From the IMG/VR virus record IMGVR_UViG_3300031992_000007, positions 128,001 through 192,000 of that record: a stretch of 64,000 nt of DNA. One strand, written 5' to 3'. The notes beneath the pieces were generated by a model, which was not told where the DNA came from, did no database searches, and worked only from the letters and a program-made list of their open reading frames with translations. Positions 1 through 64,000 of the stretch are shown piece by piece; the stretch's first letter is position 1, and each line of letters starts with the position of its first letter. The position numbers and the translations under genes were made by a program. This stretch comes from a virus. Its lineage: Duplodnaviria > Caudoviricetes.

Positions 1-16
1 GTTCAATGACTCGTCG

Positions 17-1318
17 ATGTTCACGAAGCATTACGATGAACTGGATCCTGCGGTCAAGAAATACCCGAAGGATGCAGACATTGCACTTCCGGTTATCGTG
101 GCGGACGTCCGGGCATGGAGGGACATCCTCTTTGAGCGTCTCTACATTGCCGACAACGTGACCAACGATCCGATCTCGTGGCTTGTCACGGTTGCTGTTG
201 TGTTCAGGATGTACAATGTCATTCCTGAGGCATTCGGTGATCTCGTCGATGGTATCAACAAGAGGATCGCAAGCTTCAAGGTCGAGAGGCAGAAAGCTGA
301 TCAGCAGCCCAGGTTCGCTCCGATCGAATCTCTCGTTCTCAACAAGCTTACGGACGAGGAACTGGATAATCCCTGTCTTGCCAAGTTCCTTGAAAAGTTC
401 TTTGGAGAAGACTTCAAGGTCATCGTCGCAGATGCTGTCGATCCGTCCATGACTGTCACGATCGTACTCAATACTGATCGTGCGGTTACCCACGAACATG
501 TCCGTCACCGTCGTGACGTTGGTTATTCGCAGGAATCCCAGCGTTACGTCAACTACGCGAAGAAGGGATACGAGTCCCTTAAGTTCACTTGTGATCCCGC
601 CAAGGCTCCGGAAGGTGTCGAGGTTGGAATGTATGACGGTATCGTGGCTGAGGATGAAGTTGGCGCTCGAGTCTACGAGATGTCCGTTACCCAATCTTTC
701 GCAGCATACGAGAAACTCATCGGGATGGGTTACCCGCCCGAGTGCGCTCGCAAGGTCCTCCCGAATGCCTGCCGTACGCAGATCGTCGTTACCTGGTTGC
801 TCCCGATCGGGTTCTCGAACTTCATGCGTTGGCGCACGGAGAAGTTCGCGCAGTACGACATCCGTCTTGCTGCCGACAAGATCCTCTATCAGATGCTCAA
901 GATGAAGCATCCGTTCCTCACCATCCTCGGCACTCGTGATCTCTATCACTGGTTCAACTGGATGAAGGAACAGAATATCTTCGACAAGGCGATCCTTGAT
1001 GAGATCGATAGTGCTCTTGCAGAGCGTTCTGCTGTGGAAGAGGAACTCATGCGTCAGGCTAAGGAAGCTCATGAAGCTGAGGAAGCCAGACGTATGGAGC
1101 AGATGAAGAAGATGACTGAAGGTGATGGGGTTGTCGTTGACGATCACACTACCAAGAAGCTTCCTTCGAACGCTGAACCTCCGGCAGTCGTGAATGTTGG
1201 TCACAATGATCAGTCTGCCACACCTTCTGAGCCTGTGACGGAACGTCCTGCAACGATCCAGCTCGAACCCAAGAAGGACAAGAGTGCAGAAGAACACATT
1301 GGTGATGTCCCGTGCTGA
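17..1318 (+). CDS. thyX: Flavin-dependent thymidylate synthase (ThyX family), probably 5'-truncated by the window
   Basis: ThyX motif THEHVRHRRDVGYSQESQRYV, plus PPECARKVLPNACRT and AQYDIR; frame is open back to the window start; long acidic/low-complexity C-tail. Confidence 0.85.
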   Translation: MFTKHYDELDPAVKKYPKDADIALPVIVADVRAWRDILFERLYIADNVTNDPISWLVTVAVVFRMYNVIPEAFGDLVDGINKRIASFKVERQKADQQPRFAPIESLVLNKLTDEELDNPCLAKFLEKFFGEDFKVIVADAVDPSMTVTIVLNTDRAVTHEHVRHRRDVGYSQESQRYVNYAKKGYESLKFTCDPAKAPEGVEVGMYDGIVAEDEVGARVYEMSVTQSFAAYEKLIGMGYPPECARKVLPNACRTQIVVTWLLPIGFSNFMRWRTEKFAQYDIRLAADKILYQMLKMKHPFLTILGTRDLYHWFNWMKEQNIFDKAILDEIDSALAERSAVEEELMRQAKEAHEAEEARRMEQMKKMTEGDGVVVDDHTTKKLPSNAEPPAVVNVGHNDQSATPSEPVTERPATIQLEPKKDKSAEEHIGDVPC

Positions 1319-1346
1319 TAAGATACAGACATAACTAGCACACCTT

Positions 1347-1370
1347 CCTACCCAGCCGAAGCTGGGTAGG
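1347..1370 (+). terminator. Intrinsic terminator hairpin after thyX
   Basis: CCTACCCAGC-CGAA-GCTGGGTAGG perfect 10-bp stem. Confidence 0.7.
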
Positions 1371-1415
1371 TTGGTACTTTATAAAAACATTTTATGAACC
1401 AATCCCTAAGGAGGA

Positions 1416-1886
1416 ATGTTTATGTTTGAGAAGCTAGTTTCTAAACTCAGAGCTATTCCGGCTCTGGGTGTAATTAAAGAGATCGAGCATCTTGCGGGTG
1501 GTGTAGTTCCGAGGTTGTACCTTTACAAGGCAGTTCTGGTCAACTATGATGGAATAGAGCAAGTTCTTGCGTTCACCCCAAGTGAGTGGGATGACTGCAT
1601 CAGTAGATCTGATAAACACGGGTTTACTGCAAGTGCCGCTAGTAAAGAACTTTTTGCCACCGTTGAAAAGATCACATATACGGCCAACATCAGGAAGAAA
1701 CTTACAACGTGTGATGCCTATCTGCTCAAGGTAATACATGAAGGTATTTACTATTACCTCATGATGAGACCTTCTGATCTTAAGCAAGCTGTTGATCTGG
1801 GTATACGCGCAGAGCGCATGACTAAGATGCGCTGCGGAAAGTTCAAGAAATTCATTCGGAAAATAGGTCTGTTTATATTCGGTTAA
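1416..1886 (+). CDS. Hypothetical protein (paralog of next gene)
   Basis: SD AGGAGG; internal FTxxE..(A)..R-like repeat; basic amphipathic C-terminus. Confidence 0.7.
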   Translation: MFMFEKLVSKLRAIPALGVIKEIEHLAGGVVPRLYLYKAVLVNYDGIEQVLAFTPSEWDDCISRSDKHGFTASAASKELFATVEKITYTANIRKKLTTCDAYLLKVIHEGIYYYLMMRPSDLKQAVDLGIRAERMTKMRCGKFKKFIRKIGLFIFG

Positions 1887-1914
1887 TAGGAACGTGTTGA
1901 GAAAGGAGACTAAC

Positions 1915-2349
1915 ATGAAGCGAGTTTGGGAATTCCCTTCTGAGGGTAAGCTTAAACCCATCAAACAGGATAATCAATCGCCTGTCATGTATGCTGTTGC
2001 TCTTAAGTCTCCGAACATATTGTCTAACGACACAAGTCTCACGACGACAACTTCGAACCACATCTTTACGGAGAATGAAGTCAAACGAGCTGCGGTTAGG
2101 TTCTATGTAGAGACGGGAGAAACAGTGCGGAGGAAATTGGCTGTTGGATATGTAGGTGTAACTACCTTCTTCAACTCTCAGGGGGTGTTAGTGACTAGAC
2201 ATATAGTCAACCTGAAAGAACGAGGAGAAGTATTCACTGCACTGTTCAGCAGCAGAGAGTTCACTAGATCGATGGATCGGTTTAAGACAATGTTTCCCGA
2301 TACGCCACGTACCTGGAAAGAACGTATTCTTGGTTGGTTCAAAAAATAA
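1915..2349 (+). CDS. Hypothetical protein (paralog of previous gene)
   Basis: SD AAAGGAG before ATG 1915; HIFTENEVKRA and LFSSREFTRS repeats; ends WKERILGWFKK. Confidence 0.7.
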   Translation: MKRVWEFPSEGKLKPIKQDNQSPVMYAVALKSPNILSNDTSLTTTTSNHIFTENEVKRAAVRFYVETGETVRRKLAVGYVGVTTFFNSQGVLVTRHIVNLKERGEVFTALFSSREFTRSMDRFKTMFPDTPRTWKERILGWFKK

Positions 2350-2360
2350 AAGGCAGGCCA

Positions 2361-2384
2361 CCCTGGACCCTTTCGGGTCCAGGG
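2361..2384. terminator. Bidirectional terminator between convergent genes
   Basis: CCCTGGACCC-TTTC-GGGTCCAGGG with an A-tract upstream. Confidence 0.75.
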
Positions 2385-2405
2385 GGTCGCCCTTATTTGG
2401 CTCTC

Positions 2406-3455
2406 TTAGCTCAGCTTGATCGAATCCAGCTGTGCACCAAGAGTGGCACCGAGGTTCCCGAATCCACCCTCTGGCGCAGGCGTCGCTGCAGTGGTAACAG
2501 CTTCGGCCGGCGCCTCCTGAGTAGAAGGAATCTCTTCGGTGTTTTCCCTGAAGCGCGGAGGCTTCTTGCTCTTCGGCTTGTTGTTCGGCATCTCACGTTC
2601 CTCGCGGTCGCGACGATCACGACGCTCCTCACGAGGCTGCCTGCCACCACCACTCTGCTCCCTCTCGGGGGCAGCAGTCGTTCCACCAGGGCCCTGGGTG
2701 AACGACGAGGGCAGCGCTGCATCCGTAGCTGCGATGTTGTAATCGCAGATCGGATTCGAGCAGACATAATGACCTTGGCTATCCTTGGCCACATCAGACC
2801 CACACTCGCTGCAGGTCATGCTGCCATCTTCGGCGACCTTGATCCATTCGGGAATCTTTTCACGGACCCCGAGGAAGTCACCGAACAAGATCTTGACCGC
2901 GTCGTTAGACGTAGTCGTGATCCTGGCGATAGCCTTGGCGAACAGCGCGAACCGTTCGGCAAAGGTGCCACCGGTTCCAGCGGCCTCTTCTCTACGGGAC
3001 GGCCAAGCGGCATCCCTGACGTTGAAGAGGAATTTCTCCTCCGAGCTAAACTCGTGGAACTTTCGTCCCGCGAACCCGAAGAATGCATCAACAGCGTTCC
3101 GCTGCACACCGTTGGACGAGTATTTCGTCCTCCACTGATCTACCGTGTCGCCAAGCGGCTTCACGGAGAAGAACCGGAGGATTTCCCGGACGGACCCTTC
3201 AACGTCCTCCTCAGACAGGGACTCGGCTTCTGCGAGCCTCGTACCCAGTCGGATGAACATTGTCACCAACAACCCGCCTGCAGGACGGGGGTTGCCACGA
3301 GAGTCCATCTCGAAGCTTTTCGCCTTGATGGCGAAGCTGGTGATTAGGTTGGCGCTTTCGGCACCATAACCGGCGAACTCGTGTAGCCGGTTGTTCCACT
3401 CGACGATCCGATCTGCGTCGGACATCGGTGGACGGGGATTATGGTTTGTTTCCAT
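2406..3455 (-). CDS. Early hypothetical protein with zinc ribbon and R/E-rich disordered tail
   Basis: CSECG..CSNPIC; SD AAGGAAA; ATATATTAC promoter upstream. Confidence 0.75.
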   Translation of the reverse strand: METNHNPRPPMSDADRIVEWNNRLHEFAGYGAESANLITSFAIKAKSFEMDSRGNPRPAGGLLVTMFIRLGTRLAEAESLSEEDVEGSVREILRFFSVKPLGDTVDQWRTKYSSNGVQRNAVDAFFGFAGRKFHEFSSEEKFLFNVRDAAWPSRREEAAGTGGTFAERFALFAKAIARITTTSNDAVKILFGDFLGVREKIPEWIKVAEDGSMTCSECGSDVAKDSQGHYVCSNPICDYNIAATDAALPSSFTQGPGGTTAAPEREQSGGGRQPREERRDRRDREEREMPNNKPKSKKPPRFRENTEEIPSTQEAPAEAVTTAATPAPEGGFGNLGATLGAQLDSIKLS

Positions 3456-3563
3456 AGTTTTCCTTTGACCTTGAACTTTGCATTGAGCTGATCAGACCCA
3501 ATACATTTTGACCTTATTTCAACAAGCAGCCACGTTTGCTACTTGAGGTGATCGATCACATAA

Positions 3564-3572
3564 GTAATATAT
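3564..3572 (-). promoter_or_regulatory. Putative early (virion RNAP) promoter ATATATTAC
   Basis: Matches phiKZ early-promoter core TATTAC; recurs upstream of several genes in the window. Confidence 0.65.
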
Positions 3573-3592
3573 AGGTAAAATAAATTGACAGA

Positions 3593-3619
3593 CACCCTAG
3601 CCCGTGTAGGGCTAGGGTG
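3593..3619 (-). terminator. Terminator hairpin after virion RNAP beta
   Basis: CACCCTAGCCC-GTGTA-GGGCTAGGGTG. Confidence 0.7.
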
Positions 3620-3632
3620 CATATTAGGAGCA

Positions 3633-6600
3633 TTACGCTTCTTTCCACATAGCAAGCATGTCGTTCTCAAGCTTCTCCAATACAGAATTACACAGACCTT
3701 GGAGGAACGGACTTGTAATAAGACGTGCAAGTATGCCACGTCCACTTGTACAAGCCTCTACTTTCTCTCCATCCTCAGTCAAGATGTAATCATCGTATTT
3801 GGTAGACACTGTGCTCTTAAGAGCAGAGTCGAAGAACAACTTGTCGCCAGGATTCATCCCCTTGGTCTGCTTGATGTAGAACCTAAGGATTACGGTCTCC
3901 TCGGTAAGATCGACTGTACCTACCTTAGAGGTAGCAGCCAACGGAGCAGACTTCCTGAACTGGTTCGCGTTGTCACAACCAGCAGCTCTTTCGGCACGAG
4001 CGTCTTTGTCTTTGATCACGTGACGAACAAGCTTCTGTAAAGACGGACTCATCTGGGAGATTGGGCATTTGTACAACGCCTCGATCTTCATGATCGTTCC
4101 AGAGTGTCCTGCCTTAGGAGCCTGTCTATTCAGTTCACTAAGTTTCTCAGTGAGAACCTGGTCGTCTCCAGTATCGAACGGAAGAGCTGACTGATCGAAC
4201 ACGATAAGAGGTTCAGTGTTAAGAACATCCGTACCTAAGTCAGCGAACGAGTGAACGTTCGTGTCCTTAGTTATCACTATCTCCTTAACATGGATTGGGT
4301 TGAACACCATCTTGTCTGCAAGGGGTTGAGTGATGATGGACGCGTCCTCAACTGTGCCACCATTGTCGAGAATAGCAACCTTGGCTAGAATACCAAGTTT
4401 CATCTCAACTTGCTTATCGTAAGGATTGGCCTGGAAGAACTGCCTATTGTAGATCAAGATATCTCCTGGCTTGAACTTATCTCCAGCCTTGAAGTTATTG
4501 ACCACAACCTCCTGGTCGACGAAGAAACCATTGGCAGAGTTGTTAGTGGCTTCCGAACCAAAAGGTAGACAGACCTTCTTACCATCCTTGTAACGAATGA
4601 TCATCGTCCTGCTCTTCTCATCCACAGACTGTACAGTACCTTCACTCTGCGCAGCATAAGCAAAGTTTGGGTTAGTACACTTGTGAGCAACAACTCCTTC
4701 ATAACCGGTCTTCAGACGAGACACTTCGGATTCGGCTATCGGCACATAGTGCGACATCTGAATGTTGATGAAGTTCGCGCGCTTTGAATCGTCGGAGGTT
4801 GCACCAGGGACAAGAAGGCTAGTAATAGACAAGACATTCTCAGGTTCGAGTTTGTCTATGTCTGCCTCAGTCACGGCCATACCTCTGGCATTCGTGAAGA
4901 TAGGGTTGAAAGGAAGAGTTGCATTGAGGCCAGTAGTTCCATTATCGACAGTTGCCTCACTGACGATACCAAGTTGGTCGTCTGTGAACTGACGATCTGG
5001 AATCATGAATGTGTCATTGCTACGACCACCGTCACCAGCATTGGAGAACTTGGAGTACATCTTGATGTCATGGATCGGGTTGATCACGCTGACATTCTCC
5101 ACCAACTGATGATGCATGATACGCTGAGCAACAGCATACTCACTTATTGAGAACTTGTTAGATGAACCAACAGAACGATTCTTGTAGCCAGCGAAAGCAC
5201 GAGCCAACTCGTTGTACACCATACCAGTTATCTGTTCAACTCCACGGAAACGGAAGTTAGAAGCAGAAGCCGGATGCTTGTGCTCGGTGGTTGTAAGCAT
5301 CGCTACAGCACGGATGAGAAGGTCCCTGATGTCAGTAGGCTCTCTCATCTCACGGAGAACATCCTTGGTTGTAGGATCGATGAAGAGGTTGAACACCCCA
5401 TCGATACCCTTGATCATGTTAGGAGAGATTCCCTTCTGACTGAGCATGTCGTAGTAGACATCCTTGTCATCCATATCCTCAATAGAGAAGTTGCCAAGAT
5501 CGTAGATACTTAACCCACCGAACAGAAGAGCGTTAACTCTCGGGTTACGACGGATGATGAGCTTCTTATCCGAGAACTGGATGACGATATCAGAAATCCT
5601 CTTCTCCACACGGGCATTCTTGTCGAAGATCTCGTAGTCGACATTGCAGTACTTGAGCATGTTCCGCAATCCGTACTTGTAGCACAGCATGTGCGCAACA
5701 GGGATCACGTAGCTCATAATAGTAACCTGAGCATACTCGACCATCGAGTTGAATTCCATCCCAGTGATGTACTCCACGAAGTCCATGAAGGCTCCGTAGA
5801 AAGGTTCCGTATCAGGATCCTTGATGGATCTAGAGCAGACCTGTCCAGTTACGGTGATGAAGAAGTGTTCGTCTCCACGAGAACCGAACCACACTCCACA
5901 TTCCTTCTCCATCTTGGAGATCTCTTTCTTGAGAGCATCAGGAATGACAACCTCTCTGTTCATGATGTCGAAGAACATGAACCCACCCTGGAAGTCTATC
6001 CTGGTGTATTTGGATCCAAGTTCTGTCAACTCGAACGGGAAAGCTTTGATGGGGTATTTGCAGGAACCATGAGAAAGAGTGTACTTGAACCCAGCTTCAC
6101 CGGCTTTCTTAAGGGCTTTGTCGAACCAGGTCTTAAAGTCATGAGCAGCATTCGTGTTCCTCGTAACCAACAACTTGTTGTAGTTGGAGTTGAGGGTTAC
6201 ACGATCATCCTTGACTTTACAAATAGGATTTGAGACTCTCTGTTTGTGGATCGTCTTGACCGAGCCGTTGTCCAAGAAGTTGCCGTTCTTGTCAACCTTA
6301 GGAAGACTGAGCTTGAAGGAATGGTTCTTGTGGTTGAGGTCTTCGTACTTAACCTTGTAGACAGTCCTTGAGTTAAGGTCGTCAACCAAGTCTTCCTGTT
6401 GGAAGTCCACCAGGAACATACCCTGCTTATTAAAGGAAGTGAAGATCGCAGCCAAGTCCTTGTTCATCAGCTTATCGATGTACTGAGCATCCAAGTCAGC
6501 TGTAGTAGAACCTGCGAACATGTGTTCGTTAGTTCCACTGATAATAGCTTCCTTAGGCTGAGAGTCAAGAACTTTCTTCTCCTGTTTCTTGAGTTCAGGA

Positions 6601-7967
6601 GGAGGTTCAAGATCGAACTCAGGAACTTCAGTAAGAACCTGTTGGAAGGATTTGCCACCGATAGTAAGCTTCTTGTAGGAGGTGCTTATCTTCCTAGCAT
6701 GCTCCTTCTGAGCAGTTGACAGAGGTTTGTCATCTGCTGTTATGTTGGCGCTCAGGATGGCATCGAAGTCATCCAGTTCCTTCATGTCAATATCCGAAGC
6801 TTCCTGTTTTTCTTTGAGAGTCATCGGAGCTACGAACTCAGGCTGGTTGGCTTTGTTACCACCTTCTTCGACATCGACTATTTCCTCAGAGACTGACTCC
6901 GGTTCGGCAGTCTGGATGAAGGTAGAAGGAGCAGCACTTCCAGTAAGCATGTTCACATGGTTGATGACACGGATAATGCCGGAACCATTATGCCCTGCTA
7001 TCTCCTTAAGATCTCTGAGGTTGTAGATGATGAAGTTCTCTCCACAAGTAAGGAAGATGTTGATGTTCTCCAGCATCCTAGGAGGAAGGAATTCAAAGAT
7101 CGACTTCTTGTACGGATTCTCTGTATCCTTGAGAGTCAACTCTTCCATGGCACAGATGTTATCCGACTCCACGAAAGTCCTCACGTTTGTAAGGAACTCT
7201 TCGGAAGTAAGATCGGGATCGTAGGTAGAAGGATCGATAGCGAATGCTTCGATAGCCTTCTTGTCCTCTTCCTCTTCGCCCTCCATCTGTCCTCGTTTGG
7301 GCAAGGACATCGGTTTGGCTAACAAACCATACAGGTGTGCTAGGAACAAGTACGAGGATATCTCAGGGTATTTGGTAGAGATACGATCGTACTTCTTGAA
7401 GATCCTAACGAAGTCACTCTTCTCGAACCTAAGTGCTTCCAGAGGGATGTGGATATAATGCATCCTGTCAGGAGCAGTCATGATCGTGTTGAGGACATAG
7501 GCAAAAAGAAAGTTGAGGAATCTCGGCTTCCTTCTTATTCCCATGACTCTAGCACGGAAAATCGAGTTGTAGTTGACGAGAGGAAGAGTGTTGGGCCGAA
7601 TGGGCATCGACTTGATGTCATTGAACGGAAGCACTCTGCCCTTCATATCCCTTCTGTAAGCATTAAGCTGAGAGATCAGCCCGGATGCTGTCAACCTTAT
7701 CCTGTTCCTTACAACAGGGACAGTTTCGGGAAGAGACTCCATCCCAGTCACATGATGAACAAAGATCTTGTAGTTGTTCATCGTGGTGATAGGGTTGTCG
7801 AACGCAGGAGCGAAGTTGACCACACCCTGGTTCATTGGGAAGTTATCCAGCACATGAGCTATAGCACCAACAGGGAGTTCGGATAGTTCATTGATCTTGT
7901 GAAGTTCCTTGAACTGACCTTGACGGAAAGTCTGGAACCTGCGCCGGAATTGGGCGAATTTGATCAT
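3633..7967 (-). CDS. Virion RNA polymerase beta subunit (phiKZ gp178-like)
   Basis: 1444 aa; RpoB-like motifs DDSKRANFINIQMSH, EDASII, GDKLFF; size matches gp178. Confidence 0.9.
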   Translation of the reverse strand: MIKFAQFRRRFQTFRQGQFKELHKINELSELPVGAIAHVLDNFPMNQGVVNFAPAFDNPITTMNNYKIFVHHVTGMESLPETVPVVRNRIRLTASGLISQLNAYRRDMKGRVLPFNDIKSMPIRPNTLPLVNYNSIFRARVMGIRRKPRFLNFLFAYVLNTIMTAPDRMHYIHIPLEALRFEKSDFVRIFKKYDRISTKYPEISSYLFLAHLYGLLAKPMSLPKRGQMEGEEEEDKKAIEAFAIDPSTYDPDLTSEEFLTNVRTFVESDNICAMEELTLKDTENPYKKSIFEFLPPRMLENINIFLTCGENFIIYNLRDLKEIAGHNGSGIIRVINHVNMLTGSAAPSTFIQTAEPESVSEEIVDVEEGGNKANQPEFVAPMTLKEKQEASDIDMKELDDFDAILSANITADDKPLSTAQKEHARKISTSYKKLTIGGKSFQQVLTEVPEFDLEPPPELKKQEKKVLDSQPKEAIISGTNEHMFAGSTTADLDAQYIDKLMNKDLAAIFTSFNKQGMFLVDFQQEDLVDDLNSRTVYKVKYEDLNHKNHSFKLSLPKVDKNGNFLDNGSVKTIHKQRVSNPICKVKDDRVTLNSNYNKLLVTRNTNAAHDFKTWFDKALKKAGEAGFKYTLSHGSCKYPIKAFPFELTELGSKYTRIDFQGGFMFFDIMNREVVIPDALKKEISKMEKECGVWFGSRGDEHFFITVTGQVCSRSIKDPDTEPFYGAFMDFVEYITGMEFNSMVEYAQVTIMSYVIPVAHMLCYKYGLRNMLKYCNVDYEIFDKNARVEKRISDIVIQFSDKKLIIRRNPRVNALLFGGLSIYDLGNFSIEDMDDKDVYYDMLSQKGISPNMIKGIDGVFNLFIDPTTKDVLREMREPTDIRDLLIRAVAMLTTTEHKHPASASNFRFRGVEQITGMVYNELARAFAGYKNRSVGSSNKFSISEYAVAQRIMHHQLVENVSVINPIHDIKMYSKFSNAGDGGRSNDTFMIPDRQFTDDQLGIVSEATVDNGTTGLNATLPFNPIFTNARGMAVTEADIDKLEPENVLSITSLLVPGATSDDSKRANFINIQMSHYVPIAESEVSRLKTGYEGVVAHKCTNPNFAYAAQSEGTVQSVDEKSRTMIIRYKDGKKVCLPFGSEATNNSANGFFVDQEVVVNNFKAGDKFKPGDILIYNRQFFQANPYDKQVEMKLGILAKVAILDNGGTVEDASIITQPLADKMVFNPIHVKEIVITKDTNVHSFADLGTDVLNTEPLIVFDQSALPFDTGDDQVLTEKLSELNRQAPKAGHSGTIMKIEALYKCPISQMSPSLQKLVRHVIKDKDARAERAAGCDNANQFRKSAPLAATSKVGTVDLTEETVILRFYIKQTKGMNPGDKLFFDSALKSTVSTKYDDYILTEDGEKVEACTSGRGILARLITSPFLQGLCNSVLEKLENDMLAMWKEA

Positions 7968-8134
7968 TGGTCTTTACTCCTTTCTAAATAAAAGAAAAGC
8001 ATACGATGGCTGACTAAGGTGAAGATGGGACATCTATCCATGTTTCTAGAGTCGTTCAAACGTGGGGAGTGAGTAATGTTGGAGATATAAACATTTCCAA
8101 CTCCGTACACACTTATCCTCACTTATCAGAAGCC

Positions 8135-8719
8135 AGGCTCTCCGGAGGTGATGTCACTATTTACAACCAATATGGGTTAGCACAACCAAGTAACCTTATC
8201 GTTATGGATTATTCCGTAAACAATGGATGTCTTCCTAATAATCACATGGGTTTTGGATTGATTTTTATAGGAAAACCAGGAAGGCTCTCCCAGATAGGTG
8301 AGACGACAACTCCAGAATGGTTGAAGAACAAGATGGGAATGTGTAGTGCCGAAAGTCAGGGTTCGACAAGAACGTACGATCAATCTCCTAACACAGTTGT
8401 AACCAGACAGGGTGGCTTTATTCCAAGGCTCTCCAGGTGGAAATACCGAAAATAAAGACGTACATAGTAGACAGGAAACATTGGTCATAATGTCTAATGG
8501 AAGTGCGCATTACCACGATTCAAGATTGTGGCCAGCAGCTAATGATCCAGAAAGAGTAAGGCTCTCCGCTCCGCCGGAGGTGTTTCGTACGCACAGACAC
8601 ATTATTTCTTTCCGCACTGCGTAGCTCCAATAATCGACGACGGTGTGATGTGGCAGAACGGGTGGCAGGGTGCAGATTTGATGCATTATAGCGGAATATT
8701 TAAGCAAATAAGGCTCTCC
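8135..8719 (+). repeat. Periodic array of five AGGCTCTCC motifs separated by unique structured 124-143 nt units
   Basis: Copies at 8135, 8282, 8426, 8559, 8711 (period 147/144/133/152); AGGTG follows within 0-9 nt in the first four. Confidence 0.85.
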
Positions 8720-8797
8720 AGCAATTAGTATAAATTTATCTTCTCCAACACCATACTACAACTTAATCGACCTCTTTACAAAACTAAGGAGACAACA

Positions 8798-9181
8798 ATG
8801 AAAGCCAAGACAAAAACAACGAAGAAGACTGCAGCCTCCAAGGCGAAGAAGCCTGTGAAGAAGGTTGCTAAGAAATCCGCCAAGTCGGTCAAGCCGGACA
8901 AGAAGAAAGTCAGCAAGATCAACAAGAAGGACAACGAAATCGGTTCCAAGATCGTTGATCTTCTGAAGAACACTCTTGCTCCAACTTCGACACTCAAGGC
9001 CGCTCCGTCTGCTCCGGCAACTCAGAGCAAGTCGCCGGTTGCAACGATCGGAACGTGCACCCAGGCCCAGGTTAAGTCAGTGACTCGCTTCTCTGCAACT
9101 CCTGTTGCTAAGACAAGGTTCGTTGCAGCTGGCGTGTCGCCCAAGACTAACTTGCCTGTCACTCTTGTTGCCAGCAAGTAA
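8798..9181 (+). CDS. Histone H1-like / Lys-Ala-rich basic nucleic-acid-binding protein
   Basis: MKAKTKTTKKTAASKAKKPVKKVAKKSAK N-terminus; SD AAGGAG. Confidence 0.75.
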   Translation: MKAKTKTTKKTAASKAKKPVKKVAKKSAKSVKPDKKKVSKINKKDNEIGSKIVDLLKNTLAPTSTLKAAPSAPATQSKSPVATIGTCTQAQVKSVTRFSATPVAKTRFVAAGVSPKTNLPVTLVASK

Positions 9182-9184
9182 CAA

Positions 9185-9995
9185 CCATCTTTTGACGCCA
9201 ACCCAATTAGAGGATGCACTCAGCGCTTTACTACAGAGGATGACCTTAGGTCTTTCTGTACATTCCTAAAGCCTAACGGAGGACTGTGTGGACGTGTGAG
9301 TAATAGACGTGAACCTTAACCTATCCCACGTTTGATTATCTTCGCACGGAGTCCTTCTAAAATTGAGTTGATGTAACGTCATCGATCCGACTAACTACCC
9401 TCAGTGCGTTGCCCGCGGCCTGCTGCTCCGCGGTAAATGAATGAACAGATATAGGTGAATGAAGGATCGGGATATCGAGGGAGTACAAGGTCGATAGACA
9501 AACATCAGAGCAGAAGTTAAAAGTGTGTGCCGATAGAACACCACGTCATTACCTTAGGGCGTTCTGAGAGGAGCCTAGAACTTATCAGAATGCCCGCCTA
9601 GCTAGCGTCAAAGGTATCACCCACATAACGTTCGTCATGACGTATCCGAATCTGGGAAGGTTCGGTTGGATGTGGGGTTAGGTTAAAAGGTAGATTCTAT
9701 CTGCGCGGAACGTGTCCTGGTGGATGTTCTAATTCCATCAGGTTCGCGCATACCCACAATAGACAGATGTTCTGTTATTGTGACAAATTAGCGGTTCGTC
9801 GGTTGTGTGAGTATAAGTGAATCCGAGTTTAAGTTATCAGAGTCAGTGATGACCCACAGGTGGCATCTGCAAAGGTGGCTCCGGTGGGCATTTGGTCGAA
9901 CTGACATCCAAGTCTGTAACTGCTTCGGTGCTACGCTCCCCTCAACCGGAAGTAATTCCGGAGAAACCGATACCTTCTTAACAGCGGAGAAAGGT
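9185..9995 (+). ncRNA. Large ornate ncRNA candidate 1 (~800 nt)
   Basis: No credible ORF; long-range 10-bp helix 9189-9198/9605-9614; hairpin loop TTAACCTA 9316-9323 complementary to TAGGTTAA 9679-9686; many strong hairpins such as GGGCGTTCTGA/TCAGAATGCCC. Confidence 0.7.
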
Positions 9996-10004
9996 TGACT
10001 GCAA

Positions 10005-10244
10005 ATGGCATTGCGACCAAAACATCAGGTTGAAGCATATGAGAAAGCGACAGTCCTTGATATGCCATGTGGTTTCTGTTGTACAATGATGCCTGTTCCT
10101 AGGGAACTCTATGAACAAGGTGGTATCTACAGATGTCCAAAGTGCAAGATGGCTGTTAAATTCAAGAAACACAAGATCAAGGTTGCCAAACGGACCAGGA
10201 AGTTCAATATTCGGAACCGAATTAACGTACCAGATTTCTCGTGA
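10005..10244 (+). CDS. Small basic zinc-ribbon protein
   Basis: CGFC...CPKC; Lys/Arg-rich C-half. Confidence 0.65.
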   Translation: MALRPKHQVEAYEKATVLDMPCGFCCTMMPVPRELYEQGGIYRCPKCKMAVKFKKHKIKVAKRTRKFNIRNRINVPDFS

Positions 10245-10312
10245 TATACCAGTTGTAGAAATTGACATTACCTTTCTATGTAGGCAACCGCCTACAGGAA
10301 GGTATGGGTCAG

Positions 10313-11032
10313 ATGAAGAAACTAATCTTGGCACTGTTGCTAGTTGCCACATGTTGCATAGTCGGCATCGGAGCAGCTACCTCAGCCTCAACGGTATCCG
10401 CGTTAGAAGTGGTCGATGAATACAAGCTCACGATGATACTCCAGGTTCCGCATACGTTCGATAACATGCAGTCTCTAGGGTATCGTAAGCTCAAACATCA
10501 ACGTGTCGAAGGTACACTGAAGATCGTCTATTCGGCAGATGGTTCACGTTCTCCCTACATAGAGGTCACCAATCTGGTCAACAGGAGCTACAAGCTCAGC
10601 AATGGTAAGTATGTAACGTATACCGCACTGATGGGCGATGTGTTCCACATTGGCTATATCGGTAACAACAGAACTGGGGTGTTCAAGAAACCCTTTGTCT
10701 CATTCTCTATGGACTGCGATCCGTCGTACAATGTCGGCGACGATGAACCCGATAATACCCTTGTCCTTGAATGCTCTGGGTATGGTACTTCCAGGACCAT
10801 GCTTTGGAACGGCTACAAGGTCAGGTATATCCGTTCACTGGTAGGAGAACTCGCTGGTAACTTGGGTTGTGGTTGCAGAGCTTACGGTCATACTTCAGCC
10901 ACTCGTCAAGCTGGTTGGATTGGTCCCACTGACACAGTGGTGGACATAGCTGCTATTAAAGCTGGCAGGTGGCGTATCGCATGGAAAGCTCGGTATATCA
11001 GAGAAGCCCAGTCTGACGACGAGGATTACTAA
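10313..11032 (+). CDS. Secreted/periplasmic hypothetical protein
   Basis: Signal peptide MKKLILALLLVATCC...; ACATTAC early-type promoter at 10265-10271. Confidence 0.75.
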   Translation: MKKLILALLLVATCCIVGIGAATSASTVSALEVVDEYKLTMILQVPHTFDNMQSLGYRKLKHQRVEGTLKIVYSADGSRSPYIEVTNLVNRSYKLSNGKYVTYTALMGDVFHIGYIGNNRTGVFKKPFVSFSMDCDPSYNVGDDEPDNTLVLECSGYGTSRTMLWNGYKVRYIRSLVGELAGNLGCGCRAYGHTSATRQAGWIGPTDTVVDIAAIKAGRWRIAWKARYIREAQSDDEDY

Positions 11033-11050
11033 AAAGAAAAGGAGGGTGAT

Positions 11051-11278
11051 ATGCTCCATACATTGCTCATCGGTGTTGCAATAGTGGTCGGTGTCATTGT
11101 AGCCCTCCTAGTTATAGCTTTTCTCGGTTGTCTATACTACGCTTGTGTGTTAGCACGAGCAGAAACAATTAAAGCGCAGACTGGTTGTACTGATGAAGAA
11201 GCAGTGGCCAGAGCCTTGCACGAAGTATCTGCCAATGCAAGCACGATTCAGAATCCAAATGGTCTTCAGTTCGGTTGA
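11051..11278 (+). CDS. Small single-pass membrane protein
   Basis: N-terminal 30-aa hydrophobic segment; SD GGAGG. Confidence 0.7.
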   Translation: MLHTLLIGVAIVVGVIVALLVIAFLGCLYYACVLARAETIKAQTGCTDEEAVARALHEVSANASTIQNPNGLQFG

Positions 11279-11295
11279 ACAAAAAAGAAACATCA

Positions 11296-11323
11296 CCTCC
11301 ACGAGCCCGAAGGCTCGTGGAGG
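11296..11323. terminator. Bidirectional terminator
   Basis: CCTCCACGAGCC-CGAA-GGCTCGTGGAGG between convergent ORFs. Confidence 0.75.
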
Positions 11324-11341
11324 ATCAGTCTCTCTTTTTCG

Positions 11342-11638
11342 TTAATCCCCGATGCGCCGATCAGGGTCGACTTCGTCTTCCTTGGCCGACTTGCCGGGAT
11401 GCTTGATCGCTTCCACGATCTGCTCCTTGATAGAGCTTATCGCTTTGTTGACGATCGCCTCGACGAACTGCTTGGTCTCGGTGCTAGGTTTGCGAATGAT
11501 CTCGCATTCCTTGCATTCACGACGCAGTTCCTTGCGCTGCTCCCAATCCAGACGCTTGACATCGATGATGTCCTTGATGTCCAGATCGAGCTCACCGAGT
11601 TCGAAGCTGCAGTTGACTTTGATTCCATTGATCTTCAT
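11342..11638 (-). CDS. Early hypothetical protein
   Basis: SD AGGAG; TATACATTAC promoter at 11681-11690. Confidence 0.7.
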   Translation of the reverse strand: MKINGIKVNCSFELGELDLDIKDIIDVKRLDWEQRKELRRECKECEIIRKPSTETKQFVEAIVNKAISSIKEQIVEAIKHPGKSAKEDEVDPDRRIGD

Positions 11639-11767
11639 GTTTGTATCTCCTGTTTGAGGTTTATGGTTTATGACACCTGAGTAATGTATACGTGAAGAAA
11701 TTCGATTAACACGTCTTTAAACTTTTACATGTCTGCTTTATGTTTATGCTTAACTGGAGGACGACAA

Positions 11768-11965
11768 ATGTGGGGATCTGAACTTCACTACGCTATCGAG
11801 ACTGTTGAGCTCACTTGCCCTAATGATGACTACCTCGATATTCTGTTTAGACAGGATCAAGAGACCTTTAAACGTCGTAGTGATGAGTTGTCAGAACAAG
11901 CACACTTCCTTAGGAAGAAGTGGCTCCCATCCAGACCCAAGAAAGTAAGATGGAGAAAGGGATAA
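11768..11965 (+). CDS. Small hypothetical protein
   Basis: SD GGAGG before ATG 11768. Confidence 0.6.
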   Translation: MWGSELHYAIETVELTCPNDDYLDILFRQDQETFKRRSDELSEQAHFLRKKWLPSRPKKVRWRKG

Positions 11966-11968
11966 ACC

Positions 11969-12184
11969 ATGCCTGTATCACCTGTTCGTGTTACCTTCGT
12001 CTTCCATGACGATGAGCAACTGCACCATTTCCTGGATAAAAATAACATCGACACCTATACTTATAATTGGAAGAAGGGTGAATACCTGATCGATTTGTCA
12101 GGCGATGTTAAAGAGTCGATCAAAACTGTTGCGGCGGAACCTGTCAAGGAACAACCTGCCTCAGTGGTTAGCGAGTTCATCTAG
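11969..12184 (+). CDS. Small hypothetical protein
   Basis: Closely follows the previous ORF; normal composition. Confidence 0.6.
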   Translation: MPVSPVRVTFVFHDDEQLHHFLDKNNIDTYTYNWKKGEYLIDLSGDVKESIKTVAAEPVKEQPASVVSEFI

Positions 12185-12655
12185 TGATTTCAACAGTACG
12201 CATCACCATGTAGCGAAAGCTACCAGATGTTGCGGGCTCTGACCTATCAGGTAGTGCTGTAGGTTGCAAACTCAGCACAGCTATTGATAGGTGCCTTAGA
12301 CCGATGGGCTCGACTCTCGCGGTAGCCTTAGGCTTGGCGGGAGATGAGTCAATGTACAACATAACCACACAGTTCATGTCGCCTAAGAAAGTGACTTGCA
12401 GGTGACAAACTGTATGTGGAGTGAGTACAATGAGACCATGGGAAGACGACGCGGCAGCAATCACTAGCTTCATGCGTCTATCGGTAGGCTTTACCCGTGG
12501 TTTCCATTAAGTGGAAAGTGGTTCACTTACACCGTGTTGGGACCGAACGAGCCGAACCTAAAGTCGGAAATAGAACACGGTTAGATCCGCAGGGTGTTCG
12601 AATACGCTCTGCTAATGCTTCGCGGGAGTTCGTGAATTGCAACTCCTGCACCCCA
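12181..12655 (+). ncRNA. Large ornate ncRNA candidate 2 (~475 nt)
   Basis: Closing helix CTAGTGATT 12181-12189 / AATCACTAG 12459-12467; TAGC-GAAA-GCTA tetraloop; T-loop hairpin GCAGGGTGT-TCGAAT-ACGCTCTGC; ends ...CACCCCA. Confidence 0.65.
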
Positions 12656-12660
12656 TATAC

Positions 12661-12794
12661 GACCACGCACCACGGTTGGTAAATGGTTTTGAGGATGCGT
12701 TATGATTCGTCCATGCTAGCTGGCGGATGAGCAGAGTACTCCTTAACGTATCTCTCTGACTTTTTAGACAGTTCGAATCTGTCATGCGTGGTCA
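12661..12794 (+). ncRNA. Expanded tRNA-like RNA A (134 nt)
   Basis: 9-bp acceptor GACCACGCA/TGCGTGGTC+A; D-loop-like GTTGGTAAA; T-arm GACAG-TTCGAAT-CTGTC; long branched stem replaces the anticodon arm. Confidence 0.75.
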
Positions 12795-12800
12795 CCCTAT

Positions 12801-13070
12801 CGATGTGGACTGGTGGAAGCAGATGAACACTATCCGGCTGCGATGCTGGACGAGGGACAAGAGGCTCATTTAGGCAATGTAGAATTGCCTTTGAGGTGAG
12901 TACTGGTGTAACACTCTCAGGCAGACACTATCTTGAAAGCTGCGAGTTGATCACATACACAGAAGATCGCATCAGCTGTGTGTGGTCGGGATGAACGGTT
13001 CGCAGTGAGTGAGAGACCGTGGCGGTACGGCAACGACGCCCACTATTGGTTCGAGTCCAATGCACATCGT
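12801..13070 (+). ncRNA. Expanded tRNA-like RNA B (270 nt)
   Basis: Acceptor CGATGTG/CACATCG; D-arm-like CTG-GTGGAAG-CAG; T-arm ATTGG-TTCGAGT-CCAAT; about 210-nt multi-hairpin insert. Confidence 0.75.
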
Positions 13071-13084
13071 CCCTTTCAATTTCT

Positions 13085-13370
13085 TGTCGGTCGATCAAAA
13101 AGAAAAGAGACCGCTACGGCGATCCTTCTCCTGCATGTAGTATACTTCATCGGAATAGTAAGCGCCAATGTTTGTCACTGTGCATGTATTTTCGATCGAC
13201 ATTTTGTCTTCTCCAGCTGTCGCAATGCATGGCGATAGATGGAAAGTGGAACAACCGAACCTAATCGGTGTAGCCCCTATCCCAGTAGAGGAAGCTGAGG
13301 CGAAAACAAACCCTGTTCGCAGGTCAGTTGAGATGAGTGGCGCCATCTTGTAAAAACTATGCCGGCCTTT
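13085..13370 (+). ncRNA. Possible further structured RNA
   Basis: GTCGATC/GATCGAC helix, CTGTCGC/GCGATAG hairpin; shares TGGAAAGTGG...CCGAACCTAA..TCGG module with ncRNA 2. Confidence 0.4.
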
Positions 13371-13397
13371 CAACAACAAACAAACCAAAGGTGACAC

Positions 13398-13628
13398 ATG
13401 AGTAAATTGAAGCCGCCTGGTGTAAAACTTAAGATCACTGACTGCTCTAAGATCGATGGTGCGACTCCCATGACATTCATGTGTTCTCCACGCGGACCTG
13501 TGATAGTAAACTCTCCGGAAGAGTTTGACGACCTAACTGGTGAACCGCGTGGAACTACAAGGAAGATGATTCGTGCAACTGGAGCGAGACGTATATCGAT
13601 GATCGGTCGCATAAAGGTACCATCTTGA
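13398..13628 (+). CDS. Small basic hypothetical protein
   Basis: SD AAAGGTG; Arg/Lys-rich C-terminus. Confidence 0.6.
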   Translation: MSKLKPPGVKLKITDCSKIDGATPMTFMCSPRGPVIVNSPEEFDDLTGEPRGTTRKMIRATGARRISMIGRIKVPS

Positions 13629-13644
13629 TTAAGGAGGACTTTAA

Positions 13645-14442
13645 ATGAACCAGAAAGAGTTTGAAGATCACCTTACTCAGTGGATCAGAAGTATCAACTC
13701 GCATGAGGTCAGTGAGATTAAAGCCTTTACTGAGCTCGATAAGCTAATGCACGAGATTCCTCAGTGGGGCGATGAATCCATTGTGCCTGCAGACAGTAAC
13801 CTACTGCATTTGTATCGCAATCGCACTGTATTTTGGTTACATGCAATATCGTTAACACAGGTTGAACACACCTTTGTTCTTACTGGCGCTAAATCGAACG
13901 GTGAGTGCGGATACGTATATGTTGGACTGCCAACAAGTGTAGTTGAAACAGGACTAAAGGCGTACTTTAAGCAACGCCAAGAGAAACTGAAACTTGAACA
14001 AGGAAAACCAATGTCAAAAGTAAAACTCGGATTCAAGAAACTCGATCCTAAAGCACAGCTTCCGAAGTACGCCCACGAGGGTGATGCTGGTATGGACGTG
14101 TTTTCTCTGCACGATGTTGAGCTTCCTCTCAACAAGCCTGTCATTGTCAAGACAGGCATTGCTGCAGAGATACCTGACGGTTACGAACTCCAGGTCCGTC
14201 CTAGGTCAGGGTTCGCCGCCAAAGGCATCACTGTTTGGAATGCTCCTGGCACCATTGATTCTAAGTATCGTGGTGAGATTGGCGTGATACTGTTCTCCAC
14301 TGTTCCTGTTTATCGGGTCAATAGTGGAGATAAGATCGCCCAGCTCGTTCTTGCTCCTGTAACCTTCGCTGAACCTTACGAGGTCCATGAGCTTTCTGAA
14401 ACTGATCGTGGCACTGGTGGATTTGGTTCCACAGGGAGATAA
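13645..14442 (+). CDS. dut: Trimeric dUTPase with ~120-aa N-terminal extension
   Basis: Motifs AGMDV, PRSG, GTIDSKYRGEI, KIAQLV, RGTGGFGSTG. Confidence 0.95.
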   Translation: MNQKEFEDHLTQWIRSINSHEVSEIKAFTELDKLMHEIPQWGDESIVPADSNLLHLYRNRTVFWLHAISLTQVEHTFVLTGAKSNGECGYVYVGLPTSVVETGLKAYFKQRQEKLKLEQGKPMSKVKLGFKKLDPKAQLPKYAHEGDAGMDVFSLHDVELPLNKPVIVKTGIAAEIPDGYELQVRPRSGFAAKGITVWNAPGTIDSKYRGEIGVILFSTVPVYRVNSGDKIAQLVLAPVTFAEPYEVHELSETDRGTGGFGSTGR

Positions 14443-14444
14443 TC

Positions 14445-14681
14445 ATGGCAACAGTAACAGATAGGATCAAGAACCTTCTTGTTGACCAACTGGGGTTGAA
14501 CAAGGAGGAGGTCGAAGATACGTCCAAGTCGTGGTCTGACCTTGGTGCTGATGAACTTGACATCGTTGAGATCATTATGGCTTGCGAAGAGGAATTCAAC
14601 GTTACCATCTCCGAGGAAGAATCGGACAATGCCACGACGGTCAACAAACTCATCGAGACCATCGAGTCCAAGCTGAAGTAA
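14445..14681 (+). CDS. Acyl carrier protein homolog lacking the phosphopantetheine serine (DLGADELD)
   Basis: 78 aa, acidic, ACP pattern DLGAD-x-LDIVEIIMACEEEF; codon GAA at 14553-14555 where Ser is invariant. Confidence 0.9.
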   Translation: MATVTDRIKNLLVDQLGLNKEEVEDTSKSWSDLGADELDIVEIIMACEEEFNVTISEEESDNATTVNKLIETIESKLK

Positions 14682-14684
14682 ATT

Positions 14685-15325
14685 TCCTGGTATACTGGAC
14701 ATCCCAGGCAGCTCCGTAGCCATTTAATTCCCTTGATGGTTATTGGACCTGAAGTCCCCAAAGCGAGCACCGATCTTGTTCGTTAGAGCCGGATCGGTGG
14801 GGATGAGGTGTAGGTGCCCTCCTCGAGTATTGACGGGTAGTAGGTCGAGGCTTAGCCGCCTGACGATCGAATCCGTGGTTGCTGCGACAGTATTTGAGTC
14901 TGATCTTCCTGTCGAGATGCAATACTGAAGGATCAACTTGTTAGTACGTTATGCCTCGCGTCGAACCTATCGCCTCTACCTCGTAGAGGGGTCTAGTAGA
15001 CGGATCTCATTCTTAACCCATGATCTGGCGAGTATGGAAAGAAAGCTGGAGGAAAGTTAAGTCACCATCTCGGAACTATTCGCAGATGGACACCTCGTGA
15101 GATCGACTAACGAAAGTAAAAATTAAGGCAATGAGGTCATCGATTTCAAGGAGCTTGTTTAGAAACGGACAAGGCTTAGGCCGAAATGTAAAGTAGAGAG
15201 TTACCTCGATTAGGTATTGCATTAGTAGTGGCGAGCGAAAGTTGCTAGTTCTCATGATGTCTGAGAGCGACTCGAAATCAGAGTAGGGTGGGTAGCGCGT
15301 GGTTATCTAAACAAGTTCTACTAGA
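14685..15325 (+). ncRNA. Large ornate ncRNA candidate 3 (~640 nt) containing a 23S-rRNA-like motif
   Basis: No ORF; helices 14992-15000/15317-15325 and 15151-15163/15306-15318; many hairpins; AGTAGTGGCGAGCGAA at 15224-15239. Confidence 0.7.
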
Positions 15326-15326
15326 A

Positions 15327-15455
15327 CGCTGTATGACTGAGGTGGACTAAGGTTGGCGGACGGATTCGGAAGGCCGTCTCTGCACAAGACCGTGGATGGT
15401 ATGCACCACGATGCCTGGCTGAAAATGCCCGTGGGTTCGAATCCCACTGCAGCGA
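15327..15455 (+). ncRNA. Expanded class-II (Leu/Ser-type) tRNA-like RNA C (129 nt)
   Basis: Acceptor CGCTGTA/TGCAGCG+A; D-arm ACT-GAGGTGGACTA-AGGT; variable arm GGC-TGAAAAT-GCC; T-arm GTGGG-TTCGAAT-CCCAC; anticodon arm replaced by two hairpins. Confidence 0.8.
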
Positions 15456-15459
15456 TCAT

Positions 15460-15535
15460 TCCAACTTAGCTCAGTTGGTAGAGCGCCGCACTGTTAATGC
15501 GGTGGTCCCAGGTTCGAGTCCTGGAGTTGGAGCCA
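15460..15535 (+). tRNA. trnN: tRNA-Asn(GTT)
   Basis: Canonical 76-nt cloverleaf: TCCAACT/AGTTGGA, anticodon loop CT-GTT-AA, T-loop TTCGAGT, encoded CCA. Confidence 0.97.
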
Positions 15536-15545
15536 ACTTCCATAT

Positions 15546-15707
15546 CGTTGTCTAGTCCAGTACGTAGCTGGGGCCGCCTGTTTCAGCGGCTGTCTAGAGA
15601 GAAGGTGCACGTAGTATCTCTGGACCATAGAGCGTCAGCTTAAGGACTTCTGTGTAAACAGAACACCCTGGGTAATCGGTTCGGTTAAACTCCCTCGGCG
15701 ACGACCA
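15546..15707 (+). ncRNA. Expanded tRNA-like RNA D (162 nt) ending ACCA
   Basis: Acceptor CGTTGTC/GGCGACG+ACCA; D-like hairpin; GCCGC-CTGTTTCA-GCGGC arm resembling the tRNA-Asn anticodon arm; extra hairpins; T-arm degenerate. Confidence 0.6.
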
Positions 15708-15726
15708 ATACATTAAGGAGGAGCTC

Positions 15727-16095
15727 ATGAACATCACTCAAGGAATTTACGCCGGATGGAATATAGTGGTACACATGATCCCGCAGACTTCTGGACAGAT
15801 AGCTGTTAGCGCGAGATCGACCATCGATAAATGGAGGCCAGTGTTCTGTGAGAAGATAACGGTAGATCAAATCAGGTCTGCATTTAACATTACTGGTGAA
15901 GACTTTGGTTTCGTTAATATCCTCGAGCGCACAGCTGACAACGAAAAGGAATTCGGTTTTCAGTGGACATTCATGTTCGACAGACTTAGTGGAAAGATGT
16001 CGCAATACGAATTCCTGTCGTGCATATTCAAAGGCATCGACAAACTTAACGCCTTTATACGAGAGAATCTCGGTGAACAAACATCAAAGGAGTAA
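15727..16095 (+). CDS. Hypothetical protein
   Basis: Strong SD AAGGAGGAG. Confidence 0.75.
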   Translation: MNITQGIYAGWNIVVHMIPQTSGQIAVSARSTIDKWRPVFCEKITVDQIRSAFNITGEDFGFVNILERTADNEKEFGFQWTFMFDRLSGKMSQYEFLSCIFKGIDKLNAFIRENLGEQTSKE

Positions 16096-16097
16096 TC

Positions 16098-16295
16098 ATG
16101 GCGAACAAACCCGCACCTAAGAAAGAAGCAGCGCCTGCGGCTAAGAGCAAGAAGCCGCATTTCAAAGGCATCAACCACCCGAGGAACATCCACAAAGGAT
16201 TCCGTGGAAGTGGCAATGGTCAGCTGATCAAAGCTGCTCTTGAAGCACAGAGACGGAAACCTGTCGCTCCAGTCGCCTCTTCTACTAAAGAGTAA
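16098..16295 (+). CDS. Small basic protein
   Basis: SD AAGGAG; K/A/P-rich; UUCG terminator hairpin follows at 16314-16339. Confidence 0.7.
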   Translation: MANKPAPKKEAAPAAKSKKPHFKGINHPRNIHKGFRGSGNGQLIKAALEAQRRKPVAPVASSTKE

Positions 16296-16380
16296 GTTGA
16301 CGATTTCCTCATCCCTACTCTGGCTTCGGCCAGAGTAGGTCTTCCGCTATTTTTTGCTTAATCTAATTTAGGAGGTTGCT

Positions 16381-16956
16381 ATGGCAGATGAGACGAACTG
16401 CTCCAGCTGTGGTGCATTGCTGAGCGACTACAAAGTTGAACACGTGAATTATGATCAGTGTGGTAAATGTGAGTTCCAGTGGTCTAAAATAGCTAAGCCT
16501 ATAGAAGAGTTTAAGTTCGACGAATGTCCTAAGTGTGCAGCGAAGAGTCTGGAGTGTGGTCCGAATGACCAACGGATGTGCAAGACTTGTCGTTGGCTGT
16601 GGACAGTAGGACAGGAAGAGGCAGGCAAGTATGACACTACAGACGGTCAACCTGCTGAACCAGGTGGTGGGAACTGTGGTGGATGTGGTGGTTGCTGCAA
16701 TAAAGATGTAGTTCTAGAGAAGAAGGATCCCACTAAGACTTCATCTTGTCCAGGTGGCTGCTGTGGTAAAGGCGGTTGTTGTGGAGGTGGAGGAGGATGT
16801 TGTTGTGGCGGTGGATGTTGCGGAGGATGCTGTGGTGGTAAAGGTAAACAACAGCCTGTAGCTAAACCAGCATCTGAAGCATCGGCTGGAGGTGGTGGGC
16901 CCTTGTGGTTCGTCATCGATATTGCCAACACACTGACAGTTGCTGTTCCTCTGTAA
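16381..16956 (+). CDS. Cys-rich protein: tandem zinc ribbons plus GGCC metallothionein-like tract
   Basis: Four CxxC pairs in the N-half; GGCCGKGGCCGGGGGCCCGGGCCGGCC; SD AGGAGG. Confidence 0.75.
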   Translation: MADETNCSSCGALLSDYKVEHVNYDQCGKCEFQWSKIAKPIEEFKFDECPKCAAKSLECGPNDQRMCKTCRWLWTVGQEEAGKYDTTDGQPAEPGGGNCGGCGGCCNKDVVLEKKDPTKTSSCPGGCCGKGGCCGGGGGCCCGGGCCGGCCGGKGKQQPVAKPASEASAGGGGPLWFVIDIANTLTVAVPL

Positions 16957-17009
16957 GAAGTTAACTTGGAGGGATATTTTGTACATTCAATACACACAGG
17001 AGGTTCCAG

Positions 17010-17972
17010 ATGAAAATTACCATTGAACTCGATACGGAATCGTGCTGCATCCATGACGAAATAAGTGCTCTTCACGAGATCGGAAACTGTAGGAGACTTG
17101 CAAGGATGTTGCTGCAGAACGCACACAACATCGCGATGCATCTCGCCAAGGAATGCACCGAACTTGGAGAGAGCATACTGGATAATCCAATCGTCAAGAG
17201 TATCGGCGAGCAGATCGAAATTTTCGATAAGGTTGAGGAGGAACTGAAAGTCAGTGTCAAGACCAAACCGGCGAACGAATTGCCCAAACCTCCGAGGGAT
17301 GTTTTCACACCTGAACAGGAAGATGCCATAGCACGTGCTAGACAGATAGCTGAGAAGATGAAGAAGGAGGCTAATCAACACGCTGAGACTCCGACTCCAG
17401 AACCTAAGAAGGAACCAGTCATCCTCAAGAGACACGGTAAATACAGAGACAAGATCTGTTTAGACTGCAAGAAGGTGTTTACACCTAAGAGTGGTCGTCA
17501 GGATCGTTGTCCTGAATGTCGTGAGAAACACTTGGAGAAGTTGGTTTCTGAACAGCGTGCTCGACAGAAGACTCGTCGTCATGCGGCTAGTGTCGCTAAG
17601 AAGGAAGAGGAGAAGAAACCAGTTCCTCCCGAACCTGTCAATCCCACACCCCCTCCTTCGCAACCCAAGATTATCAGCTGTCGTAGGTGTCACAAGCCTT
17701 ACATACCTACGGTAGATGATAAGAACGGGTATTGTCCTAAGTGTGTTGCTAAACTTCAGAATAGCCCTAAGATTACACCCAAACCTGTAAGTGGATTCTT
17801 TACCGTTGCTGAGGTCATGGCAATGCCTGTTGTTGAACGGTACAAGTATGCTTATATGTGGACGTACAGAGAACGTCAGGAAGCTCTATCGATGAAGCCA
17901 CTTGGTGCAATGACACCTGAGGAACATGAGTTCTTTAATCGTTGTGCAACTGGTGATTTCGCGTCCGAATAA
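17010..17972 (+). CDS. Hypothetical protein with two CxxC-CxxC zinc fingers
   Basis: CLDC..CPEC and CRRC..CPKC; SD AGGAGG. Confidence 0.75.
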   Translation: MKITIELDTESCCIHDEISALHEIGNCRRLARMLLQNAHNIAMHLAKECTELGESILDNPIVKSIGEQIEIFDKVEEELKVSVKTKPANELPKPPRDVFTPEQEDAIARARQIAEKMKKEANQHAETPTPEPKKEPVILKRHGKYRDKICLDCKKVFTPKSGRQDRCPECREKHLEKLVSEQRARQKTRRHAASVAKKEEEKKPVPPEPVNPTPPPSQPKIISCRRCHKPYIPTVDDKNGYCPKCVAKLQNSPKITPKPVSGFFTVAEVMAMPVVERYKYAYMWTYRERQEALSMKPLGAMTPEEHEFFNRCATGDFASE

Positions 17973-18075
17973 CACGTTGGTAGGGGGTGGGTAACCACTC
18001 CCTACTACTATCTTTATTATGCATAATCCCATGTTATGATTTTCCATTTCTTAAGTCTAAAGAAGGAGATTCTGT

Positions 18076-19953
18076 ATGTTGAATCAGCAACTCATTCTTG
18101 GAAGTGTGTACAGAGTTAAGTTCAAGGGTGTATTCGAGAGACACGGTGTCTGCACAACCCCTGGACTTACTTGTCTGCACAAGGGGAATGGCGTGTTTAG
18201 ATTGGAAGCTATCACCACTTTCAGGACACTTGTTCTGAGTGGTGTTAAGCTGTATGACACGTTCTTCGCTCCCTTAGGCATAACTTCCGAAGAATACGAT
18301 CAGTACTACAGCGATAAACCGGCTGATAAGTACAGCCCTGTATACGCAGTTCAGGAAGTTAAAGAGAAGGACACTCAGACCGAGTGGGCGATGGCCAAGG
18401 ATAATCCTGGGCAGCTCATCCCGATCAAGAAGACTGTTACAGTTACGAACGAGAAGTTCGTGGAGACTGGAGAGAGTGTTCTTGCCAAGTATGCCAAGGA
18501 CAGTGTCAACTTCGCAGCTTACCCGATCTACAAGTTCGTGGATGTGGTTGACCCCAACGATATTGTCTATGCACCTGCTTTGACGATCGATGGGTTCCCG
18601 GAAATAGAGATCTCCGAGTATCAGGACCTGAGTCTCGTATTCAGGCTCGGTTACTTCGATGATCCTACCAAGCTGGATCCGATGCTTCTTGCTATTCGTG
18701 AGAGGATGGCAGCTTACGGAGTTAAACCTCGCTACATCAAGCTCTACTCAACTGGTTCCAAGTTCATGAACCCGGATGAGTACGAGAAGGTTAGGAACGT
18801 TCGTCTTCCTGCTGAAGTTATTCAGATCCCCGAGGATGCTCTTGCTTCCGACTATGTCGAGAAGCAGATCATTCAAACCAACAAGATCCTCATCATCAAG
18901 GATCCCGCTGAGGGTGAACAGCTGGCAGATGACGAAATTGACTTCAAGACTCTCAAAGCCAGAGAGATGATCCTCGATGGTCGTCTCTACAGAGTTGAAG
19001 TAGACGGTAATGACCTCTTCAATGGTTCTAGCACTTACTACGAACTGCTCAAGCGCGGTGATGGTGAAACCTTCGATACCTTCAGGGTTCTAAGCGACTG
19101 CCCGACTGGCGGACGAGTAATGAAGCTGGTTGAACGTATGTACATTCAACCGGATGCTAATGTTCATAGACCAGCTTATACGGTTACTAATGACGTTTAT
19201 GTGCAGATAGCTTTCAATGAGCCGAGGTCTCTGTCTCTGTACATGAAAGAGACTACCAAGACTGAACGTGAGGAAGTTAGTGTTGATACGATAACTGAGT
19301 ACCGTCACCCAACTCCTGCTGAACTCGATGATCCTAACCTTGTACTGTACCGCAAGCTTTCGCCTAGGTACGAGAAGGTAACGAATCCGGTAGTTGGACA
19401 GACGTATTTCGTGTCCGAGTCTCAGACATCTACTATTGGAACTGGTATTATCTACAGAGACAACTATGCTGATTCTAAGATCCTTGAACTCGTTGGAACT
19501 AACTTCGAGTACAAGACTCAGACAGCAGCAGTCCGTCATGTAACAACAATGACAGCTGCCGATATCATCAACTTCGCTCAGGGAGCTGAGGTAGAAGGTA
19601 TCGAACTGTATATCGCTGGGGATGATGCTACTAACCAAGCTAGGGCTGGTTTGTATGGTGGTAGATTGTTCCGTACAACCAAGTCAGTGACGGTTAATGA
19701 GAAGACTGAGACCATCCCTGTTGAAATAGTTGTTCCTGACGAGCCTGATCCTAAACTGGCTGGTATAACTGGGGACATTCTAGGACAACGTGGTATTGTC
19801 TCGAGGGATACGTATCTTCTGCTTACCGAAGAACTGGGTAGGAATTACTACATCAAGTATTTGAAGGAAGTGCAGGAGAATCGTGAACTCAGTGCTCGGA
19901 ACAAGAAGCTTGAACTAGCGATCAAGCAACTGGCTGAGAAACAGCAAGCTTAG
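18076..19953 (+). CDS. Virion structural protein (phiKZ gp127-like core with large insertion)
   Basis: YQDLSLVFRLGYFDDPTKLD..YGVKP and C-terminal coiled coil resemble a conserved phiKZ-family protein (from memory); late-type promoter upstream. Confidence 0.55.
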   Translation: MLNQQLILGSVYRVKFKGVFERHGVCTTPGLTCLHKGNGVFRLEAITTFRTLVLSGVKLYDTFFAPLGITSEEYDQYYSDKPADKYSPVYAVQEVKEKDTQTEWAMAKDNPGQLIPIKKTVTVTNEKFVETGESVLAKYAKDSVNFAAYPIYKFVDVVDPNDIVYAPALTIDGFPEIEISEYQDLSLVFRLGYFDDPTKLDPMLLAIRERMAAYGVKPRYIKLYSTGSKFMNPDEYEKVRNVRLPAEVIQIPEDALASDYVEKQIIQTNKILIIKDPAEGEQLADDEIDFKTLKAREMILDGRLYRVEVDGNDLFNGSSTYYELLKRGDGETFDTFRVLSDCPTGGRVMKLVERMYIQPDANVHRPAYTVTNDVYVQIAFNEPRSLSLYMKETTKTEREEVSVDTITEYRHPTPAELDDPNLVLYRKLSPRYEKVTNPVVGQTYFVSESQTSTIGTGIIYRDNYADSKILELVGTNFEYKTQTAAVRHVTTMTAADIINFAQGAEVEGIELYIAGDDATNQARAGLYGGRLFRTTKSVTVNEKTETIPVEIVVPDEPDPKLAGITGDILGQRGIVSRDTYLLLTEELGRNYYIKYLKEVQENRELSARNKKLELAIKQLAEKQQA

Positions 19954-19964
19954 GAGCAGAAGCA

Positions 19965-22900
19965 ATGAACACTTACAATTCACCAGGTCTTTTAACATCT
20001 GGTCGCACTGTACAGGAAGGTGGGCATGATGTAGTCTTCGATATCCTCGGCACTGAGGAATCGTTTAAGAAAACATATCTGCTTGACTTCTATGTCGGTG
20101 CCAACAATGATCAGGTTATAACTATTCCGTATCCTGCATACGCCATAGTTCCGAGTGCATCCGGAGATACCTCTCCTGCTCTTACGGTAGAGATCGTTTC
20201 TACTGTATCGAACGGGCAGCTCAACACAAGGGAGCTTACGTACAGGGCAACACCTGCAGAGTTCGAGAGTGCTGACGAAGGTTGGTGTGTAGAAGAGATC
20301 GACCAAGACGCCATGGCCAAAGCCCACTATCTGTGGAATAGACCTAAAGGCGTTGATGAGTGGTCCTTCAACGGAATTATCGTCAAGAAGATCCGTGTTA
20401 AGGAGAAGAGTGCAAGTTCTCAGGACAAGCTTACTCTCAAGGTCAGTTATCGTGCGTTCTACAAGGATGCTATCGATACTGATCAGTTTAGGTCTGAACA
20501 AGGTCCTGAATACTCCAGGGAGCTGGGCAAGTACATCCTTGACACACTGGAAGGTCTGAAGACAGCTACAGATGTTCAGCTGAAGAACATGTTCGGTAAC
20601 ACGAGTCATGTTGAAGACATCTTGGCTGAGGATCTTACTGGTGTTGCTAAAGAGAACTGGATAGAGAATGAACTGCATGTTGTTGATACAACAACTGGCA
20701 AGAGCATGCTTGCTCCCGCTCACGGTTCGTTCTATCCCGGAACTGATGCGGACAAGACGACTCTTAAACTGTTCCTGTATCACATCGAGCAGGGCAAGAT
20801 AGATTCGTCCGTTATCGCGTCGGGTTCGAAGCTCGGATGGCTGTTCATCTACACTCTGAACAACCTCACTGCGTTCTCGGTTGCAACCGATCCGAAGTTC
20901 TTGTCGCATGCCAAGTACTACCAGACCAACGTTGCTGGTGAGTACGTCCAGATAACTGACTATACGGCTGGTGATTCGATAGACGCCTACCGTCAGGCTA
21001 GTGGTAAGGAAGTCTATGTCCTCAAAAGGATACCTTTCGATCCCAAGCTTCAGTTGGATGGACTGATTAACGATTCGTCTGCGGTCATTACAACTACGCA
21101 GAGTGTGGTGCTTACTGAGGACAATATCGAGAAGTACGAGAATTATTCTGGTACCTTCGTGCTCCTTGACCCCTCTGACTCAAAGACCAGGAAACTCGTT
21201 CTTGGACAGGACTATGAGTTCGCAGATGTGAATCAGGCTAAGACTGAGAGGACTTATACTCGTCAGCCAGTCTACGATCACATCCGTCTACTTGAGCCTA
21301 TTGTCACAGATGCTTCCCACAGGATCGGCATAAGTTACCAGGCATTCGGTGGACAGGTCAATGCTACCGATGTTCGCAACATCCGCCAGGATCTCACGAA
21401 CTTGTTGGAGTTGGTTGCTAGCAGTAACCTTCTGACCTTCAAGGGTCTTACTAACCACCCGATCATCAAGCAGATAGCTCATCGTCTTTCGAGAATGGAG
21501 AACTACCACCACCACTTTAACAGGGTGGATCATGTTATTCCTATCCGGATGATGAACATCGTCAGTGATGGAACTGGTTCAGATGAACACACTATCTCCA
21601 CGATAGTGGACGAAACTGATTTCCACTGGTTCAACATCGCTCAGCTTTACGGCACTCGCTGGATGAACGGACCCAACTCTTGCAAAGACATCGGACATTT
21701 CCGTATCTCTTCTAGAGAGCAGGGTTGGACATACGAGTTCATCGTGACCGTCGATCTCTCTGCCAAGGGCACTAACCGTATGGTTATCAAGACCTTGGGT
21801 GGAACAGGAACACAGTTCCCTGGAGTCGACGACTTCGAAGCTCTTACCAAGAAGGAACTCGTTGGTCTTAGGTTAGTGTGGAATGGAGATGGTAAGTCCA
21901 CTGGAGCACTGCTTCAGGTTGGTATCAACTACTCCAGGTATAACTTCAACCCGACCAATGAAGAGACTGAGCTTATCGGAGATACTCGTGACACAGATAC
22001 GATCACTGTGACTAATAAGTCTGGTGATACGTCTAGCTGGGAGTTGTTCTACAACCCACAGGAGACAACGTACGAGGCTTCTGCCTATGTTGGTGTGTAC
22101 GGTCGTCCGAAATACACTCAGGTGGTTAACGAGAAGGCACACGCGAACATCGCGTACTACACTCCTATTGATGACTACAACTACTACGTCACTCCGTATG
22201 AGCTCATCAGAGATGGAGTTGACTACTTCGTCTACAACGAGACCCAGAAGAAGTACGAGCAGATAACAACCCTCGAAGTTGGAACCGAAGTGTCCAGCTA
22301 CGACTTCCCGATCTATGAACGCACCTTCTACAGAAGGCGTTGGATCCGCGATACTCATGCTGAAGGTGAGATGATCACCAAGCAGTCCAATGTGTACGTG
22401 GTTGACGGGATGTTGTCCTGCGATAGTGTCAAGTGCACTCTGCCTGACAAACAGACGGAGTGGGCTGAAGACCTCTCGGACTCGCTGTCTGTCACTCGTC
22501 TGCTTGAACGCGATGATGGCGGTACTGTAGTTTGGGTTGGATCTGTTCCCCTCTCGTACTTCTCTTTTGGGCCGAATGATTCTGTCGAAACGCTGACGCT
22601 GCATCTTAGTCTGTCTAAGATCTTCCAGAGGTATCTGGATCTGGATGGAGTAAGAGCTCTGGACTTCTTCTTCCATGACAGAAGACTCAACAGGTATTTC
22701 TCCACGAGGATTGCGGTGAATAGGGATGACCTTGATCCGTCAACTAGTGTGAGAGGTGAAGGTATCTTCTTCATCGAGGATCTCTGTGCACTGCAGACTC
22801 GTCTCGGTCACATGAGGAACAAGATGGATCCTGGTGAGATATTCGTTTCTGGAGTGACGTACTTCGTCAAGGACAAGAATGGTAACCTTGCTGGATACGA

Positions 22901-23201
22901 CATCGAAACTGAGGGAATGATCGGCAAACCAGTTCCTGAATATGAACTGACTGCTGATGAAACCTTCAAGGCTGGTAAAGAGTACTACATTCAGTCGGGT
23001 TATACCTTCGCTCGCCTTGAGATAGGAGTTGACTACGATATTGGTGACAGTATTGCGGAGTACTCAACCACGGTGTACGAGACAGCACGGGAATTCTATT
23101 CTGAGGATGCTCTGCTTGTTGCTGACATCGACATAGCCCTGGGAACATCAAGTTACATCAACCAGCGTTTCGACCTGCGTCAGGTACGGATGCACATGTA
23201 A
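19965..23201 (+). CDS. Virion baseplate/fibre-associated protein (phiKZ gp128-like)
   Basis: EDLTGVAKENWIENELH..APAHGSFY motif typical of phiKZ structural paralogs; several TxDxxF..G..YY repeats. Confidence 0.6.
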   Translation: MNTYNSPGLLTSGRTVQEGGHDVVFDILGTEESFKKTYLLDFYVGANNDQVITIPYPAYAIVPSASGDTSPALTVEIVSTVSNGQLNTRELTYRATPAEFESADEGWCVEEIDQDAMAKAHYLWNRPKGVDEWSFNGIIVKKIRVKEKSASSQDKLTLKVSYRAFYKDAIDTDQFRSEQGPEYSRELGKYILDTLEGLKTATDVQLKNMFGNTSHVEDILAEDLTGVAKENWIENELHVVDTTTGKSMLAPAHGSFYPGTDADKTTLKLFLYHIEQGKIDSSVIASGSKLGWLFIYTLNNLTAFSVATDPKFLSHAKYYQTNVAGEYVQITDYTAGDSIDAYRQASGKEVYVLKRIPFDPKLQLDGLINDSSAVITTTQSVVLTEDNIEKYENYSGTFVLLDPSDSKTRKLVLGQDYEFADVNQAKTERTYTRQPVYDHIRLLEPIVTDASHRIGISYQAFGGQVNATDVRNIRQDLTNLLELVASSNLLTFKGLTNHPIIKQIAHRLSRMENYHHHFNRVDHVIPIRMMNIVSDGTGSDEHTISTIVDETDFHWFNIAQLYGTRWMNGPNSCKDIGHFRISSREQGWTYEFIVTVDLSAKGTNRMVIKTLGGTGTQFPGVDDFEALTKKELVGLRLVWNGDGKSTGALLQVGINYSRYNFNPTNEETELIGDTRDTDTITVTNKSGDTSSWELFYNPQETTYEASAYVGVYGRPKYTQVVNEKAHANIAYYTPIDDYNYYVTPYELIRDGVDYFVYNETQKKYEQITTLEVGTEVSSYDFPIYERTFYRRRWIRDTHAEGEMITKQSNVYVVDGMLSCDSVKCTLPDKQTEWAEDLSDSLSVTRLLERDDGGTVVWVGSVPLSYFSFGPNDSVETLTLHLSLSKIFQRYLDLDGVRALDFFFHDRRLNRYFSTRIAVNRDDLDPSTSVRGEGIFFIEDLCALQTRLGHMRNKMDPGEIFVSGVTYFVKDKNGNLAGYDIETEGMIGKPVPEYELTADETFKAGKEYYIQSGYTFARLEIGVDYDIGDSIAEYSTTVYETAREFYSEDALLVADIDIALGTSSYINQRFDLRQVRMHM

Positions 23202-23211
23202 GGAGGAAACC

Positions 23212-23592
23212 ATGAACTACTATATCGTGTTCTTCTGCAACTGGCCATCCCGTTCTAACGCTATAGTCCGTAGTGTTGAATTGACTGTCGTTGATCCTAG
23301 TACCTACGTTAAACAGACCAACAACTATGTCTACGTAGACTTGACGGCTCACTTGAAGTCAACTGAGGAGAAGCCTTTCGGTACTACCATCGATGCTGTC
23401 ATGCGTGAGTTCACAAGGAAAATAGGTGGTCTGTCTATCAATGGAGTTCCGAGTACAGCTACTCAGATCTCCATGAGTACAGTCAGGATTGAAAGCTCGA
23501 CTCCTTCCAGTAGGCAACTTACCGACTGGAATGATGTTGTCAAGCCTGCACTTCTGCGTGTTGCTCACACGTCTTCGTTCGGTACACTCTGA
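23212..23592 (+). CDS. Hypothetical protein
   Basis: SD AAGGAGG; followed by bidirectional hairpin 23610-23639. Confidence 0.7.
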   Translation: MNYYIVFFCNWPSRSNAIVRSVELTVVDPSTYVKQTNNYVYVDLTAHLKSTEEKPFGTTIDAVMREFTRKIGGLSINGVPSTATQISMSTVRIESSTPSSRQLTDWNDVVKPALLRVAHTSSFGTL

Positions 23593-23651
23593 TCGAAAAA
23601 GAAACAACTACCTCTCGGCCCCTTACAGGGCCGAGAGGTGATTCCCACTTT

Positions 23652-24584
23652 TTATTTCTTAGAAGCGGAAGAAATAGCAGCACGAAGGACTCTATCGAGA
23701 CCACGAGCTGTTACGAACGCATTGCTCTTGAAGCGCATCACAAGCTGACGGATGAAACTCAGGTAAACCTTGTCCTCAGGATCAGCGTTCTTGAATAGCT
23801 TCTCCAGAGCACCGAAGGTTTTCCTGTACTCGATCTCGTCAGACAGAACATTGATGGCGTCATTCATGTCTGTCTCAAGAAGAGAGAACCTCCACCTTGC
23901 AGCACCAAGCGTTGTCAGAACAACGTCGTACTTCGGGTGTCCCTGTTCCTCTACCTTAAGACCAGGTCCGATGAACTGACCGAACTCGGCGCAGCAAGTT
24001 GCCATCTGAGGACGATTGGATTCTACCCACTTCTTAAGATCTTTGTTAGGGATCTTAAGGAAGAGGTCATTCATCGTGTTGCACGCCGCAACCATCTTGA
24101 GCCAGTAAGGCTTGTGGTAGACAGTAGCCTGGATGGATTCGAAGTCTGCGGGGTTACCGAACATAGAAGCATTTTGTTGGTATGCAGCCAGCTTAGCGCG
24201 GAGCTTAATCCGTGTGTTACGGTTGAGATCCCACCAGTCAAGGAACCATTCCTTGAAGGCTTCCCACATACGAGCGATGGCTTCTTTGATCTTCTGACCA
24301 AGACCTTCAATAGCCTCGTCTATTATCCTAAGCTGCTCCTCACGAAGAGCTTCGCAAGCACAGTTGTCCATCACAGGAGGAAGACCAGGCAGAAGACACT
24401 CCATACTCCCATCCATGTTGAGGAAGTCATAGAGCTTCTCAGTAAGGTTGCCTTCTATAATTGTCTTGCGAAGGGCAACCAGTCCTTCCCTCTGATGGTA
24501 AAGACGATCGAGCTCAAGTTCTATCTGATTAACACGAACGCTATTTGGCTGAGAGAACGGTCGTTTCTTGTTTATTCGAACCAT
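23652..24584 (-). CDS. Internal head protein, phiKZ inner-body paralog family
   Basis: AIE|GLGQKIKEAIARMWEAFKEWFLDWW: A-x-E prohead-protease site followed by the typical amphipathic helix. Confidence 0.6.
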   Translation of the reverse strand: MVRINKKRPFSQPNSVRVNQIELELDRLYHQREGLVALRKTIIEGNLTEKLYDFLNMDGSMECLLPGLPPVMDNCACEALREEQLRIIDEAIEGLGQKIKEAIARMWEAFKEWFLDWWDLNRNTRIKLRAKLAAYQQNASMFGNPADFESIQATVYHKPYWLKMVAACNTMNDLFLKIPNKDLKKWVESNRPQMATCCAEFGQFIGPGLKVEEQGHPKYDVVLTTLGAARWRFSLLETDMNDAINVLSDEIEYRKTFGALEKLFKNADPEDKVYLSFIRQLVMRFKSNAFVTARGLDRVLRAAISSASKK

Positions 24585-24593
24585 ATCTACTCC

Positions 24594-26411
24594 TTAGTTA
24601 TTTGGTACACGATGATAGGGTGTAAGAGCCATGATAGTACGGACGATGGACGAGTTGCCCATAACGTAACCACGATAGATCGGGGAGAACGTCGTGTTAC
24701 GAGCAACAAGCGCCGCCGCAGCAATCTGTCTCTTCAACTGTCCAAGACGGAAGTGTCGTTCCTTAAGACCGATAGCAGCAAGCGTTGCAAGGTATTCGTG
24801 AAGCTTGGTGTTATTGGAGAATGCCTGAGCAAATACTCCAGTACCACCCATGCTCAAGAACAGCATCGGACTAAGATCGTCGATCGAGATACTCACATCT
24901 GCAACAGTAGGGAGTTTACTAACTGCCCAACCATAATCACCAGAGCCACGGGTAATGGACAACGAGCTCACTATACCAGCAGGGATGGCGAACATACCCT
25001 TGCTGAACACTCTCACGATGAACGGAGAAGTGTAAGTGGAATCACCAACAGCTCTGGGTAGAGACATGGCAAGAAGCATCGCTATTGGAATCATGATAGA
25101 CTGATAGATCGACACAGGGTCGCCACCTGTCTTGGAACGAAGTTTCATGCTAAGATTGATGGACCTACTCATACCACCAGAACCACCCCACTGTTTAGGA
25201 AGGTCGAAGTAACCATTACCAGCAGCAAGATAGGTGATAGCAGACTCAAGTCCTCCACCGCTAGTGAAGTTCTTGATGGCTTTCTTAACACCAGAGATCT
25301 GTCTACCCCACTTCATCATCTTGGCAGTTATACCTTCGCCGTTAGCTTCGCCTGAAGCAGCATCGCGTTTAGCCTGGACTTCAGAGTTTAGCTTACCAGC
25401 AAGTGAGGAGTCCTGAGTGGAGTTACTGAAGGTTTCTCCAGACTCAGTCTTGTCAACTCTCCATCCGACGAAGTTGGCACCTTCAAGTGCACCTGTCGTG
25501 AGACCAGACCAGAACTTACCAAGCATGCCGACTTTCTCATTCGGATTGTCGACATAGTTGTTGACCTTCTGTAGCTGGGAGTCCGTATCGATAGGCTGAT
25601 TGGAACTTGTACCCAGACGAAGTGCACGCTTAGACATGATCCTGAAAATATCAGGGCCGTTCTTGATGATGTCAGGAACACTCTGACCACCACTACTTCC
25701 ACTACCAGAAGATCCGATACCCATATTGACAGCCAGGTGACACAGAATCGTGTTCACATACCTGTAATAGAGAGGCATGGTTTCACGGAAAGCGAAGTAC
25801 TCTGTAACGGGATAAGTCTTGATGTTGTTAACAACCTTGTAAGCCCAAATAGCAGGAAGCCAAGGAAGTTCGATAGCAAGTTTAAGACCACCTTTGATAA
25901 GGTCGCCCAACTTACTCCATACCGAGATCTTGCCCTCTTCATTGAGCTCAGCAAGTTCCTTCTTGGTTGCATTCTTGAGCCATGTAGTCAGGTTGCGGTA
26001 TTTTGGAATACCCATCGTGAAATATACAACTTGCTGGCGAGAGTCGTACATCTCACTGTATACACGCCCCATACCGAACATCTGTCCATTGTTGGTTGAG
26101 AATAGAGTGTGAATGAGATCGTCATTCTCGTTGAATGCAGCGAGAGGATTCATCACATCATTTCCACCAACACTAGCATCTGAGACGGAAGGTGCCTTGT
26201 AAGAGTAGGCCATGCTAGCAGGGTCGTTGATGTAGGTACCATATTCACCTTTATCCTCTTTGATCAAACTAGCGCCTTTACCATCTGCTATCTTGTTGAG
26301 CTGAGCAGTAAGAGCTTTCTCGTAGTTGGCATAATCACTGCCAACAACAATGCCTAGTGGATTGTGATTCCATGACGCATTGTCCTGAACTGCTGCAGAA
26401 TTGTTTGCCAT
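24594..26411 (-). CDS. Virion tail/baseplate protein (phiKZ gp182-like)
   Basis: YFAFRETMPLYY, LPKQW, YTSPF, SITRG motifs; lies downstream of the gp181-like gene. Confidence 0.65.
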   Translation of the reverse strand: MANNSAAVQDNASWNHNPLGIVVGSDYANYEKALTAQLNKIADGKGASLIKEDKGEYGTYINDPASMAYSYKAPSVSDASVGGNDVMNPLAAFNENDDLIHTLFSTNNGQMFGMGRVYSEMYDSRQQVVYFTMGIPKYRNLTTWLKNATKKELAELNEEGKISVWSKLGDLIKGGLKLAIELPWLPAIWAYKVVNNIKTYPVTEYFAFRETMPLYYRYVNTILCHLAVNMGIGSSGSGSSGGQSVPDIIKNGPDIFRIMSKRALRLGTSSNQPIDTDSQLQKVNNYVDNPNEKVGMLGKFWSGLTTGALEGANFVGWRVDKTESGETFSNSTQDSSLAGKLNSEVQAKRDAASGEANGEGITAKMMKWGRQISGVKKAIKNFTSGGGLESAITYLAAGNGYFDLPKQWGGSGGMSRSINLSMKLRSKTGGDPVSIYQSIMIPIAMLLAMSLPRAVGDSTYTSPFIVRVFSKGMFAIPAGIVSSLSITRGSGDYGWAVSKLPTVADVSISIDDLSPMLFLSMGGTGVFAQAFSNNTKLHEYLATLAAIGLKERHFRLGQLKRQIAAAALVARNTTFSPIYRGYVMGNSSIVRTIMALTPYHRVPNN

Positions 26412-26575
26412 GGTGAAATTCCTTAGTAAAAAATAAAAGTCTATAGGATAGAACTCCCCTGTAACTAAGGTTTAAAATAAAAAGAAAAGAAAGAATAATT
26501 TGTGTCAGTCGAACCTAGGTGGGTACAGAGACTCAACCTCTCTGGCCTCGCGGCCAGAGAGGAAGAATTTTCTTT

Positions 26576-27079
26576 TTATTCCCAGTGTCCGGGGATGTAC
26601 ACCTGTTGACCATTCTGCCAAAGATATTGACCAGGAATCCAGCGTTGCTGCTGAATGGTGGTCTGTACAGTAGCAGGAGTTTGCACTCCTGTTATCTGTA
26701 CTCCGTTGACATAGACCGACTGCGGTGGAACGTAGACGCTTCCGGTCGCAACAGGCGTTGTGACGACCGGTGCTACCACTGGCGTGATAACTGTGGTATT
26801 CTGGTAGACTGGGGTAGTGTATACCGGCGCTGGAGCCGCTATGGCACTACCAACAATTCCACCAACAACTCCGCCGGCGAAAGCCGGCAGAAAATTGCGA
26901 CCTCCACGACCCCAGTAGCTTCCGCTCCTGTGGTAGTTCGGGTGTACTTGCACGCCACGGAAATACCCAGCATGTCCTACCGGGTGTCTGGGACCCCAAC
27001 TGCTCCTCCCGTGATGAGGACGAGCCAGAACGACGGTCGACATTAAGGCAACGACCAGAGCCATGATGATCTTCTTCAT
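26576..27079 (-). CDS. Exported His/Gly/Arg-rich protein with YXWGXW-like C-terminus
   Basis: Signal peptide, GGVVGGIVG zipper, WIPGQYLWQNGQQVYIPGHWE. Confidence 0.75.
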   Translation of the reverse strand: MKKIIMALVVALMSTVVLARPHHGRSSWGPRHPVGHAGYFRGVQVHPNYHRSGSYWGRGGRNFLPAFAGGVVGGIVGSAIAAPAPVYTTPVYQNTTVITPVVAPVVTTPVATGSVYVPPQSVYVNGVQITGVQTPATVQTTIQQQRWIPGQYLWQNGQQVYIPGHWE

Positions 27080-27081
27080 GG

Positions 27082-27537
27082 TTATTTCTCCATTTGAAGT
27101 GCACGTTCTTCACGTGCGAACTGGCTCGCAGATTTGTTGGCGAGACGTGCTGCCAACTCTTTTCTCTCCAAACGGGCAAGCCGATTCCGTTCGCAGATAG
27201 CAGCTTGTGCTGCCTTGTAGTCCATCTTTTCCTTCCACGCGGCGTGAGCTTTGGGTGCTACCCTAGCTATTACGTCCCATGGAAGTATCTGGTTCAGAAG
27301 ATAAGCCAACTGATCGTCTGTAGTTTTGTTTGCTAAGACGTTCAGGAACCTGTCCCTGACCACGATACCGTAATGCAATTTCCCATCAATAGTTGGGAAC
27401 GCAGTTACAGTCTTCTCGAAACCAGCATCGGTTGTACTGATGTCAGTCCCGAGCAGAATGAAGTGCAGCCCAGTGATAGGCTGCCTCCATACCTTGTCGG
27501 CGATGAACTGTTCACCGACTGTTTTGTCCTCAGCCAT
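27082..27537 (-). CDS. Early hypothetical protein
   Basis: SD AAAGGAG before ATG 27537; TATACATTAC promoter at 27581-27590. Confidence 0.7.
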   Translation of the reverse strand: MAEDKTVGEQFIADKVWRQPITGLHFILLGTDISTTDAGFEKTVTAFPTIDGKLHYGIVVRDRFLNVLANKTTDDQLAYLLNQILPWDVIARVAPKAHAAWKEKMDYKAAQAAICERNRLARLERKELAARLANKSASQFAREERALQMEK

Positions 27538-27642
27538 AAAATCTCCTTTCTTATTGATGGTTGATGGTTCAGACACTAAAGTAATGTATAAACGAATAAA
27601 AATGAACTACCCTCCGGCTTGCACCGGAGGGTAGTTTTGACC

Positions 27643-30600
27643 TTAAACTTGTTTCTTACGAAGATCGAATCCAGTCTGTGGCCCACCATTGTTGTCGTTG
27701 TACGACACATTGTTGGTATCACCACCGGCAGGCATACTGGAGATAGCAGAAGCCAGGTCTCCCATGCCATCGACCTTAAGACCATTCTGTCCGATGACAG
27801 ATGCAAGTAGACCGATGAGCTTCTGGTTCTGCTCGATAAGCTGTGCAAGTTTGTCGTCGTTAGGCGATTCCTTTGGTAGAGGTGCCGGTTTAGGCTCTTC
27901 CTTCTTCGGTGAGAAGAAGTCAGTAACACTACTCTTGAGCTTGTCCAGCCATCCGCCACTGGTTTCAGGTTCGATAACCTTAGGCTGAATGTTCTTACTA
28001 AGCTCAGTAGCCATGAGGTTGGTAGTAGGTTCGCTAGCCTTGTCCTCAGCATGAACAACACCATCCGCAGTCTTGACGTCATTGGCAGGGCCGATGTCCT
28101 CACCATGGAGAAGAGAGTTGAGCTTGGAACCAACCTTGGACAGGAGGTTACCAGCAACGTTACGTACAGGCATGATAGCCTCAGTACCTGCTTCTCCAGC
28201 TTCAACAGGAACACCATCTCCAACAAGAGCTTCTTTAGCCTTGTTAAGGAAGGCACCTGTCTTCTTGAACATCGCACGTTGGATGCCGAATGGATCAACC
28301 GCAGTGGCTAGACCCTTCTTAGCAAACCTCTTAAGTTTACCAAAGAATCCGCCTTTAGCGAAACGTTCCTCGAACTCGTCGTCCTCCTCACGAGCTTTGG
28401 CTTTCTTAGCAGCACGACGTTCCTCATAATCAGGGAGTTGTTCTTCGTACATCTCCTTGACATAATCAGGGTAGTTCTCGTACTGCCCCATAGCCTTCGC
28501 CATGCCGATGATACCCATTTGCTTGTCGGTAAGACCGTCCTTGCTAACAGGTTCACCAGCGATACGAATACCCGTGCGGGATGTCGATTCGGTAACGCTA
28601 CCGTCCTCGTCCTCAGAGGTTGTGCTAGATACCTCATCGTAAGTGCCATCGTCAATAGAAGTGGTCTTACCTTTCTTCTTGGGCGACTTACCGTACGTAG
28701 AAGCATCTTGACCGGTCTCCATCTCCCAGGCTTCTCTGGCTGCCTCTTCGGAGTCAGGATCGCCAGGCTGTTCAACTTGTGCCAACCATGGTTTCCGCTG
28801 TATAGCCAGTTTGCCATAGTGCTCTTCAGCAAGAGGATTACTGTACCCAGGTTCTGGTGGTTTCTCTTCAACTACAGGAGCGTTTCCGGTCACAGGGTTG
28901 ACGGACTTAGCTGCATCAGCGAGTTCCTGGTTCTTCTGTTCCAGTTCTTCTGCTTCCGCATCTTCTGCCTCTTCCTCGGCTTCCTCTTGCTTACGCTTGA
29001 GGTCCGAGACGACAGCATCCTCACCCGCTATGTCCTTCAGCTTCTTCTGCCAACCCTCAAGTTTCTCATCCGACCATTCAGCAGACGCGGAATCCACTTC
29101 ACGACGGAGTTCCTTAAGAGAATCGACAGTACGACCGTTGAACCACCTCTTGTCAGCCTTGACAGTAGATTCGTCGATGTCTTTAATCAACTGTCTACCG
29201 CGACGTTCGAGATCCTGATCCTCAGCATCGAAGTTGTAGCTGCTCTTAGCCTTGTCCCCGGCGATCTCCTTAAGCTTCTCCTTGAACTGCTTAAGGTTTT
29301 CGTCATCCCACTCTGGCTTCTTAGCTTCAACCGCTTGTTTGAGAGATTCAAGTAGGGACTTCTCGCTATTCCACCAATGGAACTCCTCCTTAGTCTTGTC
29401 AATATCTTCGACAAGAGATTTGCCCTTGGCCAGAACATTCTCGTCCATACCAGCTTCAAGATCTTCGTTGTCCTTGTCAGGAGCATCGTCGATACCGAAG
29501 AACTTAACCATCTTGCGATACTTCTCGCGCCATTCGTCGAGTTTCTCCTTGGACCATTCTCCGCGACCCCAGTCGATGCGAGTCTTGAGCGCCTTAAGAG
29601 CACCCTTCTTAACCAGCATCTGACCGAGTCCACCGGAACCACTGAAGAATCCGACTTTACTGGAAGCATCGTCGATGTCCTTCATTAGGGCTTCACCGCG
29701 CTTAGCGATTTCATCCTGGTCTTCCTCACCTTCTTCGTCCATAACTTCATGTGTGTCATCCTTCATGCGTTTAGCACGCTTGAGGATATCACGCCATTTG
29801 TCCTGGATGCCCATAGTGAGTTTCTCGAGAGCCTTCTTGCTAATAGAACCGATGCCAGGAGTATTGAACGAAGGGTGATTCTGTATCTTGGAGATGTGAG
29901 CAACGAGGTCATCGAGCTCCGCAACCTCAGGACTATTCACATTCATTCCGACTGCGGACTTCATGATGCGGTCCTTGAGATTGTCGAAGTATTCGATCAT
30001 CTCACCCCTGGTCATCTTGCCAAGCTTCGCGGCTTCTTCCTCAGAGTTACCTAACCCAAACTCAGCAGGATCTATCTCTTCAGAGTCACTGGTTCCTTCA
30101 CCATTCTCTTCCTTCTCTTTCTGTTCGAGTTCAGATAGAACAGCATCATCCCCAGCGATATCTTTAAGACGTTTTCTGTACTCTTCAAGCTTGTCGTCAG
30201 TCCATTCGGTTTCCTCACCTTCAACCCTAGACTTGAGTCGAGATAGATTCCACTTAATCTTAGGACTTCCGATCCACGAAAATTTGTTAGCAGTATCCTT
30301 AATGTCCTGAAGGACCTTCTTACCGTTTCTGTCGACACGCTCCTTATCCGCCCATTCGTCGTCATCTTTAGGGACTTCTGTAAGGACAGCGTCGTCACCA
30401 GCAATTTCCTTCAGCCTATCACGGAACTTATCAAGTACTCCATCTTTAGCCCACTTCATCTCTTCGCCTTCAACCTGAGATCTCAGACGAGAAAGATTCC
30501 ATTTGATCTTCGGACTAGTGAACCAAGAGAATTTGTCAGATGTCTTGTCTATGTCCTTCAGAAGCATTTTACCTTCTTTATCGGCACGCTCGGCATCTTT

Positions 30601-33600
30601 CCATCCCTCATCACTTTCCATGCTAGCCTTGAGCTCTTCAGCATCCTGACCAGTCAGCTCAGCGAACTGCTTCGCAACGTTATCGAAGAGTTCGTCGCTC
30701 CAAGTAGCTCTCTGAGCGGACAGCATGTCATAGAGACCTGTGAGTTGTTTCTTAAGCAGAGGGCTAGAGAACCAAGAGAGTTTGTTGCGGTACTCATCGA
30801 TCTTGTCGAGGAGCTTTCTACCGCCCTTCTCTATCTCGGGATCACCGAACTTCTCTTCCTTCCACTCAGGCGCAGAGATAACAGCATCTTCTCCAGCGAT
30901 CTCTTTGATTTTGTCACGCCACTCATCGAACTGTTCATCGTTCCACATCGAGAGGTCACCCTTGATCTCACTTCTCAGTGCAGCTAGGCGACTCTTGATA
31001 ATGGGACTACCGATCCAGCTGAAGTTCTCGGATGTTTTGTCAACATCTTTGAGTAGCTGTTTGCCCTTCTCCATCGTTTCGTCGTCAACACCCTCGGCTT
31101 CTTCACCGAAGACATCCTCACCAGTGATGGAGCTATATCGATCACGGAGTTCTTCGAAGTACTCGTCAGACCATTCGCCAGAGTTCTTCAAGTCGCTACG
31201 AAGAGATTTGAGCCGCATCTTCTTGATCGAGAACCAGCTATTGTCGCTCTCGATAGCTTTGCTGATCTTAGCGTCGAGTTCCTCAGCCTGTTTCTTATAC
31301 TGCTCGTAACCATCAGAAGTGAGGTTGTGTTTCATCGCCAGTTCCTGAGGTTTGAGCTTCAGGATATCCTTAGCGAGGTCCATAGCCTCATTATACTTCT
31401 GCCTACGAACAAGCACATCGAACTGAGTAATACCCGCGTCTACGAGACCAGTTTCATCTTCAGATGCTTTCTCTTCGAGTTCCTCTTTGATCTTCTGGCA
31501 GTCTTCGTAGTCCTTCTTACCAGTGATGAAGTTCCAGAAAGACTTAGCGCCTTTGACAACACTGCCTACGACACCACCAAGTTTGATACCAGCAAGCTTC
31601 TTAGCCTTCTTCCAGTTCTGGTTTTCAACAGCCTGGTTGAATGCATCGAGCAACTTGGATGCCTTTGGATCGCCATCCTCAACACGCTGCTCCAATTCCT
31701 TCTGGAACTTGTCGATTTCCTCAGGCGACATTGCATCATCATCGGAACCGAACAGGAAGTTTCCTACAGACTTAAGCGCACGTTTAGCGATGTTCTCATA
31801 CGGCATCTTAGCCAACTTACGAGCCTTTTCCCACTTCTCATCTGCGACGTAGTCTTCGAACATGTCGGAGCGTTTCTGAGCGCCCTTCTTGTTCTCGGCT
31901 ATGTCGATCTGGAATTGCTTTCTAGCTTTAGCGAGTTCAGCTTCGTCCATCGGTTTGCCGTCTCCACCAAGGATCGTTCTCCACTGGTTGAGCCAAGCGT
32001 TGCCTAGAGCTTTAGCACCTTTCTTGAGGATACCTTCGTCAGGAGTCTTGGAGATAGCACGAGCCTTCTTCCAGCGTTCTTCCTCAACTGCGTTATTGAA
32101 CGCCTCGAGTTTCTTCTCTGCAGACTTGGAGCCCATGTTGATCTTACGCTGCATCGACTCACGGAACTTAGTGATCTCGGCTTCCTTCATGGGCTCTTCA
32201 CCACTGCCACCGAAGAAGAATCTCCAGGTAGCTTTAGCAGCTTTTGTGACTTTAGACTCATCAGGCAGTTTGGCTATCTGACGAGCTTTCTCCCACTTCT
32301 GCTGGGCTATAGCCTCATTGAACTTGTCGAGCTTTCTCTCAGCCATCTTGTCACCATGGTCAGCACGAGCCTGCATCTTCTTCTGATACTTCTCGATCTC
32401 AGCATCGGTGAGAGGTTTGTCCTGATCAGACTCGAACAACATGGAAAGACCGAGTGTACCAATACGTCTTGTCCACTTGAGGGTAGACTTGACAGCACCG
32501 CCAAACTTAGCAAGGTTAGACTGAACCTCCTTGCCACAGAGTTTCCTGGCTTTCTTCCAGTTCTGCTCTGTTACAGCTTCGTCGAATTTCTCGAGGATCT
32601 TCTCAGCAGCTTTGTTTCCACCATCGGCCATCTTCTGGAGTCGGGCCCGTTCGGTCTCGACTTCCTTATCGGACATTGGTTTGTTCTCGTCCTTCTTCTC
32701 GAAGAGCGTCCCAAGCAGGAATCCAGGTATACCACCAATGGCTGTCATTGCGAGTTTACCCCACTTGACATTGCCCTTGCTGTCCTGGAAGAGTTTACCG
32801 AAGAGACCGCGCTTCTCTAGGCCGGCTATCTTGCGAGCGTTCTTCCAGTCGCCCTCGGACACATAGTCCTCGAACTTACTAAGAAGTTTCTCTGCATTCT
32901 TGCCCTGAGCACCACCCTTTTCGATGAGGCTGTTGAATTTAGCACGAGTCTTCTCGATCTCTTCCTTCTTCATCTCCTCATCCTTCTTACCGAAGAGAAG
33001 ATTACCAAGACCTTTGGTTACCATCCCGATAGGAGAGTTTTTCCACAGAGACTTGATCAGTCCATCAGCTTCCTGTCCAGAGAGTTCACGAGCACGTCTC
33101 CAGTTACCAGCTTCAACAGCTTTCTCGTACTCCTGAAGAATACGATCATAACCAGGCATGCCTTTGTCAATCTTCCTCTGGAGTTTGTTGCGACCAGTTT
33201 CGATTTCCTTATCGGTAAGAGGATTATCATTACCACGAATACCCTTGATGAGTCCGTGAATACCCAGGACCTTGGAAGTAAACTTCATCGCTTTAGCGCC
33301 GATCTTGGAGTTCAAACCAAGTGCGGAGTACATGCGATCTTCACCAGTCAGCTGGTTCTCTTTGGAGATACCATTAGAAGCACCAAGGTTCTCAAGAGTG
33401 TTCTTCTTAGAGAATCCCTTAACACCACGGTAGATACCGTAACCAGCAAGGGCTGCAAGAGCAGCAGGACCAAGAACAGCACCGAGTGAACCGAGGGCCG
33501 CGGTGCCACCAGCAGCTGCTGCACCAGTGGCAGCAGTTCCTGCCGCAGCTGTACCCGCAGCGGCCGTAGTTCCGGCAGCCGCACTACCAGCTCCGAAGAG

Positions 33601-36600
33601 ACTACCAAGCCCACCAAGTTTAGCGGCAATTCCGGCCACACCAGGTATCTTCGTAACTAGACCACCGGCTTTAGCTGCCAGCCCACCTAGTTTACCAACA
33701 CCCGGAATCTTGCCAAGAAGTCCACCAACCTTACCGAGGCCAGGTATTTTGCCAAGCAAACCACCGAGACCTTTGAAAGCTCCGCCAAGCATTCCAGGAA
33801 GTTTACCAAGGATGCCTCCGAAACCTTTAACCATAGTTCCAAGGTGACCACCAAGTCCCTTAAGCATGATACCGAGCTTACCACCAAGAGTCTTGGTAAA
33901 TCCACCCAGCTTGCTTCCGAAACCTTTGATCATTCCCTTGGACCAGGTCTTGGCTCCTTCGAACCAACCCTTCATCATCTTTCCGTACTTAGTGTTACCG
34001 AGTTTATCGGTCATCCACTTCTTGGCTTTGCCCCAGAGACCACTGTCTCCGTTACCACCATCTTTACCTTCACCTTCTTCATTCTTCTTACGCCAATCTA
34101 CATCGACGTGTTCAGCGAAGGTAGGACCTTTCTTCTCCTTGTCAGCATTCTGCATCTGGTCGGCGTAAGTACCATCGACGTCACCATCTCCGTCAGCATC
34201 ACCAGCTGCTTTCTTCTTATCCGAAGCTATAAGTTCGACGTCATCACGGATCTTCTTAACAGCATCGAGCAGTTCCTTGTTAACATCGGTTCCACTGCCT
34301 GTATCAATACCGAAGACACGACCAAGGACTTTACCAACGCCTTTAGCTGCTCCCATTCCAAGACCGAAGAGTCCCTTGAAGACAGTGGCGTACAATCCAC
34401 CAGCTCCCTTAAGACCCTTACCAAGGAAAGGAGTAAGTTTCTCTATGGCATTCGCAGTGGCTCCTACGAGTCCTCTAGTTCCTGCATTCATCGAGAGCTT
34501 CTTGCCATTAGCATCAACAAGTCCAGCCTTGATGTCCTCTTCAGAGATGAGCATCTTGGAAATACCAGCAGCATCTTTCTCAACCGGATCGTAAACAGGT
34601 TCGTGGATGTCAGAAGAGTATTTAACCCTTGTTCCATCTTTGAATACGACACCAGGATCACGTTCCTGTTTGAGACGGGTCAGGATGGGTTTGTCCATGT
34701 GACCCTTAACATAAATGTCGCAGTAAGGCTCTGCAGACTTACCGAATACAACGTTACTAGCAGTCTTGAACATACTGCCCGCAAGCTTGAAAGCCCCAGC
34801 CACAGCAGCTCCAGTTACTCCAAAATAACTCTTAAGCAGTCCAGCAGCACCACCGAGAAGTTTACCGATAGGAGATCCGTCGGGCATAGACAGACCATGC
34901 TCAAGGTCTTCAGCAGTGATGAGATAGTTTCCAGTCCTAGGATCTTTGACCGGACGATTGATGTCCTTGGAAGCCTTGACACGCTCACCGTTGTCAGCGA
35001 ACACTACACCAGGGTCTTCCTTCTGCATGCGAGCAGAGACAAGAGGAGCACCACCTTCTTCACCTTTGCGGTAGATGTCAACGAAAGTAGGTTTCTCAAC
35101 CATCCACTTAGCTGCCTTGGCAGCCTTGTTGACTACATTGCCAGCGAATCCGAACGCTCCCTTGAGAGCACTGCCTGCACCCTTGAGTGCACCACCATAA
35201 ACAAGACCAGCGTAGTGACCAAGGCCCTTAGCAACTTTACCAGCAGCACCAGCAGCGGATTTGATACCACCGCCGATCATCTGGAGCATACCTCTCTTCT
35301 TGATGTAGCCACCCTGTTCAAGGGCAGAGATAAGAGCATCGTGGTTGAAGCCGTTACCGTCTCCACCACCTCCACCAGCCGTACCGATCTTCTCGGTAAT
35401 AGCTGCAAGGAGCTGCTCCTGCGAACCTTTCCAAGTAGCCATCGTGTCGAAGAGAATACCCATCTCTTCAGAGTTCTGTTTCTTCCACTCATCGATCTGC
35501 TCAGTGCGGAACTCAGACTGGAACTTGAACTCCTCAAGGATCTGTTTGAGAGTCTCTGCTTTCTCGTCAGACATACCAGCAAGAGGATCATCAACACTAG
35601 CAGTCGTGTCAGCCTTCTCCCTAGCATCAAGCAGGGTCTGGTTGACAGTCATGATAGCGTCGATAACACTCGTTGGTTTGGACGAATCCTTACTAGCAAA
35701 TACAGTGTTGATAACGGCATTGATACCAGCAGTCTGTGTCTCGAGATTGTGCAGGGTTTCTCTGCAGCTGTCCATGAACACCTTGAATACCGTAAGATCC
35801 TCATCTGAGAAAGTTACGTTAGAAGGACCAGCTGGAGGAGTGAAAAGAGGTTCTCCACCCCCACCTACAGCAGCATCAACTACTTTCTTCTTAACAGACC
35901 CAACAGTCTTCTTGACACTTTCAGGAGTGTGCTTGTCAACGGTTTCCTTGACCTGAGACAACACTTCAGCCGTCTTGGTCTGAACAGCTTGGGTTATGTC
36001 AGCAGCTGCTTTCTTGATACCCTCCTTGTCGGTAGGTATCTTCTCAACGGTCTTGGTGATAGTGTCCTTGACTGTGGAAAGAAGTTCAGCAGCTTCTTCC
36101 TTAGAAGTAGGAATGACGTCGCCGACCTTCTTAACAACATTCTTGACACTTTCTGGTGCGTGTTCGTCGTAGGCTTTGCCAACAGCTGCAGCAGCTGCTT
36201 TAGCAGCACCGGTTGCCTTATCGATACCCTTGTCTATCTTAGCACGAGTTTCCTCGGAGACATGGGATTCGTAGAACTCCTTGGCTGTTTGCTTGGTTTT
36301 CTCAGCCTTATCGACTACAGCATCCTTGATCTCCTCGAACTTCTCCTTGGAAGAAGCACGAAGCTTGTCCATAGCAGCCTTAGGATCTTCACGGATCTCT
36401 TTGGCAAGATCCATCACCTTCTGTCCGCCTTCTTTACCAGCGTTCAGCAGGTCGATACCTTTAGCTTCCAGGTCGGCAAGAATACCAGCACGATAGATTG
36501 GGTCAGTTACGATCTTGCTTGCGAACTCACTGAAGTTACTGGCTATGTCTGACAGGAAGGTTTTCGACTGATCGAATTTACCTTTAGCCCTAGCCATGAT

Positions 36601-38877
36601 GTCACGCCCGAAAACAGAAGCAGCATCGCGCTGTTTGCCCATCCAGGCGGTCACTCGATTATAACCAGTCTTCTCCTTAAGTTCTGCAATCTGCGCGTCA
36701 GCTTCCTTAGCAGTCTTGAGCTCCTCAAGGCGTTCACTTTCAGCATTAGACGTATCGACCTGTGAGTAGTCGATGTTCGCCTGAGTGTCAGTAAGGTTAC
36801 TGAGGTTGAAGCTGTTGTTGTCGCTGATGATACCAGCTCCAGCAGCAAGCATTTCCTTAGCCTTAGCAGCTGCATCCTTATCAGGACCTTTAGCTTGCTT
36901 CTCTAAAGACTCCTTAGTCTTCAGAGAGTACTTGTCACTAAGGTAGCTACGGTAACCATAGAGTTCGAACAGACGGGGCATTTCGGTTTTGAACGAGTCC
37001 ATCTTGCGGTAGCCATTGATAGCTTCCTCAAGATCCTGGACAAGGTTCTTATCCACATCACCGTCTTCTGCCAAGCAGCCCTGATAGATAGCACGAAGCA
37101 CTTCATCAGGGTCGTTCTCGAAACCCTTAGTAATGTCCTGGATGTACTGACTGACGTAGGACTTGTCTGTACGAGTAAGGTGTTCACCGATAGCAGCCAG
37201 GTTAAGGAACTGAGCCTTGAGAGCATGGTTGATCAGGAACTTGTTGACATCCTTCTCGTACTTCTTGTAGAATGCAGTAGGATCTTCCGTAGTCTTGTTG
37301 TTGGTTACACCAGCCTTAAGCGTAGCAAGTGCATCCTGGAAAATACCACGACGTGTTGCCTCAGCACCATACAGCTTGTCATAGTAGCCTTCCTTGAGTT
37401 CATCTACGGAAGTGAACTTACGGGAATAAACGTTGTAGACCTGTTGCTCCGTATTCTCATCACCAGTACGGAGAATATCGACAGAGTGAAGGATCTTACT
37501 GAGGTAACCAGGGATGATTTCGACGATGCTCTGTCGGGTCATCGTATCGAATGTAGCTGGTTTCTCGCCACGGTCAACTAGATCGTTAGAGCCACTTGTC
37601 TGGGGAGTAAGTCCAGGCAGGAAGTCAGCGAAGAAGTTGAGAACACGACTATCAGAAGCTTCCCAGTTACGCTTGAGGTTAGCACCCTTAAGTGCAAGAG
37701 CGTTAGCGAATCCACCAACACCCTTGTTAGCACTCTTGAGAAGAGGGGCGTATTTCTGCGCCATCTTCTTAAAGATAGGCGAACCACCAAGTTTACCAAG
37801 GAGCCAACCGCCACCTTGAGCAGCGAGGTTCTTCGGGTTGAAACCGCCTCCGCCCATCTCCTGTGCCATCTCCATCATGTCGACGCCCTGGCCTGCCATA
37901 TCAACAGCATCGCCTATGGACGAGACAGTATCGAGAACACGCTTCTTGATGTTACCGAACAGCTTCTTACGGAAGCCGCTCATGAAGTTGGTCATCAACT
38001 CGCCGTACTTCTGAGTCATCGCCTTGCGGTGATAGTCGCCTATCTCCACCTTGGCCATGTCAGGAAGCATCGTGTTCTTCTGGATAGCCTGAAGGTATCC
38101 ATTGAACGACTTCATCGATTCAGCCAAGAGGTTGTAAGTATCCCTTGCGATGAAGATGTGCTTGTACTTGAGTTCGAGACTCTTCTTCAGGTAAGCAGTA
38201 TGGATCGTCTTGTGGAAGATCTCAGTTGCACGAGCAGACTGGTACAAGTGCCCCGAAGCAGCAAGTGCTGCCTCGTGACGTTCTGCTTCCACAGCCTGAT
38301 CAGCCAAGTGTCTCTGTTCTGCTGCCAGATCAGAAGCCTGCTGAGCTTCCATCTGAGCACCGAAAATCTCATTCAGGGAGTTGGAGATGTACTCAGCTTC
38401 CTGCTGCTCTTTGGTCTGCTGGAGTCCGGCTTCCATAGCTCGGGACTCAGCACGTTCATCAAGCTTCTTGGTGATCTTCTCGTACATCCCCTTAGGGATG
38501 AAGGCCTGAGCCTTAGGAAGGATCTTCCTTGCACTGTTCTCAAGGGTGGTCATCATTGGGGCAAGCTTCTTACCCACCTCATCCTTGAGATCCTTAAACT
38601 CGTTGAAGCTCTCTGTTATTTCGCCAACTACAGGCTCAACGTTCGGCATGGCTTTGAATAGCTCGGATTTGAAACCCGACTGCAAGCCCTGACCAACGCC
38701 TTTAACGCCAGAGATAAGCATGTCCTTGGTGGGGGACATAGGTTTGCGTCCACCACCAGGCTCGGATAAACCACCAAAAGGATCATCTAGCGAAATGTCA
38801 TCGAACCCACCCATCGACCCGAACTCATCATCGAACGATTCGTCCTTCTTACGATCCTGATCGATTTTACTAGCCAT
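27643..38877 (-). CDS. Giant tail/tape-measure protein (phiKZ gp181-like)
   Basis: 3744 aa; KKSLELKY and EIIPGYLSKIL N-terminal motifs, DIY..G..P repeats, Gly/Ala-rich membrane-like segment, C-terminal FAKGG..GEAGTEAIMP tape-measure motif. Confidence 0.8.
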   Translation of the reverse strand: MASKIDQDRKKDESFDDEFGSMGGFDDISLDDPFGGLSEPGGGRKPMSPTKDMLISGVKGVGQGLQSGFKSELFKAMPNVEPVVGEITESFNEFKDLKDEVGKKLAPMMTTLENSARKILPKAQAFIPKGMYEKITKKLDERAESRAMEAGLQQTKEQQEAEYISNSLNEIFGAQMEAQQASDLAAEQRHLADQAVEAERHEAALAASGHLYQSARATEIFHKTIHTAYLKKSLELKYKHIFIARDTYNLLAESMKSFNGYLQAIQKNTMLPDMAKVEIGDYHRKAMTQKYGELMTNFMSGFRKKLFGNIKKRVLDTVSSIGDAVDMAGQGVDMMEMAQEMGGGGFNPKNLAAQGGGWLLGKLGGSPIFKKMAQKYAPLLKSANKGVGGFANALALKGANLKRNWEASDSRVLNFFADFLPGLTPQTSGSNDLVDRGEKPATFDTMTRQSIVEIIPGYLSKILHSVDILRTGDENTEQQVYNVYSRKFTSVDELKEGYYDKLYGAEATRRGIFQDALATLKAGVTNNKTTEDPTAFYKKYEKDVNKFLINHALKAQFLNLAAIGEHLTRTDKSYVSQYIQDITKGFENDPDEVLRAIYQGCLAEDGDVDKNLVQDLEEAINGYRKMDSFKTEMPRLFELYGYRSYLSDKYSLKTKESLEKQAKGPDKDAAAKAKEMLAAGAGIISDNNSFNLSNLTDTQANIDYSQVDTSNAESERLEELKTAKEADAQIAELKEKTGYNRVTAWMGKQRDAASVFGRDIMARAKGKFDQSKTFLSDIASNFSEFASKIVTDPIYRAGILADLEAKGIDLLNAGKEGGQKVMDLAKEIREDPKAAMDKLRASSKEKFEEIKDAVVDKAEKTKQTAKEFYESHVSEETRAKIDKGIDKATGAAKAAAAAVGKAYDEHAPESVKNVVKKVGDVIPTSKEEAAELLSTVKDTITKTVEKIPTDKEGIKKAAADITQAVQTKTAEVLSQVKETVDKHTPESVKKTVGSVKKKVVDAAVGGGGEPLFTPPAGPSNVTFSDEDLTVFKVFMDSCRETLHNLETQTAGINAVINTVFASKDSSKPTSVIDAIMTVNQTLLDAREKADTTASVDDPLAGMSDEKAETLKQILEEFKFQSEFRTEQIDEWKKQNSEEMGILFDTMATWKGSQEQLLAAITEKIGTAGGGGGDGNGFNHDALISALEQGGYIKKRGMLQMIGGGIKSAAGAAGKVAKGLGHYAGLVYGGALKGAGSALKGAFGFAGNVVNKAAKAAKWMVEKPTFVDIYRKGEEGGAPLVSARMQKEDPGVVFADNGERVKASKDINRPVKDPRTGNYLITAEDLEHGLSMPDGSPIGKLLGGAAGLLKSYFGVTGAAVAGAFKLAGSMFKTASNVVFGKSAEPYCDIYVKGHMDKPILTRLKQERDPGVVFKDGTRVKYSSDIHEPVYDPVEKDAAGISKMLISEEDIKAGLVDANGKKLSMNAGTRGLVGATANAIEKLTPFLGKGLKGAGGLYATVFKGLFGLGMGAAKGVGKVLGRVFGIDTGSGTDVNKELLDAVKKIRDDVELIASDKKKAAGDADGDGDVDGTYADQMQNADKEKKGPTFAEHVDVDWRKKNEEGEGKDGGNGDSGLWGKAKKWMTDKLGNTKYGKMMKGWFEGAKTWSKGMIKGFGSKLGGFTKTLGGKLGIMLKGLGGHLGTMVKGFGGILGKLPGMLGGAFKGLGGLLGKIPGLGKVGGLLGKIPGVGKLGGLAAKAGGLVTKIPGVAGIAAKLGGLGSLFGAGSAAAGTTAAAGTAAAGTAATGAAAAGGTAALGSLGAVLGPAALAALAGYGIYRGVKGFSKKNTLENLGASNGISKENQLTGEDRMYSALGLNSKIGAKAMKFTSKVLGIHGLIKGIRGNDNPLTDKEIETGRNKLQRKIDKGMPGYDRILQEYEKAVEAGNWRRARELSGQEADGLIKSLWKNSPIGMVTKGLGNLLFGKKDEEMKKEEIEKTRAKFNSLIEKGGAQGKNAEKLLSKFEDYVSEGDWKNARKIAGLEKRGLFGKLFQDSKGNVKWGKLAMTAIGGIPGFLLGTLFEKKDENKPMSDKEVETERARLQKMADGGNKAAEKILEKFDEAVTEQNWKKARKLCGKEVQSNLAKFGGAVKSTLKWTRRIGTLGLSMLFESDQDKPLTDAEIEKYQKKMQARADHGDKMAERKLDKFNEAIAQQKWEKARQIAKLPDESKVTKAAKATWRFFFGGSGEEPMKEAEITKFRESMQRKINMGSKSAEKKLEAFNNAVEEERWKKARAISKTPDEGILKKGAKALGNAWLNQWRTILGGDGKPMDEAELAKARKQFQIDIAENKKGAQKRSDMFEDYVADEKWEKARKLAKMPYENIAKRALKSVGNFLFGSDDDAMSPEEIDKFQKELEQRVEDGDPKASKLLDAFNQAVENQNWKKAKKLAGIKLGGVVGSVVKGAKSFWNFITGKKDYEDCQKIKEELEEKASEDETGLVDAGITQFDVLVRRQKYNEAMDLAKDILKLKPQELAMKHNLTSDGYEQYKKQAEELDAKISKAIESDNSWFSIKKMRLKSLRSDLKNSGEWSDEYFEELRDRYSSITGEDVFGEEAEGVDDETMEKGKQLLKDVDKTSENFSWIGSPIIKSRLAALRSEIKGDLSMWNDEQFDEWRDKIKEIAGEDAVISAPEWKEEKFGDPEIEKGGRKLLDKIDEYRNKLSWFSSPLLKKQLTGLYDMLSAQRATWSDELFDNVAKQFAELTGQDAEELKASMESDEGWKDAERADKEGKMLLKDIDKTSDKFSWFTSPKIKWNLSRLRSQVEGEEMKWAKDGVLDKFRDRLKEIAGDDAVLTEVPKDDDEWADKERVDRNGKKVLQDIKDTANKFSWIGSPKIKWNLSRLKSRVEGEETEWTDDKLEEYRKRLKDIAGDDAVLSELEQKEKEENGEGTSDSEEIDPAEFGLGNSEEEAAKLGKMTRGEMIEYFDNLKDRIMKSAVGMNVNSPEVAELDDLVAHISKIQNHPSFNTPGIGSISKKALEKLTMGIQDKWRDILKRAKRMKDDTHEVMDEEGEEDQDEIAKRGEALMKDIDDASSKVGFFSGSGGLGQMLVKKGALKALKTRIDWGRGEWSKEKLDEWREKYRKMVKFFGIDDAPDKDNEDLEAGMDENVLAKGKSLVEDIDKTKEEFHWWNSEKSLLESLKQAVEAKKPEWDDENLKQFKEKLKEIAGDKAKSSYNFDAEDQDLERRGRQLIKDIDESTVKADKRWFNGRTVDSLKELRREVDSASAEWSDEKLEGWQKKLKDIAGEDAVVSDLKRKQEEAEEEAEDAEAEELEQKNQELADAAKSVNPVTGNAPVVEEKPPEPGYSNPLAEEHYGKLAIQRKPWLAQVEQPGDPDSEEAAREAWEMETGQDASTYGKSPKKKGKTTSIDDGTYDEVSSTTSEDEDGSVTESTSRTGIRIAGEPVSKDGLTDKQMGIIGMAKAMGQYENYPDYVKEMYEEQLPDYEERRAAKKAKAREEDDEFEERFAKGGFFGKLKRFAKKGLATAVDPFGIQRAMFKKTGAFLNKAKEALVGDGVPVEAGEAGTEAIMPVRNVAGNLLSKVGSKLNSLLHGEDIGPANDVKTADGVVHAEDKASEPTTNLMATELSKNIQPKVIEPETSGGWLDKLKSSVTDFFSPKKEEPKPAPLPKESPNDDKLAQLIEQNQKLIGLLASVIGQNGLKVDGMGDLASAISSMPAGGDTNNVSYNDNNGGPQTGFDLRKKQV

Positions 38878-39679
38878 TTGCTAAATCCTCCATATTGAGA
38901 AGTGATTTATCCACAAACGAAAACTTCTTGCACATAATACTCAAGACGTCCTGCAGGTTGATCAAACCAACTTCAGTATCTTCCTTACCAATGTCAGACA
39001 CTTTGAGTCCGACTATGGAACAGTTGGCCAATTCATGCATTTCCATCATGAGTTTCTGCGATGAGGTTCCAAGCTCAAGGAACCCCTTTACATCGTACAC
39101 ACAGATCATGTCCTGTAGTTTGAGAAGACTCTCTGGAACTTCCGCCCAGTTCCTGTAGTTAGTCAACTCTACCCGAACACCAGGGTCAGCAGCATGGATA
39201 GCACTGACAACTGTATTGATAATGTAAGGATGTAGATCCGGATACCTGTTGTTCAGGGTTATCTTCAAAGACCTGTGAGTTTCCTTGGATTCGTTTTCGG
39301 TGTTCACGAATTTGATGATGTCCTGCAACTCCCTTAGGAACTTAGTAGGAAGAGCTGCAGCTGCAAGGAAAGTCTTGTATTCCTTGACAGGACTGTTGAT
39401 GAAATTATCCAAGTCAGACTCTTTCACACCGAGTTTAGGGAAGAACTTGCATACCTCAAGTGTAGGCGCATCAAGGTATTCCATCAAGTGTTCACGGATG
39501 TAGTTGTAATCCTCTGGACCTTTGATGAAAGACATGAGTGCCGACAGCCTGAAATCGAAGAGTAAATCCAGGTCGATGTACATGAACTCACGCTGGGTCA
39601 TCAGGGGCTTCATAGCCTCCATCGCGACCGACGAAATATCGTTCTGGATGACCTCATCAGAAACTGCAGAATTGTTCAT
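38870..39679 (-). CDS. Conserved jumbo-phage hypothetical protein
   Basis: YIDLDLLFDFRLSAL motif; translationally coupled to the tail gene. Confidence 0.7.
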   Translation of the reverse strand: MNNSAVSDEVIQNDISSVAMEAMKPLMTQREFMYIDLDLLFDFRLSALMSFIKGPEDYNYIREHLMEYLDAPTLEVCKFFPKLGVKESDLDNFINSPVKEYKTFLAAAALPTKFLRELQDIIKFVNTENESKETHRSLKITLNNRYPDLHPYIINTVVSAIHAADPGVRVELTNYRNWAEVPESLLKLQDMICVYDVKGFLELGTSSQKLMMEMHELANCSIVGLKVSDIGKEDTEVGLINLQDVLSIMCKKFSFVDKSLLNMEDLANG

Positions 39680-39761
39680 GTTTTCAAGCCTTTTTATTTA
39701 AAAAGATAACTATACAATGGCGCTCCCAGAGCAGGCGATATGCCTGCTCCAGGATGGGTAT

Positions 39762-40274
39762 TTATTCCGCATCTTCAGCAAGTGGGAAACATTCTGGAAG
39801 CGTATCTTCGACCGCTCTTGGAGCGTCTCGTTTACCCTCTAACTGCTCACAAAAATCCTTTACGACAGACTGCAAAGCACGGCGTGTTTTGATGGTGTAC
39901 TTTCGCATCTCAGCAAGCTCTTGAGAGACACTCGTATTAGTCAAAACATGCTTCATGGATTCGTACTGCCGCATGAGGATCGCACGACGGAAACGATAGT
40001 GTATAAGACGATCGTAGTACGCCTTGAGGATTGGGTTCATTCTCGTGGTGTACAGGTCATCTATGTACTTGTCAAGTTTACCGCCTCTTTGAACAGCACA
40101 AGCAACAACCAATGTGTAAGCATACTCCCACATAGGGAGAGATGACAACCACTTCCTTGGGTGATCTTTGATCATGTCCCAGGTTTCGTGGTTGTAGTTC
40201 TCATTGGTGTTTTCAGGGAACGAAACGTGGAACAATGGTGGTCTATCACACTCCCAAAGATGTTCTTCTGCCAT
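39762..40274 (-). CDS. Hypothetical protein
   Basis: SD AAGGAG; operon context. Confidence 0.7.
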   Translation of the reverse strand: MAEEHLWECDRPPLFHVSFPENTNENYNHETWDMIKDHPRKWLSSLPMWEYAYTLVVACAVQRGGKLDKYIDDLYTTRMNPILKAYYDRLIHYRFRRAILMRQYESMKHVLTNTSVSQELAEMRKYTIKTRRALQSVVKDFCEQLEGKRDAPRAVEDTLPECFPLAEDAE

Positions 40275-40276
40275 GT

Positions 40277-40813
40277 CTAAACTCCTTTATGCAAACGTTT
40301 GAGTCTACATACAATTTTGGGACAGGAGCCAGAGCAGTCAGTGAGTTTGGCTGCATTGACGACATAGATGTCGGTGTTGGAACCTTCGAGAGGGCAGTTA
40401 GACTTAGAGATGTTCTTCTCAACCGCCAAGAACCGATCCCACAGCTCGCAGAAGCGGGTGATCCTGGTGACAGGTTTTCCTCTGGTGAGAACCCATCGAT
40501 TGACGAACATCTCAATAGCTTTCGTCCCCATGTTTCGTTCGAAGCGCTTAAGGTCCTTAGCACTTGCGTAGGCGATGAACAGGTCGTTGGAATTCGGGAT
40601 CGCACCTCTAGTTGTGTAGATCCTCTTCTTACCCTTCTTCCTATTATCGAGGGCGACGAACGGAAGTTTTCTTGGAGGATCGGACGCTAGCTCGATCTCG
40701 AACAACGGCAACCATTTGTGAATAGAAGACTTGTGTCGTAAGACCTCAGCAAGCCGGAGAGAAGTTTCACGGCGTATCGAATTTTCTTTCTCTCTTAATA
40801 GCGTCGATGTCAT
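40277..40813 (-). CDS. Basic hypothetical protein
   Basis: SD AGAGGA; overlaps upstream gene by 47 nt. Confidence 0.6.
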   Translation of the reverse strand: MTSTLLREKENSIRRETSLRLAEVLRHKSSIHKWLPLFEIELASDPPRKLPFVALDNRKKGKKRIYTTRGAIPNSNDLFIAYASAKDLKRFERNMGTKAIEMFVNRWVLTRGKPVTRITRFCELWDRFLAVEKNISKSNCPLEGSNTDIYVVNAAKLTDCSGSCPKIVCRLKRLHKGV

Positions 40814-41807
40814 TGTTCATGTCCTCTTTAGTTGGTTTGTGAAACACGTCGCCTATTTTGGATAAGAAAGTTTTCTTCTTGGGAGGGGAGACGATACTCC
40901 ACACATCCAGAAGAGAGTCGACTACATCATCCGGGTCTTTCGAGATCTTACCACCGATGTACTTATCACCAAGGTCAGAGAGGGTATTGATGGCCAGTGC
41001 ACTCTTGAACCCATCACGGACAAGAGTCTCAGACATCTCGTGTGCATCCTGATCGATCTTGTAGATCTTCATGGAGTTGGCGAGATTGATCATGATCTGA
41101 TTGACCTTCTCTGAGTGTCGTTTGTTCTTGACGACTTTGGTGAGAACATCATGCAGTTCCTTCTTGATCGTTTCGGCTTTAGCTTCATCGACCTTGAGGA
41201 GCTGGGAGGTAGAAGCCGAGTGACCTAAGATGTAGGTATACACTCTGATAAGCATGTCTCTAACACCACTGACAAACCCAACATCTGTGTATGACCTAAC
41301 AGGCAGGAAACACATAGGTGCGGGAATGAGAGAAGGATAGAGAATGGGTTCTGTCATCTGAGTGAAGATAGCCCTCGTGCAAGCACAGGTTCTTGCATCT
41401 TTAAATTCTCCAGTGGCTTCCAGGAAGGAACGACATACGTGGGAGATGTAGTGCATGATCATGTAAGGATCATTGATGTCCTTAACATACATCATCCGTC
41501 TGAAGTAATCGATCAGGATATGCCAAGAGTTTTCACTGGGCTGCTCAGCCTTGTCCAGATCCACGTCTTTGCGGATTCCGTGATCGAATACACCTTCATT
41601 TCCATTCAAGAAAGCCCTCCACCTCTGGTTAGCTTCTTCGTAAAGAGCATAGATGTTGTACGACCGGATCTGGTTCCGATCAAGGAACTCAGAAAACACA
41701 ATCGGACTGAAGTGACTGTGCGTGTGCGGCATGGTGATGTCAGACAGCATCATTTGACTGAAGAACATATCGGTCTTTTCTTGTGAGACTCCCTGAAAAC
41801 ATGCCAT
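40767..41807 (-). CDS. Hypothetical protein
   Basis: 346-aa ORF, SD GAGGTG. Confidence 0.7.
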   Translation of the reverse strand: MACFQGVSQEKTDMFFSQMMLSDITMPHTHSHFSPIVFSEFLDRNQIRSYNIYALYEEANQRWRAFLNGNEGVFDHGIRKDVDLDKAEQPSENSWHILIDYFRRMMYVKDINDPYMIMHYISHVCRSFLEATGEFKDARTCACTRAIFTQMTEPILYPSLIPAPMCFLPVRSYTDVGFVSGVRDMLIRVYTYILGHSASTSQLLKVDEAKAETIKKELHDVLTKVVKNKRHSEKVNQIMINLANSMKIYKIDQDAHEMSETLVRDGFKSALAINTLSDLGDKYIGGKISKDPDDVVDSLLDVWSIVSPPKKKTFLSKIGDVFHKPTKEDMNNDIDAIKRERKFDTP

Positions 41808-41822
41808 AACTAATACACCTCT

Positions 41823-42071
41823 TTATTTGTAGGGTTTGTGAAATTTCCTGTGTTTACGTCCGCCTCTGTGTTTACGACGTTTGTGAGGCTTCGTAGGATC
41901 GAAGTGTCCGTCGAAACTAGCGCCGACGAACTTAGGACCTGGATAGCTCTTCTCCACTTTGGACTTCTGGTTCTTGTAGAAAGACATCGTCCTACGCCAA
42001 GCGTACAAAGGAGAAGTCACGATACCTTTTAGGAAGTAGTATAGGTATACTACCGGAGCGAACAGTTTCAT
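41823..42071 (-). CDS. Small protein, hydrophobic N-terminus and K/R/H-rich tail
   Basis: SD AAAGGAG. Confidence 0.6.
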   Translation of the reverse strand: MKLFAPVVYLYYFLKGIVTSPLYAWRRTMSFYKNQKSKVEKSYPGPKFVGASFDGHFDPTKPHKRRKHRGGRKHRKFHKPYK

Positions 42072-42152
42072 GTAGGATTAACTCCTTTCGGTTAACTTGA
42101 TCATTATATTAAGGCAACTAGACATAAAAAGAAAACAACACCCGACTGGCTC

Positions 42153-43730
42153 TCACGAGCCAGCGGGTGCATTATTGACCACAATGCCTTCTGTATCATC
42201 CATACCTCTGAACTCTCTGTACACCCTAGACAGACGCTTGAGAATGCTGAACCTTTCCTCAGCATGCGCAACTTGACGAGATATACAATCATCGCATTTA
42301 TCGATGTAGTGCATCTCGATACCATCGGCACGACGAAGACGTCCAAACACTTGTTCTATCAAAGGCGCTGAAGCGACGGACACTGTATTGTACAGGGTTA
42401 TAAGCCCGCGTAAGTCCAAGCCCGTTCCACTCTTACCTGGATTGGAGACGATGATGTCACTCTTCTTCAGGATATCGTTTTCACTACCACCAATGTACTC
42501 GTTGATAGAAAGATCTGGATAAAGCTTTCTCAACTGTTTGACCACTTTGTTGATGAACTCGATGGTTGAACAGATAATCAGCATCTTGTGTCCAGCACCT
42601 TCTTTACGACGGTTGATGAAGTGTGCGTTGATGATAGGTACGAAAATGGTTTGGATGTGATAGTTGCACTTCTGTTCGCTGATAAGTAATTCCTTCTCGT
42701 ACAGTGCGTGCATGTAACCTTTCTTACGACAGCATCTTTCTTCTCTAACCTCACCGTAATAGTGGTAGACGAAGGTAGATACGTATCGATCGTAGGCATC
42801 CATGCCGTACTGAATAGATTCGGGGAACACTCTCTTGAATATCTGTCTAGCAACCCTCTCATTCTGAGTAAAGGTAGCCGAACAGTACAAGTCATAAGGA
42901 ACATTGAGTGCAAGGTCCATCATGGTGTTGGCATGGAACTTCAGATGACACTCATCAACGATCTTAACACCGATTCCATAAGTCTGGAAGAACTTAGAGA
43001 ATGTCCAAGGTAGCAAATCGTAGTCATTGTCACCATTGCAGAAGATCTGCATCGTGCGATGAGAAGCAACGAACATCGCTGGTTTGTACTCTGGATGTTG
43101 AGCTAGTTTAGCCAACGAGTCGAACCCTTCGATCTTGTAGATCTCATCCGACGTTATGTCTGTCTGTTCCCTGATGCTGTCCATCCACTGATCGGTAAGA
43201 CCTCCCACGATGACTATTCCCGCATAACCTAAGTTGACCCAGGACTTGGTGGCACAGTAGGTCTTACCCTTGCCTGTCTGCATAGCAAGACCCTTCATCC
43301 CAGGGACTCTTTCGGAACATTTCTCGATCAACCGGACTTGGTGCGGACGATCAGTGAACTTGGAGTTCATCTTGACATCGATCTTCCTGAGTTCGTAGTC
43401 AGGCAACCTCAAATTCTCAATGACACATCCGAAATCCTCTAGGAGCTTCTGTACGTCATTAGCATAGCAAATAGGAATAATAAGTCTCTGAAGGTCTGTG
43501 TTGTACTTTCCATAGAACCTCTTGTATTCCCAATGTGCATACTCGAACACCAGACGTTTAAGCTCCTTGTTCCATCTCTTACCAGTGGGGATGTACTCCT
43601 TTTCATACAGAGTACTTCTACACCAGTCTCCAACTGCTGTACTGAACGTGGTCTTGCCTATGAGCTGTATCTCAGCGTGGGTATACCCACGGTAGAACGG
43701 GATCTTGGGCCTCAACTCGACCATGGGCAT
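42153..43730 (-). CDS. SF2 DNA helicase (phiKZ gp75-like)
   Basis: QTGKGKT, IVDECH, SAT, GTGLD, QVFGRLR. Confidence 0.9.
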   Translation of the reverse strand: MPMVELRPKIPFYRGYTHAEIQLIGKTTFSTAVGDWCRSTLYEKEYIPTGKRWNKELKRLVFEYAHWEYKRFYGKYNTDLQRLIIPICYANDVQKLLEDFGCVIENLRLPDYELRKIDVKMNSKFTDRPHQVRLIEKCSERVPGMKGLAMQTGKGKTYCATKSWVNLGYAGIVIVGGLTDQWMDSIREQTDITSDEIYKIEGFDSLAKLAQHPEYKPAMFVASHRTMQIFCNGDNDYDLLPWTFSKFFQTYGIGVKIVDECHLKFHANTMMDLALNVPYDLYCSATFTQNERVARQIFKRVFPESIQYGMDAYDRYVSTFVYHYYGEVREERCCRKKGYMHALYEKELLISEQKCNYHIQTIFVPIINAHFINRRKEGAGHKMLIICSTIEFINKVVKQLRKLYPDLSINEYIGGSENDILKKSDIIVSNPGKSGTGLDLRGLITLYNTVSVASAPLIEQVFGRLRRADGIEMHYIDKCDDCISRQVAHAEERFSILKRLSRVYREFRGMDDTEGIVVNNAPAGS

Positions 43731-43739
43731 ACCTCCTTT

Positions 43740-44357
43740 CTAAGTATTGAAGATCTCAGATTTCACTCTGTTCGCTTCACTGCGTTCGTCTTCACCAATA
43801 ACCCAACTGCCTCGTAATTCTCCCTTTTTGAAATGTGGACAGAATTGCATTGCATAGATTAGATGACAAGGACATTCAGTGCGTCCGCTATTTTGGCAAT
43901 GACACCAGTGGTGTTTACCATAGTCGGAATATTCCCAATGTGCACACACGTAAACACGTGTTTTATCTTCCATCGAAGGATTAGGTATTAGACCAGCCAT
44001 GAGCCTGCATTTCTCTGCATCTACCTTCTCAGGAGCTTGCATCTTCTTGAACTCTTCCTCACTGTTGCCAGTAAGAGTTTGATAAAATGGGAAGTGATTG
44101 TGTGCACAGTACATGGCAGCTTCGTATACACAAAGATGCTTGTCGCTGTACGCACGAGTCGTGTAATCTATAGGTGAGGTGATGTGAAGCTTGTAAGTAG
44201 GTTTTCCATTCTCTATTCCGTTCTTGAAATACTTTCGACTTGTTCCGGGGTAGTTCTCAAGAAAATAATTGACCACAGTATCTTCAGTCTGAATAAGACC
44301 CATCGGATCATGTTCGAAGGCCTTATGAAGTTGTTCACAGATACGTTCAAAAGTCAT
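43740..44357 (-). CDS. Hypothetical protein with Cys/His cluster
   Basis: Start revised to ATG 44357 (SD AGGAG, after hairpin 44386-44409). Confidence 0.65.
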   Translation of the reverse strand: MTFERICEQLHKAFEHDPMGLIQTEDTVVNYFLENYPGTSRKYFKNGIENGKPTYKLHITSPIDYTTRAYSDKHLCVYEAAMYCAHNHFPFYQTLTGNSEEEFKKMQAPEKVDAEKCRLMAGLIPNPSMEDKTRVYVCAHWEYSDYGKHHWCHCQNSGRTECPCHLIYAMQFCPHFKKGELRGSWVIGEDERSEANRVKSEIFNT

Positions 44358-44436
44358 GTTGAAGTGTCTCCTTTGTGTTAATGATACCACCCTGGGGTTA
44401 CCAGGGTGGATCTGTAGTTCTCTTTGAGATACATCA

Positions 44437-46461
44437 TTAGATAACCCTCGAGAAACCGAACAAGACATCATAATACCCATAGCCTGACCCAATACAATCC
44501 AAAGTTGGCAATGGATCCCTCATGAAGTCTTTGATGCCCTGGAATGCCAACTTGGTTGACAGAGCAGCATCGGAGATCACGTCAGACAGTCCATTGAACT
44601 TGACTGGAGTCTTGAGATCGGTCAAGATAGGAACGCCAACCTCTCCTTCATTGGGAGCCAAGAAGCAACGCAGCAGAACTTCGATAGCGAAGATGCTTAC
44701 GTCGGACTTGGTGTAAACCAATTCAGAGAAGTCACGCAGACATGCGGCGATGTTGGTGTAGGTACGGATGCCACCTTTGTCGGCCCCCATCAGGAACTTC
44801 TCAACTCGATTCACATAGCTCACCATATCGTCATTGGTAGACGTATAGAGGAACATCGGAAGATCGAAGTCGAAGTCGTCCATCGGGATGTCGATATAGT
44901 CGGCATCTGCAGCTATTTCCTTGTAGTGTTTCCTGAGGTATTCCATCGCATACATCGAGAAATACGGGAAGGTTGTCCCGTCGTTCATCTCGAGTAGTTC
45001 AATGACCTCGTTCTTGGGACTGACTATAGCGATCCTTGAGATGCGGGAGAAGTTGCTACCAGAAGGAAGAACTGCTCGTGTAAGATCGTTCAGCGGACCT
45101 AGCAGGTTGCTGTTCTCGATCCTGATCTTACATTTCTTAATACCCTTGGCTGCACCCTCCTGCCACATGATCGCGTCACCCGATCTCAGGAAGAACTTCA
45201 TCGTACGATCAGGTAGGTTGAACTCTTTGGAAGAAGTCTTGATCAGATGCTTCGCTGACAGGATCTTCTGAGTAACAGAAGACACCACCAAAGTTGCATA
45301 GTTGACACCTGGATGGATATCGGTTGGAAGATAGGCGCTGAGTTTCTGGTGCATGTAACCGGCACAGTGTTCACAGAACCCATCCTTGTGACGACACCCG
45401 AATACAGTCCACATTTGAACTGGACGTTCTACGAACAAGTCGATGTTGTCCTTGGTGATCTCAATGCTGTCATCCTCTGGATACTGCGGCCATTTCCTCT
45501 GAGCAAGTAGGTGTTTCGTGGTTTCGTCCACTCTCACGAACTTGCCGAGATAGTTGTACTTGTGTCCGTTCGGGATGATCACTTCCAGAGTGACATCGGA
45601 ACCACAGCTTCCTTTGTGCAGCACATGCATCTCTGTAGATGCGAGCTTGACTCGACGAGCGAAGTACTGTGCATCCTGAATAACTGCAGAGTTGAAATAC
45701 TCGGCCTTTTTGGCAGACAATGCCTCGATAGCGAAGTCTTCAGCACTCTTCAGTCCAGACATAGCAGACTCACTGATCGCATGTTTCATCATCTTATCGT
45801 CGATGTCGGAACGAGTGCCGTAGGCGTATAGCATCTGGGGCACCTGGTTTCGATTGAACAGCTTGGTACGCATGAACTTCTTGAGTTGATTATTCTCAAG
45901 TTGATCTCCAGCGATAAGAGCCATCATCTCTTTGGAGTCTCTCGCGAACTGTTGCTCGGCAACTTTGGAACCATGAGATGTGTCGATCTTCCTTGCAAGT
46001 ACTTCCTTGAGAGGAGACTGTGCACATAGTCCGGCAACACTCAGTATATCCAGTGACACCTGATACTGTCTTGTGTAGAAGTCGGCGAACGAAGAGAATC
46101 GATTGATAGCCAACCACACCTGAGCAACTGCTTCCATGTGATCGGGTATTCGATGGAATAGGATCAACTCATTGTAGATGGCGTTGGTGCAACGAGTCAC
46201 AGTGTCCGACGTGAAGCTGTAAGAAGCTTTGCCGGTCTCCTTATCCACAGACCTGTCTAGGAAGAATATACGATCTTTTGTGATCGGGATGTTGAAGTGC
46301 AGATATATTGGCCAGAGCAAGCTGTTCAGAACACATAATTGTGTAGGCAGCTTAGCGTGGCCATCGGCCAGCTGAATATCGACCTCTCCTTTTTCTCCGG
46401 CATACTTCTCAATGAACTTTGGTGACGCCACTTGCTCGGCAGTCATTTTTAGTTGTAGCAT
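44437..46461 (-). CDS. Non-virion RNAP beta' C-terminal subunit (gp74-like)
   Basis: YFARR, CG...C..GFCEHCAG zinc site, TQKILSAKH trigger-loop-like motif; synteny. Confidence 0.85.
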   Translation of the reverse strand: MLQLKMTAEQVASPKFIEKYAGEKGEVDIQLADGHAKLPTQLCVLNSLLWPIYLHFNIPITKDRIFFLDRSVDKETGKASYSFTSDTVTRCTNAIYNELILFHRIPDHMEAVAQVWLAINRFSSFADFYTRQYQVSLDILSVAGLCAQSPLKEVLARKIDTSHGSKVAEQQFARDSKEMMALIAGDQLENNQLKKFMRTKLFNRNQVPQMLYAYGTRSDIDDKMMKHAISESAMSGLKSAEDFAIEALSAKKAEYFNSAVIQDAQYFARRVKLASTEMHVLHKGSCGSDVTLEVIIPNGHKYNYLGKFVRVDETTKHLLAQRKWPQYPEDDSIEITKDNIDLFVERPVQMWTVFGCRHKDGFCEHCAGYMHQKLSAYLPTDIHPGVNYATLVVSSVTQKILSAKHLIKTSSKEFNLPDRTMKFFLRSGDAIMWQEGAAKGIKKCKIRIENSNLLGPLNDLTRAVLPSGSNFSRISRIAIVSPKNEVIELLEMNDGTTFPYFSMYAMEYLRKHYKEIAADADYIDIPMDDFDFDLPMFLYTSTNDDMVSYVNRVEKFLMGADKGGIRTYTNIAACLRDFSELVYTKSDVSIFAIEVLLRCFLAPNEGEVGVPILTDLKTPVKFNGLSDVISDAALSTKLAFQGIKDFMRDPLPTLDCIGSGYGYYDVLFGFSRVI

Positions 46462-46559
46462 GCGTGTTCCTTTCGTTAAAGGGTTAGTTATAACTTAGAG
46501 CTGAAATGTAATTAATAAACCTCTGTGGACCACTAAGGGCCCACAGAGATCTATCAGAC

Positions 46560-48719
46560 CTATGCGTCTTTCGGTGCAACACACGAATACCCAACGACAG
46601 AGCACATGTGATTGAACATGGCGATGTTCTGGTTCATCTTCAGCACCTCTTGAGTGTGCATCGGAATACCCAGGAACTGCGTCGGGTGAGGATCTGTCAA
46701 TAGACTCTTGCCCAGCTTAGAAATGATCTCCGGAGCCGAGCTATGCAAGGCATAGAACCTCGCTAGAGTAAGGTCTCTGATCGACATCGAGAGAATACAT
46801 GTTTCATCCTCGCCGAACTTCATTGGTGTGAGGCCCATGATAGCTTGTGACTTGACATGTTTGCTCTTCGGTTTGATCGGGAGTCGGAACTGCGACACAT
46901 AACCCAACTCGATAGCACTCAGCTGACTGGCAGGGAGTTTGCCCAGCACCATCATGTATTTGCTACCGATATAGGTCTTGGTCTTTGTCACGATAGTCCT
47001 TTTTCCACCTGTTTTTGGATCAGGAACATTGTAGCGCAAGTGCGTCTGACGCACTCCATACTTCTTGGCTATCTCCACCAGCTGTTCTGATGTTTGAGAT
47101 TCGCGGAAGCCATTGATCAGATACAGTCCATCGTTCAGACAGCACTCGGTGAAAGCCATCCTGTCGTTGTCTGTCGGCAGAGACTCACACACGAACTGTG
47201 CATACGCTGGCCGGAAGTCGTGGAAGAACTCGATGATGTAAGCGAACGCTTCTTTCCAATGTTGCCGGAAATCCATATTCGACACCCAGTCTTCCTTACC
47301 TTGATGGTTTTGCCAACCACCCAACCAACGATCTTTGACGGTCCTGATCACCATAACTCCAGCTCTGTTCCAGAACGCCTCCAACCACTGGGAAGGATTC
47401 ATTCGGTTAATGACTGAAGCAGGTGTCATGATGATATCAGCACGAACTCCGTCTTCATCTACAGGCATATCGGCTGCAGGACGGATTTCACTGACAACTC
47501 CTTTGCCTCCACTCCTATCGGTCAATTTCGAACCGAGTGTTAGCTTCCTCTTGTACGCATAGGTTATGATCACCACCATGAACTCAACTGGTTCACGAGC
47601 GTCGAAGAGTTGACCTGGTTTCTTGATGTACTCTTTGCTTCCGCTGAGCATGGCAGAACGAACAACCTGAGTATGGAACTCAGGAGAACACGGAAGACCT
47701 TCGCCATCCTTGGAGCACAACTGTTTATATGCCTGCAGGATAGTCTTCTCCTGATAACGGTGCTGATCCCGTATCTCGAAGAATTGTTTGTACTTTGTCG
47801 TGTCCTGGTTCTTAAGTCTCTTCTCAGCATCAGGACTGATGTACACATCCACGTCGACGATCTCAGCTCCAGCTGGAGCACGATGAACTTCGTCATGAAA
47901 GTGCTCGATGTTCCTAAGGTTGCTTGGAGAAGCATCTGTGTGGATGGTGCTCCTGTTCACAGACCTTAAAGCCAGTAATGCCCCATCCCAACGAACTTGT
48001 TCACCTATACCTGGGAAGCACTTATACTCTCCCTCATTACCATAAAGGTTGAGAGGTTGAGCATCATAGTCGATCGTGAGCTTGACTTGCTGAATGGCCG
48101 TGCTCTCACACTTCTTGGCAAACTCATCGCTCACCACGAAAGCGTCTTCAGTTGTACCCCAGTCACCGAGCCATACGACATTGGCGTTTACGCCAGCCAT
48201 GTATCGATTCCCCTTGTGAGAAGGAGATGTGGTAAGCTTGGTTCCTTTCGGGATCAAACTACCTTCGTACATCATGTCGTTATTGAACGCTAGCATCTGG
48301 TTCATGTAGCCGTAACCGTCATGAACCATCGTGTACCGACTCACATCGCAACAATGAACTTGTCGATCGTCTGCTCCAACATAGAGAACTTTCCAGCTTG
48401 GAATATACTTGGCTATCTCGGTGTAGTGAATCGGATCGAACTTGGGAATGATCCTTCGAATAAGACTGTCCTGAGAGATACGGCACGTGCTGAACTCATA
48501 CTTACCGAAGAGTTTCTCGTAACCAGTCATGATGCGAGGTTGCTCAGGGGTAGATAAGTTCATTCTTTGCGTGAAGTGAGACGCTGACATCATGAGCCTC
48601 TGACAGCTTGCATGTTGAATGAATGGGTTCAACAGTGTAGTGCCAGATATATACTCCGGCCGACAGATTAGGTCGGACGAGAGTGTATTCTGCATGAATT
48701 GCTTTACTGGTTTTGTCAT
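46560..48719 (-). CDS. Non-virion RNAP beta C-terminal subunit (gp71-73-like), uninterrupted
   Basis: LNPF..SCQRLMM, TEDAFVVS, GSKLTDRSGGKGVV, SVINRMNPSQ, KFGEDE. Confidence 0.9.
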   Translation of the reverse strand: MTKPVKQFMQNTLSSDLICRPEYISGTTLLNPFIQHASCQRLMMSASHFTQRMNLSTPEQPRIMTGYEKLFGKYEFSTCRISQDSLIRRIIPKFDPIHYTEIAKYIPSWKVLYVGADDRQVHCCDVSRYTMVHDGYGYMNQMLAFNNDMMYEGSLIPKGTKLTTSPSHKGNRYMAGVNANVVWLGDWGTTEDAFVVSDEFAKKCESTAIQQVKLTIDYDAQPLNLYGNEGEYKCFPGIGEQVRWDGALLALRSVNRSTIHTDASPSNLRNIEHFHDEVHRAPAGAEIVDVDVYISPDAEKRLKNQDTTKYKQFFEIRDQHRYQEKTILQAYKQLCSKDGEGLPCSPEFHTQVVRSAMLSGSKEYIKKPGQLFDAREPVEFMVVIITYAYKRKLTLGSKLTDRSGGKGVVSEIRPAADMPVDEDGVRADIIMTPASVINRMNPSQWLEAFWNRAGVMVIRTVKDRWLGGWQNHQGKEDWVSNMDFRQHWKEAFAYIIEFFHDFRPAYAQFVCESLPTDNDRMAFTECCLNDGLYLINGFRESQTSEQLVEIAKKYGVRQTHLRYNVPDPKTGGKRTIVTKTKTYIGSKYMMVLGKLPASQLSAIELGYVSQFRLPIKPKSKHVKSQAIMGLTPMKFGEDETCILSMSIRDLTLARFYALHSSAPEIISKLGKSLLTDPHPTQFLGIPMHTQEVLKMNQNIAMFNHMCSVVGYSCVAPKDA

Positions 48720-49481
48720 TTACTTAACTCCTCTCGCGGTTTTAAGTGCTTTGAACTCTACTTCAGCTTCAGCTATTTTGGCTTTGACTGCCTCAATCTG
48801 CTCGGCTGGAGCATTGGTAGAAATCAAACGTTCTAGTGTCTTACGACCATTTAGGGCTCTCATGTAAGCCTTACGTTCTTCCCGATGCTGTTTAAGATAG
48901 ACCGCATTCCTTTGTTTGCGTTCTTCTTTATGGGATTCTTCATACCTCTTTAATGTAGACTGGACTTTTGACTTGTTCTGTACGTAGTATTCCTTTTGAC
49001 GAGCAGAAATTTCTTCTTTGTGTTCCTCACGGTATTCTCTGTCTTTAGCCAGGCATTGTTCACGGTGAGTCGCGTAGTACTTACGAGAGTGTGTAGCATG
49101 TGCTTCTTTGTGTTCTTGTCTGTACTCCGCTTGACGGATGCGGACATTCGGGTCTACCTTGCGACGTTGACGTTCACGTGCATTTATTTGGTCACGGTGT
49201 GTCCTACCGTATTCCGCAGCAAGTGCACGAGCCTTTATAACATCAGGATCTGTCGAATCTACAGGGTCTATACCCATGAGTTTCATCGACTTATGAAGCT
49301 TAACGTGATCTGACACGCTCATTAATATCAAATTATCCGGATCGTTATTGTGACCATTACCATCGATGTGATGGATCACATATCCCTTAGGAATTTTCAT
49401 CCCATGAGTTCGTTCCCACACAACACGATGTTCGCGGACGATATTCCCATCGTCATCTATAGTCTGATCATATCGAGCCAT
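48720..49481 (-). CDS. Free-standing HNH endonuclease with YxxxHKEE helical repeats
   Basis: EHRVVWE..IHHIDGNGHNNDPDNL..DH..LH; start revised to ATG 49481 (SD AAGGAG). Confidence 0.88.
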   Translation of the reverse strand: MARYDQTIDDDGNIVREHRVVWERTHGMKIPKGYVIHHIDGNGHNNDPDNLILMSVSDHVKLHKSMKLMGIDPVDSTDPDVIKARALAAEYGRTHRDQINARERQRRKVDPNVRIRQAEYRQEHKEAHATHSRKYYATHREQCLAKDREYREEHKEEISARQKEYYVQNKSKVQSTLKRYEESHKEERKQRNAVYLKQHREERKAYMRALNGRKTLERLISTNAPAEQIEAVKAKIAEAEVEFKALKTARGVK

Positions 49482-49595
49482 ATTACCATCTCCTTGAAAT
49501 GTAAAATGTAATAGGACGGCCAGAGCACATTGTATGCAAGGTTTCCTAGTTACCATAAAGGTAATATATGCTTAACTTTCTGAAGGGAATTTATC

Positions 49596-49961
49596 ATGGA
49601 AGAGAACCAGAGACTGTCTGAACGTATGCACAGTGCGTTTCCGCTCTATGGACCTGGAGATCCACTGTGGGATCAATTTGTCCGAGATCACAAAGAGTGG
49701 CTGAAGAAACAATGCATTCTCAAAAAGTTCAAACCAGAGGAACTCCTTCAGTATCGGTTTCTACCAGCTGAGTTCTTCGTTAGCCAAGAGGGGCAGTTCC
49801 CTGCCACTTGGATTTTCATGTTGGTTAATGGCATTGCCTCACCTATGGAGTTTAACGAAAGTAGAACTCAGTGGTATATCCCGCCACCGGAGATTATAGC
49901 TGAGCTGTACAGCCAGTATGTCTCCTGTACAAGGTCGACTGACATGGAAGACGTTGTTTGA
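49596..49961 (+). CDS. Conserved jumbo-phage protein (baseplate wedge-like)
   Basis: WIFMLVNGIASPMEF..YIP motif resembles the T4 gp53/LysM-like wedge family. Confidence 0.5.
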   Translation: MEENQRLSERMHSAFPLYGPGDPLWDQFVRDHKEWLKKQCILKKFKPEELLQYRFLPAEFFVSQEGQFPATWIFMLVNGIASPMEFNESRTQWYIPPPEIIAELYSQYVSCTRSTDMEDVV

Positions 49962-49964
49962 CCA

Positions 49965-50483
49965 TCACTGCATACCTTCAGCAACAGCACCAGCTGCTGC
50001 GATCTGTTTGAGGCGGATGAACTCCTTCTGATAGAGTTTGCTGCCGATAATGAAGATCAGCAGTTCCGGGTTCTCTCTGAGGGTAGCTGTCACTTTCTGT
50101 AATACGACTTTATCCTTATCGGTTTTGTTAAACACCTTGCCTACGGCAGTGATGCCGTGGGCGGTGTTGTTTATTAGAGCGTCCATGAACTCCACTCCAA
50201 GGATAGAGTAAAGATCAGTCAACACTCCGTGACAACGAGCGACGATAAAGTTGTTCGCATCGTTACGCAGTCTCCGGATTTGATTGGTTATCTGGAGACG
50301 GACCTTTTCCTGAACAAGGGTTGAATAGTCAGAGGTGAACAGAACCTGGGCTGTGCTCCCAGAGTTGAACAAAAGGTCGTCCTTGTTAAGGACGTTAATC
50401 GAAAGCTCACGCTCGAAGAACGCGGTTATAAGTGAACACGCGTACTCGTATCGAGCGACGTAATCAGATTCAAGTTTTTTCAT
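49965..50483 (-). CDS. Hypothetical protein
   Basis: SD AAGGAG. Confidence 0.7.
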   Translation of the reverse strand: MKKLESDYVARYEYACSLITAFFERELSINVLNKDDLLFNSGSTAQVLFTSDYSTLVQEKVRLQITNQIRRLRNDANNFIVARCHGVLTDLYSILGVEFMDALINNTAHGITAVGKVFNKTDKDKVVLQKVTATLRENPELLIFIIGSKLYQKEFIRLKQIAAAGAVAEGMQ

Positions 50484-50491
50484 AAGTCTCC

Positions 50492-51451
50492 TTACCAGCA
50501 GGCTAGAGGATCAGGACAGGTGTGTCCAGACATACCATTCACGATTGTACCGCCACCAAGAATCATACTTCCATTCCAGTTAAGGTTACCTTCACGAAGT
50601 ATAGACGGTGCTGTTAGAGAATGAGTCACAGTCTCTTCAGTTATACTAGCTCCCATCACTTTAGAGTAAGTGGTTCCATCTATGGTCTGTGTTGGAGCTG
50701 AGCGACTGTAGGAAGTCCCTGCTTTAACCACGATGTTTTTACCTGCTTCCATGGTTATCGTATCTCGACAGTTGATGAAGATATTTTCCTTATCAAGGAT
50801 CACATTACTGTCATCAACGTTGTGCAAGTGCCATTTATGCTCACAAGTCCACAGATGCAAGAAATTACCTTTGCAGTCGTGGAAGACCATCTCACCTTTT
50901 TCTGGCCAGATGTACCAGTCGTATCCAACTCGTTCTCCGTCTGCTTTGGATGTGTGAAGATGAACTTGTTTAGAACCTTTGTTGGTATTGATATCAAGGA
51001 AGTACGAGTTCGTGTCCATTACCTCTTTGTAGGATTCTGGAACAACTGAACTCGGCTGAGCCATTGCGAACCAACGAATGCGCTCGTGTAGACGCAAGCT
51101 TGGGTCTCTTCCAAGTGGTAGCCAGTACATCTGTTCGTTACCCGCGTAGTTCAGGACGCGCACACGTTCACCTTTGTGTATGCAAGGGACAATAGAGTTA
51201 GGCTGACCGAGATAAGTGCAAGTAACAGTTCTCTTGATATGAATCATGTGACACCCACCAGGGCACTGCCACATAAACGGAACACCGACCTTTTGATCTA
51301 TGACCTTGCCTGGACATCCTTGAATGTCCGGAATGAACTCCGGAATGTAGACGTCGATGTTCAATGTTTCGCCGTCGGTAATAGTAGTGTTAGATGTTCC
51401 AACCCACTCTGCCCACGGTGATGATACTGGTACTTCCATAGTTACCTCCAA
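50492..51451 (-). CDS. Baseplate central spike / tail tip protein
   Basis: OB-like N-half (GERVRV..YWLPLGRD), HLHTSKADGE, beta-helix-like C-terminal repeats. Confidence 0.7.
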   Translation of the reverse strand: MEVTMEVPVSSPWAEWVGTSNTTITDGETLNIDVYIPEFIPDIQGCPGKVIDQKVGVPFMWQCPGGCHMIHIKRTVTCTYLGQPNSIVPCIHKGERVRVLNYAGNEQMYWLPLGRDPSLRLHERIRWFAMAQPSSVVPESYKEVMDTNSYFLDINTNKGSKQVHLHTSKADGERVGYDWYIWPEKGEMVFHDCKGNFLHLWTCEHKWHLHNVDDSNVILDKENIFINCRDTITMEAGKNIVVKAGTSYSRSAPTQTIDGTTYSKVMGASITEETVTHSLTAPSILREGNLNWNGSMILGGGTIVNGMSGHTCPDPLACW

Positions 51452-51521
51452 AAAATAAAACCCAGGGACTGAGCCGTTGTGGCTCGGTCTCCTGGGTCTT
51501 CTGCACGCTTAGTGTGCCGCG

Positions 51522-52646
51522 TTAGAACGACAGGGAACTCAATGGGTTACCCCATCCAACGGTTCCTCCTGCAGCCCGTAGTCCCCGCATCATCGCAGGA
51601 ACAGCACGAGGGTTGGGAAGAGATGCGCTGAACTTGGAACCCGACATCGAGAAGCGAGTCCGAGCAACACCCTCCATCATCTTGCTGGAGAGAGGAGCTG
51701 GAGCAGACGATGTGCCTGCGGCTGAGAACCTGGACGCAGTCATGACTCCCTTGTCACCGAACGGAGATTCGGACCTGACCGTAGCCGTAGCCACAGTACC
51801 AGAAACACCTTTCTCCTTGATCGGCGAGGAAGAACTGGATGCGTACCACTGCATCGCCTTGTGATAAGCCGCAAGACGACCAGCATGTTCATCGAGCTCC
51901 GCAACCTTCAACTGAACTCCCGTCAACGCCTCATACTTCGACGCGATCCTCTTCAACACGTCCAGAAGAACGTGGAAGATTGCATCCATACGAGGGCATC
52001 CGATCAGAGTCGCTTCATAATAGATTTGCGTCGGTTTGTCAGTCTCGAGCAAATACTTCATGATGTCCCTGATCAGACGGATGGAACTCAGTCTGAGTTT
52101 ACCCTTCATCTTGGTCTCGAACTCTTCTGTGAATACAGAAGATTGCAACTGGGCTGTGTGCTTCTCCCTCTTGTAGAAGATGAAGCCGATCTCAGAACCA
52201 CGAAGCTCGTGATTGTTCAGCTCCTTGACGAACGTCTTGTCCATCCTCTCGATGAACTCGGACATGATGTCCGCTGACTTGAACGACGCGTCCTTCTCTG
52301 TGTTGATGGCATAGTCAGCCATCGACTTCATTGCCTGACGAAGGAGGCAACCAGGAAGAACCTGGAGGAACCCGAAGAACCAATCTTTCTCCGGGTAATA
52401 GCCAACGACCTCTGTGAACGGGTTGACTGCAACCACATCGGGATTGGTCTTCTGGTTTTGTTTGTAAAGACCTATCGCCTTGTTAACTGCATTCTTCCCT
52501 CCGTGTGTACGAACACCGACGAACTCATCGGTGGCTTTGTCTATAACGCGGTTCTCGCTGTCGATGTAGAACACATCGCCTATCTCGATGAGCGTCTTGA
52601 GGAACTCATAGACGTTGTCCGCGTTGAACGTAACTTCTGTTCCCAT
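51522..52646 (-). CDS. Conserved hypothetical protein (gp70-like position)
   Basis: 374 aa, VNPFTE motif; synteny. Confidence 0.55.
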   Translation of the reverse strand: MGTEVTFNADNVYEFLKTLIEIGDVFYIDSENRVIDKATDEFVGVRTHGGKNAVNKAIGLYKQNQKTNPDVVAVNPFTEVVGYYPEKDWFFGFLQVLPGCLLRQAMKSMADYAINTEKDASFKSADIMSEFIERMDKTFVKELNNHELRGSEIGFIFYKREKHTAQLQSSVFTEEFETKMKGKLRLSSIRLIRDIMKYLLETDKPTQIYYEATLIGCPRMDAIFHVLLDVLKRIASKYEALTGVQLKVAELDEHAGRLAAYHKAMQWYASSSSSPIKEKGVSGTVATATVRSESPFGDKGVMTASRFSAAGTSSAPAPLSSKMMEGVARTRFSMSGSKFSASLPNPRAVPAMMRGLRAAGGTVGWGNPLSSLSF

Positions 52647-52664
52647 TTGGTTTATCCTTTCTGA

Positions 52665-54305
52665 TTAGAATGAGAGATCTCCTGCACCGTAGTTGGGAGC
52701 ACTTGCATCAGCAGGTTGTTCTGCGTGCGAGTAGTCTTGAACTTCAGGCGCAGCCTGGTCGATGTCGAATGCTGGATTACCGAGTGCACCGAACTGAGTC
52801 TTGCCTTGGGTGAGCAAGAGCAACTGGCTCAACACATGTCCATTGCCTCTGAATGTGGCAAGATTACCGACACTGGTTGTGGTCACAGCACCCATTCGCA
52901 TAGGCGACTCGATCCACGCATCGGCGGACAGGTTGGTATTCATGTCGAAGTCATCCAGCTGAAGGTTGACTAGACACTCGCCAGTGTTGGAATACCTCAC
53001 AGCAACTGTAAAGTCTCCAACTACAGGAACGATGAACATCGCCACGTTCTTTTCGAACATCATCTTGAACATTTCGACCGCACTCACCAGAGTCTTCTTG
53101 AGCAGCTCAGGATCATTGGGAGGTGACACCAGATAAGTATCTTCAGGTGCGACCTGGAAGGTACTCGGCATCGACTCTTCGAAGGAGGACTTCATTGGAT
53201 CATTTGAAGTATACATGAACGATATGGACGATAGTCCTGTATCCATCGCAAGACCTATGATTGAACTCCCAATGAACGACGAGTACGCGACCTTGGGATT
53301 CTCCAAGTTCTGCGGCACTACTTCGTATTGTGCAGTCGGACTGACTCTCTGAACTTTTATCTTGAGACCGTTGTTATACATCCGATCGAGTTCGCCGATG
53401 GATATCAACTTGGTGACATCGATACCGTTTGTCTGTGGACGGCATCCCATCGAGAGCTGTGACATCTTGTTCGTGAACCCGGTCTTGTATTGGTCGAGAT
53501 CGTCTGCAGGCGACAACGTATCCAGACTGCTGAGCCCGTCTGGAGAGAACTCAGAAGCTTTCGCTTCCTTGTTCTGAGTATCAAGACCCTTGAGGATCTT
53601 GCTCATGTGAACACCTGGAGTCTTGAGTGCAACCGGAACAGGATTTCTGTTCATTGCAGCGATGGCACACTGTTGCTCCTGGGACATTGCAATATCACCA
53701 TCGTCGAAGTACTCGAGAACAGTGAACGGTGTAGTCAAGAACAACTGTTGATTGTTTGAACCGAGTTCTATCGACGGATCGATGATATCCTCGGCTGCCA
53801 TGATCCTCTGCTTTTGATACATTCCACCCGCACCTGCCTGCAGGTTAGACCTCATCAACTGACGGCTGTGAACCAGCAGCTGACAATTCTCGTTGATCGA
53901 ACCCATCGGTCCAACGGGCTCGTCGAGACACTGACCCGTCATGATCGTGGTAATAAAACCCGACGACTGAATAGCCAAACTCTTGTAGTTGTTCGGCTGT
54001 CTGATGAACAAGAGGAACGTCCACATCGTCGATGCAACATCCATGCTCAGGTTCACACCTTGGGGATGAGGCCGGATACATCCAGCCACTTCCTCTTTAC
54101 TTGCGATATCCTGTCGCTTGAAAGCGTCGGACATAACTCCTTCGCCAGCACCAAGTAATGTGTCAACAGCCTCATTCGTGAACTGATACACATACGGCCT
54201 CATGACCTGATCTCCGTAGATCCTCGGGGTGTAGAGAAACAGAATAGCTATTGGCTTATTCGGATTCTCCGCACCAGGGATAAACGGATTCATGTTATCC
54301 ATCAT
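52665..54305 (-). CDS. Probable gp69/PicA(Imp1)-like phage-nucleus import protein
   Basis: 546 aa, QVMRPY and WTFLL motifs; position between gp68- and gp70-like genes; internal promoter ATATATTAC at 54445-54453. Confidence 0.5.
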   Translation of the reverse strand: MMDNMNPFIPGAENPNKPIAILFLYTPRIYGDQVMRPYVYQFTNEAVDTLLGAGEGVMSDAFKRQDIASKEEVAGCIRPHPQGVNLSMDVASTMWTFLLFIRQPNNYKSLAIQSSGFITTIMTGQCLDEPVGPMGSINENCQLLVHSRQLMRSNLQAGAGGMYQKQRIMAAEDIIDPSIELGSNNQQLFLTTPFTVLEYFDDGDIAMSQEQQCAIAAMNRNPVPVALKTPGVHMSKILKGLDTQNKEAKASEFSPDGLSSLDTLSPADDLDQYKTGFTNKMSQLSMGCRPQTNGIDVTKLISIGELDRMYNNGLKIKVQRVSPTAQYEVVPQNLENPKVAYSSFIGSSIIGLAMDTGLSSISFMYTSNDPMKSSFEESMPSTFQVAPEDTYLVSPPNDPELLKKTLVSAVEMFKMMFEKNVAMFIVPVVGDFTVAVRYSNTGECLVNLQLDDFDMNTNLSADAWIESPMRMGAVTTTSVGNLATFRGNGHVLSQLLLLTQGKTQFGALGNPAFDIDQAAPEVQDYSHAEQPADASAPNYGAGDLSF

Positions 54306-54329
54306 CTTTCTAACCTCCTGAAGTTTGTT

Positions 54330-55577
54330 TTAACTCAAAGTGAACAGCGGAACCTGGTAGTCTCTGATCAATGAACGTGAACACAATGCGTGTACCGACA
54401 AGTCAACGTAGTAACGTTTGCACTTATCGTTCGCATACCTAAAGGTAATATATACTTCTTCCGCCCACGAGCGCGCTACGTGTACAGAAACTACGTTCTG
54501 CAACTTGAGCTCTCGGATTTGGTGGATGACTTTCTTTACCACGGTATCTTCCGCCTGAGTGTGGTCAGCACCAAGCGTACGACTTTGGATGTTCATGTCA
54601 AACGGATTATACCTACGGAAATAACCCGGTTGTACTGAGCTTACTGCAAGTTCGAATTCACCATAGGGTATTGCTTCGATGTACTCAATTATCGAGAACA
54701 CATCGCGGTCATCATTTCTCTCGACATTGATCTCCGTGTCACTTGGAAGTGGCTCCATCATGAATCCACGCTGGAAACAGTGAAGACCAAAACTAGGACT
54801 AATGAGATACATGATCTCTTTCAGAAGAACTGGACCCCACAGTAACAGTTTGAGAACTGCACATGTCGAGAGAGGTGAAGTATCAGTCCACTTTTCGGGA
54901 AGCTCAGCACCTCTAAGAACATCTATTGGGTCAGGTCTGTACCAATCATCTTCGAACGCGTAAATGTCCGACAGTGCTCTTATGTTCGCACCGATCGTCA
55001 GGTAAAGATCCTGTCCGTTCACCTCAGGTTTGAACTCACTTATTCTGACGATGTCATCTCTGGATGGATAGTTGACGAGCAGCTTGACTATTTCTGGACT
55101 CGGATAGAACATCAAGTTATTGAACGCTCCAAGTTCATCTGCGATGGCAGCTTCGATTGGAACGTCCTTTGTCTCATCTATCTCGAACCTCATGAGAGCT
55201 CGTACATTTTCCCACAGGATGTACTTTCTTCGTTTGTACGTTTTGGGGTCGGTTACTGCAACCCACAGACAGTAGAGTAAAGTCTTCTTCGATTTCCCAA
55301 TGTGCAATACATCAATGGGTGACTCGGATAGACAGAAGTACTCCACTATTCCGTGGATTGTATTCTCGATCAGCTTGAACCTGAACCAAGTATCGACACC
55401 TGTCGGAACATCCGTCTCGGCACCGAACTCAATGAACATGTCATCAGAGGGCGATTCGAACCCGTATACCCTTTGAATGTTGGATATAGGAGGACAACAG
55501 GATACCTCTGACGATACCTCGGCCGTTCGTTTGAACTGTTTGAGCCTTCTTGGTAGAAGGACTATATCGTCGATCAT
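54330..55577 (-). CDS. Hypothetical protein, paralog of next gene
   Basis: GVDTWFRFKL, VARSWAEEVYIT..YVDL. Confidence 0.75.
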   Translation of the reverse strand: MIDDIVLLPRRLKQFKRTAEVSSEVSCCPPISNIQRVYGFESPSDDMFIEFGAETDVPTGVDTWFRFKLIENTIHGIVEYFCLSESPIDVLHIGKSKKTLLYCLWVAVTDPKTYKRRKYILWENVRALMRFEIDETKDVPIEAAIADELGAFNNLMFYPSPEIVKLLVNYPSRDDIVRISEFKPEVNGQDLYLTIGANIRALSDIYAFEDDWYRPDPIDVLRGAELPEKWTDTSPLSTCAVLKLLLWGPVLLKEIMYLISPSFGLHCFQRGFMMEPLPSDTEINVERNDDRDVFSIIEYIEAIPYGEFELAVSSVQPGYFRRYNPFDMNIQSRTLGADHTQAEDTVVKKVIHQIRELKLQNVVSVHVARSWAEEVYITFRYANDKCKRYYVDLSVHALCSRSLIRDYQVPLFTLS

Positions 55578-55586
55578 GTTTTCTCC

Positions 55587-56780
55587 TTAAAGGTAAGTAC
55601 GATCAATCAGACCATGACTTGAAGCCATGATCCACCAGACGAGGTCGATATATCCATACACATCTCCCGTTTCGAGATCAGTGATAGACACATCTTCCAT
55701 ACAAGATCTATGGACTCGTACCTTTTTACCATTGCCTAGACCTATGCACTTCAGGTAGAGATGCAGAAGATCTTTAGCTACTGGCGAAACGCTCGGCATC
55801 GACTTGTTGAACTGGGTGTCAGTGTATACATGTGTCACGTATGTGTCAGGGATAGTTGGATGAGGGTCGTTCATGTCAACGTCGAAGTAGAAGTCATCGT
55901 ACTGCTGCAAGAACATCGCGATCATCTTACCCATGAAGTATGTATTAGTTGGATGAATGCATAACGCATACGACGAAACAACTTTGTTACAAACCTCATC
56001 CCAGTTCTTCATCGAAGCTACGACCGCATTCCGCACGTTGTCGGTCTTGTCCAAAAACTCGTTTATGTACGGCTGAATTTCTCCCCAGGATACTGCATGC
56101 GCTACTTTAAGAAATGTATCAGGATAAACCGCAATGTTGTTGATAGTAGCGAACTTATTTACAAGTGCCGCAAGTTTGACATTGTTCTCCATGTCGCGGA
56201 TGCGACCACTAACCATGTTGTTCATCTGCTCTAGACTGTAGTCCACATCAGCTGGAGAGAACCCACTCTTAGCCAACTCTATACCTTCAGTTAAGAACAC
56301 ATCCGGTGGAGGGTGACCTGTATTGAGAGTGTAGTTTTCAGACAGGAAGTCCAGAGGGGAGATAATTTCTCCTGCTGCGTAGAAGTCATTAGTCCTCAAA
56401 AGTCTTTCGATACTCTTGGTGAACAGGACTGTCATGCCACAGCAGTGTCCGTAGATCGGATAGATTACATTGGAGTAGTGGGTATCGTAGTTATCGAGAT
56501 TGATCTCTGTGCTCGAAACGATGACGATCTCCGACTCGCTCATGCATGCATTTGGATCGCTCAGGAACATCTTTGCTTGATCCTTGAGATCGTTGAACGT
56601 ATCTTGCATGACGAGTTTGTATTTGAACCATCGCCTTACACCCAGACTGAACTCTCTACCGACAGAGTATGAAGCCGCACCGGAATCAAAACCATCGATA
56701 GGATCTATTCCTAACAACTGATCGGTGTTGTCCAGGAAAGCCTGGGTGAAGTTAGGTAGAGGGATCACTGCTGTTATCAT
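55587..56780 (-). CDS. Hypothetical protein, paralog of previous gene
   Basis: Start revised to ATG 56780; GVRRWFKYKL, VHRSCMEDVSIT..YIDL. Confidence 0.75.
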   Translation of the reverse strand: MITAVIPLPNFTQAFLDNTDQLLGIDPIDGFDSGAASYSVGREFSLGVRRWFKYKLVMQDTFNDLKDQAKMFLSDPNACMSESEIVIVSSTEINLDNYDTHYSNVIYPIYGHCCGMTVLFTKSIERLLRTNDFYAAGEIISPLDFLSENYTLNTGHPPPDVFLTEGIELAKSGFSPADVDYSLEQMNNMVSGRIRDMENNVKLAALVNKFATINNIAVYPDTFLKVAHAVSWGEIQPYINEFLDKTDNVRNAVVASMKNWDEVCNKVVSSYALCIHPTNTYFMGKMIAMFLQQYDDFYFDVDMNDPHPTIPDTYVTHVYTDTQFNKSMPSVSPVAKDLLHLYLKCIGLGNGKKVRVHRSCMEDVSITDLETGDVYGYIDLVWWIMASSHGLIDRTYL

Positions 56781-56844
56781 ATTCCTCTCCTTATGGAAAT
56801 AAAGGTTAACCTCCACGACTCTCTAAGGAGTCGTGGAGGGTAGA

Positions 56845-58527
56845 TCAGAATGCTTCTGAATCGAATACGCTGACCAACTTGCACGCATCCTCAGTGATTT
56901 CCACTGTTGGGATGATCTCCTCGCCATTGTGGATGAACGAACCGATGGGCTCGGTACTTCCAGGAGGAGTGAGCTCAAGAATGTAGTCCGGCACGTTAGC
57001 CGTATACTTGACAGTCGCAAGGTCGTTGATGAGTTCCTCCATCTGCATATCCCAGGCACGCTCACGCACGCTCTTGGTAACATCCAGATAGATATCTCCG
57101 CTATCACCAGTTGCGAATCTGGAACGACAGTCGATGTAGTTCGGCCTGGTAGGAGCCATGCGCTTGAACAGATCTTCATTCTTACCGAGCGTCAGTCGGA
57201 CGTTATTGGTCTTCGTTGCAGTCAGTGCCACCATGAGAGGATACATACCCATACTCAAGGCAATTAGCTGCAACATCACGATCAATTGGGTATACGCCTT
57301 GGTGTCGATGATGTCGATACCACGACCTCCACCCATAGCCCGTCCGAACACAACCGTAGCCACATACCTGTTGAGAGGTGTCTGATAGCACGGATGCCCG
57401 TTCAGGAAGTAGTTCAAACAAGCATCGAACTCGTCCTTGGTGATGTCGTACATGACACGATAGTCGTCGATGATCGAGTTGATCGAATCCTCGATGATCA
57501 GTTCCGTATCGACCGTACCATCACTTACAAGAGAGTCGATCTCGATCTGAGCCATCTTACCGCCATCATCTCCGGATAGCATGGAACCAGGGGCATTCCT
57601 CAGTTTGACCTGGGCTTGCTTGGCTTTGGAGTCCTGAGTCTGGACAAGGGTTCTTGTCATCGTGTCGGTATACCGGATGATATTCGACTCTGGCTGTTCG
57701 AGGTTGCAAAGTACGAAGTTCCTAACCATCAACGAAGACATGATCGCTGCGACACGAGTGCTTGGAGTGTGACCAGCGAATACCGGAGCAACATTGTTCT
57801 CCGTGTTCTTGTCACACATACCCTTGACGATGTGTCCGATATAGAACTCGAGCCTACCTATCAGTGCAGGGAAATAGTTCGCCTGGATGGTAGACAGGAA
57901 CCACGAACACCTGGATTCCCTCTGGCGCGGATGCTTGCGAGACCTGTCGCGATCTCCAGCCGGAAGGTTGTTGATCAGCTCGCCGAAGATCGGCGTCGCC
58001 AGTTTGCAGAACATAGCCAGAACCATGGTCTGCCTGATTTCAGGTTCTTTGAATGTCAATTCAGGAGTATCCTGAGGACGGTCTCCGAACGTAGACGTAT
58101 CCTGAAGCTGAATGGTTGAAGCATACTCAGAGAACAGGTCATAAAGCTTGACCTTGTTACACATGTCGTAATACTGCTTACCGAGTTCCTCTACGCACTG
58201 GATGAACACCATAGGTGCCCGCATCTCAGGAACTTCAGCCATCTTCTTCGGCAACGACTCTCTGATGGTGTAGCAAGCACTGCCGAAATACTTGGCTACT
58301 TCGATCTTGTTCTCAGGACTGAGCTTGTTGAGAGCCCAGTTGGTGATCTTGAAGATGTACTCGAAACCTTCGGTCTTCTTACCAGGTTCGTACACCTGGA
58401 TGCTGTTGAACATCGAGCAGTTGAAGATGAGGTAGGGTTTGAGAACCTCTTTGTGCTCGAAGTCAATGTCATCTATGTTAAGTTGAACTTTGTTGCTGCC
58501 GTTAACTGCGACGCATTCGAACTTCAT
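56845..58527 (-). CDS. Non-virion RNAP promoter-specificity subunit (gp68-like)
   Basis: 560 aa; TF...E....LA..CK...PIFGE motif; synteny with SbcD and beta genes; early promoter at 58583-58591. Confidence 0.6.
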   Translation of the reverse strand: MKFECVAVNGSNKVQLNIDDIDFEHKEVLKPYLIFNCSMFNSIQVYEPGKKTEGFEYIFKITNWALNKLSPENKIEVAKYFGSACYTIRESLPKKMAEVPEMRAPMVFIQCVEELGKQYYDMCNKVKLYDLFSEYASTIQLQDTSTFGDRPQDTPELTFKEPEIRQTMVLAMFCKLATPIFGELINNLPAGDRDRSRKHPRQRESRCSWFLSTIQANYFPALIGRLEFYIGHIVKGMCDKNTENNVAPVFAGHTPSTRVAAIMSSLMVRNFVLCNLEQPESNIIRYTDTMTRTLVQTQDSKAKQAQVKLRNAPGSMLSGDDGGKMAQIEIDSLVSDGTVDTELIIEDSINSIIDDYRVMYDITKDEFDACLNYFLNGHPCYQTPLNRYVATVVFGRAMGGGRGIDIIDTKAYTQLIVMLQLIALSMGMYPLMVALTATKTNNVRLTLGKNEDLFKRMAPTRPNYIDCRSRFATGDSGDIYLDVTKSVRERAWDMQMEELINDLATVKYTANVPDYILELTPPGSTEPIGSFIHNGEEIIPTVEITEDACKLVSVFDSEAF

Positions 58528-58675
58528 GATTTTGCTTTTCCTTTCTGAGGTTTATAGAACGTAACGCAATCTATCCAACTAAGTAATATATCTACAAAGC
58601 AACAACCGAAAAAGAATAAGCACCTGTACTGCATGAAGCAGTACAGGGCTTAACAGAGTGCATGTAGTTCGCGAC

Positions 58676-59332
58676 TTAGAACGGGAGATCGTCAGGATTC
58701 GATGCGAATTCGTTTGTGGGCTGCGGGGGCGGAGGATTGCCACCTCCACCGTTCCTGGGCTGGTAACCTCCTGTGGGACGATTACCCCCACGCTGGAAGT
58801 TGCCACGACCACCGCGCTGTGCATTCGGATCGTACGGCTTGATGGTAGCGATGTACCACCTCTGCACCTGGGTGAACCAGTCAATAAGATCCTGAAGCAT
58901 GTCGGCTGAGCAGTCTGCTTCACTCATCGGGTCAGAACCGATCTGGACGGACTGAGAACCGTTTAGAGCGAACGTGAACGTCCTGCCACCATTGCTTGCA
59001 TCCGTGAGATGAATGCGATAGCACATCTTGGCGTCCTTCTCGAGAACGAGTACCCAGACAAGCTTCCTCTGCTTCGACTGCATGTCGAACGTGGTGAACT
59101 TGCAAGGGAGCTTAGTCTCAGGCGGGCAGGTGAGAAGCTTCTCAGCCATCTTCTTGATCTTGCGGAACAGAGAGGCGCGATCAAGCTTCTTCAAAAACAA
59201 CGGCGGCGCATTCTTGTCACCACCACGACCACGAACACGGACGTAGACTTTGCCGTCGTACAATCCGAGGATGAGTGTCTGACCAGCCTGGCGATCCATC
59301 ACCGCCCAGTCAGGGAACCTTATGTCGAGCAT
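58676..59332 (-). CDS. Putative ssDNA-binding protein (gp67-like position)
   Basis: RGG/P-rich linker ending DDLPF, an SSB-type acidic tip. Confidence 0.55.
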   Translation of the reverse strand: MLDIRFPDWAVMDRQAGQTLILGLYDGKVYVRVRGRGGDKNAPPLFLKKLDRASLFRKIKKMAEKLLTCPPETKLPCKFTTFDMQSKQRKLVWVLVLEKDAKMCYRIHLTDASNGGRTFTFALNGSQSVQIGSDPMSEADCSADMLQDLIDWFTQVQRWYIATIKPYDPNAQRGGRGNFQRGGNRPTGGYQPRNGGGGNPPPPQPTNEFASNPDDLPF

Positions 59333-59347
59333 GTTATTTCTCCTTTG

Positions 59348-60199
59348 TTAATCAAGTGAATAAGGAAGAGGGAATGAATTTCTACGGATCTTCTCCGTCA
59401 CGAAATTATTCGTGTGCATTATCATCCTTTCGGATTTGCACAAATCCATAAACCGTTTCTTGTCCTGTTTCTCAAGAACACCTTTGACGAGGTACTTGTC
59501 TCCAAGTAGAACGTGGGTTATTGGATAGAATGGGACGTCAGTGTTTTTGAATACTACTGGCGCTAGAGAAGACGGTTCAAGTTTGACTTTAGCTCCAGTA
59601 TGACTTCTGAAGAGGAACCCTGGTCTACCTGTGCCAGTGCAGCTATGATAGTCCATGGGCATGTGAGAAAGAAGCAGAAGAGGAACGTCCTTCTGGACGA
59701 GCTTCTCAACCACATCCCTTATTCCTTTATAAGAAGGAACTCGCATCTGAGGAGCCATCCTCACATGAGCCTCAACATTCCCTTCTTTCTGGTCACCAAC
59801 AGAGAGTGACCTGAGTAGAAGTCTGAGTGCGTTGTTAGTCACAATTGCCGAGGCGCTATTAGACACCCTTCTGAAGTTGCTGCTAACAGCCTTCGAGTTG
59901 TCCACATAGTAGAAAAGGATGTGATGCTTGTTCTGCGCCCACCTTTGTCCACAGATGTAGGCAATCTCGTTGGCTATGAGAGACATCGTCTTCTTAACCT
60001 CAGCTACAGCATCCTCAGGTTTGACGTGAGTTGTATCTGCAGCGTTCCGAACAAGAGTCTCGATGTTGATAGCAAGCATGACCACATAGTTCGAAGGAGC
60101 TTCGTTTAGATAACCGATGATCGCATCAAGAGCCTCAGTTGTGCCGTAACCAGCACGCCCTTTTTCGGCCTTGTCCTCTGGTTTCATAGGTTCTGCCAT
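59348..60199 (-). CDS. Conserved hypothetical protein (gp66-like)
   Basis: INIETLVRN, LLSHMPMD, SHTG, PF..ITH.LLGD; start revised to ATG 60199. Confidence 0.65.
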   Translation of the reverse strand: MAEPMKPEDKAEKGRAGYGTTEALDAIIGYLNEAPSNYVVMLAINIETLVRNAADTTHVKPEDAVAEVKKTMSLIANEIAYICGQRWAQNKHHILFYYVDNSKAVSSNFRRVSNSASAIVTNNALRLLLRSLSVGDQKEGNVEAHVRMAPQMRVPSYKGIRDVVEKLVQKDVPLLLLSHMPMDYHSCTGTGRPGFLFRSHTGAKVKLEPSSLAPVVFKNTDVPFYPITHVLLGDKYLVKGVLEKQDKKRFMDLCKSERMIMHTNNFVTEKIRRNSFPLPYSLD

Positions 60200-60209
60200 A
60201 GATAACCTC

Positions 60210-61331
60210 CTACTTGGTTTCTGCAACTGTCGAAATTACAGTGTGAAGATCTGCTGGACTGATTTTGTGAGACCTTCTCTCTATTATCGGCATCAATAGT
60301 GTTTCGATATTCCCTGGTGTAATGACAGGTAATTCTTCTAGACACGTGTTGACGTTCTCGAGTATCTGGTCTCGTTTAACAGTCTTAGCAGCATCAACTA
60401 TCGACCACTTCCAGATTTCTCTGGCAGCCGTTCGACAAGCATCGTTGATTGTTTTATCATCTGTCTTAACTCGAACGTGTACCCACTCACCTTCAGCGAA
60501 AGTAGATGCTAGTTTTGTCCACTTCTTACAGAAGAACTGAAGTGCAGCTTCCTTATCCTCACCAAAACCCAGAAGGTCTACCGTGATGAATTTGTTAGCT
60601 TCCTTGTTCTCTATGAAGTTGAACTTGTACTTATCATCATCGATGTCGATCTGGTAGAAACCCTTAGGACCATCTTCATCGTGTGCAAGACGGTCAAAAG
60701 ACCCTATGGAGATAACATTCCTGAAGATGGAAGAACGATGTACGTGTCCATTCAGCACACACCCTTTGATGTACTTCTGGATAATATCCACATCCAGAGC
60801 ATCCTTATCCGGTTTAACTCCAGGTGGGAACATGTGGATGAAATACCCATGATGGACAAGGATATCTGCCTTCTCGACATTGTGAGCCTTAAGCAGTTCA
60901 GCTATATCAGCATATATGTCTTTAGAACCATGGTCGTCCGGAATGTACACGATGTTCAGTCCGGACTTCTCATGATACTCGAAGGAGATTTTGTCGAACA
61001 TTTTAACAGATGTGTCGTTCGGATCTTCCCTGTGAACGAAGTGAAGAGGCTGGTCTCTATCGTGGGAATAGGTTCCTCTTAACACTCTGAGGTCACATCC
61101 TACTTTCCGACACAGCATCTTGAGCTCCTTGATGATCATCAACGCTTCTCTAGACGAAGGGTTGCTCAAGTTGATCAGAGTGTCGAAGAAGTCCCCGCAG
61201 ATAAAAAGAATACTGATATCTTTGGTGATCCTTGGATAAACGTACTTAATAAGTCGTTCATGAAGAAGAAAGGGATCGAGTCTCGGACACCCGATGTGGA
61301 CATCCGAGATCGCAAGAACTGATGTGTGCAT
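60210..61331 (-). CDS. sbcD: SbcD/Mre11-like metallophosphoesterase nuclease
   Basis: SDVH, GDFFD, GTYSHD, GHVH, GSFDRL. Confidence 0.88.
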   Translation of the reverse strand: MHTSVLAISDVHIGCPRLDPFLLHERLIKYVYPRITKDISILFICGDFFDTLINLSNPSSREALMIIKELKMLCRKVGCDLRVLRGTYSHDRDQPLHFVHREDPNDTSVKMFDKISFEYHEKSGLNIVYIPDDHGSKDIYADIAELLKAHNVEKADILVHHGYFIHMFPPGVKPDKDALDVDIIQKYIKGCVLNGHVHRSSIFRNVISIGSFDRLAHDEDGPKGFYQIDIDDDKYKFNFIENKEANKFITVDLLGFGEDKEAALQFFCKKWTKLASTFAEGEWVHVRVKTDDKTINDACRTAAREIWKWSIVDAAKTVKRDQILENVNTCLEELPVITPGNIETLLMPIIERRSHKISPADLHTVISTVAETK

Positions 61332-61342
61332 CAGGAACCTCC

Positions 61343-62005
61343 TTAGAAGTCAAACATGTCCTGAGGTATAGCATCAGAATCCTTTTGTGAATTTTTAGTT
61401 CCTTCTTCACCACCGTCAACCAAAGCCTTCTCCGCTCTGGCAAACTCTTCCTCACTTCCCTTATCAGGTGGGTTGATAGCGGTGATAAGCTGACCTATTA
61501 CGTAACCGTACTTCTCGAACTCTGCCTGAGCAATGGGATTGTCCTGAGCTTTGGCAGTGTTAAGGAACGAGTTAATCAATCCGGCAGCCACATTACTACC
61601 AAGTTCGTTCAGCGTCTTAAGCTGTCTAAACATGGCAGGGATAGTGTGGACTACCTCGTGGTACTGACGTGTTCCCGGCACGTAAATAACTTCCCCAGAG
61701 AAGTCTTCAGGGTCAGATACATATCCACCATAGATCTTGATCGGGTGCTGGAGAGAGAAGGTGCTCTGATAAGCAGTATAGAGTTTCTTCTGCTCTCTAT
61801 CAGACATCCTCTCCATAGCCTTCTTGTTGAATAGAGGCTGGAACTTAGCAAATGCATTAACACTAACAATGTTGGATTCGGGGATCTGTACCTTGAGGAA
61901 GGCTTTGCAGTCGCCAGCAAGAGTTCTACGTTCGGTATCAGATGGCCTCTCAACCTTCTGAATGTTAGCTTCCGAAGGTATTACTGGTTCACTAGATTGA
62001 GACAT
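61343..62005 (-). CDS. Conserved hypothetical protein
   Basis: SD GGAGG; operon context. Confidence 0.7.
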   Translation of the reverse strand: MSQSSEPVIPSEANIQKVERPSDTERRTLAGDCKAFLKVQIPESNIVSVNAFAKFQPLFNKKAMERMSDREQKKLYTAYQSTFSLQHPIKIYGGYVSDPEDFSGEVIYVPGTRQYHEVVHTIPAMFRQLKTLNELGSNVAAGLINSFLNTAKAQDNPIAQAEFEKYGYVIGQLITAINPPDKGSEEEFARAEKALVDGGEEGTKNSQKDSDAIPQDMFDF

Positions 62006-62016
62006 TTAAATCCTCC

Positions 62017-62451
62017 TTACTTAGAGGTAAAGGTTGGGGTAAACGAAGCACCATCCTTACCTACCTTGATCTGCTGTCTCGGGATAATGGCTGATTGATT
62101 CTTGTCAACCATCGCGATAGCAAGACCATAGTTGCCTTGATACGTCCCGTCATCCGCATAGCCATCTTTCTTCTCAACAGTTACCAAAGCCTGGTACTCC
62201 ATATCCGGAAAGTAGTGAGCCAACGCATCCGTTAGACGAACTTCGATCTCGTGTGCAAGGACATCCGGCTGACTTCCATACTGAGCCTCAAGATACTTGT
62301 AGCTCAGCATTTCATTTCTATTAATGGTGGAAGTATGACCAGGGTTGTTGAACAGCCAGGTGATGAGATAGAGTGCAACATCAGCAGGTTTCTTCAAGTT
62401 GGGTGAAGAGATGCTGAAGCACGTCGGACATACAGGAGTTGGCTCTGCCAT
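62017..62451 (-). CDS. Conserved hypothetical protein
   Basis: 144 aa; operon context. Confidence 0.7.
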   Translation of the reverse strand: MAEPTPVCPTCFSISSPNLKKPADVALYLITWLFNNPGHTSTINRNEMLSYKYLEAQYGSQPDVLAHEIEVRLTDALAHYFPDMEYQALVTVEKKDGYADDGTYQGNYGLAIAMVDKNQSAIIPRQQIKVGKDGASFTPTFTSK

Positions 62452-62454
62452 TTC

Positions 62455-62985
62455 CTAGTTCCTTTCTGAAATAATTTTGTCTTTCCGTACCTTCTTGATT
62501 TCTGTCCAGATAGATTTGAACAGCATATAACGGTTACGGACTTCTGCCATATCGAAGTTGCTCTTGCGCAGAGTAAACATATTGCTCAGAGGGAACTTGT
62601 TGAATGAAGACTGCAAGTCATTCGGACTCTGAGTGATGGTGAATGTTGGTAGAGTGTATACATACTCGTCGTTGAACTCTATCCTTGCACATATTGCTGC
62701 CGCACCATCGTCCACAACCTCTACGAGCAAGTAGATGCCTGTGTTAACTACAGCAACGATATTCCCAACTTCAGGTGTAGCAAGCATAGCTGGGATAACA
62801 TCGTTGATGACGCTATCGTCCATAGATACCATACCTCCACTTATGGCTTTGACTGCTCCAGTAGTGTGAAGGTAGTTGAGTATTCCGGACTCTTTGACAC
62901 CAAGACGTGCTTGACTGTCATCTGCTGTCGCTGGTAGCCGAAGAAGTTTCTTCTTAAGTTCCATATAGGACATTGTGATGTTCAT
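62455..62985 (-). CDS. Hypothetical protein
   Basis: Start revised to ATG 62985 (SD AAAGGAG). Confidence 0.7.
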   Translation of the reverse strand: MNITMSYMELKKKLLRLPATADDSQARLGVKESGILNYLHTTGAVKAISGGMVSMDDSVINDVIPAMLATPEVGNIVAVVNTGIYLLVEVVDDGAAAICARIEFNDEYVYTLPTFTITQSPNDLQSSFNKFPLSNMFTLRKSNFDMAEVRNRYMLFKSIWTEIKKVRKDKIISERN

Positions 62986-63061
62986 GGATTTCTCCTTTCT
63001 AGACAAAAATAAAAGAAGCACGATGACTCACGAGGAGTCATCGTGCACGTAAGTGTTACAA

Positions 63062-63706
63062 TCAATCGACCGGTTGAATGTCGCCCATCCGATTGGGGAA
63101 GTCCGTGAAGTCTCGTTTATCTCCCTCGGGACCCAGCTCAGCCTCCAAGAAGCTGCAGATGAAGTCTCTGGTAGTTTCGATCTTCTCCAACTCCTCACTC
63201 GTGAACTCAGGATCATTGGACTTGAACGTCCATGTAACCAGCCCATCCGGTTTGTAGTCCGGATCGGAAGTACTGAACCTGCCGTTCTTGATGAGACGAC
63301 CGACCACATCCTCTTCAGGCATATCCTGACTCTTGACGCCCCATGCACTAAGCTGCCCACTTTCGTAGAACGGCCTGATACGAGGATCTGTAAGAATAGG
63401 GATGTACATACATGCAGGGATGCTGAAGAAATCTTCGCTGCACAGGATCTCTTGGACCTTGTTCGGACACACTTCCGCCTCGATGGTCTTGAGCACCGTG
63501 TCATGAATCTCCTGTGCCTGACTCATAACCATATTCGAGAACGCTTTGAACTTCTCACCGAACGTATCTTGACCGAATATGACTCCGCCTCCCGCATTAC
63601 GCCAGGATTTGTTGAGCTCATTCAGCACGGCCTGCTGACCATATCCTCCAGTATAAACACCAAGAGGTAGGGAGACCGGCATGTCAATGAATTGAAGTAC
63701 CTCCAT
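63062..63706 (-). CDS. Conserved jumbo-phage hypothetical protein
   Basis: Start revised to ATG 63706 (SD GGAGG); ends DFTD..N.MG. Confidence 0.7.
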   Translation of the reverse strand: MEVLQFIDMPVSLPLGVYTGGYGQQAVLNELNKSWRNAGGGVIFGQDTFGEKFKAFSNMVMSQAQEIHDTVLKTIEAEVCPNKVQEILCSEDFFSIPACMYIPILTDPRIRPFYESGQLSAWGVKSQDMPEEDVVGRLIKNGRFSTSDPDYKPDGLVTWTFKSNDPEFTSEELEKIETTRDFICSFLEAELGPEGDKRDFTDFPNRMGDIQPVD

Positions 63707-63828
63707 TGTATCCTCCAAACTGATTTAAAGATGGCTTCATATAGATGATATATGTTTGTAACTTGATACAACTACCGAACGCCTACCGTCTCGTGATGAG
63801 ACGGTAGGTTGTCCGATAGAGTAAGTTG

Positions 63829-64000
63829 TTACGCCACTTTGGGATGCAACTCGTTCCAATACTTGTCCAGATCAAGCTGATCATCATCCGTGAAATACGA
63901 ATGACTTGCAATAGCCATCTCATCGGACATGTGAACTGTGGACGAGAGTGCCTCACCCGTACCATTCAACAGAGTCATGGACGGATGGATCTTAAGGAAG
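63829..64000 (-). CDS. 3' end of a gene cut by the window edge, possibly the gp55-like RNAP beta' N-terminal subunit
   Basis: Open frame ...FLKIHPSMTLLNG...LHPKVA*, followed by hairpin 63782-63808; identity inferred from synteny only. Confidence 0.4.
   Translation of the reverse strand, partial: FLKIHPSMTLLNGTGEALSSTVHMSDEMAIASHSYFTDDDQLDLDKYWNELHPKVA

What the first reader, a model, noticed from the sequence alone, without database searches (positions are those of the whole stretch)
9185..9995. ~800-nt ornate, pseudoknotted ncRNA directly downstream of the histone-like gene
Seen: an ORF-free stretch in a gene-dense genome that is almost fully paired. A 10-bp helix (9189-9198/9605-9614) closes a ~425-nt domain, and a hairpin loop inside it (9316-9323) matches 9679-9686 outside it, giving a long-range pseudoknot. 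Several G-U pairs point to selection on RNA structure. Established: phages encode large ornate RNAs (GOLLD, ROOL) near tRNA genes. Whether this belongs to one of those classes or is new cannot be judged by eye.
Basis: partly seen in the sequence, partly recalled or inferred. Interest (0 to 1): 0.72.

Follow-up and report, generated by a model that had tools for sequence, protein, structure and literature searches.

The report
New large structured RNA in rumen jumbo phages
The gene-free stretch is a real, conserved, intricately folded RNA gene of about 760 nucleotides, found in a clade of phiKZ-like giant phages from rumen metagenomes; it matches no known RNA family, so it is a candidate new class of large "ornate" phage RNA.

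Summary
Window 9182-10004 is open in none of the six frames. The + strand folds better than shuffles (z -3.8); the - strand does not. The same ~800-nt ORF-free gap sits in five further distinct metagenomic relatives, in the same place: after a Lys-rich small-protein gene and before a zinc-ribbon gene.

The six sequences are only 47-60% identical overall. They share about 15 ordered blocks, most of them invariant, with invariant runs of up to 13 nt. Between the blocks lie arms of near-constant length and different sequence.

Covariation is strong:
- 3' domain: 56 pairs, 95.5% of cells paired (slid controls 37-44%), 20 pairs changed on both sides, 0/500 shuffles.
- 5' domain: 34 pairs, 92.4% paired, 16 pairs changed on both sides, 0/500.
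- Compensatory changes occur inside otherwise invariant blocks.

Covariance models of both domains find a colinear 774-nt copy in a more distant phage, followed 228 nt later by a tRNA array.

No Rfam family matches at E<=10 in six homologs; GOLLD and ROOL were also searched separately.

Verdict: a genuine, apparently undescribed large RNA family. Function and expression are untested. This scan has not noted it on other DNA.

The parts
8728..8759 (+). Conserved upstream element GTATAAATTTAYC-N8-CACCATACTAC, 40-70 nt before the Lys-rich gene. It is a candidate promoter or 5' leader of the unit that contains the RNA.
   Evidence: Aligned in 7 loci, near-invariant in six and partly kept in L002. 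Each half occurs only once in the 64-kb window at <=1 mismatch. The promoter role is inferred.
8798..9181 (+). It lies immediately 5' of the RNA in 7 loci.
   Evidence: Homologs of 102-130 aa align with the conserved motifs TGAKIADLLKNTL and RFRAAG. No family match.
9182..9213 (+). Variable leader between the stop codon and the conserved core (about 18-36 nt in the six sequences).
   Evidence: Not alignable among homologs. Its pairing to 9605-9614 is not above chance and not conserved.
9214..9974 (+). Conserved core of the RNA (about 760 nt). About 15 ordered blocks, most of them invariant, are separated by arms of conserved length and free sequence.
   Evidence: Six distinct sequences aligned. 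Invariant runs of 13, 11, 11, 10 and 10 nt compare with <=6 nt in the flanking coding sequences.
9219..9367 (+). 5' domain. P1 9219-9223/9363-9367 (CUCAG/UUGAG). P2 9225-9230/9267-9272. P3 hairpin 9232-9238/9253-9260. P4 9278-9284/9351-9357. P5 9293-9299/9342-9348.
   Evidence: RNAalifold. Pair counts: 92.4% paired against 30-45% in slid controls, 16 pairs changed on both sides, 0/500 shuffles. P2 shows G-C to A-U in L027. P1 is invariant and therefore untested. Coordinates.
9368..9524 (+). Domain 2: long branched arm, 156-167 nt in every homolog, with no alignable sequence.
   Evidence: Each homolog folds into one long arm. Mean z is -2.4 on the sense strand against -0.8 antisense.
9525..9702 (+). 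Domain 3, closed by the helix GAUAGAA (9532-9538) / UUCUAUC (9695-9701). It contains a GGGA-tetraloop hairpin (core pairs 9650-9653/9658-9661).
   Evidence: In L022 the closing helix reads GAUGAAA/UUUCAUC, two compensatory pairs inside invariant blocks. The GGGA hairpin stem covaries.
9703..9790 (+). Domain 4: two hairpins, 70-100 nt in total, sequence free.
   Evidence: All six fold as two hairpins. Sense z ranges from -2.8 to -5.5, mean -3.9. MAFFT cannot align them.
9793..9974 (+). 3' domain. The outer helix 9793-9804/9965-9974 encloses a long irregular stack (9805-9812/9930-9938; 9823-9831/9919-9928; 9837-9841/9913-9917; 9842-9847/9900-9905; 9848-9854/9886-9892) capped by a GNRA hairpin (9862-9868/9873-9879), plus a side hairpin (9946-9949/9958-9961). 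The internal loops UGGUCGA, AUCCAAG and CCCUCAA are conserved.
   Evidence: 56 pairs, 95.5% paired against 37-44% in slid controls, 20 pairs changed on both sides, 0/500 shuffles. Model R1 finds this domain in L002, L004 and L007. Coordinates.
9975..10004 (+). Variable tail up to the start codon of the next gene. No terminator-like site.
10005..10244 (+). Gene for a 79-aa basic zinc-ribbon protein (CxxCC...CxxC). It lies immediately 3' of the RNA in the six close loci.
   Evidence: No family or PDB match.
9312..9338 (+). It pairs over about 25 bp with 9663-9692, in this genome only.
   Evidence: window z -2.9, homologs about 0.
9663..9692 (+). 3' strand of the same window-specific complementarity.

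Best explanation
SHOWN. Window ~9214-9974 (+) is the gene of a large structured non-coding RNA that belongs to no Rfam family. It is conserved in a clade of phiKZ-like jumbo phages that encode their own multisubunit RNA polymerase, known only from metagenomes whose record names suggest rumen samples. It has five domains. The 5' and 3' domains are strongly conserved. The central domain is closed by a covarying 7-bp helix. Two arms keep their length and foldability but not their sequence. It carries GNRA tetraloops and conserved internal loops.

INFERRED. It is transcribed rightwards together with the upstream Lys-rich protein gene, from the conserved element at 8728-8759. I infer this because no conserved promoter-like sequence lies between that gene's stop codon and the core, and no terminator-like site lies on the + strand between 8800 and 10300. 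It then folds, and is perhaps cut out, into a compact tertiary structure. It acts in trans as a stable RNA particle or scaffold, alone or with the two small basic proteins encoded on either side. That is the same way of working as the phage-borne ornate RNAs GOLLD and ROOL. I put about 0.93 on 'real conserved structured RNA of a new family' and about 0.35 on the scaffold/particle mechanism.
For: - Not coding: stops of all three kinds in all six frames.
- Strand-specific stability in six homologs. Sense z: -3.8, -2.5, -2.3, -2.0, -1.0, -2.1. Antisense z: +0.3, -0.9, -1.1, -0.3, -0.3, -1.9.
- A syntenic gap of 804-836 nt in five further distinct sequences.
- Bimodal conservation: 53% mean pairwise identity, yet invariant runs up to 13 nt, against <=6 nt in the neighbouring coding sequences.
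- Covariation in the 3' domain, the 5' domain and the central closing helix. This includes compensatory changes inside invariant blocks: UCGGUU/AACCGA to UUGGUU/AACCAA in L012 and to UCGAUU/AAUCGA in L027; GUCAGU/ACUGAC to GUCGGU/ACCGAC in L012; GAUAGAA/UUCUAUC to GAUGAAA/UUUCAUC in L022.
- Invariant G-U pairs, which would be A-C mismatches on the other strand.
- Models R1 and R2 find colinear 5' and 3' domains in L002 (E 2.6e-6 and 2.5e-6), 774 nt end to end. L002 keeps 41 of 56 pairs, 22 of them changed on both sides.
- One copy per genome.
- No Rfam family at E<=10 in the window or in five homolog loci. GOLLD and ROOL searched singly: nothing.
- Context resembles GOLLD and ROOL. L002 has a five-tRNA array 228 nt downstream. 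tmRNA genes lie in the same islands of L003 and L024. PMC12286853 describes both classes as phage or prophage RNAs near tRNA islands.
Against: - No transcript evidence.
- Only six close and one to three distant sequences are available. Helices made of invariant blocks (P1, and CCGAG/CUUCGG) cannot be tested by covariation.
- Alignments fitted to a model lean towards that model.
- Two segments (9294-9359 and 9543-9651) are no more stable than shuffles when folded on their own.
- Nothing bears directly on function. tRNA adjacency holds strictly in only one relative. ARAGORN finds no tRNA in the other relatives' loci.
- With no terminator before the downstream gene, the RNA could instead be a very long leader.
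Confidence: 0.7

Rival explanations
1. It is a giant cis-acting leader or intercistronic region. The structure controls translation, stability or processing of the flanking small basic-protein genes and has no role in trans.
For: No terminator-like site and no conserved promoter separate it from either neighbour. The order Lys-rich gene, RNA, zinc-ribbon gene is fixed in six loci. The tail runs straight into the ribosome-binding site of the downstream gene.
Against: A core of about 760 nt with about 15 blocks, most of them invariant, five domains and tertiary-motif-like loops is far more than known bacterial or phage leaders need. In L002 a tRNA array separates the RNA from the next protein gene, and the zinc-ribbon gene is not its neighbour there. 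In L004 and L007 the upstream gene is not a recognisable Lys-rich homolog.
Confidence: 0.15
2. It is a ribozyme or a relic of a self-splicing or mobile RNA: a divergent group I or II intron, an RNase P-like RNA, or a new catalytic RNA.
For: Its size, its multi-domain fold with GNRA loops and its strictly conserved unpaired blocks are what large ribozymes look like. It lies in an island of RNA genes that need processing.
Against: No group I, group II, RNase P or other ribozyme model matches at E<=10 in six homologs. There is no interrupted host gene: the upstream gene ends in a conserved stop codon and the downstream gene has its own start. No intron-encoded protein is present. The RNA is single-copy and at a fixed locus.
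Confidence: 0.07
3. It is a DNA-level element (replication origin, packaging site or protein-binding array) or decaying former coding sequence, and the apparent folds are incidental.
For: It is an ORF-free stretch next to a repeat array (8135-8719) where assemblies often break.
Against: Compensatory base-pair changes, conserved G-U pairs, GNRA loops and sense-only stability are properties of RNA. Blocks more conserved than the neighbouring genes exclude decay.
Confidence: 0.03

Closest known systems
GOLLD RNA (Rfam RF02032)
   Same: Phage-borne, about 800 nt, multi-domain and rich in long-range helices. It lies in or beside tRNA islands, and its function is unknown (PMC12286853). In the relative L002 our RNA is followed by a tRNA array.
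   Different: No match to the GOLLD model at E<=10 in the whole 265-kb genome or in five homolog loci. [quoted passage not shown] Here both ends are conserved and the middle arms are free. Oligomerisation is unknown.
ROOL RNA (Rfam RF03087)
   Same: Described from rumen metagenomes, and encoded by phages and prophages near tRNA islands. It is large and ornate, and no protein partner is known (PMC12286853). Our relatives come from records whose names suggest rumen studies.
   Different: No match to the ROOL model. Our RNA is about 200 nt longer than the 574-position ROOL model. It occurs in jumbo phages that encode their own RNA polymerase, not in Lactobacillales-type prophages.
OLE RNA / raiA motif RNA (large bacterial ncRNAs that work with proteins)
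   Same: Large, strongly conserved RNAs of unknown biochemical role. OLE works with small basic proteins, including bS21 (PMC12054373). Here two small basic proteins are encoded on either side of the RNA.
   Different: No model match. Those RNAs are cellular, not phage-borne. Binding of the flanking proteins to our RNA is untested.
tmRNA and tRNA genes of the same phage islands
   Same: Same genomic neighbourhood and the same strand in the relatives.
   Different: No tRNA-like domain was detected by ARAGORN or Rfam in the stretch. The relatives carry a separate, canonical tmRNA.

Membership tests
GOLLD (RF02032) | Match to the family covariance model (gathering score 150 bits) | tested here: not met
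   No match at E<=10 in the own genome, in window 8900-10300, or in 5 homolog loci.
GOLLD (RF02032) | Phage or prophage location next to tRNA genes | tested here: inconclusive
   The location is a phage. tRNAs lie 228 nt away in L002 but 5.5 kb away in the window. ARAGORN finds none in the other loci.
GOLLD (RF02032) | Homo-oligomeric cage (14-mer) seen by cryo-EM | not testable with these tools
   This needs in vitro transcription and cryo-EM or mass photometry.
ROOL (RF03087) | Match to the family covariance model (gathering score 99.1 bits) | tested here: not met
   No match at E<=10. The control genomes also gave nothing, so that single call is weak. The cmscan calls cover the same model.
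Group I / group II introns, RNase P RNA, OLE, HEARO, tmRNA | Match to any of the Rfam models | tested here: not met
   Only chance-level hits to unrelated small families outside the gap, or inside it in a single locus (mir-320 in L012). tmRNA is found elsewhere in L003 and L024, so the method works on these contigs.
Self-splicing intron (any class) | Interrupts a host gene whose exons join in frame | tested here: not met
   The upstream gene ends with a stop codon that is conserved in position. The downstream gene has its own ribosome-binding site and ATG. In L002 a tRNA array lies between them.
Structured ncRNA (generic criteria) | Conserved secondary structure supported by compensatory changes and above controls | tested here: met
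   0/500 shuffles, and slid controls 2-3 times lower.
Structured ncRNA (generic criteria) | Transcribed as RNA | not testable with these tools

The most novel reading that the evidence does not exclude
This is a further, independent class of giant natural RNA that builds a higher-order particle: a homo-oligomeric cage like GOLLD and ROOL, or an RNP with the two flanking basic proteins. It would be made by jumbo phages that encode their own RNA polymerase and would act on the phage's own tRNA/tmRNA/translation machinery. A new large ribozyme is a less likely variant of the same reading.
Probability: 0.25. Interest if true: 0.9.

Novelty: new variant of a known kind. Interest (0 to 1): 0.78.

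Why it matters
Only a handful of bacterial or phage RNAs larger than 500 nt are known: rRNA, group II introns, OLE, GOLLD and ROOL. Two of them were recently shown to form RNA-only nanocages of unknown purpose.

An unrelated RNA of about 760 nt with the same genomic habit would matter in three ways:
- It would show that giant ornate RNAs are a recurrent phage invention rather than two oddities.
- It gives a third independent case for asking what such RNAs do.
- It comes from a different phage lineage, phiKZ-like jumbo phages with their own RNA polymerase.

It is also a well-defined target for cryo-EM and probing, with covariation-supported domain boundaries. Two candidate protein partners are encoded beside it.

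Tried and rejected
SEARCHES THAT FOUND NOTHING
- blastn (distant mode) of the stretch against 50,697 GenBank phages: no match.
- Close-relative protein scans of IMG/VR with the flanking proteins and with RNAP beta: nothing.
- Exact conserved-block patterns in IMG/VR: nothing.
- The same pattern in 185,579 prokaryote genomes: one 22-nt hit in a Gammaproteobacteria MAG with no flanking similarity. I expect about one such hit by chance, so I rejected it.
- nhmmer with one sequence or with the six-sequence profile does not reach the distant relatives; only the covariance models do.
- Two IMG/VR jumbo phages with RNAP beta at 42-43% identity have no R1 match in their whole records.

READINGS REJECTED
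- Alternative genetic code.
- First pairwise alignment to the L002 gap: looked random. It was resolved later by the models.
- A 5'/3' terminal helix (AGAGG/CUUCU). It covaries between the window and L012, but I found no consistent equivalent in the other four, so I left it out.
- Box C/D-like letters (GUGAUGA...CUGA) in the 3' domain. Homologs change them while keeping Watson-Crick pairing.
- L003 weak hits (E 0.18 and above) are not colinear and were not counted.

- Five of twelve contig look-ups had a place whose DNA could not be returned because the sample file was too large; for three of them nothing came back.
- MAFFT cannot align domain 4.
- The constrained fold with forced non-canonical pairs gave a meaningless energy and was not used.
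- Flanking proteins: no Pfam, PHROG, NCBIfam or PDB relatives.

Full report
WHERE WE ARE
The window is bases 128001-192000 of a 265,480-bp IMG/VR virus record that CheckV rates complete. The 1444-aa gene at 3633-7967 (-) is a phage multisubunit RNA polymerase beta subunit (phrog_3148, E 4e-236). Its best GenBank phage relatives are phiKZ-like jumbo phages at only about 28% identity. The genome is therefore an uncultivated, distant relative of the phiKZ-like jumbo phages. Names of the related ENA records (STEW18, WILK20, XIEF21) suggest rumen samples. That is an inference from the names only.

CHECKING THE OBSERVATION
Bases 9182-10004 lie between the stop codon of a 127-aa Lys-rich protein gene and the ATG of a 79-aa zinc-ribbon gene. 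Every frame on both strands contains TAA, TAG and TGA stops, so stop-codon recoding cannot open it.

As RNA, the + strand has an MFE of -268.3 kcal/mol against -242.8 +/- 6.7 for dinucleotide shuffles (z -3.8, 0/20). The - strand has z +0.3.

KNOWN FAMILIES
- cmscan of the whole window at gathering thresholds finds only tRNA-Asn at 15460.
- With permissive filters and E<=10, nothing falls inside 9182-10004.
- The same search over five loci that carry homologs puts no family repeatedly in the gap. It does detect a canonical tmRNA elsewhere in L024, and one in L003 at gathering threshold, so the method works on these contigs.
- GOLLD (RF02032) and ROOL (RF03087) searched singly over the whole phage genome give nothing at E<=10.

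FINDING RELATIVES
DNA searches of GenBank phages and IMG/VR were empty. The protein route worked.
- The RNAP beta subunit has a graded series of metagenomic relatives from 89% down to 46% identity.
- The downstream 242-aa protein has relatives at 54-65% identity.
- Fetching their contigs gave five further distinct sequences with the same layout: Lys-rich gene, ORF-free gap, zinc-ribbon gene. They are L012:241-1074(-), L022:2783-3588 (=L023), L024:2885-3688 (L025 is 99% identical), L026:2855-3690, and L027:2871-3689 (=L028; L029 and L030 are partial).
- The gap lengths are 834, 806, 804, 836 and 819 nt, against 823 nt in the window.

PATTERN OF CONSERVATION
The six sequences are 47-60% identical overall. 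They share about 15 blocks, most of them invariant, always in the same order. Examples: CTCAGCRCTTTACT, ATTCCTAAAGYCTA, AAATTGAG, GTGTGMYGATRRAAMACC, CTGGGARG, GATTYYATCT, GTGAATCCGAG, AGAGTCRGTGAYG, TTTGGTCGAACYGACATCCAAGTCT, CTTCGGTGCT, CTCCCCT.

The longest invariant runs (13, 11, 11, 10, 10 nt) exceed anything in the neighbouring coding sequences (<=6 nt). They equal those of the far better conserved polymerase gene.

The spacers between blocks are unalignable but keep their lengths: 156-167, 96-110, 70-100 and 35-50 nt. Each folds into hairpins or arms. This mix of frozen blocks and free but foldable arms is the signature of a structured RNA. It is not the signature of coding DNA or of drift.

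STRUCTURE AND COVARIATION
3' domain (window 9793-9974; alignment A5). RNAalifold gives a nested stack of ten helices.
- On it, 95.5% of cells are standard pairs, against 37-44% when partners are slid by 1-3 columns.
- 20 of 56 pairs change on both sides, against 2-7 in slid controls.
- All five measures beat 500/500 shuffles.
- The most telling events are compensatory changes inside otherwise invariant blocks. UCGGUU/AACCGA becomes UUGGUU/AACCAA in L012 and UCGAUU/AAUCGA in L027. GUCAGU/ACUGAC becomes GUCGGU/ACCGAC in L012.

5' domain (9219-9367; A6). It has 34 pairs, 92.4% paired (slid 30-45%), 16 pairs changed on both sides and 0/500 shuffles. This includes G-C to A-U in the RCUUUA/UAAAGY helix.

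Central domain. It is closed by GAUAGAA (9532-9538) pairing with UUCUAUC (9695-9701). In L022 these read GAUGAAA/UUUCAUC, which is two compensatory pairs. Inside is a hairpin with a GGGA tetraloop whose stem covaries. A second GNRA hairpin (GCAA/GGAA) caps the 3' stack.

Variable arms. They are more stable than shuffles on the sense strand. Domain 2 has mean z -2.4, domain 4 has -3.9 and the GNRA hairpin has -3.0. Antisense values are weaker: -0.8, -2.7 and -1.3.

Whole molecule. Sense z is negative in all six sequences (-3.8 to -1.0) and always below antisense.

Strand. Several pairs are invariant G-U. They would be A-C mismatches on the other strand, which fixes the strand.

MORE DISTANT MEMBERS
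A covariance model of the 3' domain (R1) finds full-length matches inside the syntenic ORF-free gaps of phages whose polymerase is only 56-69% identical:
- L002 8694-8882(-), 30.1 bits, E 2.5e-6.
- L004 650-821(-), 31 bits, E 1.5e-6.
- L007 4391-4570(-), 15.5 bits, E 0.016.

L002 keeps 41 of 56 pairs, and 22 of them differ on both sides from the consensus. That alignment is fitted to the model, so it leans towards it.

A model of the 5' domain (R2) hits L002 9321-9467(-) at E 2.6e-6. It hits L004 weakly at 1105-1257(-) (E 0.12), colinear with the 3' hits. The L002 RNA is thus 774 nt long. It starts 13 nt after the Lys-rich gene. It is followed after 228 nt by tRNA-Pro, Leu, Gln, Met and Ser.

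The RNA is single-copy in the window's genome. It is not detectable in two IMG/VR jumbo phages at 42-43% polymerase identity.

The 5' strand of the 10-bp helix lies in the leader (9182-9213). The leader is outside the conserved core and varies in both length and sequence. Its duplex with the target segment is not above shuffles (z -1.3, 21/200). In the homologs the best leader pairings fall at unrelated positions.

In the five homologs the equivalent segments score like shuffles. It may be a lineage-specific contact or chance. It does not define the family.

TRANSCRIPTION (INFERRED)
No terminator-like site lies on the + strand between 8800 and 10300. No conserved sequence lies between the stop codon and the core.

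A strongly conserved element, GTATAAATTTAYC-N8-CACCATACTAC (8728-8759), precedes the Lys-rich gene in all close relatives and partly in L002. It is unique in the window. The simplest reading is one unit: element, Lys-rich gene, RNA, and in the close clade the zinc-ribbon gene. The RNA would either be released by processing or act within the transcript.

WHAT IT MOST LIKELY DOES
The anatomy is that of RNAs that fold into a defined three-dimensional body:
- Two conserved terminal domains.
- Long-range closing helices.
- GNRA loops.
- Strictly conserved unpaired loops (UGGUCGA, AUCCAAG, CCCUCAA, AAGUGAAU).
- Spacer arms selected for length and stability only.

The genomic habit also fits: a phage, the same strand as the surrounding small genes, and a region that in relatives holds tRNA arrays and a tmRNA. 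The closest analogues in kind are GOLLD and ROOL. Both are phage or prophage RNAs near tRNA islands, form homo-oligomeric cages, and have unknown function (PMC12286853).

I therefore favour a trans-acting stable RNA particle or scaffold, possibly with the two flanking basic proteins. I rate this mechanism at about 0.35. The rivals are a giant cis-acting leader (0.15), a ribozyme or intron relic (0.07), and a DNA-level element or decay (0.03). The rest of the probability is unassigned.

Membership in GOLLD, ROOL, OLE, HEARO, intron, RNase P and tmRNA families was tested with their models and not met.

NOVELTY
My searches of the paper library found no description of such an RNA in jumbo phages. 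A 2026 review of jumbo phage biology mentions non-coding RNAs only in passing. Earlier notes of this scan cover only this same stretch of this same genome. I class it as a new variant of a known kind. The kind, large ornate phage RNAs, is known. The family, its architecture and its host lineage are new.

LIMITS
- Six close sequences and one to three distant ones.
- No transcript data.
- Several helices are invariant and therefore untested.
- The central arms are not aligned.
- Host unknown.

Noticed in passing
window 8135-8719: The exact 9-mer AGGCTCTCC occurs five times at 133-152-nt spacing, between the RNAP beta gene and the Lys-rich gene. The space between these two genes varies from 136 nt (L022) and 250 nt (L026) to about 810-830 nt (L024, L027, window). 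Several metagenome contigs break 39-62 nt upstream of RNAP beta. The stretch looks like a variable cassette region.
   Followed up: partly
window 8728-8759: The conserved element GTATAAATTTAYC-N8-CACCATACTAC lies upstream of the Lys-rich gene in seven loci and is unique in the 64-kb window. It is a candidate locus-specific promoter or leader.
   Followed up: partly
L003:2523-2908 (-) and L024:6428-6823 (+): Relatives encode a canonical tmRNA (98.7 and 101.8 bits) in the ORF-free island a few kb from the RNA. No tmRNA is detected in the corresponding ORF-free stretch of the window (about 12185-13644) by Rfam at E<=5 or by ARAGORN.
   Followed up: partly
L002:3151-8465: The 69%-identity relative carries 11 tRNA genes in three clusters. 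One is a five-gene array (Pro, Leu, Gln, Met, Ser) starting 228 nt after the RNA. A 138-aa 'gene' called on that array is probably spurious.
   Followed up: no
window 9312-9338 with 9663-9692: A complementarity of about 25 bp (-29.1 kcal/mol, z -2.9) that is specific to this genome and absent from the five homologs.
   Followed up: yes
L019, L020 (= window 8771-11257 and 8790-11256): Logan contigs from two other runs (SRR10838750, SRR7634052) are 100% identical to the window over about 2.5 kb, and an ENA sample holds a 246-kb contig with the same genes. Both short contigs begin within 30 nt of each other, just before the Lys-rich gene, with about 23 unrelated bases at the start.
   Followed up: partly
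window 8798-9181 and 10005-10244: The two small basic proteins that flank the RNA (a Lys/Ala/Pro-rich protein with a TGAKIADLLKNTL motif, and a CxxCC...CxxC zinc ribbon) have no family or PDB relatives. They keep their positions in six loci.
   Followed up: partly
L035:523-543: A 22-nt exact match to the most conserved block in a Gammaproteobacteria MAG contig. There is no flanking similarity, and about one such hit is expected by chance in 596 Gb.
   Followed up: yes

What the first reader, a model, noticed from the sequence alone, without database searches (positions are those of the whole stretch)
12661..15707. A set of four giant tRNA-shaped RNAs with intact ends but rebuilt anticodon/variable domains
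Seen: elements A (12661-12794), B (12801-13070), C (15327-15455) and D (15546-15707) each close with a 7-9 bp acceptor stem plus discriminator. A-C have canonical T-arms (TTCGAAT/TTCGAGT loops) and D-loop-like segments; D ends in encoded ACCA. They are 129-270 nt because unrelated multi-hairpin domains replace the anticodon arm (A, B, C) or expand the variable region (D). They are packed like a tRNA operon around a normal tRNA-Asn. No group I/II intron core is visible in the inserts. Inference: a family of tRNA-scaffolded ncRNAs, matured by RNase P/Z, that could be decoys for tRNA-targeting defences (PrrC/RloC/PARIS-type nucleases), ligands for synthetases or EF-Tu, or carriers presenting an RNA domain. 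This is the best candidate for an undescribed system here.
Basis: partly seen in the sequence, partly recalled or inferred. Interest (0 to 1): 0.88.

Follow-up and report, generated by a model that had tools for sequence, protein, structure and literature searches.

The report
Oversized tRNA look-alike genes in jumbo phage
A giant phage with only one ordinary tRNA gene also carries three RNA genes that keep the outer frame of a tRNA around a large extra middle section, plus a fourth, weaker relic; they resemble phage T4's "species 1" RNA, whose role has never been found.

Summary
A (12661-12794), B (12801-13070) and C (15327-15455) each have a perfect T arm with a TTCGAAT or TTCGAGT loop. Each also has a 7-9 bp closing acceptor stem and a D-arm-like segment with GG. 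None has a usable 7-nt anticodon loop.

ARAGORN and Rfam call only tRNA-Asn in the whole 265-kb phiKZ-like genome. D (15546-15707) differs from the others. Its 5' half runs colinear with tRNA-Asn and it ends in ACCA, but it has no T arm.

Tests found no group I core and no splicing endonuclease, RtcB, RNA ligase, Ro or CCA-adding enzyme gene. The inserts are not repeated elsewhere in the genome.

The best reading is non-decoding, tRNA-derived RNAs matured like tRNAs. They have the same build as T4 species 1 RNA (rnaC) and as an unannotated 127-nt RNA I found in Klebsiella phage Mineola, but share no sequence homology with either.

No homologue of A-D could be obtained, so covariation and expression remain untested. 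A decoy or ligand role is speculation.

This scan has reported the same class before, in at least eight other phage genomes. Verdict: a real feature, a new variant of a known but unexplained kind, of moderate interest.

The parts
12661..12794 (+). Element A, 134 nt. It has a 9-bp acceptor-like stem and a D-arm-like CCA/TGG stem with an 11-nt loop CGGTTGGTAAA. A long irregular hairpin of about 80 nt (12680-12766) sits where the anticodon and variable arms would be. The T arm is at 12767-12783 and the tail reads ACCC.
   Evidence: Fold z-score -4.1; acceptor pair probabilities 1.0. The D loop shares the 8-mer TTGGTAAA with T4 tRNA-Leu. Not called by ARAGORN at default settings or by Rfam.
12801..13070 (+). 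Element B, 270 nt. Parts in order:
- 7-bp acceptor stem
- D-arm-like CTG GTGGAAG CAG (12810-12822)
- multi-hairpin insert of about 170 nt
- anticodon-like stem ACGGT/ACCGT (12995-13020) with a 16-nt loop containing GAG
- long variable-arm-like hairpin (13021-13040)
- T arm 13045-13061
- tail TCCC
   Evidence: ARAGORN with introns allowed reads it as tRNA-Leu(GAG), either with a 181-nt insert (12801-13072) or as a shorter 95-nt version (12975-13069) with a 9-nt loop insert. The 5' boundary is uncertain (89/300 shuffles).
15327..15455 (+). Element C, 129 nt. It has a 7-bp acceptor stem directly abutting the T stem, then T8 G9. The type II-like D arm is ACT / 12-nt loop with GG / GGT (15336-15353). 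Three hairpins follow: 15359-15378, 15391-15410 and 15417-15429. The T arm is at 15431-15447, the discriminator is A, and TCA follows.
   Evidence: This is the only element that passes the strict tRNA register (offset 0). ARAGORN at the 90% threshold reads 'tRNA-Gly(GCC)' with a 53-nt insert at 31/32, and that product is a poor tRNA.
15460..15535 (+). Canonical tRNA-Asn(GTT) with encoded CCA. It is the only tRNA in the genome.
   Evidence: 73 bits.
15546..15707 (+). Element D, 162 nt. It has a 7-bp closing stem with two G-U pairs, then TA. Next come a D-arm-like hairpin and a hairpin GCCGC-CTGTTTCA-GCGGC that mimics the tRNA-Asn anticodon arm. About 100 nt of further hairpins follow. There is no T arm. 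It ends in ACCA, 10 nt before the Shine-Dalgarno sequence of ORF 15727.
   Evidence: The alignment to tRNA-Asn positions 8-48 is in the same register (z 2.7; 9/500 shuffles reach it).
15154..15316 (+). Context: a conserved structured RNA module directly upstream of C. It is the only part of the locus with a homologue elsewhere (L019:1637-1776).
   Evidence: The 30-nt and 30-nt cores are conserved. The closing 9-bp stem differs entirely in sequence but still pairs: CTTGTTTAG/CTAAACAAG here, AGAGACATC/GATGTCTCT in L019.
12589..12655 (+). Context: a hairpin capped by a TTCGAAT-containing loop (12589-12612), and a 9-bp hairpin (12622-12649) followed by ACCCCA, just upstream of A.

Best explanation
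A, B and C are genes for non-decoding, tRNA-derived RNAs. Each keeps the 'top half' of a tRNA: the acceptor helix, the T arm, and a D loop with GG to form the elbow. The anticodon region has been replaced or interrupted by 50-170 nt of unique hairpins.

Inferred mechanism: they are transcribed on the + strand together with their neighbours, including tRNA-Asn and the other structured RNA modules of the two roughly 1-kb gene-free stretches. Host RNase P cuts them out at the 5' side, and host 3'-processing plus CCA addition finishes the 3' side. They then persist as stable RNAs of about 130-270 nt. The tRNA frame would provide processing, stability and perhaps recognition by tRNA-binding proteins, while the insert carries the specific activity.

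C, and less clearly A, has the anticodon-independent features that LeuRS uses: A73, a G18-G19-type D loop and, in C, U8/A14. Charging is therefore conceivable.

D is a separate case: a remodelled copy of the tRNA-Asn 5' half that has lost its T arm.

Shown here: the anatomy, the absence of an anticodon loop, the absence of intron signatures, and the analogy in build to T4 rnaC. Inferred: transcription, processing, stability and any function.
For: 1. The only four TTCGA[AG]T T arms in 265 kb lie here on one strand. Three of them are not tRNAs by ARAGORN or Rfam.
2. The acceptor stems are perfect, with pair probabilities of 0.8-1.0, and spacing is tRNA-operon-like: A to B 6 nt, C to Asn 4 nt, Asn to D 10 nt.
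3. A folds far better than shuffles (z -4.1), as T4 rnaC does (z -4.6).
4. The inserts are unique in the genome, so they are not mobile repeats.
5. T4 rnaC (139 nt) has the same T arm plus closing helix with hairpins between, and sits 6 nt from rnaD in the tRNA cluster. It is a real late stable RNA of unknown role (PMC3014915, PMC9697503, PMC2330249).
6. Phage Mineola holds an unannotated 140-nt rnaC homologue and a 127-nt RNA of the same top-half build, with acceptor, TG, a GAAATCGGTAGA-type D loop and a T arm.
7. The locus is under RNA-level selection in this lineage. The module upstream of C is conserved, with a fully compensated closing stem, in L019, where normal tRNA-Lys and tRNA-Val and a T-arm minihelix follow it.
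8. An 82-kb relative has gene-free gaps of 1.05 and 1.3 kb at the same two positions.
9. Identical sequence was assembled independently in two other samples, colinear with the genome.
10. LeuRS does not need the anticodon arm (PMC2377443).
Against: - No homologue of A-D was found, so there is no covariation or conservation evidence for the elements themselves.
- There are no expression data.
- C and D fold no better than shuffles (z -0.8 and -1.8), and B only modestly (z -2.3).
- The closures of B and C are not individually significant.
- A and B have 1-3 extra bases between the T stem and the acceptor strand, and A lacks a normal 8-9 linker. This could impair RNase P, CCA-adding enzyme or synthetase recognition.
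- D lacks the T arm, which does not fit a 'top half kept by selection' rule.
- D-arm type assignment by sequence is not discriminating.
Confidence: 0.5

Rival explanations
1. Decaying pseudo-tRNAs. A former tRNA array (Leu- or Ser-type genes and a second Asn gene) was wrecked by insertions and duplications and has no function. The intact T arms and acceptor stems only reflect how recent the damage is.
For: - D has lost its T arm but keeps an Asn-like 5' half.
- B keeps most of a tRNA-Leu, with a 9-nt slippage-like addition (GTGAG TGAGAG) in its anticodon loop.
- A and B have non-canonical junctions.
- Relatives carry ordinary tRNAs at the corresponding place (L019), and L001 has 10 tRNAs beside its dUTPase gene.
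- There is no evidence of conservation for A-D.
Against: - Three separate genes would each have had to gain 50-170 nt of unique, well-paired sequence while keeping every T-loop and acceptor base pair intact.
- A's insert is strongly structured (z -4.1).
- The inserts are not repeats.
- Phages usually delete dead DNA, yet about 2.2 kb stays gene-free, and a relative keeps gaps of similar size.
- The same build is a genuine stable RNA in T4.
Confidence: 0.22
2. Processing punctuation. The tRNA-like frames serve mainly as RNase P/Z cleavage signals that release or stabilise the neighbouring large structured RNAs or mRNAs, as mascRNA does for MALAT1 and as tRNAs do in mitochondrial transcripts. 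The small RNAs themselves would be by-products.
For: - C abuts the structured stretch of about 640 nt and the conserved module at 15154-15316.
- A follows about 475 nt of closed structured modules, and D ends 10 nt before a ribosome-binding site.
- In phage 201phi2-1 an sRNA lies immediately upstream of the tRNA (PMC11512511).
Against: - A minihelix or a plain tRNA would be enough for cleavage, so this does not explain the large structured inserts.
- No ends have been mapped.
Confidence: 0.13
3. Intron-bearing tRNA genes. The inserts are spliced out to give working tRNA-Leu, tRNA-Gly or similar.
For: With introns allowed, ARAGORN can read B as tRNA-Leu(GAG) and, at a lowered threshold, C as tRNA-Gly(GCC).
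Against: - No group I or group II match even at E 10.
- The inserts (53-181 nt) are shorter than group I introns and sit at positions 26-32, not 37/38.
- The predicted products are poor tRNAs, with a weak D stem, an 8-nt variable loop and G-U-rich stems.
- The genome has no splicing endonuclease, RtcB or RNA ligase gene.
- Independent assemblies are colinear with the genome.
Confidence: 0.04

Closest known systems
Bacteriophage T4 species 1 RNA (rnaC, 139 nt; NC_000866 70908-71046), with species 2 RNA (rnaD)
   Same: - It sits in the phage tRNA gene row a few bases from its neighbours.
- It has a canonical T arm (CCGGG TTCGAAT CCCGG) close to the 3' end and a terminal closing helix, with long hairpins instead of an anticodon arm.
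- Its size is about 120-140 nt and it is strongly structured.
- tRNA finders and Rfam do not call it.
- Its function is unknown (PMC3014915).
   Different: - There is no sequence homology: nhmmer gives E 0.7 or worse outside the T loop.
- rnaC's closing helix is imperfect and it has no clear D arm, whereas A-C have perfect stems and D-arm-like segments.
- B is twice the size.
- The host phage is a phiKZ-like jumbo phage, not a T-even phage.
Unannotated 127-nt top-half RNA of Klebsiella phage Mineola (L040:3230-3356), next to tRNA-Arg
   Same: It has a 7-bp acceptor, TG at positions 8-9, a 3-bp D stem with a Leu-type loop, three hairpins in place of the anticodon arm, and a perfect T arm. This is the same plan as A and C.
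   Different: There is no detectable sequence similarity, and it has no literature description that I could find.
Engineered 'tRNA scaffold' RNAs (the anticodon arm is replaced by a cargo RNA to obtain processing and stability in bacteria); from my own knowledge, not checked here
   Same: Same topology: the cargo is inserted in place of the anticodon arm, and the tRNA frame is kept.
   Different: These are man-made. Here the D-arm and T/acceptor junctions deviate from a true tRNA.
tmRNA, and YrlA/Y-RNA tRNA-like domains
   Same: RNAs that reuse the acceptor/T-arm module of a tRNA for a non-decoding role.
   Different: - No tmRNA was called at default settings and there is no tag reading frame.
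- YrlA scores 21 bits against a threshold of 69, and only across the C/Asn border.
- In YrlA the RNA ends lie at the far stem, not at the acceptor.
- The genome has no Ro (TROVE) gene.

Membership tests
Canonical tRNA (Rfam RF00005) | Cloverleaf that scores above the family threshold, with a 5-bp anticodon stem and a 7-nt loop | tested here: not met
   Only 15460-15532 scores (73 bits). A-D give nothing even at E 10, and ARAGORN at default settings finds only Asn. No hairpin in A-C has a U33/R37-type 7-nt loop.
Canonical tRNA (Rfam RF00005) | T arm (5 bp, TTCRANY loop, G53-C61) followed directly by a 7-bp acceptor strand | tested here: inconclusive
   The T arm is perfect in A, B and C. Direct abutment holds only in C; A has 1-3 extra bases and B has 1. 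D has no T arm.
T4 species 1 RNA (rnaC) family | Sequence homology to rnaC | tested here: not met
   An nhmmer profile built from T4 rnaC plus its Mineola homologue gives only T-loop matches, at E 0.7-3.
T4 species 1 RNA (rnaC) family | Architecture and setting: T arm near the 3' end, a terminal closing helix, hairpins instead of an anticodon arm, packed among phage tRNA genes | tested here: met
   Searches compared. Met for A, B and C; not met for D.
T4 species 1 RNA (rnaC) family | Accumulates as a discrete stable RNA cut from the tRNA precursor transcript | not testable with these tools
tRNA with a group I intron | Group I catalytic core; insertion in the anticodon loop; splicing yields a valid tRNA | tested here: not met
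   No Intron_gpI match at E 10. The inserts lie at positions 26-32 and the predicted products are poor tRNAs.
Archaeal-type (bulge-helix-bulge) intron tRNA | Splicing endonuclease and RtcB-type ligase available | tested here: not met
   PF01974 and PF01139 are absent from the phage genome. The phage is phiKZ-like, so a bacterial host is inferred.
tmRNA | tRNA-like domain plus a tag reading frame and pseudoknots | tested here: not met
   ARAGORN at default settings finds none. Only low-threshold 'permuted' artefacts appear. There is no Rfam match.
YrlA / bacterial Y RNA | Rfam RF02553 match and a Ro (TROVE) partner | tested here: not met
   21 bits against a threshold of 69, spanning two different elements. 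The genome has no TROVE gene.
GOLLD / ROOL large ornate phage RNAs | Match to the Rfam models | tested here: not met
   Rfam gave no hit to any family other than tRNA-Asn, at the gathering threshold over the whole window or at E 10 over 12000-16200.

The most novel reading that the evidence does not exclude
A and C are chargeable but non-decoding tRNA mimics. Host enzymes cut them out and add CCA. They could then be leucylated, because LeuRS ignores the anticodon arm. Alternatively they could bind EF-Tu, a synthetase or a tRNA-directed defence nuclease. In either case the phage would use them as sponges or decoys, or as amino-acid donors outside the ribosome. D, with its Asn-like anticodon arm and 8-nt loop, would be a decoy that protects the phage's single tRNA-Asn.
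Probability: 0.1. Interest if true: 0.85.

Novelty: new variant of a known kind. Interest (0 to 1): 0.5.

Why it matters
T4's species 1 and 2 RNAs have been known for about fifty years without a function. This locus shows the same design arose independently in a very distant phiKZ-like jumbo phage: a tRNA top half kept, the anticodon part swapped for a private structured domain. It occurs three times here, in a genome that keeps only one real tRNA. That points to a general, unannotated class of phage RNA that standard tRNA and Rfam searches miss.

If these RNAs are processed and charged like tRNAs, they would be natural 'tRNA scaffolds'. They would also be candidates for interplay with tRNA-targeting defences, synthetases or EF-Tu.

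On present evidence they are a well-formed anatomical case, with no expression, conservation or functional data.

Tried and rejected
**Searches for homologues**
- blastn of 12200-15730 against 50,697 phage records matched only tRNA-Asn and the C T arm.
- IMG/VR scans found no relative with these RNAs. The queries were the dUTPase fusion, the ACP-like protein, ORF 15727 and an RNAP beta subunit.
- L001-L018 share only the dUTPase domain. The five of them checked (the records behind L001-L004 and L006) lack the phage RNAP.
- IMG/VR and JGI scans with conserved RNA motifs, or with D-loop...T-arm patterns from A and C, gave nothing or only chance hits.
- A JGI scan with the alignment of the N-terminal domain of the dUTPase fusion found nothing.
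- Protein searches found three short contigs at 60-66% identity (L019-L021). Only L019 covers any non-coding DNA.
- The flanking ORFs 11969 and 15727 have only identical copies.
- L038 and L039 are 100% identical to the window, so they carry no variation.
- The exhaustive search with the 76-aa protein found an 82-kb syntenic relative (Logan SRR25904988), but its DNA could not be delivered.
- L041 and L042 are too short to help.

**Other attempts**
- Assigning tRNA types by aligning D-arm segments to 26 phage tRNAs was not discriminating.
- Small ORFs inside the gene-free stretches match no PHROG family. The minus-strand ORF 13095-13397 translates to an implausible, Cys/Ser/Thr-rich product.
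- Sigma-70 promoter and terminator scans gave no more than chance.

**Readings considered and dropped**
- tmRNA, Y RNA, GOLLD/ROOL, retron-like or mobile-repeat inserts, and an archaeal intron.
Full report
**Setting.** The window is bases 128001-192000 of a 265,480-bp IMG/VR virus record that CheckV rates as complete. Split multisubunit RNA polymerase beta subunits mark it as a phiKZ-like jumbo phage. It is very divergent: the best cultured relatives share only about 27% identity in one RNAP subunit.

Two gene-free stretches, 12185-13397 and 14682-15726, flank a block of three + strand genes. These are a 76-aa ORF, a dUTPase with a 120-aa N-terminal extension, and an ACP-like protein. ARAGORN and Rfam find a single tRNA in the whole genome, tRNA-Asn(GTT) at 15460-15535.

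I scanned the genome for a 5-bp stem capped by TTCRANN. This gave 12 sites against 4.0 in shuffled genomes. The only four with TTCGAAT or TTCGAGT loops are A, B, C and tRNA-Asn, all on the + strand within 2.8 kb. By proportion, about 0.25 such strict sites would be expected in the genome (my arithmetic).

Each of A-C has an upstream partner for the strand that follows the T arm: 9 bp in A, 7 bp in B and 7 bp in C. These closures are individually weak evidence. Shuffled upstream sequence reaches the same length in 11, 89 and 50 of 300 trials respectively, and in 21 of 300 for the true tRNA. The case rests on four things together: T arm, closure, a D-arm-like segment with GG right after the 5' strand, and tRNA-operon spacing (6, 4 and 10 nt between neighbours).

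Only C has the canonical register, with the acceptor strand abutting the T stem. A has 1-3 extra bases there and no normal 8-9 linker. B has one extra base. D has no T arm at all; it has only a GGTTCGG string with no stem, a closing helix with two G-U pairs, and an encoded ACCA.

**What the parts look like.**
- A has a 3-bp D stem (CCA/TGG). Its 11-nt loop shares the 8-mer TTGGTAAA with T4 tRNA-Leu. An irregular hairpin of about 80 nt follows, and it folds far better than shuffles (z -4.1).
- B has a small D arm, then about 170 nt of hairpins. After these come a 5-bp stem with a 16-nt loop containing GAG, a long variable-arm-like hairpin and the T arm. It is a type II, Leu-like tRNA with two insertions. 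ARAGORN with introns allowed reads it so, in a long form and a short form.
- C has T8 G9 and a 3-bp D stem with a 12-nt loop holding A14-like and GG residues. Three hairpins follow, then the T arm, and the discriminator is A.
- D aligns with tRNA-Asn positions 8-48 in the same register (z 2.7). The match includes TA at 8-9, a D loop AGTACGTA against AGTTGGTA, and an anticodon-arm copy GCCGC-CTGTTTCA-GCGGC against GCCGCA-CTGTTAA-TGCGGT.

No element has a 7-nt anticodon loop of normal form, so none can be expected to decode.

Typing the D arms by alignment to 26 phage tRNAs did not discriminate. 'Leu/Ser-type' is therefore a structural reading, not a demonstrated origin.

**Are the inserts introns?**
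- Rfam finds no group I, group II or any other family in 12000-16200, even at E 10.
- The inserts are short and sit at positions 26-32.
- The 'spliced' products that ARAGORN proposes are poor tRNAs and mostly need a lowered threshold.
- The genome encodes no tRNA splicing endonuclease, RtcB, T4-type RNA ligase, CCA-adding enzyme or Ro protein.
- Two independent assemblies from other samples match 11759-16272 and 11762-15486 at 100% identity and colinearly.
- The inserts are unique in the genome, so they are not mobile repeats.

**Relatives.** I could not obtain any homologue of A-D. The covariation test therefore could not be run.

What the few relatives do show is that this locus is an RNA locus in the lineage.
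- In L019, a Logan contig with about 65% protein identity, the ACP gene is followed by a 140-nt RNA homologous to 15154-15316. Two 30-nt cores are nearly identical. The 9-bp closing stem is completely different in sequence yet still complementary.
- After that RNA come normal tRNA-Lys and tRNA-Val, and then a minihelix of an acceptor-like stem plus a GGTGG CTCGAAT CCATC arm.
- An 82-kb syntenic contig, with 79% identity in the 76-aa protein, has gene-free gaps of 1,053 and 1,304 nt at exactly the two corresponding positions. Its DNA could not be delivered.

**Comparison with what is known.** T4's tRNA cluster contains two stable RNAs, species 1 (rnaC, 139 nt) and species 2 (rnaD, 119 nt). They are cut from the tRNA precursor transcript and their roles are unknown (PMC2330249, PMC3014915, PMC9697503).
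- I fetched them and folded them. rnaC has a perfect T arm near its 3' end, an imperfect closing helix and long hairpins between (z -4.6).
- Rfam does not recognise rnaC or rnaD.
- In the T4-like Klebsiella phage Mineola I found two unannotated RNAs of this build. One is a 140-nt rnaC homologue with a 7-8-bp acceptor, a T arm and a TCCA end. The other is a 127-nt RNA with acceptor, TG, a Leu-type D arm, three hairpins and a T arm.
- A-D share no sequence similarity with any of these beyond the T loop.

A-C therefore work like, but are not homologues of, rnaC.

Earlier notes of this scan describe the same class in at least eight other phage genomes and name the same closest relative. I treat those notes as leads only. 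The Mineola check is my own partial test of one of them.

**Mechanism.** The acceptor/T-arm stack is what RNase P, the 3' processing enzymes, the CCA-adding enzyme and EF-Tu read on a tRNA (established knowledge). Keeping it intact while rebuilding the rest suggests the RNAs are matured and stabilised as tRNAs are.

LeuRS identity rests on A73 and the U8-A14 / G18-U55 / G19-C56 core. Deleting the whole anticodon stem-loop costs only 2.5-fold in affinity (PMC2377443). C fits these features. A fits partly, with A after its stem but C8/G14 instead of U8/A14. B has T at the discriminator position. Charging is thus conceivable but untested.

I put 0.5 on 'functional, processed, non-decoding tRNA-like RNAs', 0.22 on dead tRNA genes, 0.13 on pure processing signals for the neighbouring RNAs, and 0.04 on introns.

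**Verdict.** It is a new variant of a known but unexplained kind rather than an undescribed system. D should be set apart from A-C. The decoy and ligand ideas remain open.

Noticed in passing
window 15154-15316 and L019:1637-1776: A conserved structured RNA of about 140-165 nt lies directly upstream of the tRNA and tRNA-like genes. Its cores GGACAAGGCTNAGGCCGAAATGTAAAGTAG and CGAAATCAGAGTAGGGTRGGTAGCGNGTGG are shared. The inner hairpins vary, and the 9-bp closing stem is fully compensated. It has no Rfam match. In phage 201phi2-1 an sRNA also lies just upstream of the tRNA (PMC11512511).
   Followed up: partly
L019:1966-2010: A tRNA minihelix-like element lies after tRNA-Val in the relative: GATGAAG ... 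GGTGG CTCGAAT CCATC ... CTTCATC, then ACA. About 330 nt of further gene-free structured sequence follows. L001:403 has a similar stray T arm with a 38-nt closure.
   Followed up: no
window 11759-16272 (L038) and 11762-15486 (L039): Two short contigs from other JGI samples are 100% identical to the window and begin within 3 nt of each other, 6-9 nt before the ATG at 11768. Other samples assemble 200+ kb of the phage. The shared start may be a transcript 5' end (metatranscriptome?) or an assembly break. The sample type is unknown.
   Followed up: partly
Logan SRR25904988, 82,387-bp contig (no DNA delivered): This syntenic relative has gene-free gaps of 1,053 nt and 1,304 nt at the same two positions as 12185-13397 and 14682-15726. 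Its dUTPase lacks the N-terminal extension.
   Followed up: no
L040:679-818 and L040:3230-3356 (Klebsiella phage Mineola, NC_055748): Two unannotated tRNA-like RNA genes lie in the tRNA region: a T4 rnaC homologue with a perfect acceptor stem and TCCA end, and a 127-nt Leu-type top-half RNA.
   Followed up: partly
window 12183-12469, 12589-12655, 13071-13397, 14685-15150: The rest of both gene-free stretches folds into several closed multi-hairpin modules. Examples are the closing stem CTAGTGAT/ATCACTAG at 12183/12461, a TTCGAAT-capped hairpin, and a 9-bp hairpin followed by ACCCCA. None matches Rfam. JGI gene calls place small ORFs here (98 aa on the minus strand at 12177-12473; 61 aa at 13168-13353), and these match no PHROG family.
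   Followed up: partly
window 13108-13125, minus strand: A terminator-like hairpin with a T run works only on the minus strand, because its G-U pairs become A-C mismatches on the plus strand. It lies between B and the 76-aa ORF. The overlapping minus-strand ORF looks non-coding.
   Followed up: partly
window 13645-14019 and 14445-14681: The dUTPase carries a 120-aa N-terminal domain of unknown family, conserved at 62-66% identity in three metagenomic relatives (A1). The ACP-like protein reads WSDLGADE where ACPs have the phosphopantetheine serine (peptide pattern).
   Followed up: no

Follow-up and report, generated by a model that had tools for sequence, protein, structure and literature searches.

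A rumen phage encodes an AcpP-type protein with glutamate in place of the phosphopantetheine-bearing serine

Acyl carrier protein (ACP) is among the most connected hub proteins of bacteria, and an excess of its apo form is toxic. Solved complexes show ACP engaging its client enzymes through the surface of helix II. ACP can also act as an adaptor, with precedents in AcpP for MukB and in the mitochondrial or E. coli ACP for ISD11-NFS1 and complex I, and the binding of LYR proteins to ACP normally takes place via the acyl-phosphopantetheine arm. In E. coli, the S36T variant of AcpP is unmodifiable and non-functional and does not support growth (PMC3340395). According to a passage in PMC3896788 that cites Keating et al., apo-ACP inhibits glycerol-3-phosphate acyltransferase more than holo-ACP does, with growth arrest as the outcome. 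SpoT does not interact with apo-ACP (PMC3896788), while the ATPase of MukB is stimulated equally by apo- and holo-AcpP (PMC8602292). The apo-ACP data on these three partners indicate that the activity of a cofactor-free ACP depends on the partner, being present with some and absent with others, and the stimulation of MukB by apo-AcpP shows that cofactor-independent binding between ACP and a partner exists.

ACPs are encoded by phages as well, and ACP has been detected in the virions of Erwinia jumbo phages (PMC7760394). We fetched eight ACPs of cultured phages (Ralstonia phages RP13 and phiRSL1, Xanthomonas phage PhiXhv-12, Brevundimonas phage Bajun, Cronobacter phage GAP32, Pseudomonas phage pf16, Vibrio phage P018-4 and Burkholderia phage BCSR5), and the serine of the DSL motif is present in all eight, which makes phosphopantetheinylation by the host possible. 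Like the gene described here, they are mostly accessory genes of large or jumbo phages, sometimes located beside tRNA clusters (pf16); unlike its product, they retain the serine. In three cases the Ser-bearing ACP domain is fused to an extra 80–110 residues, namely in pf16 gp58 (L220:1501-1992), P018-4 (L222:1486-2046) and BCSR5 (L223:1237-1725), and two of these three proteins are annotated as hypothetical only. Our literature search found no work on serine-less phage ACPs and no tests of any phage ACP, the genome papers listing the annotation only.

The window analysed here is a stretch of 64,000 nucleotides (bases 128001–192000) of a 265,480-bp IMG/VR virus record, a rumen phage genome rated as complete by CheckV. 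The features under study are the following, in window coordinates:

13645–14442, + strand: upstream gene, a trimeric-type dUTPase (residues 136–264) with a 123-aa N-terminal extension
14434–14438, + strand: Shine-Dalgarno-like GGGAG, 6 nt 5' of the ATG (reading of the sequence)
14445–14681 including the stop codon, + strand: intact ACP-like ORF of 78 aa with an ATG start (ORF translation, profile matches)
14553–14555, + strand: GAA codon of Glu37, the counterpart of the phosphopantetheine-bearing Ser36 in E. coli AcpP (alignment)
14553–14597, + strand: helix II, residues 37–51, the acidic "recognition helix" (AF2 secondary structure, alignment to E. coli AcpP, columns of the 50-sequence alignment)

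The dUTPase gene ends with a TAA codon at 14440–14442, leaving 2 nt before the ATG of the ACP-like gene, and a consensus scan detected neither a promoter-like nor a terminator-like site in between. This spacing makes co-transcription and translational coupling of the two genes probable. Except for the dUTPase domain, the neighbours match no Pfam or PHROG family, and the same holds for the N-terminal extension of the dUTPase itself (13645–14013, 123 aa). The region contains a single standard tRNA, for Asn (15460–15535), located 780 nt downstream of the ACP-like gene, and no Rfam family bearing on ACP. A further ORF of 191 aa at 16381–16956 encodes several CxxC pairs followed by a long, almost pure Cys/Gly run and has no match in PHROGs.

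To characterize the product, which contains the sequence SDLGADELD, we compared it with profiles and structures of the ACP family. It passes the superfamily threshold of the Pfam PP-binding profile (PF00550, E 5.6e-11, 43 bits against a cut-off of 20.8), matches PHROG 5934 "acyl carrier protein" at 5e-18, and passes the NCBIfam equivalog cut-off for AcpP (TIGR00517, 72.2 bits against 70.45) as well as that of the NCBIfam AcpP model NF002148 (76.8 against 71). The best phmmer match in the PDB is E. coli AcpP (1L0H/1L0I, E 9e-16), aligned over residues 1–73 without a gap and with Glu37 opposite the Ser of D-S-L-D. An AF2 model computed from a 50-sequence alignment (mean pLDDT 86) has helices at residues 4–16, 37–51, 57–62 and 66–77, a four-helix bundle whose long helix II begins at the attachment site, and in Foldseek it matches E. 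coli AcpP chains with a TM-score of 0.87–0.90 and an rmsd of about 1 Å. The original prediction of an otherwise textbook ACP carrying DLGADELD is thus borne out by the profiles, the gapless alignment and the predicted fold.

The phage protein and E. coli AcpP (TIGR00517, PF00550; PDB 1L0H, 1L0I, 6N3P) therefore share their length, the four-helix fold (TM about 0.9), an acidic helix II, the DLGAD-x-LD frame and about 45% identity without gaps. They differ at the residue that defines a holo-AcpP: instead of the Ser of the D-S-L motif, Ser36 in E. coli, the phage protein has Glu37 (GAA) and is thus predicted to be unable to become holo-ACP. The lack of a prosthetic group is a property that it would share with apo-AcpP and with the S36T variant of AcpP, but the apo form exists in cells as a short-lived precursor of holo-ACP, whereas the phage protein would be fixed in the apo state and bears an extra negative charge. 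The claim of the original prediction that the protein is non-acylatable is supported in this respect, since the only known attachment serine is absent from a genuine AcpP-type fold.

The residues around the missing serine are conserved. Asp32, Asp36 and Asp39 are invariant across the 50 aligned homologues, Ser-bearing and Ser-less together, and Leu33, Gly34, Ala35, Leu38, Glu42, Met45, Glu48, Phe51 and Thr65 are nearly so. Within and around helix II, the phage protein keeps Asp36, Asp39, Glu42, Met45, Glu48–50 and Phe51 as in AcpP. Together, these conserved positions make up helix II and the surroundings of the attachment site, indicating that the docking face is retained while the chemistry is removed. 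The structures matched by Foldseek include complexes of ACP with FabZ, FabD, FabH, LpxD, AcpS, BioH, NFS1-ISD11 and MukBEF. In its sequence and predicted fold the protein is an AcpP; lacking the serine on which the defining chemistry of AcpP depends, it is presumably not a carrier.

The glutamate itself is authentic. Seven contigs, which come from at least four samples (ENA, two JGI, Logan), encode the identical protein; three short ones among them were retrieved as DNA and show 100% nucleotide identity to the window over 2.9–4.5 kb. These identical, independent contigs rule out an assembly slip as well as the sequencing slip that had already been considered unlikely, and an alternative genetic code is ruled out as well, since GAA encodes Glu in every code. 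All recovered copies of the gene are identical, with zero sequence variation among them.

We then considered whether the phage carries the enzymes that accompany a carrier protein. The 265-kb genome contains one PP-binding gene and gave no match for phosphopantetheinyl transferase (PPTase; PF01648), ketosynthase (PF00109), PlsC-type acyltransferase (PF01553) or LYR proteins (PF05347); for AMP-binding nothing was above the cut-off, with one sub-threshold match at 11.8 bits. Pfam tubulin gave no match in the genome either. Unlike the setting of AcpP, this genome is devoid of fatty-acid synthase (FAS) and PPTase genes, and the association with FAS, PKS, NRPS or acyl-transfer genes that marks a holo-AcpP is absent, the neighbours being the dUTPase and ORFs without a family. 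Given this gene content, any partner would probably be a host protein.

Close relatives of the protein are scarce. A word search of 5.8 billion clusters found only the phage protein itself, and an exhaustive phmmer search of 1.84 billion representatives returned 13,852 matches at E ≤ 1e-3, of which only itself was below 1e-30; neither search gave a relative above about 52% identity, and megablast of the region against GenBank phages gave nothing. The nearest homologues (L025 and L032, 49–51% identity) have Ser at the site. The most similar dUTPase (87% identity, L002:3995-4429), which does not have the N-terminal extension, is encoded on an 84-kb phage fragment (L002/G001) with two ACP genes. 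The first of these (L002:3227-3469) has Ser in DLAADSLD and directly follows a tRNA cluster; between it and the dUTPase there are two small ORFs, to which the N-terminal extension of our dUTPase shows no match. The second (L022:1477-1725, − strand) has Thr in DLAADTLD and, by analogy with the S36T variant of E. coli AcpP, is probably unmodifiable too. This rumen phage fragment, IMGVR_UViG_3300029305_003320, thus bears a Ser-bearing and a Thr-bearing ACP paralogue. No ACP gene is present on a complete 252-kb contig whose dUTPase is 55% identical, indicating that the gene is dispensable for the clade. The original prediction was said to fall if close relatives all have Ser. The nearest homologues (L025, L032 and the L002 ACP) do have it, but they are too distant to show that the Glu is a one-off.

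A survey of phage ACP homologues for the Ser-to-Glu replacement, which had been proposed together with the original prediction, shows that acidic forms are rare overall but recur. In an unbiased IMG/VR scan with the pattern DL[GA]ADxLD, in which the critical position is free, the 81 best ACP matches had Ser in 78 cases, Glu in 2 and Thr in 1, both Glu forms (L028, L069) being located on 199-kb contigs. Ser is likewise present in nearly all of the 185 domains of the 150 best library matches. The acidic pattern DLGAD[DE][LF]D gave more than 111 matches in IMG/VR, and by profile search about 30 of 80 among the matches listed are small ACP-like ORFs, a proportion rather than a true count, inflated by near-duplicates and with many matches from one marine family. 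Control patterns for Ala and Thr, as degenerate as the acidic one and scanned completely, gave 3 ACP-like ORFs in 50 matches and 2 in 17, respectively. To reach Glu or Asp, any Ser codon must change in at least two bases, while a single change suffices for Ala or Thr, and the excess of acidic forms despite this distance points to selection for negative charge at this position. On these sequence patterns, the acidic replacement was probably selected rather than accidental. Among GTDB species representatives, the acidic pattern gave ACP-like proteins in 3 of 80 among the matches listed, again a proportion and not a true count; all three are domains of longer proteins (171–1725 aa), and none is a small stand-alone protein.

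A separate group of proteins came to light during these searches. P0010, P0027, P0007, P0009 and L322 (Pedobacter) are lipoprotein-like proteins of 300–425 aa with a signal peptide, a lipobox Cys and 2–3 tandem ACP-like domains, several of which are Ser-less (DELD, DEVD, DDLI, DWYD). Judging from these signals, their ACP folds appear to be exported from the cell, which is unexpected.

In a maximum-likelihood tree of 105 distinct phage ACPs, poorly resolved with its 71 columns, the acidic label changes about 5 times, and well-supported branches force at least 2 changes. This suggests that acidic replacements arose several times independently, that is, by convergence. The window protein groups with the Ser-bearing L025 and L032 and not with the other Glu forms. 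The largest acidic group is the marine family, which has Glu, Asp and once Ala at the site, never Ser, and pairwise dN/dS values mostly of 0.1–0.35, indicating that Ser-less forms are maintained as proteins; this purifying selection was measured in another lineage than that of the window protein.

The genomic surroundings of Ser-less ACPs differ by lineage. In the marine family (L171:7776-8619; L127, L160, L181, L162) the gene immediately follows that of a GH108 lysozyme, with genes for DnaJ, a ClpB-like ATPase and peptide deformylase a few kb away. The neighbours are radical-SAM, methyltransferase and glycosyltransferase genes in L122, an AAA_24 ATPase in L169, and uncharacterised genes in the other lineages. 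No gene neighbour is common to the Ser-less ACPs of other phages, and a shared genetic partner was rejected on this ground.

Ser-less ACPs are also found in a cultured phage. The "acyl carrier protein" of Salmonella phage PhiSH19 (Ackermannviridae, AER70228.1) has Asp at the site, in KDLGGDDLD, and is 57% identical to the window protein over a 30-residue helix-II segment. PhiSH19 and the Ser-less ACPs of marine, peat and jumbo contigs (e.g. L109/L028, L069, L156, L169 and L171) resemble the window protein in their ACP fold, in Asp or Glu at the site, in the conserved helix II and in being small stand-alone genes annotated as ACP. They differ from it in their overall sequence (30–40% identity), their neighbours and their place on the tree, so that the replacement in the window protein is apparently independent of theirs. 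The window protein fits this informal class, for which we found no published definition and whose members are stand-alone phage ACP folds that retain helix II and have an acidic residue, Asp or Glu, in place of the serine; the gene is apparently one more, independent case of an unstudied Ser-less ACP variant, not a new kind of protein.

Based on these results, we propose, with a probability of roughly 0.45, that the protein is a permanently unmodifiable AcpP mimic which competes with the host ACP for one or several client proteins, most likely the ACP synthase or an enzyme at the exit of fatty-acid synthesis. Glu at the attachment site would prevent conversion to the holo form and with it acyl carriage, and its extra negative charge would sit where the phosphate of the cofactor (a phosphodiester) would be. 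With the acidic helix-II surface that ACP clients recognise being kept, the protein would act purely by protein-protein binding, as an apo-like or phosphate-mimicking competitor of the host ACP in the infected cell. We infer that it escapes modification at other residues and that it binds host ACP clients, with glycerol-3-phosphate acyltransferase-type exit enzymes or ACP synthase as the likeliest; the PlsB-type acyltransferase is not universal. The outcome would be that host membrane-lipid metabolism is throttled or re-routed.

Two other targets had been put forward in the original prediction. A decoy for the stringent response acting on SpoT is contradicted by the published lack of interaction between SpoT and apo-ACP (PMC3896788), although a phosphate mimic might in principle act differently from apo-ACP at this enzyme. 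For ACP-dependent defence proteins as decoy targets, we found no PADLOC match and no anti-defence family match, and none in the literature that we found.

Instead of competing with the host ACP, the protein could serve as an adaptor or activating subunit that supports a phage or host protein structurally or allosterically, possibly the co-translated dUTPase with its 123-aa N-terminal domain. The tight coupling of the ACP-like gene to the dUTPase fusion gene invites this explanation, and the related phage L002 also has an ACP gene three genes from its dUTPase. However, we found no dUTPase near any other phage ACP in about 170 fetched loci, and the dUTPase of the related phage is without the N-terminal domain. 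A dUTPase link of phage ACPs was rejected on these loci, and because the extension matches neither of the small ORFs in the related phage. For other partners, the activation of MukB by apo-AcpP as well as by holo-AcpP (PMC8602292), the structural matches to ACP within NFS1-ISD11 and MukBEF complexes and the ACP in Erwinia jumbo phage virions (PMC7760394) are in agreement with an adaptor. A partnership of the LYR type is opposed by the genome, which encodes no LYR-type protein. Such binding, moreover, normally goes through the acyl-phosphopantetheine arm. Overall, we consider an adaptor role unlikely.

The gene could also be a decaying or neutral remnant, a host-captured ACP gene that lost its Ser by chance and is heading for loss. 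The Ser of all nearest homologues and the absence of the gene from the complete 252-kb relative would agree with this, and the recovered copies, all identical, offer no variation to show selection. On the other hand, the ORF is intact and has a Shine-Dalgarno site, the product passes the AcpP equivalog cut-off, and every docking residue is kept. Decay would favour one-step changes, as opposed to the two or more substitutions required from Ser to Glu, and the same acidic replacement is found in several phage lineages under purifying selection. A remnant is thus improbable, and competition of an unmodifiable AcpP mimic with the host ACP is the reading that we prefer.

The charge of the protein raises the question of a generic acidic decoy, a nucleic-acid or polyanion mimic directed at a DNA- or RNA-binding host factor of restriction or defence and unrelated to ACP clients. 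The product has a pI of 4.05, with 20 acidic against 7 basic residues and a net charge of about −13 on 78 residues, and its gene lies in a tRNA-bearing accessory region. Yet comparable acidity is common to all ACPs, which makes the charge an inherited rather than a new feature, and the conservation concerns specific helix-II residues and not charge alone; in addition, there is no PADLOC or anti-defence family match, and we hold such a decoy to be quite improbable. The original prediction had placed the gene together with tRNA-like decoy candidates, but the link is one of position only. ACP genes adjoin tRNA clusters in three unrelated large phages (window 12661–15535; L002:1249-3469; L220, Pseudomonas phage pf16), an adjacency that may mark an accessory-gene region only.

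That the protein is still a carrier, modified at another residue or by an unrecognised phage enzyme, is scarcely credible. It does have six other serines (positions 27, 29, 31, 56, 60 and 75), but none of them stands within a D-S-L motif where helix II begins, no PPTase is encoded by the phage, and in E. coli modification is lost with as conservative an exchange as S36T (PMC3340395).

An unmodifiable AcpP mimic, fixed in an apo-like and extra-acidic form, would be a natural probe of which ACP interaction matters in infection. Annotation pipelines will call this gene and its phage counterparts auxiliary genes of lipid metabolism, because the AcpP equivalog cut-off is passed, and for the Ser-less forms this label is almost certainly wrong. 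Serine-less ACP copies in many unrelated phages appear to be unstudied. The class is widespread, mislabelled and experimentally tractable, and since it includes cultured phages (Ackermannviridae), the hypothesis can be tested at the bench. A broader reading, possible but doubtful, is that unrelated phage lineages have convergently made the host ACP into an unmodifiable, phosphate-mimicking effector against a conserved client hub, be it the exit enzymes of lipid synthesis, ACP synthase, an SMC complex or a stringent-response enzyme. If this were true, a new general principle of host takeover or counter-defence would lie behind the label "acyl carrier protein".
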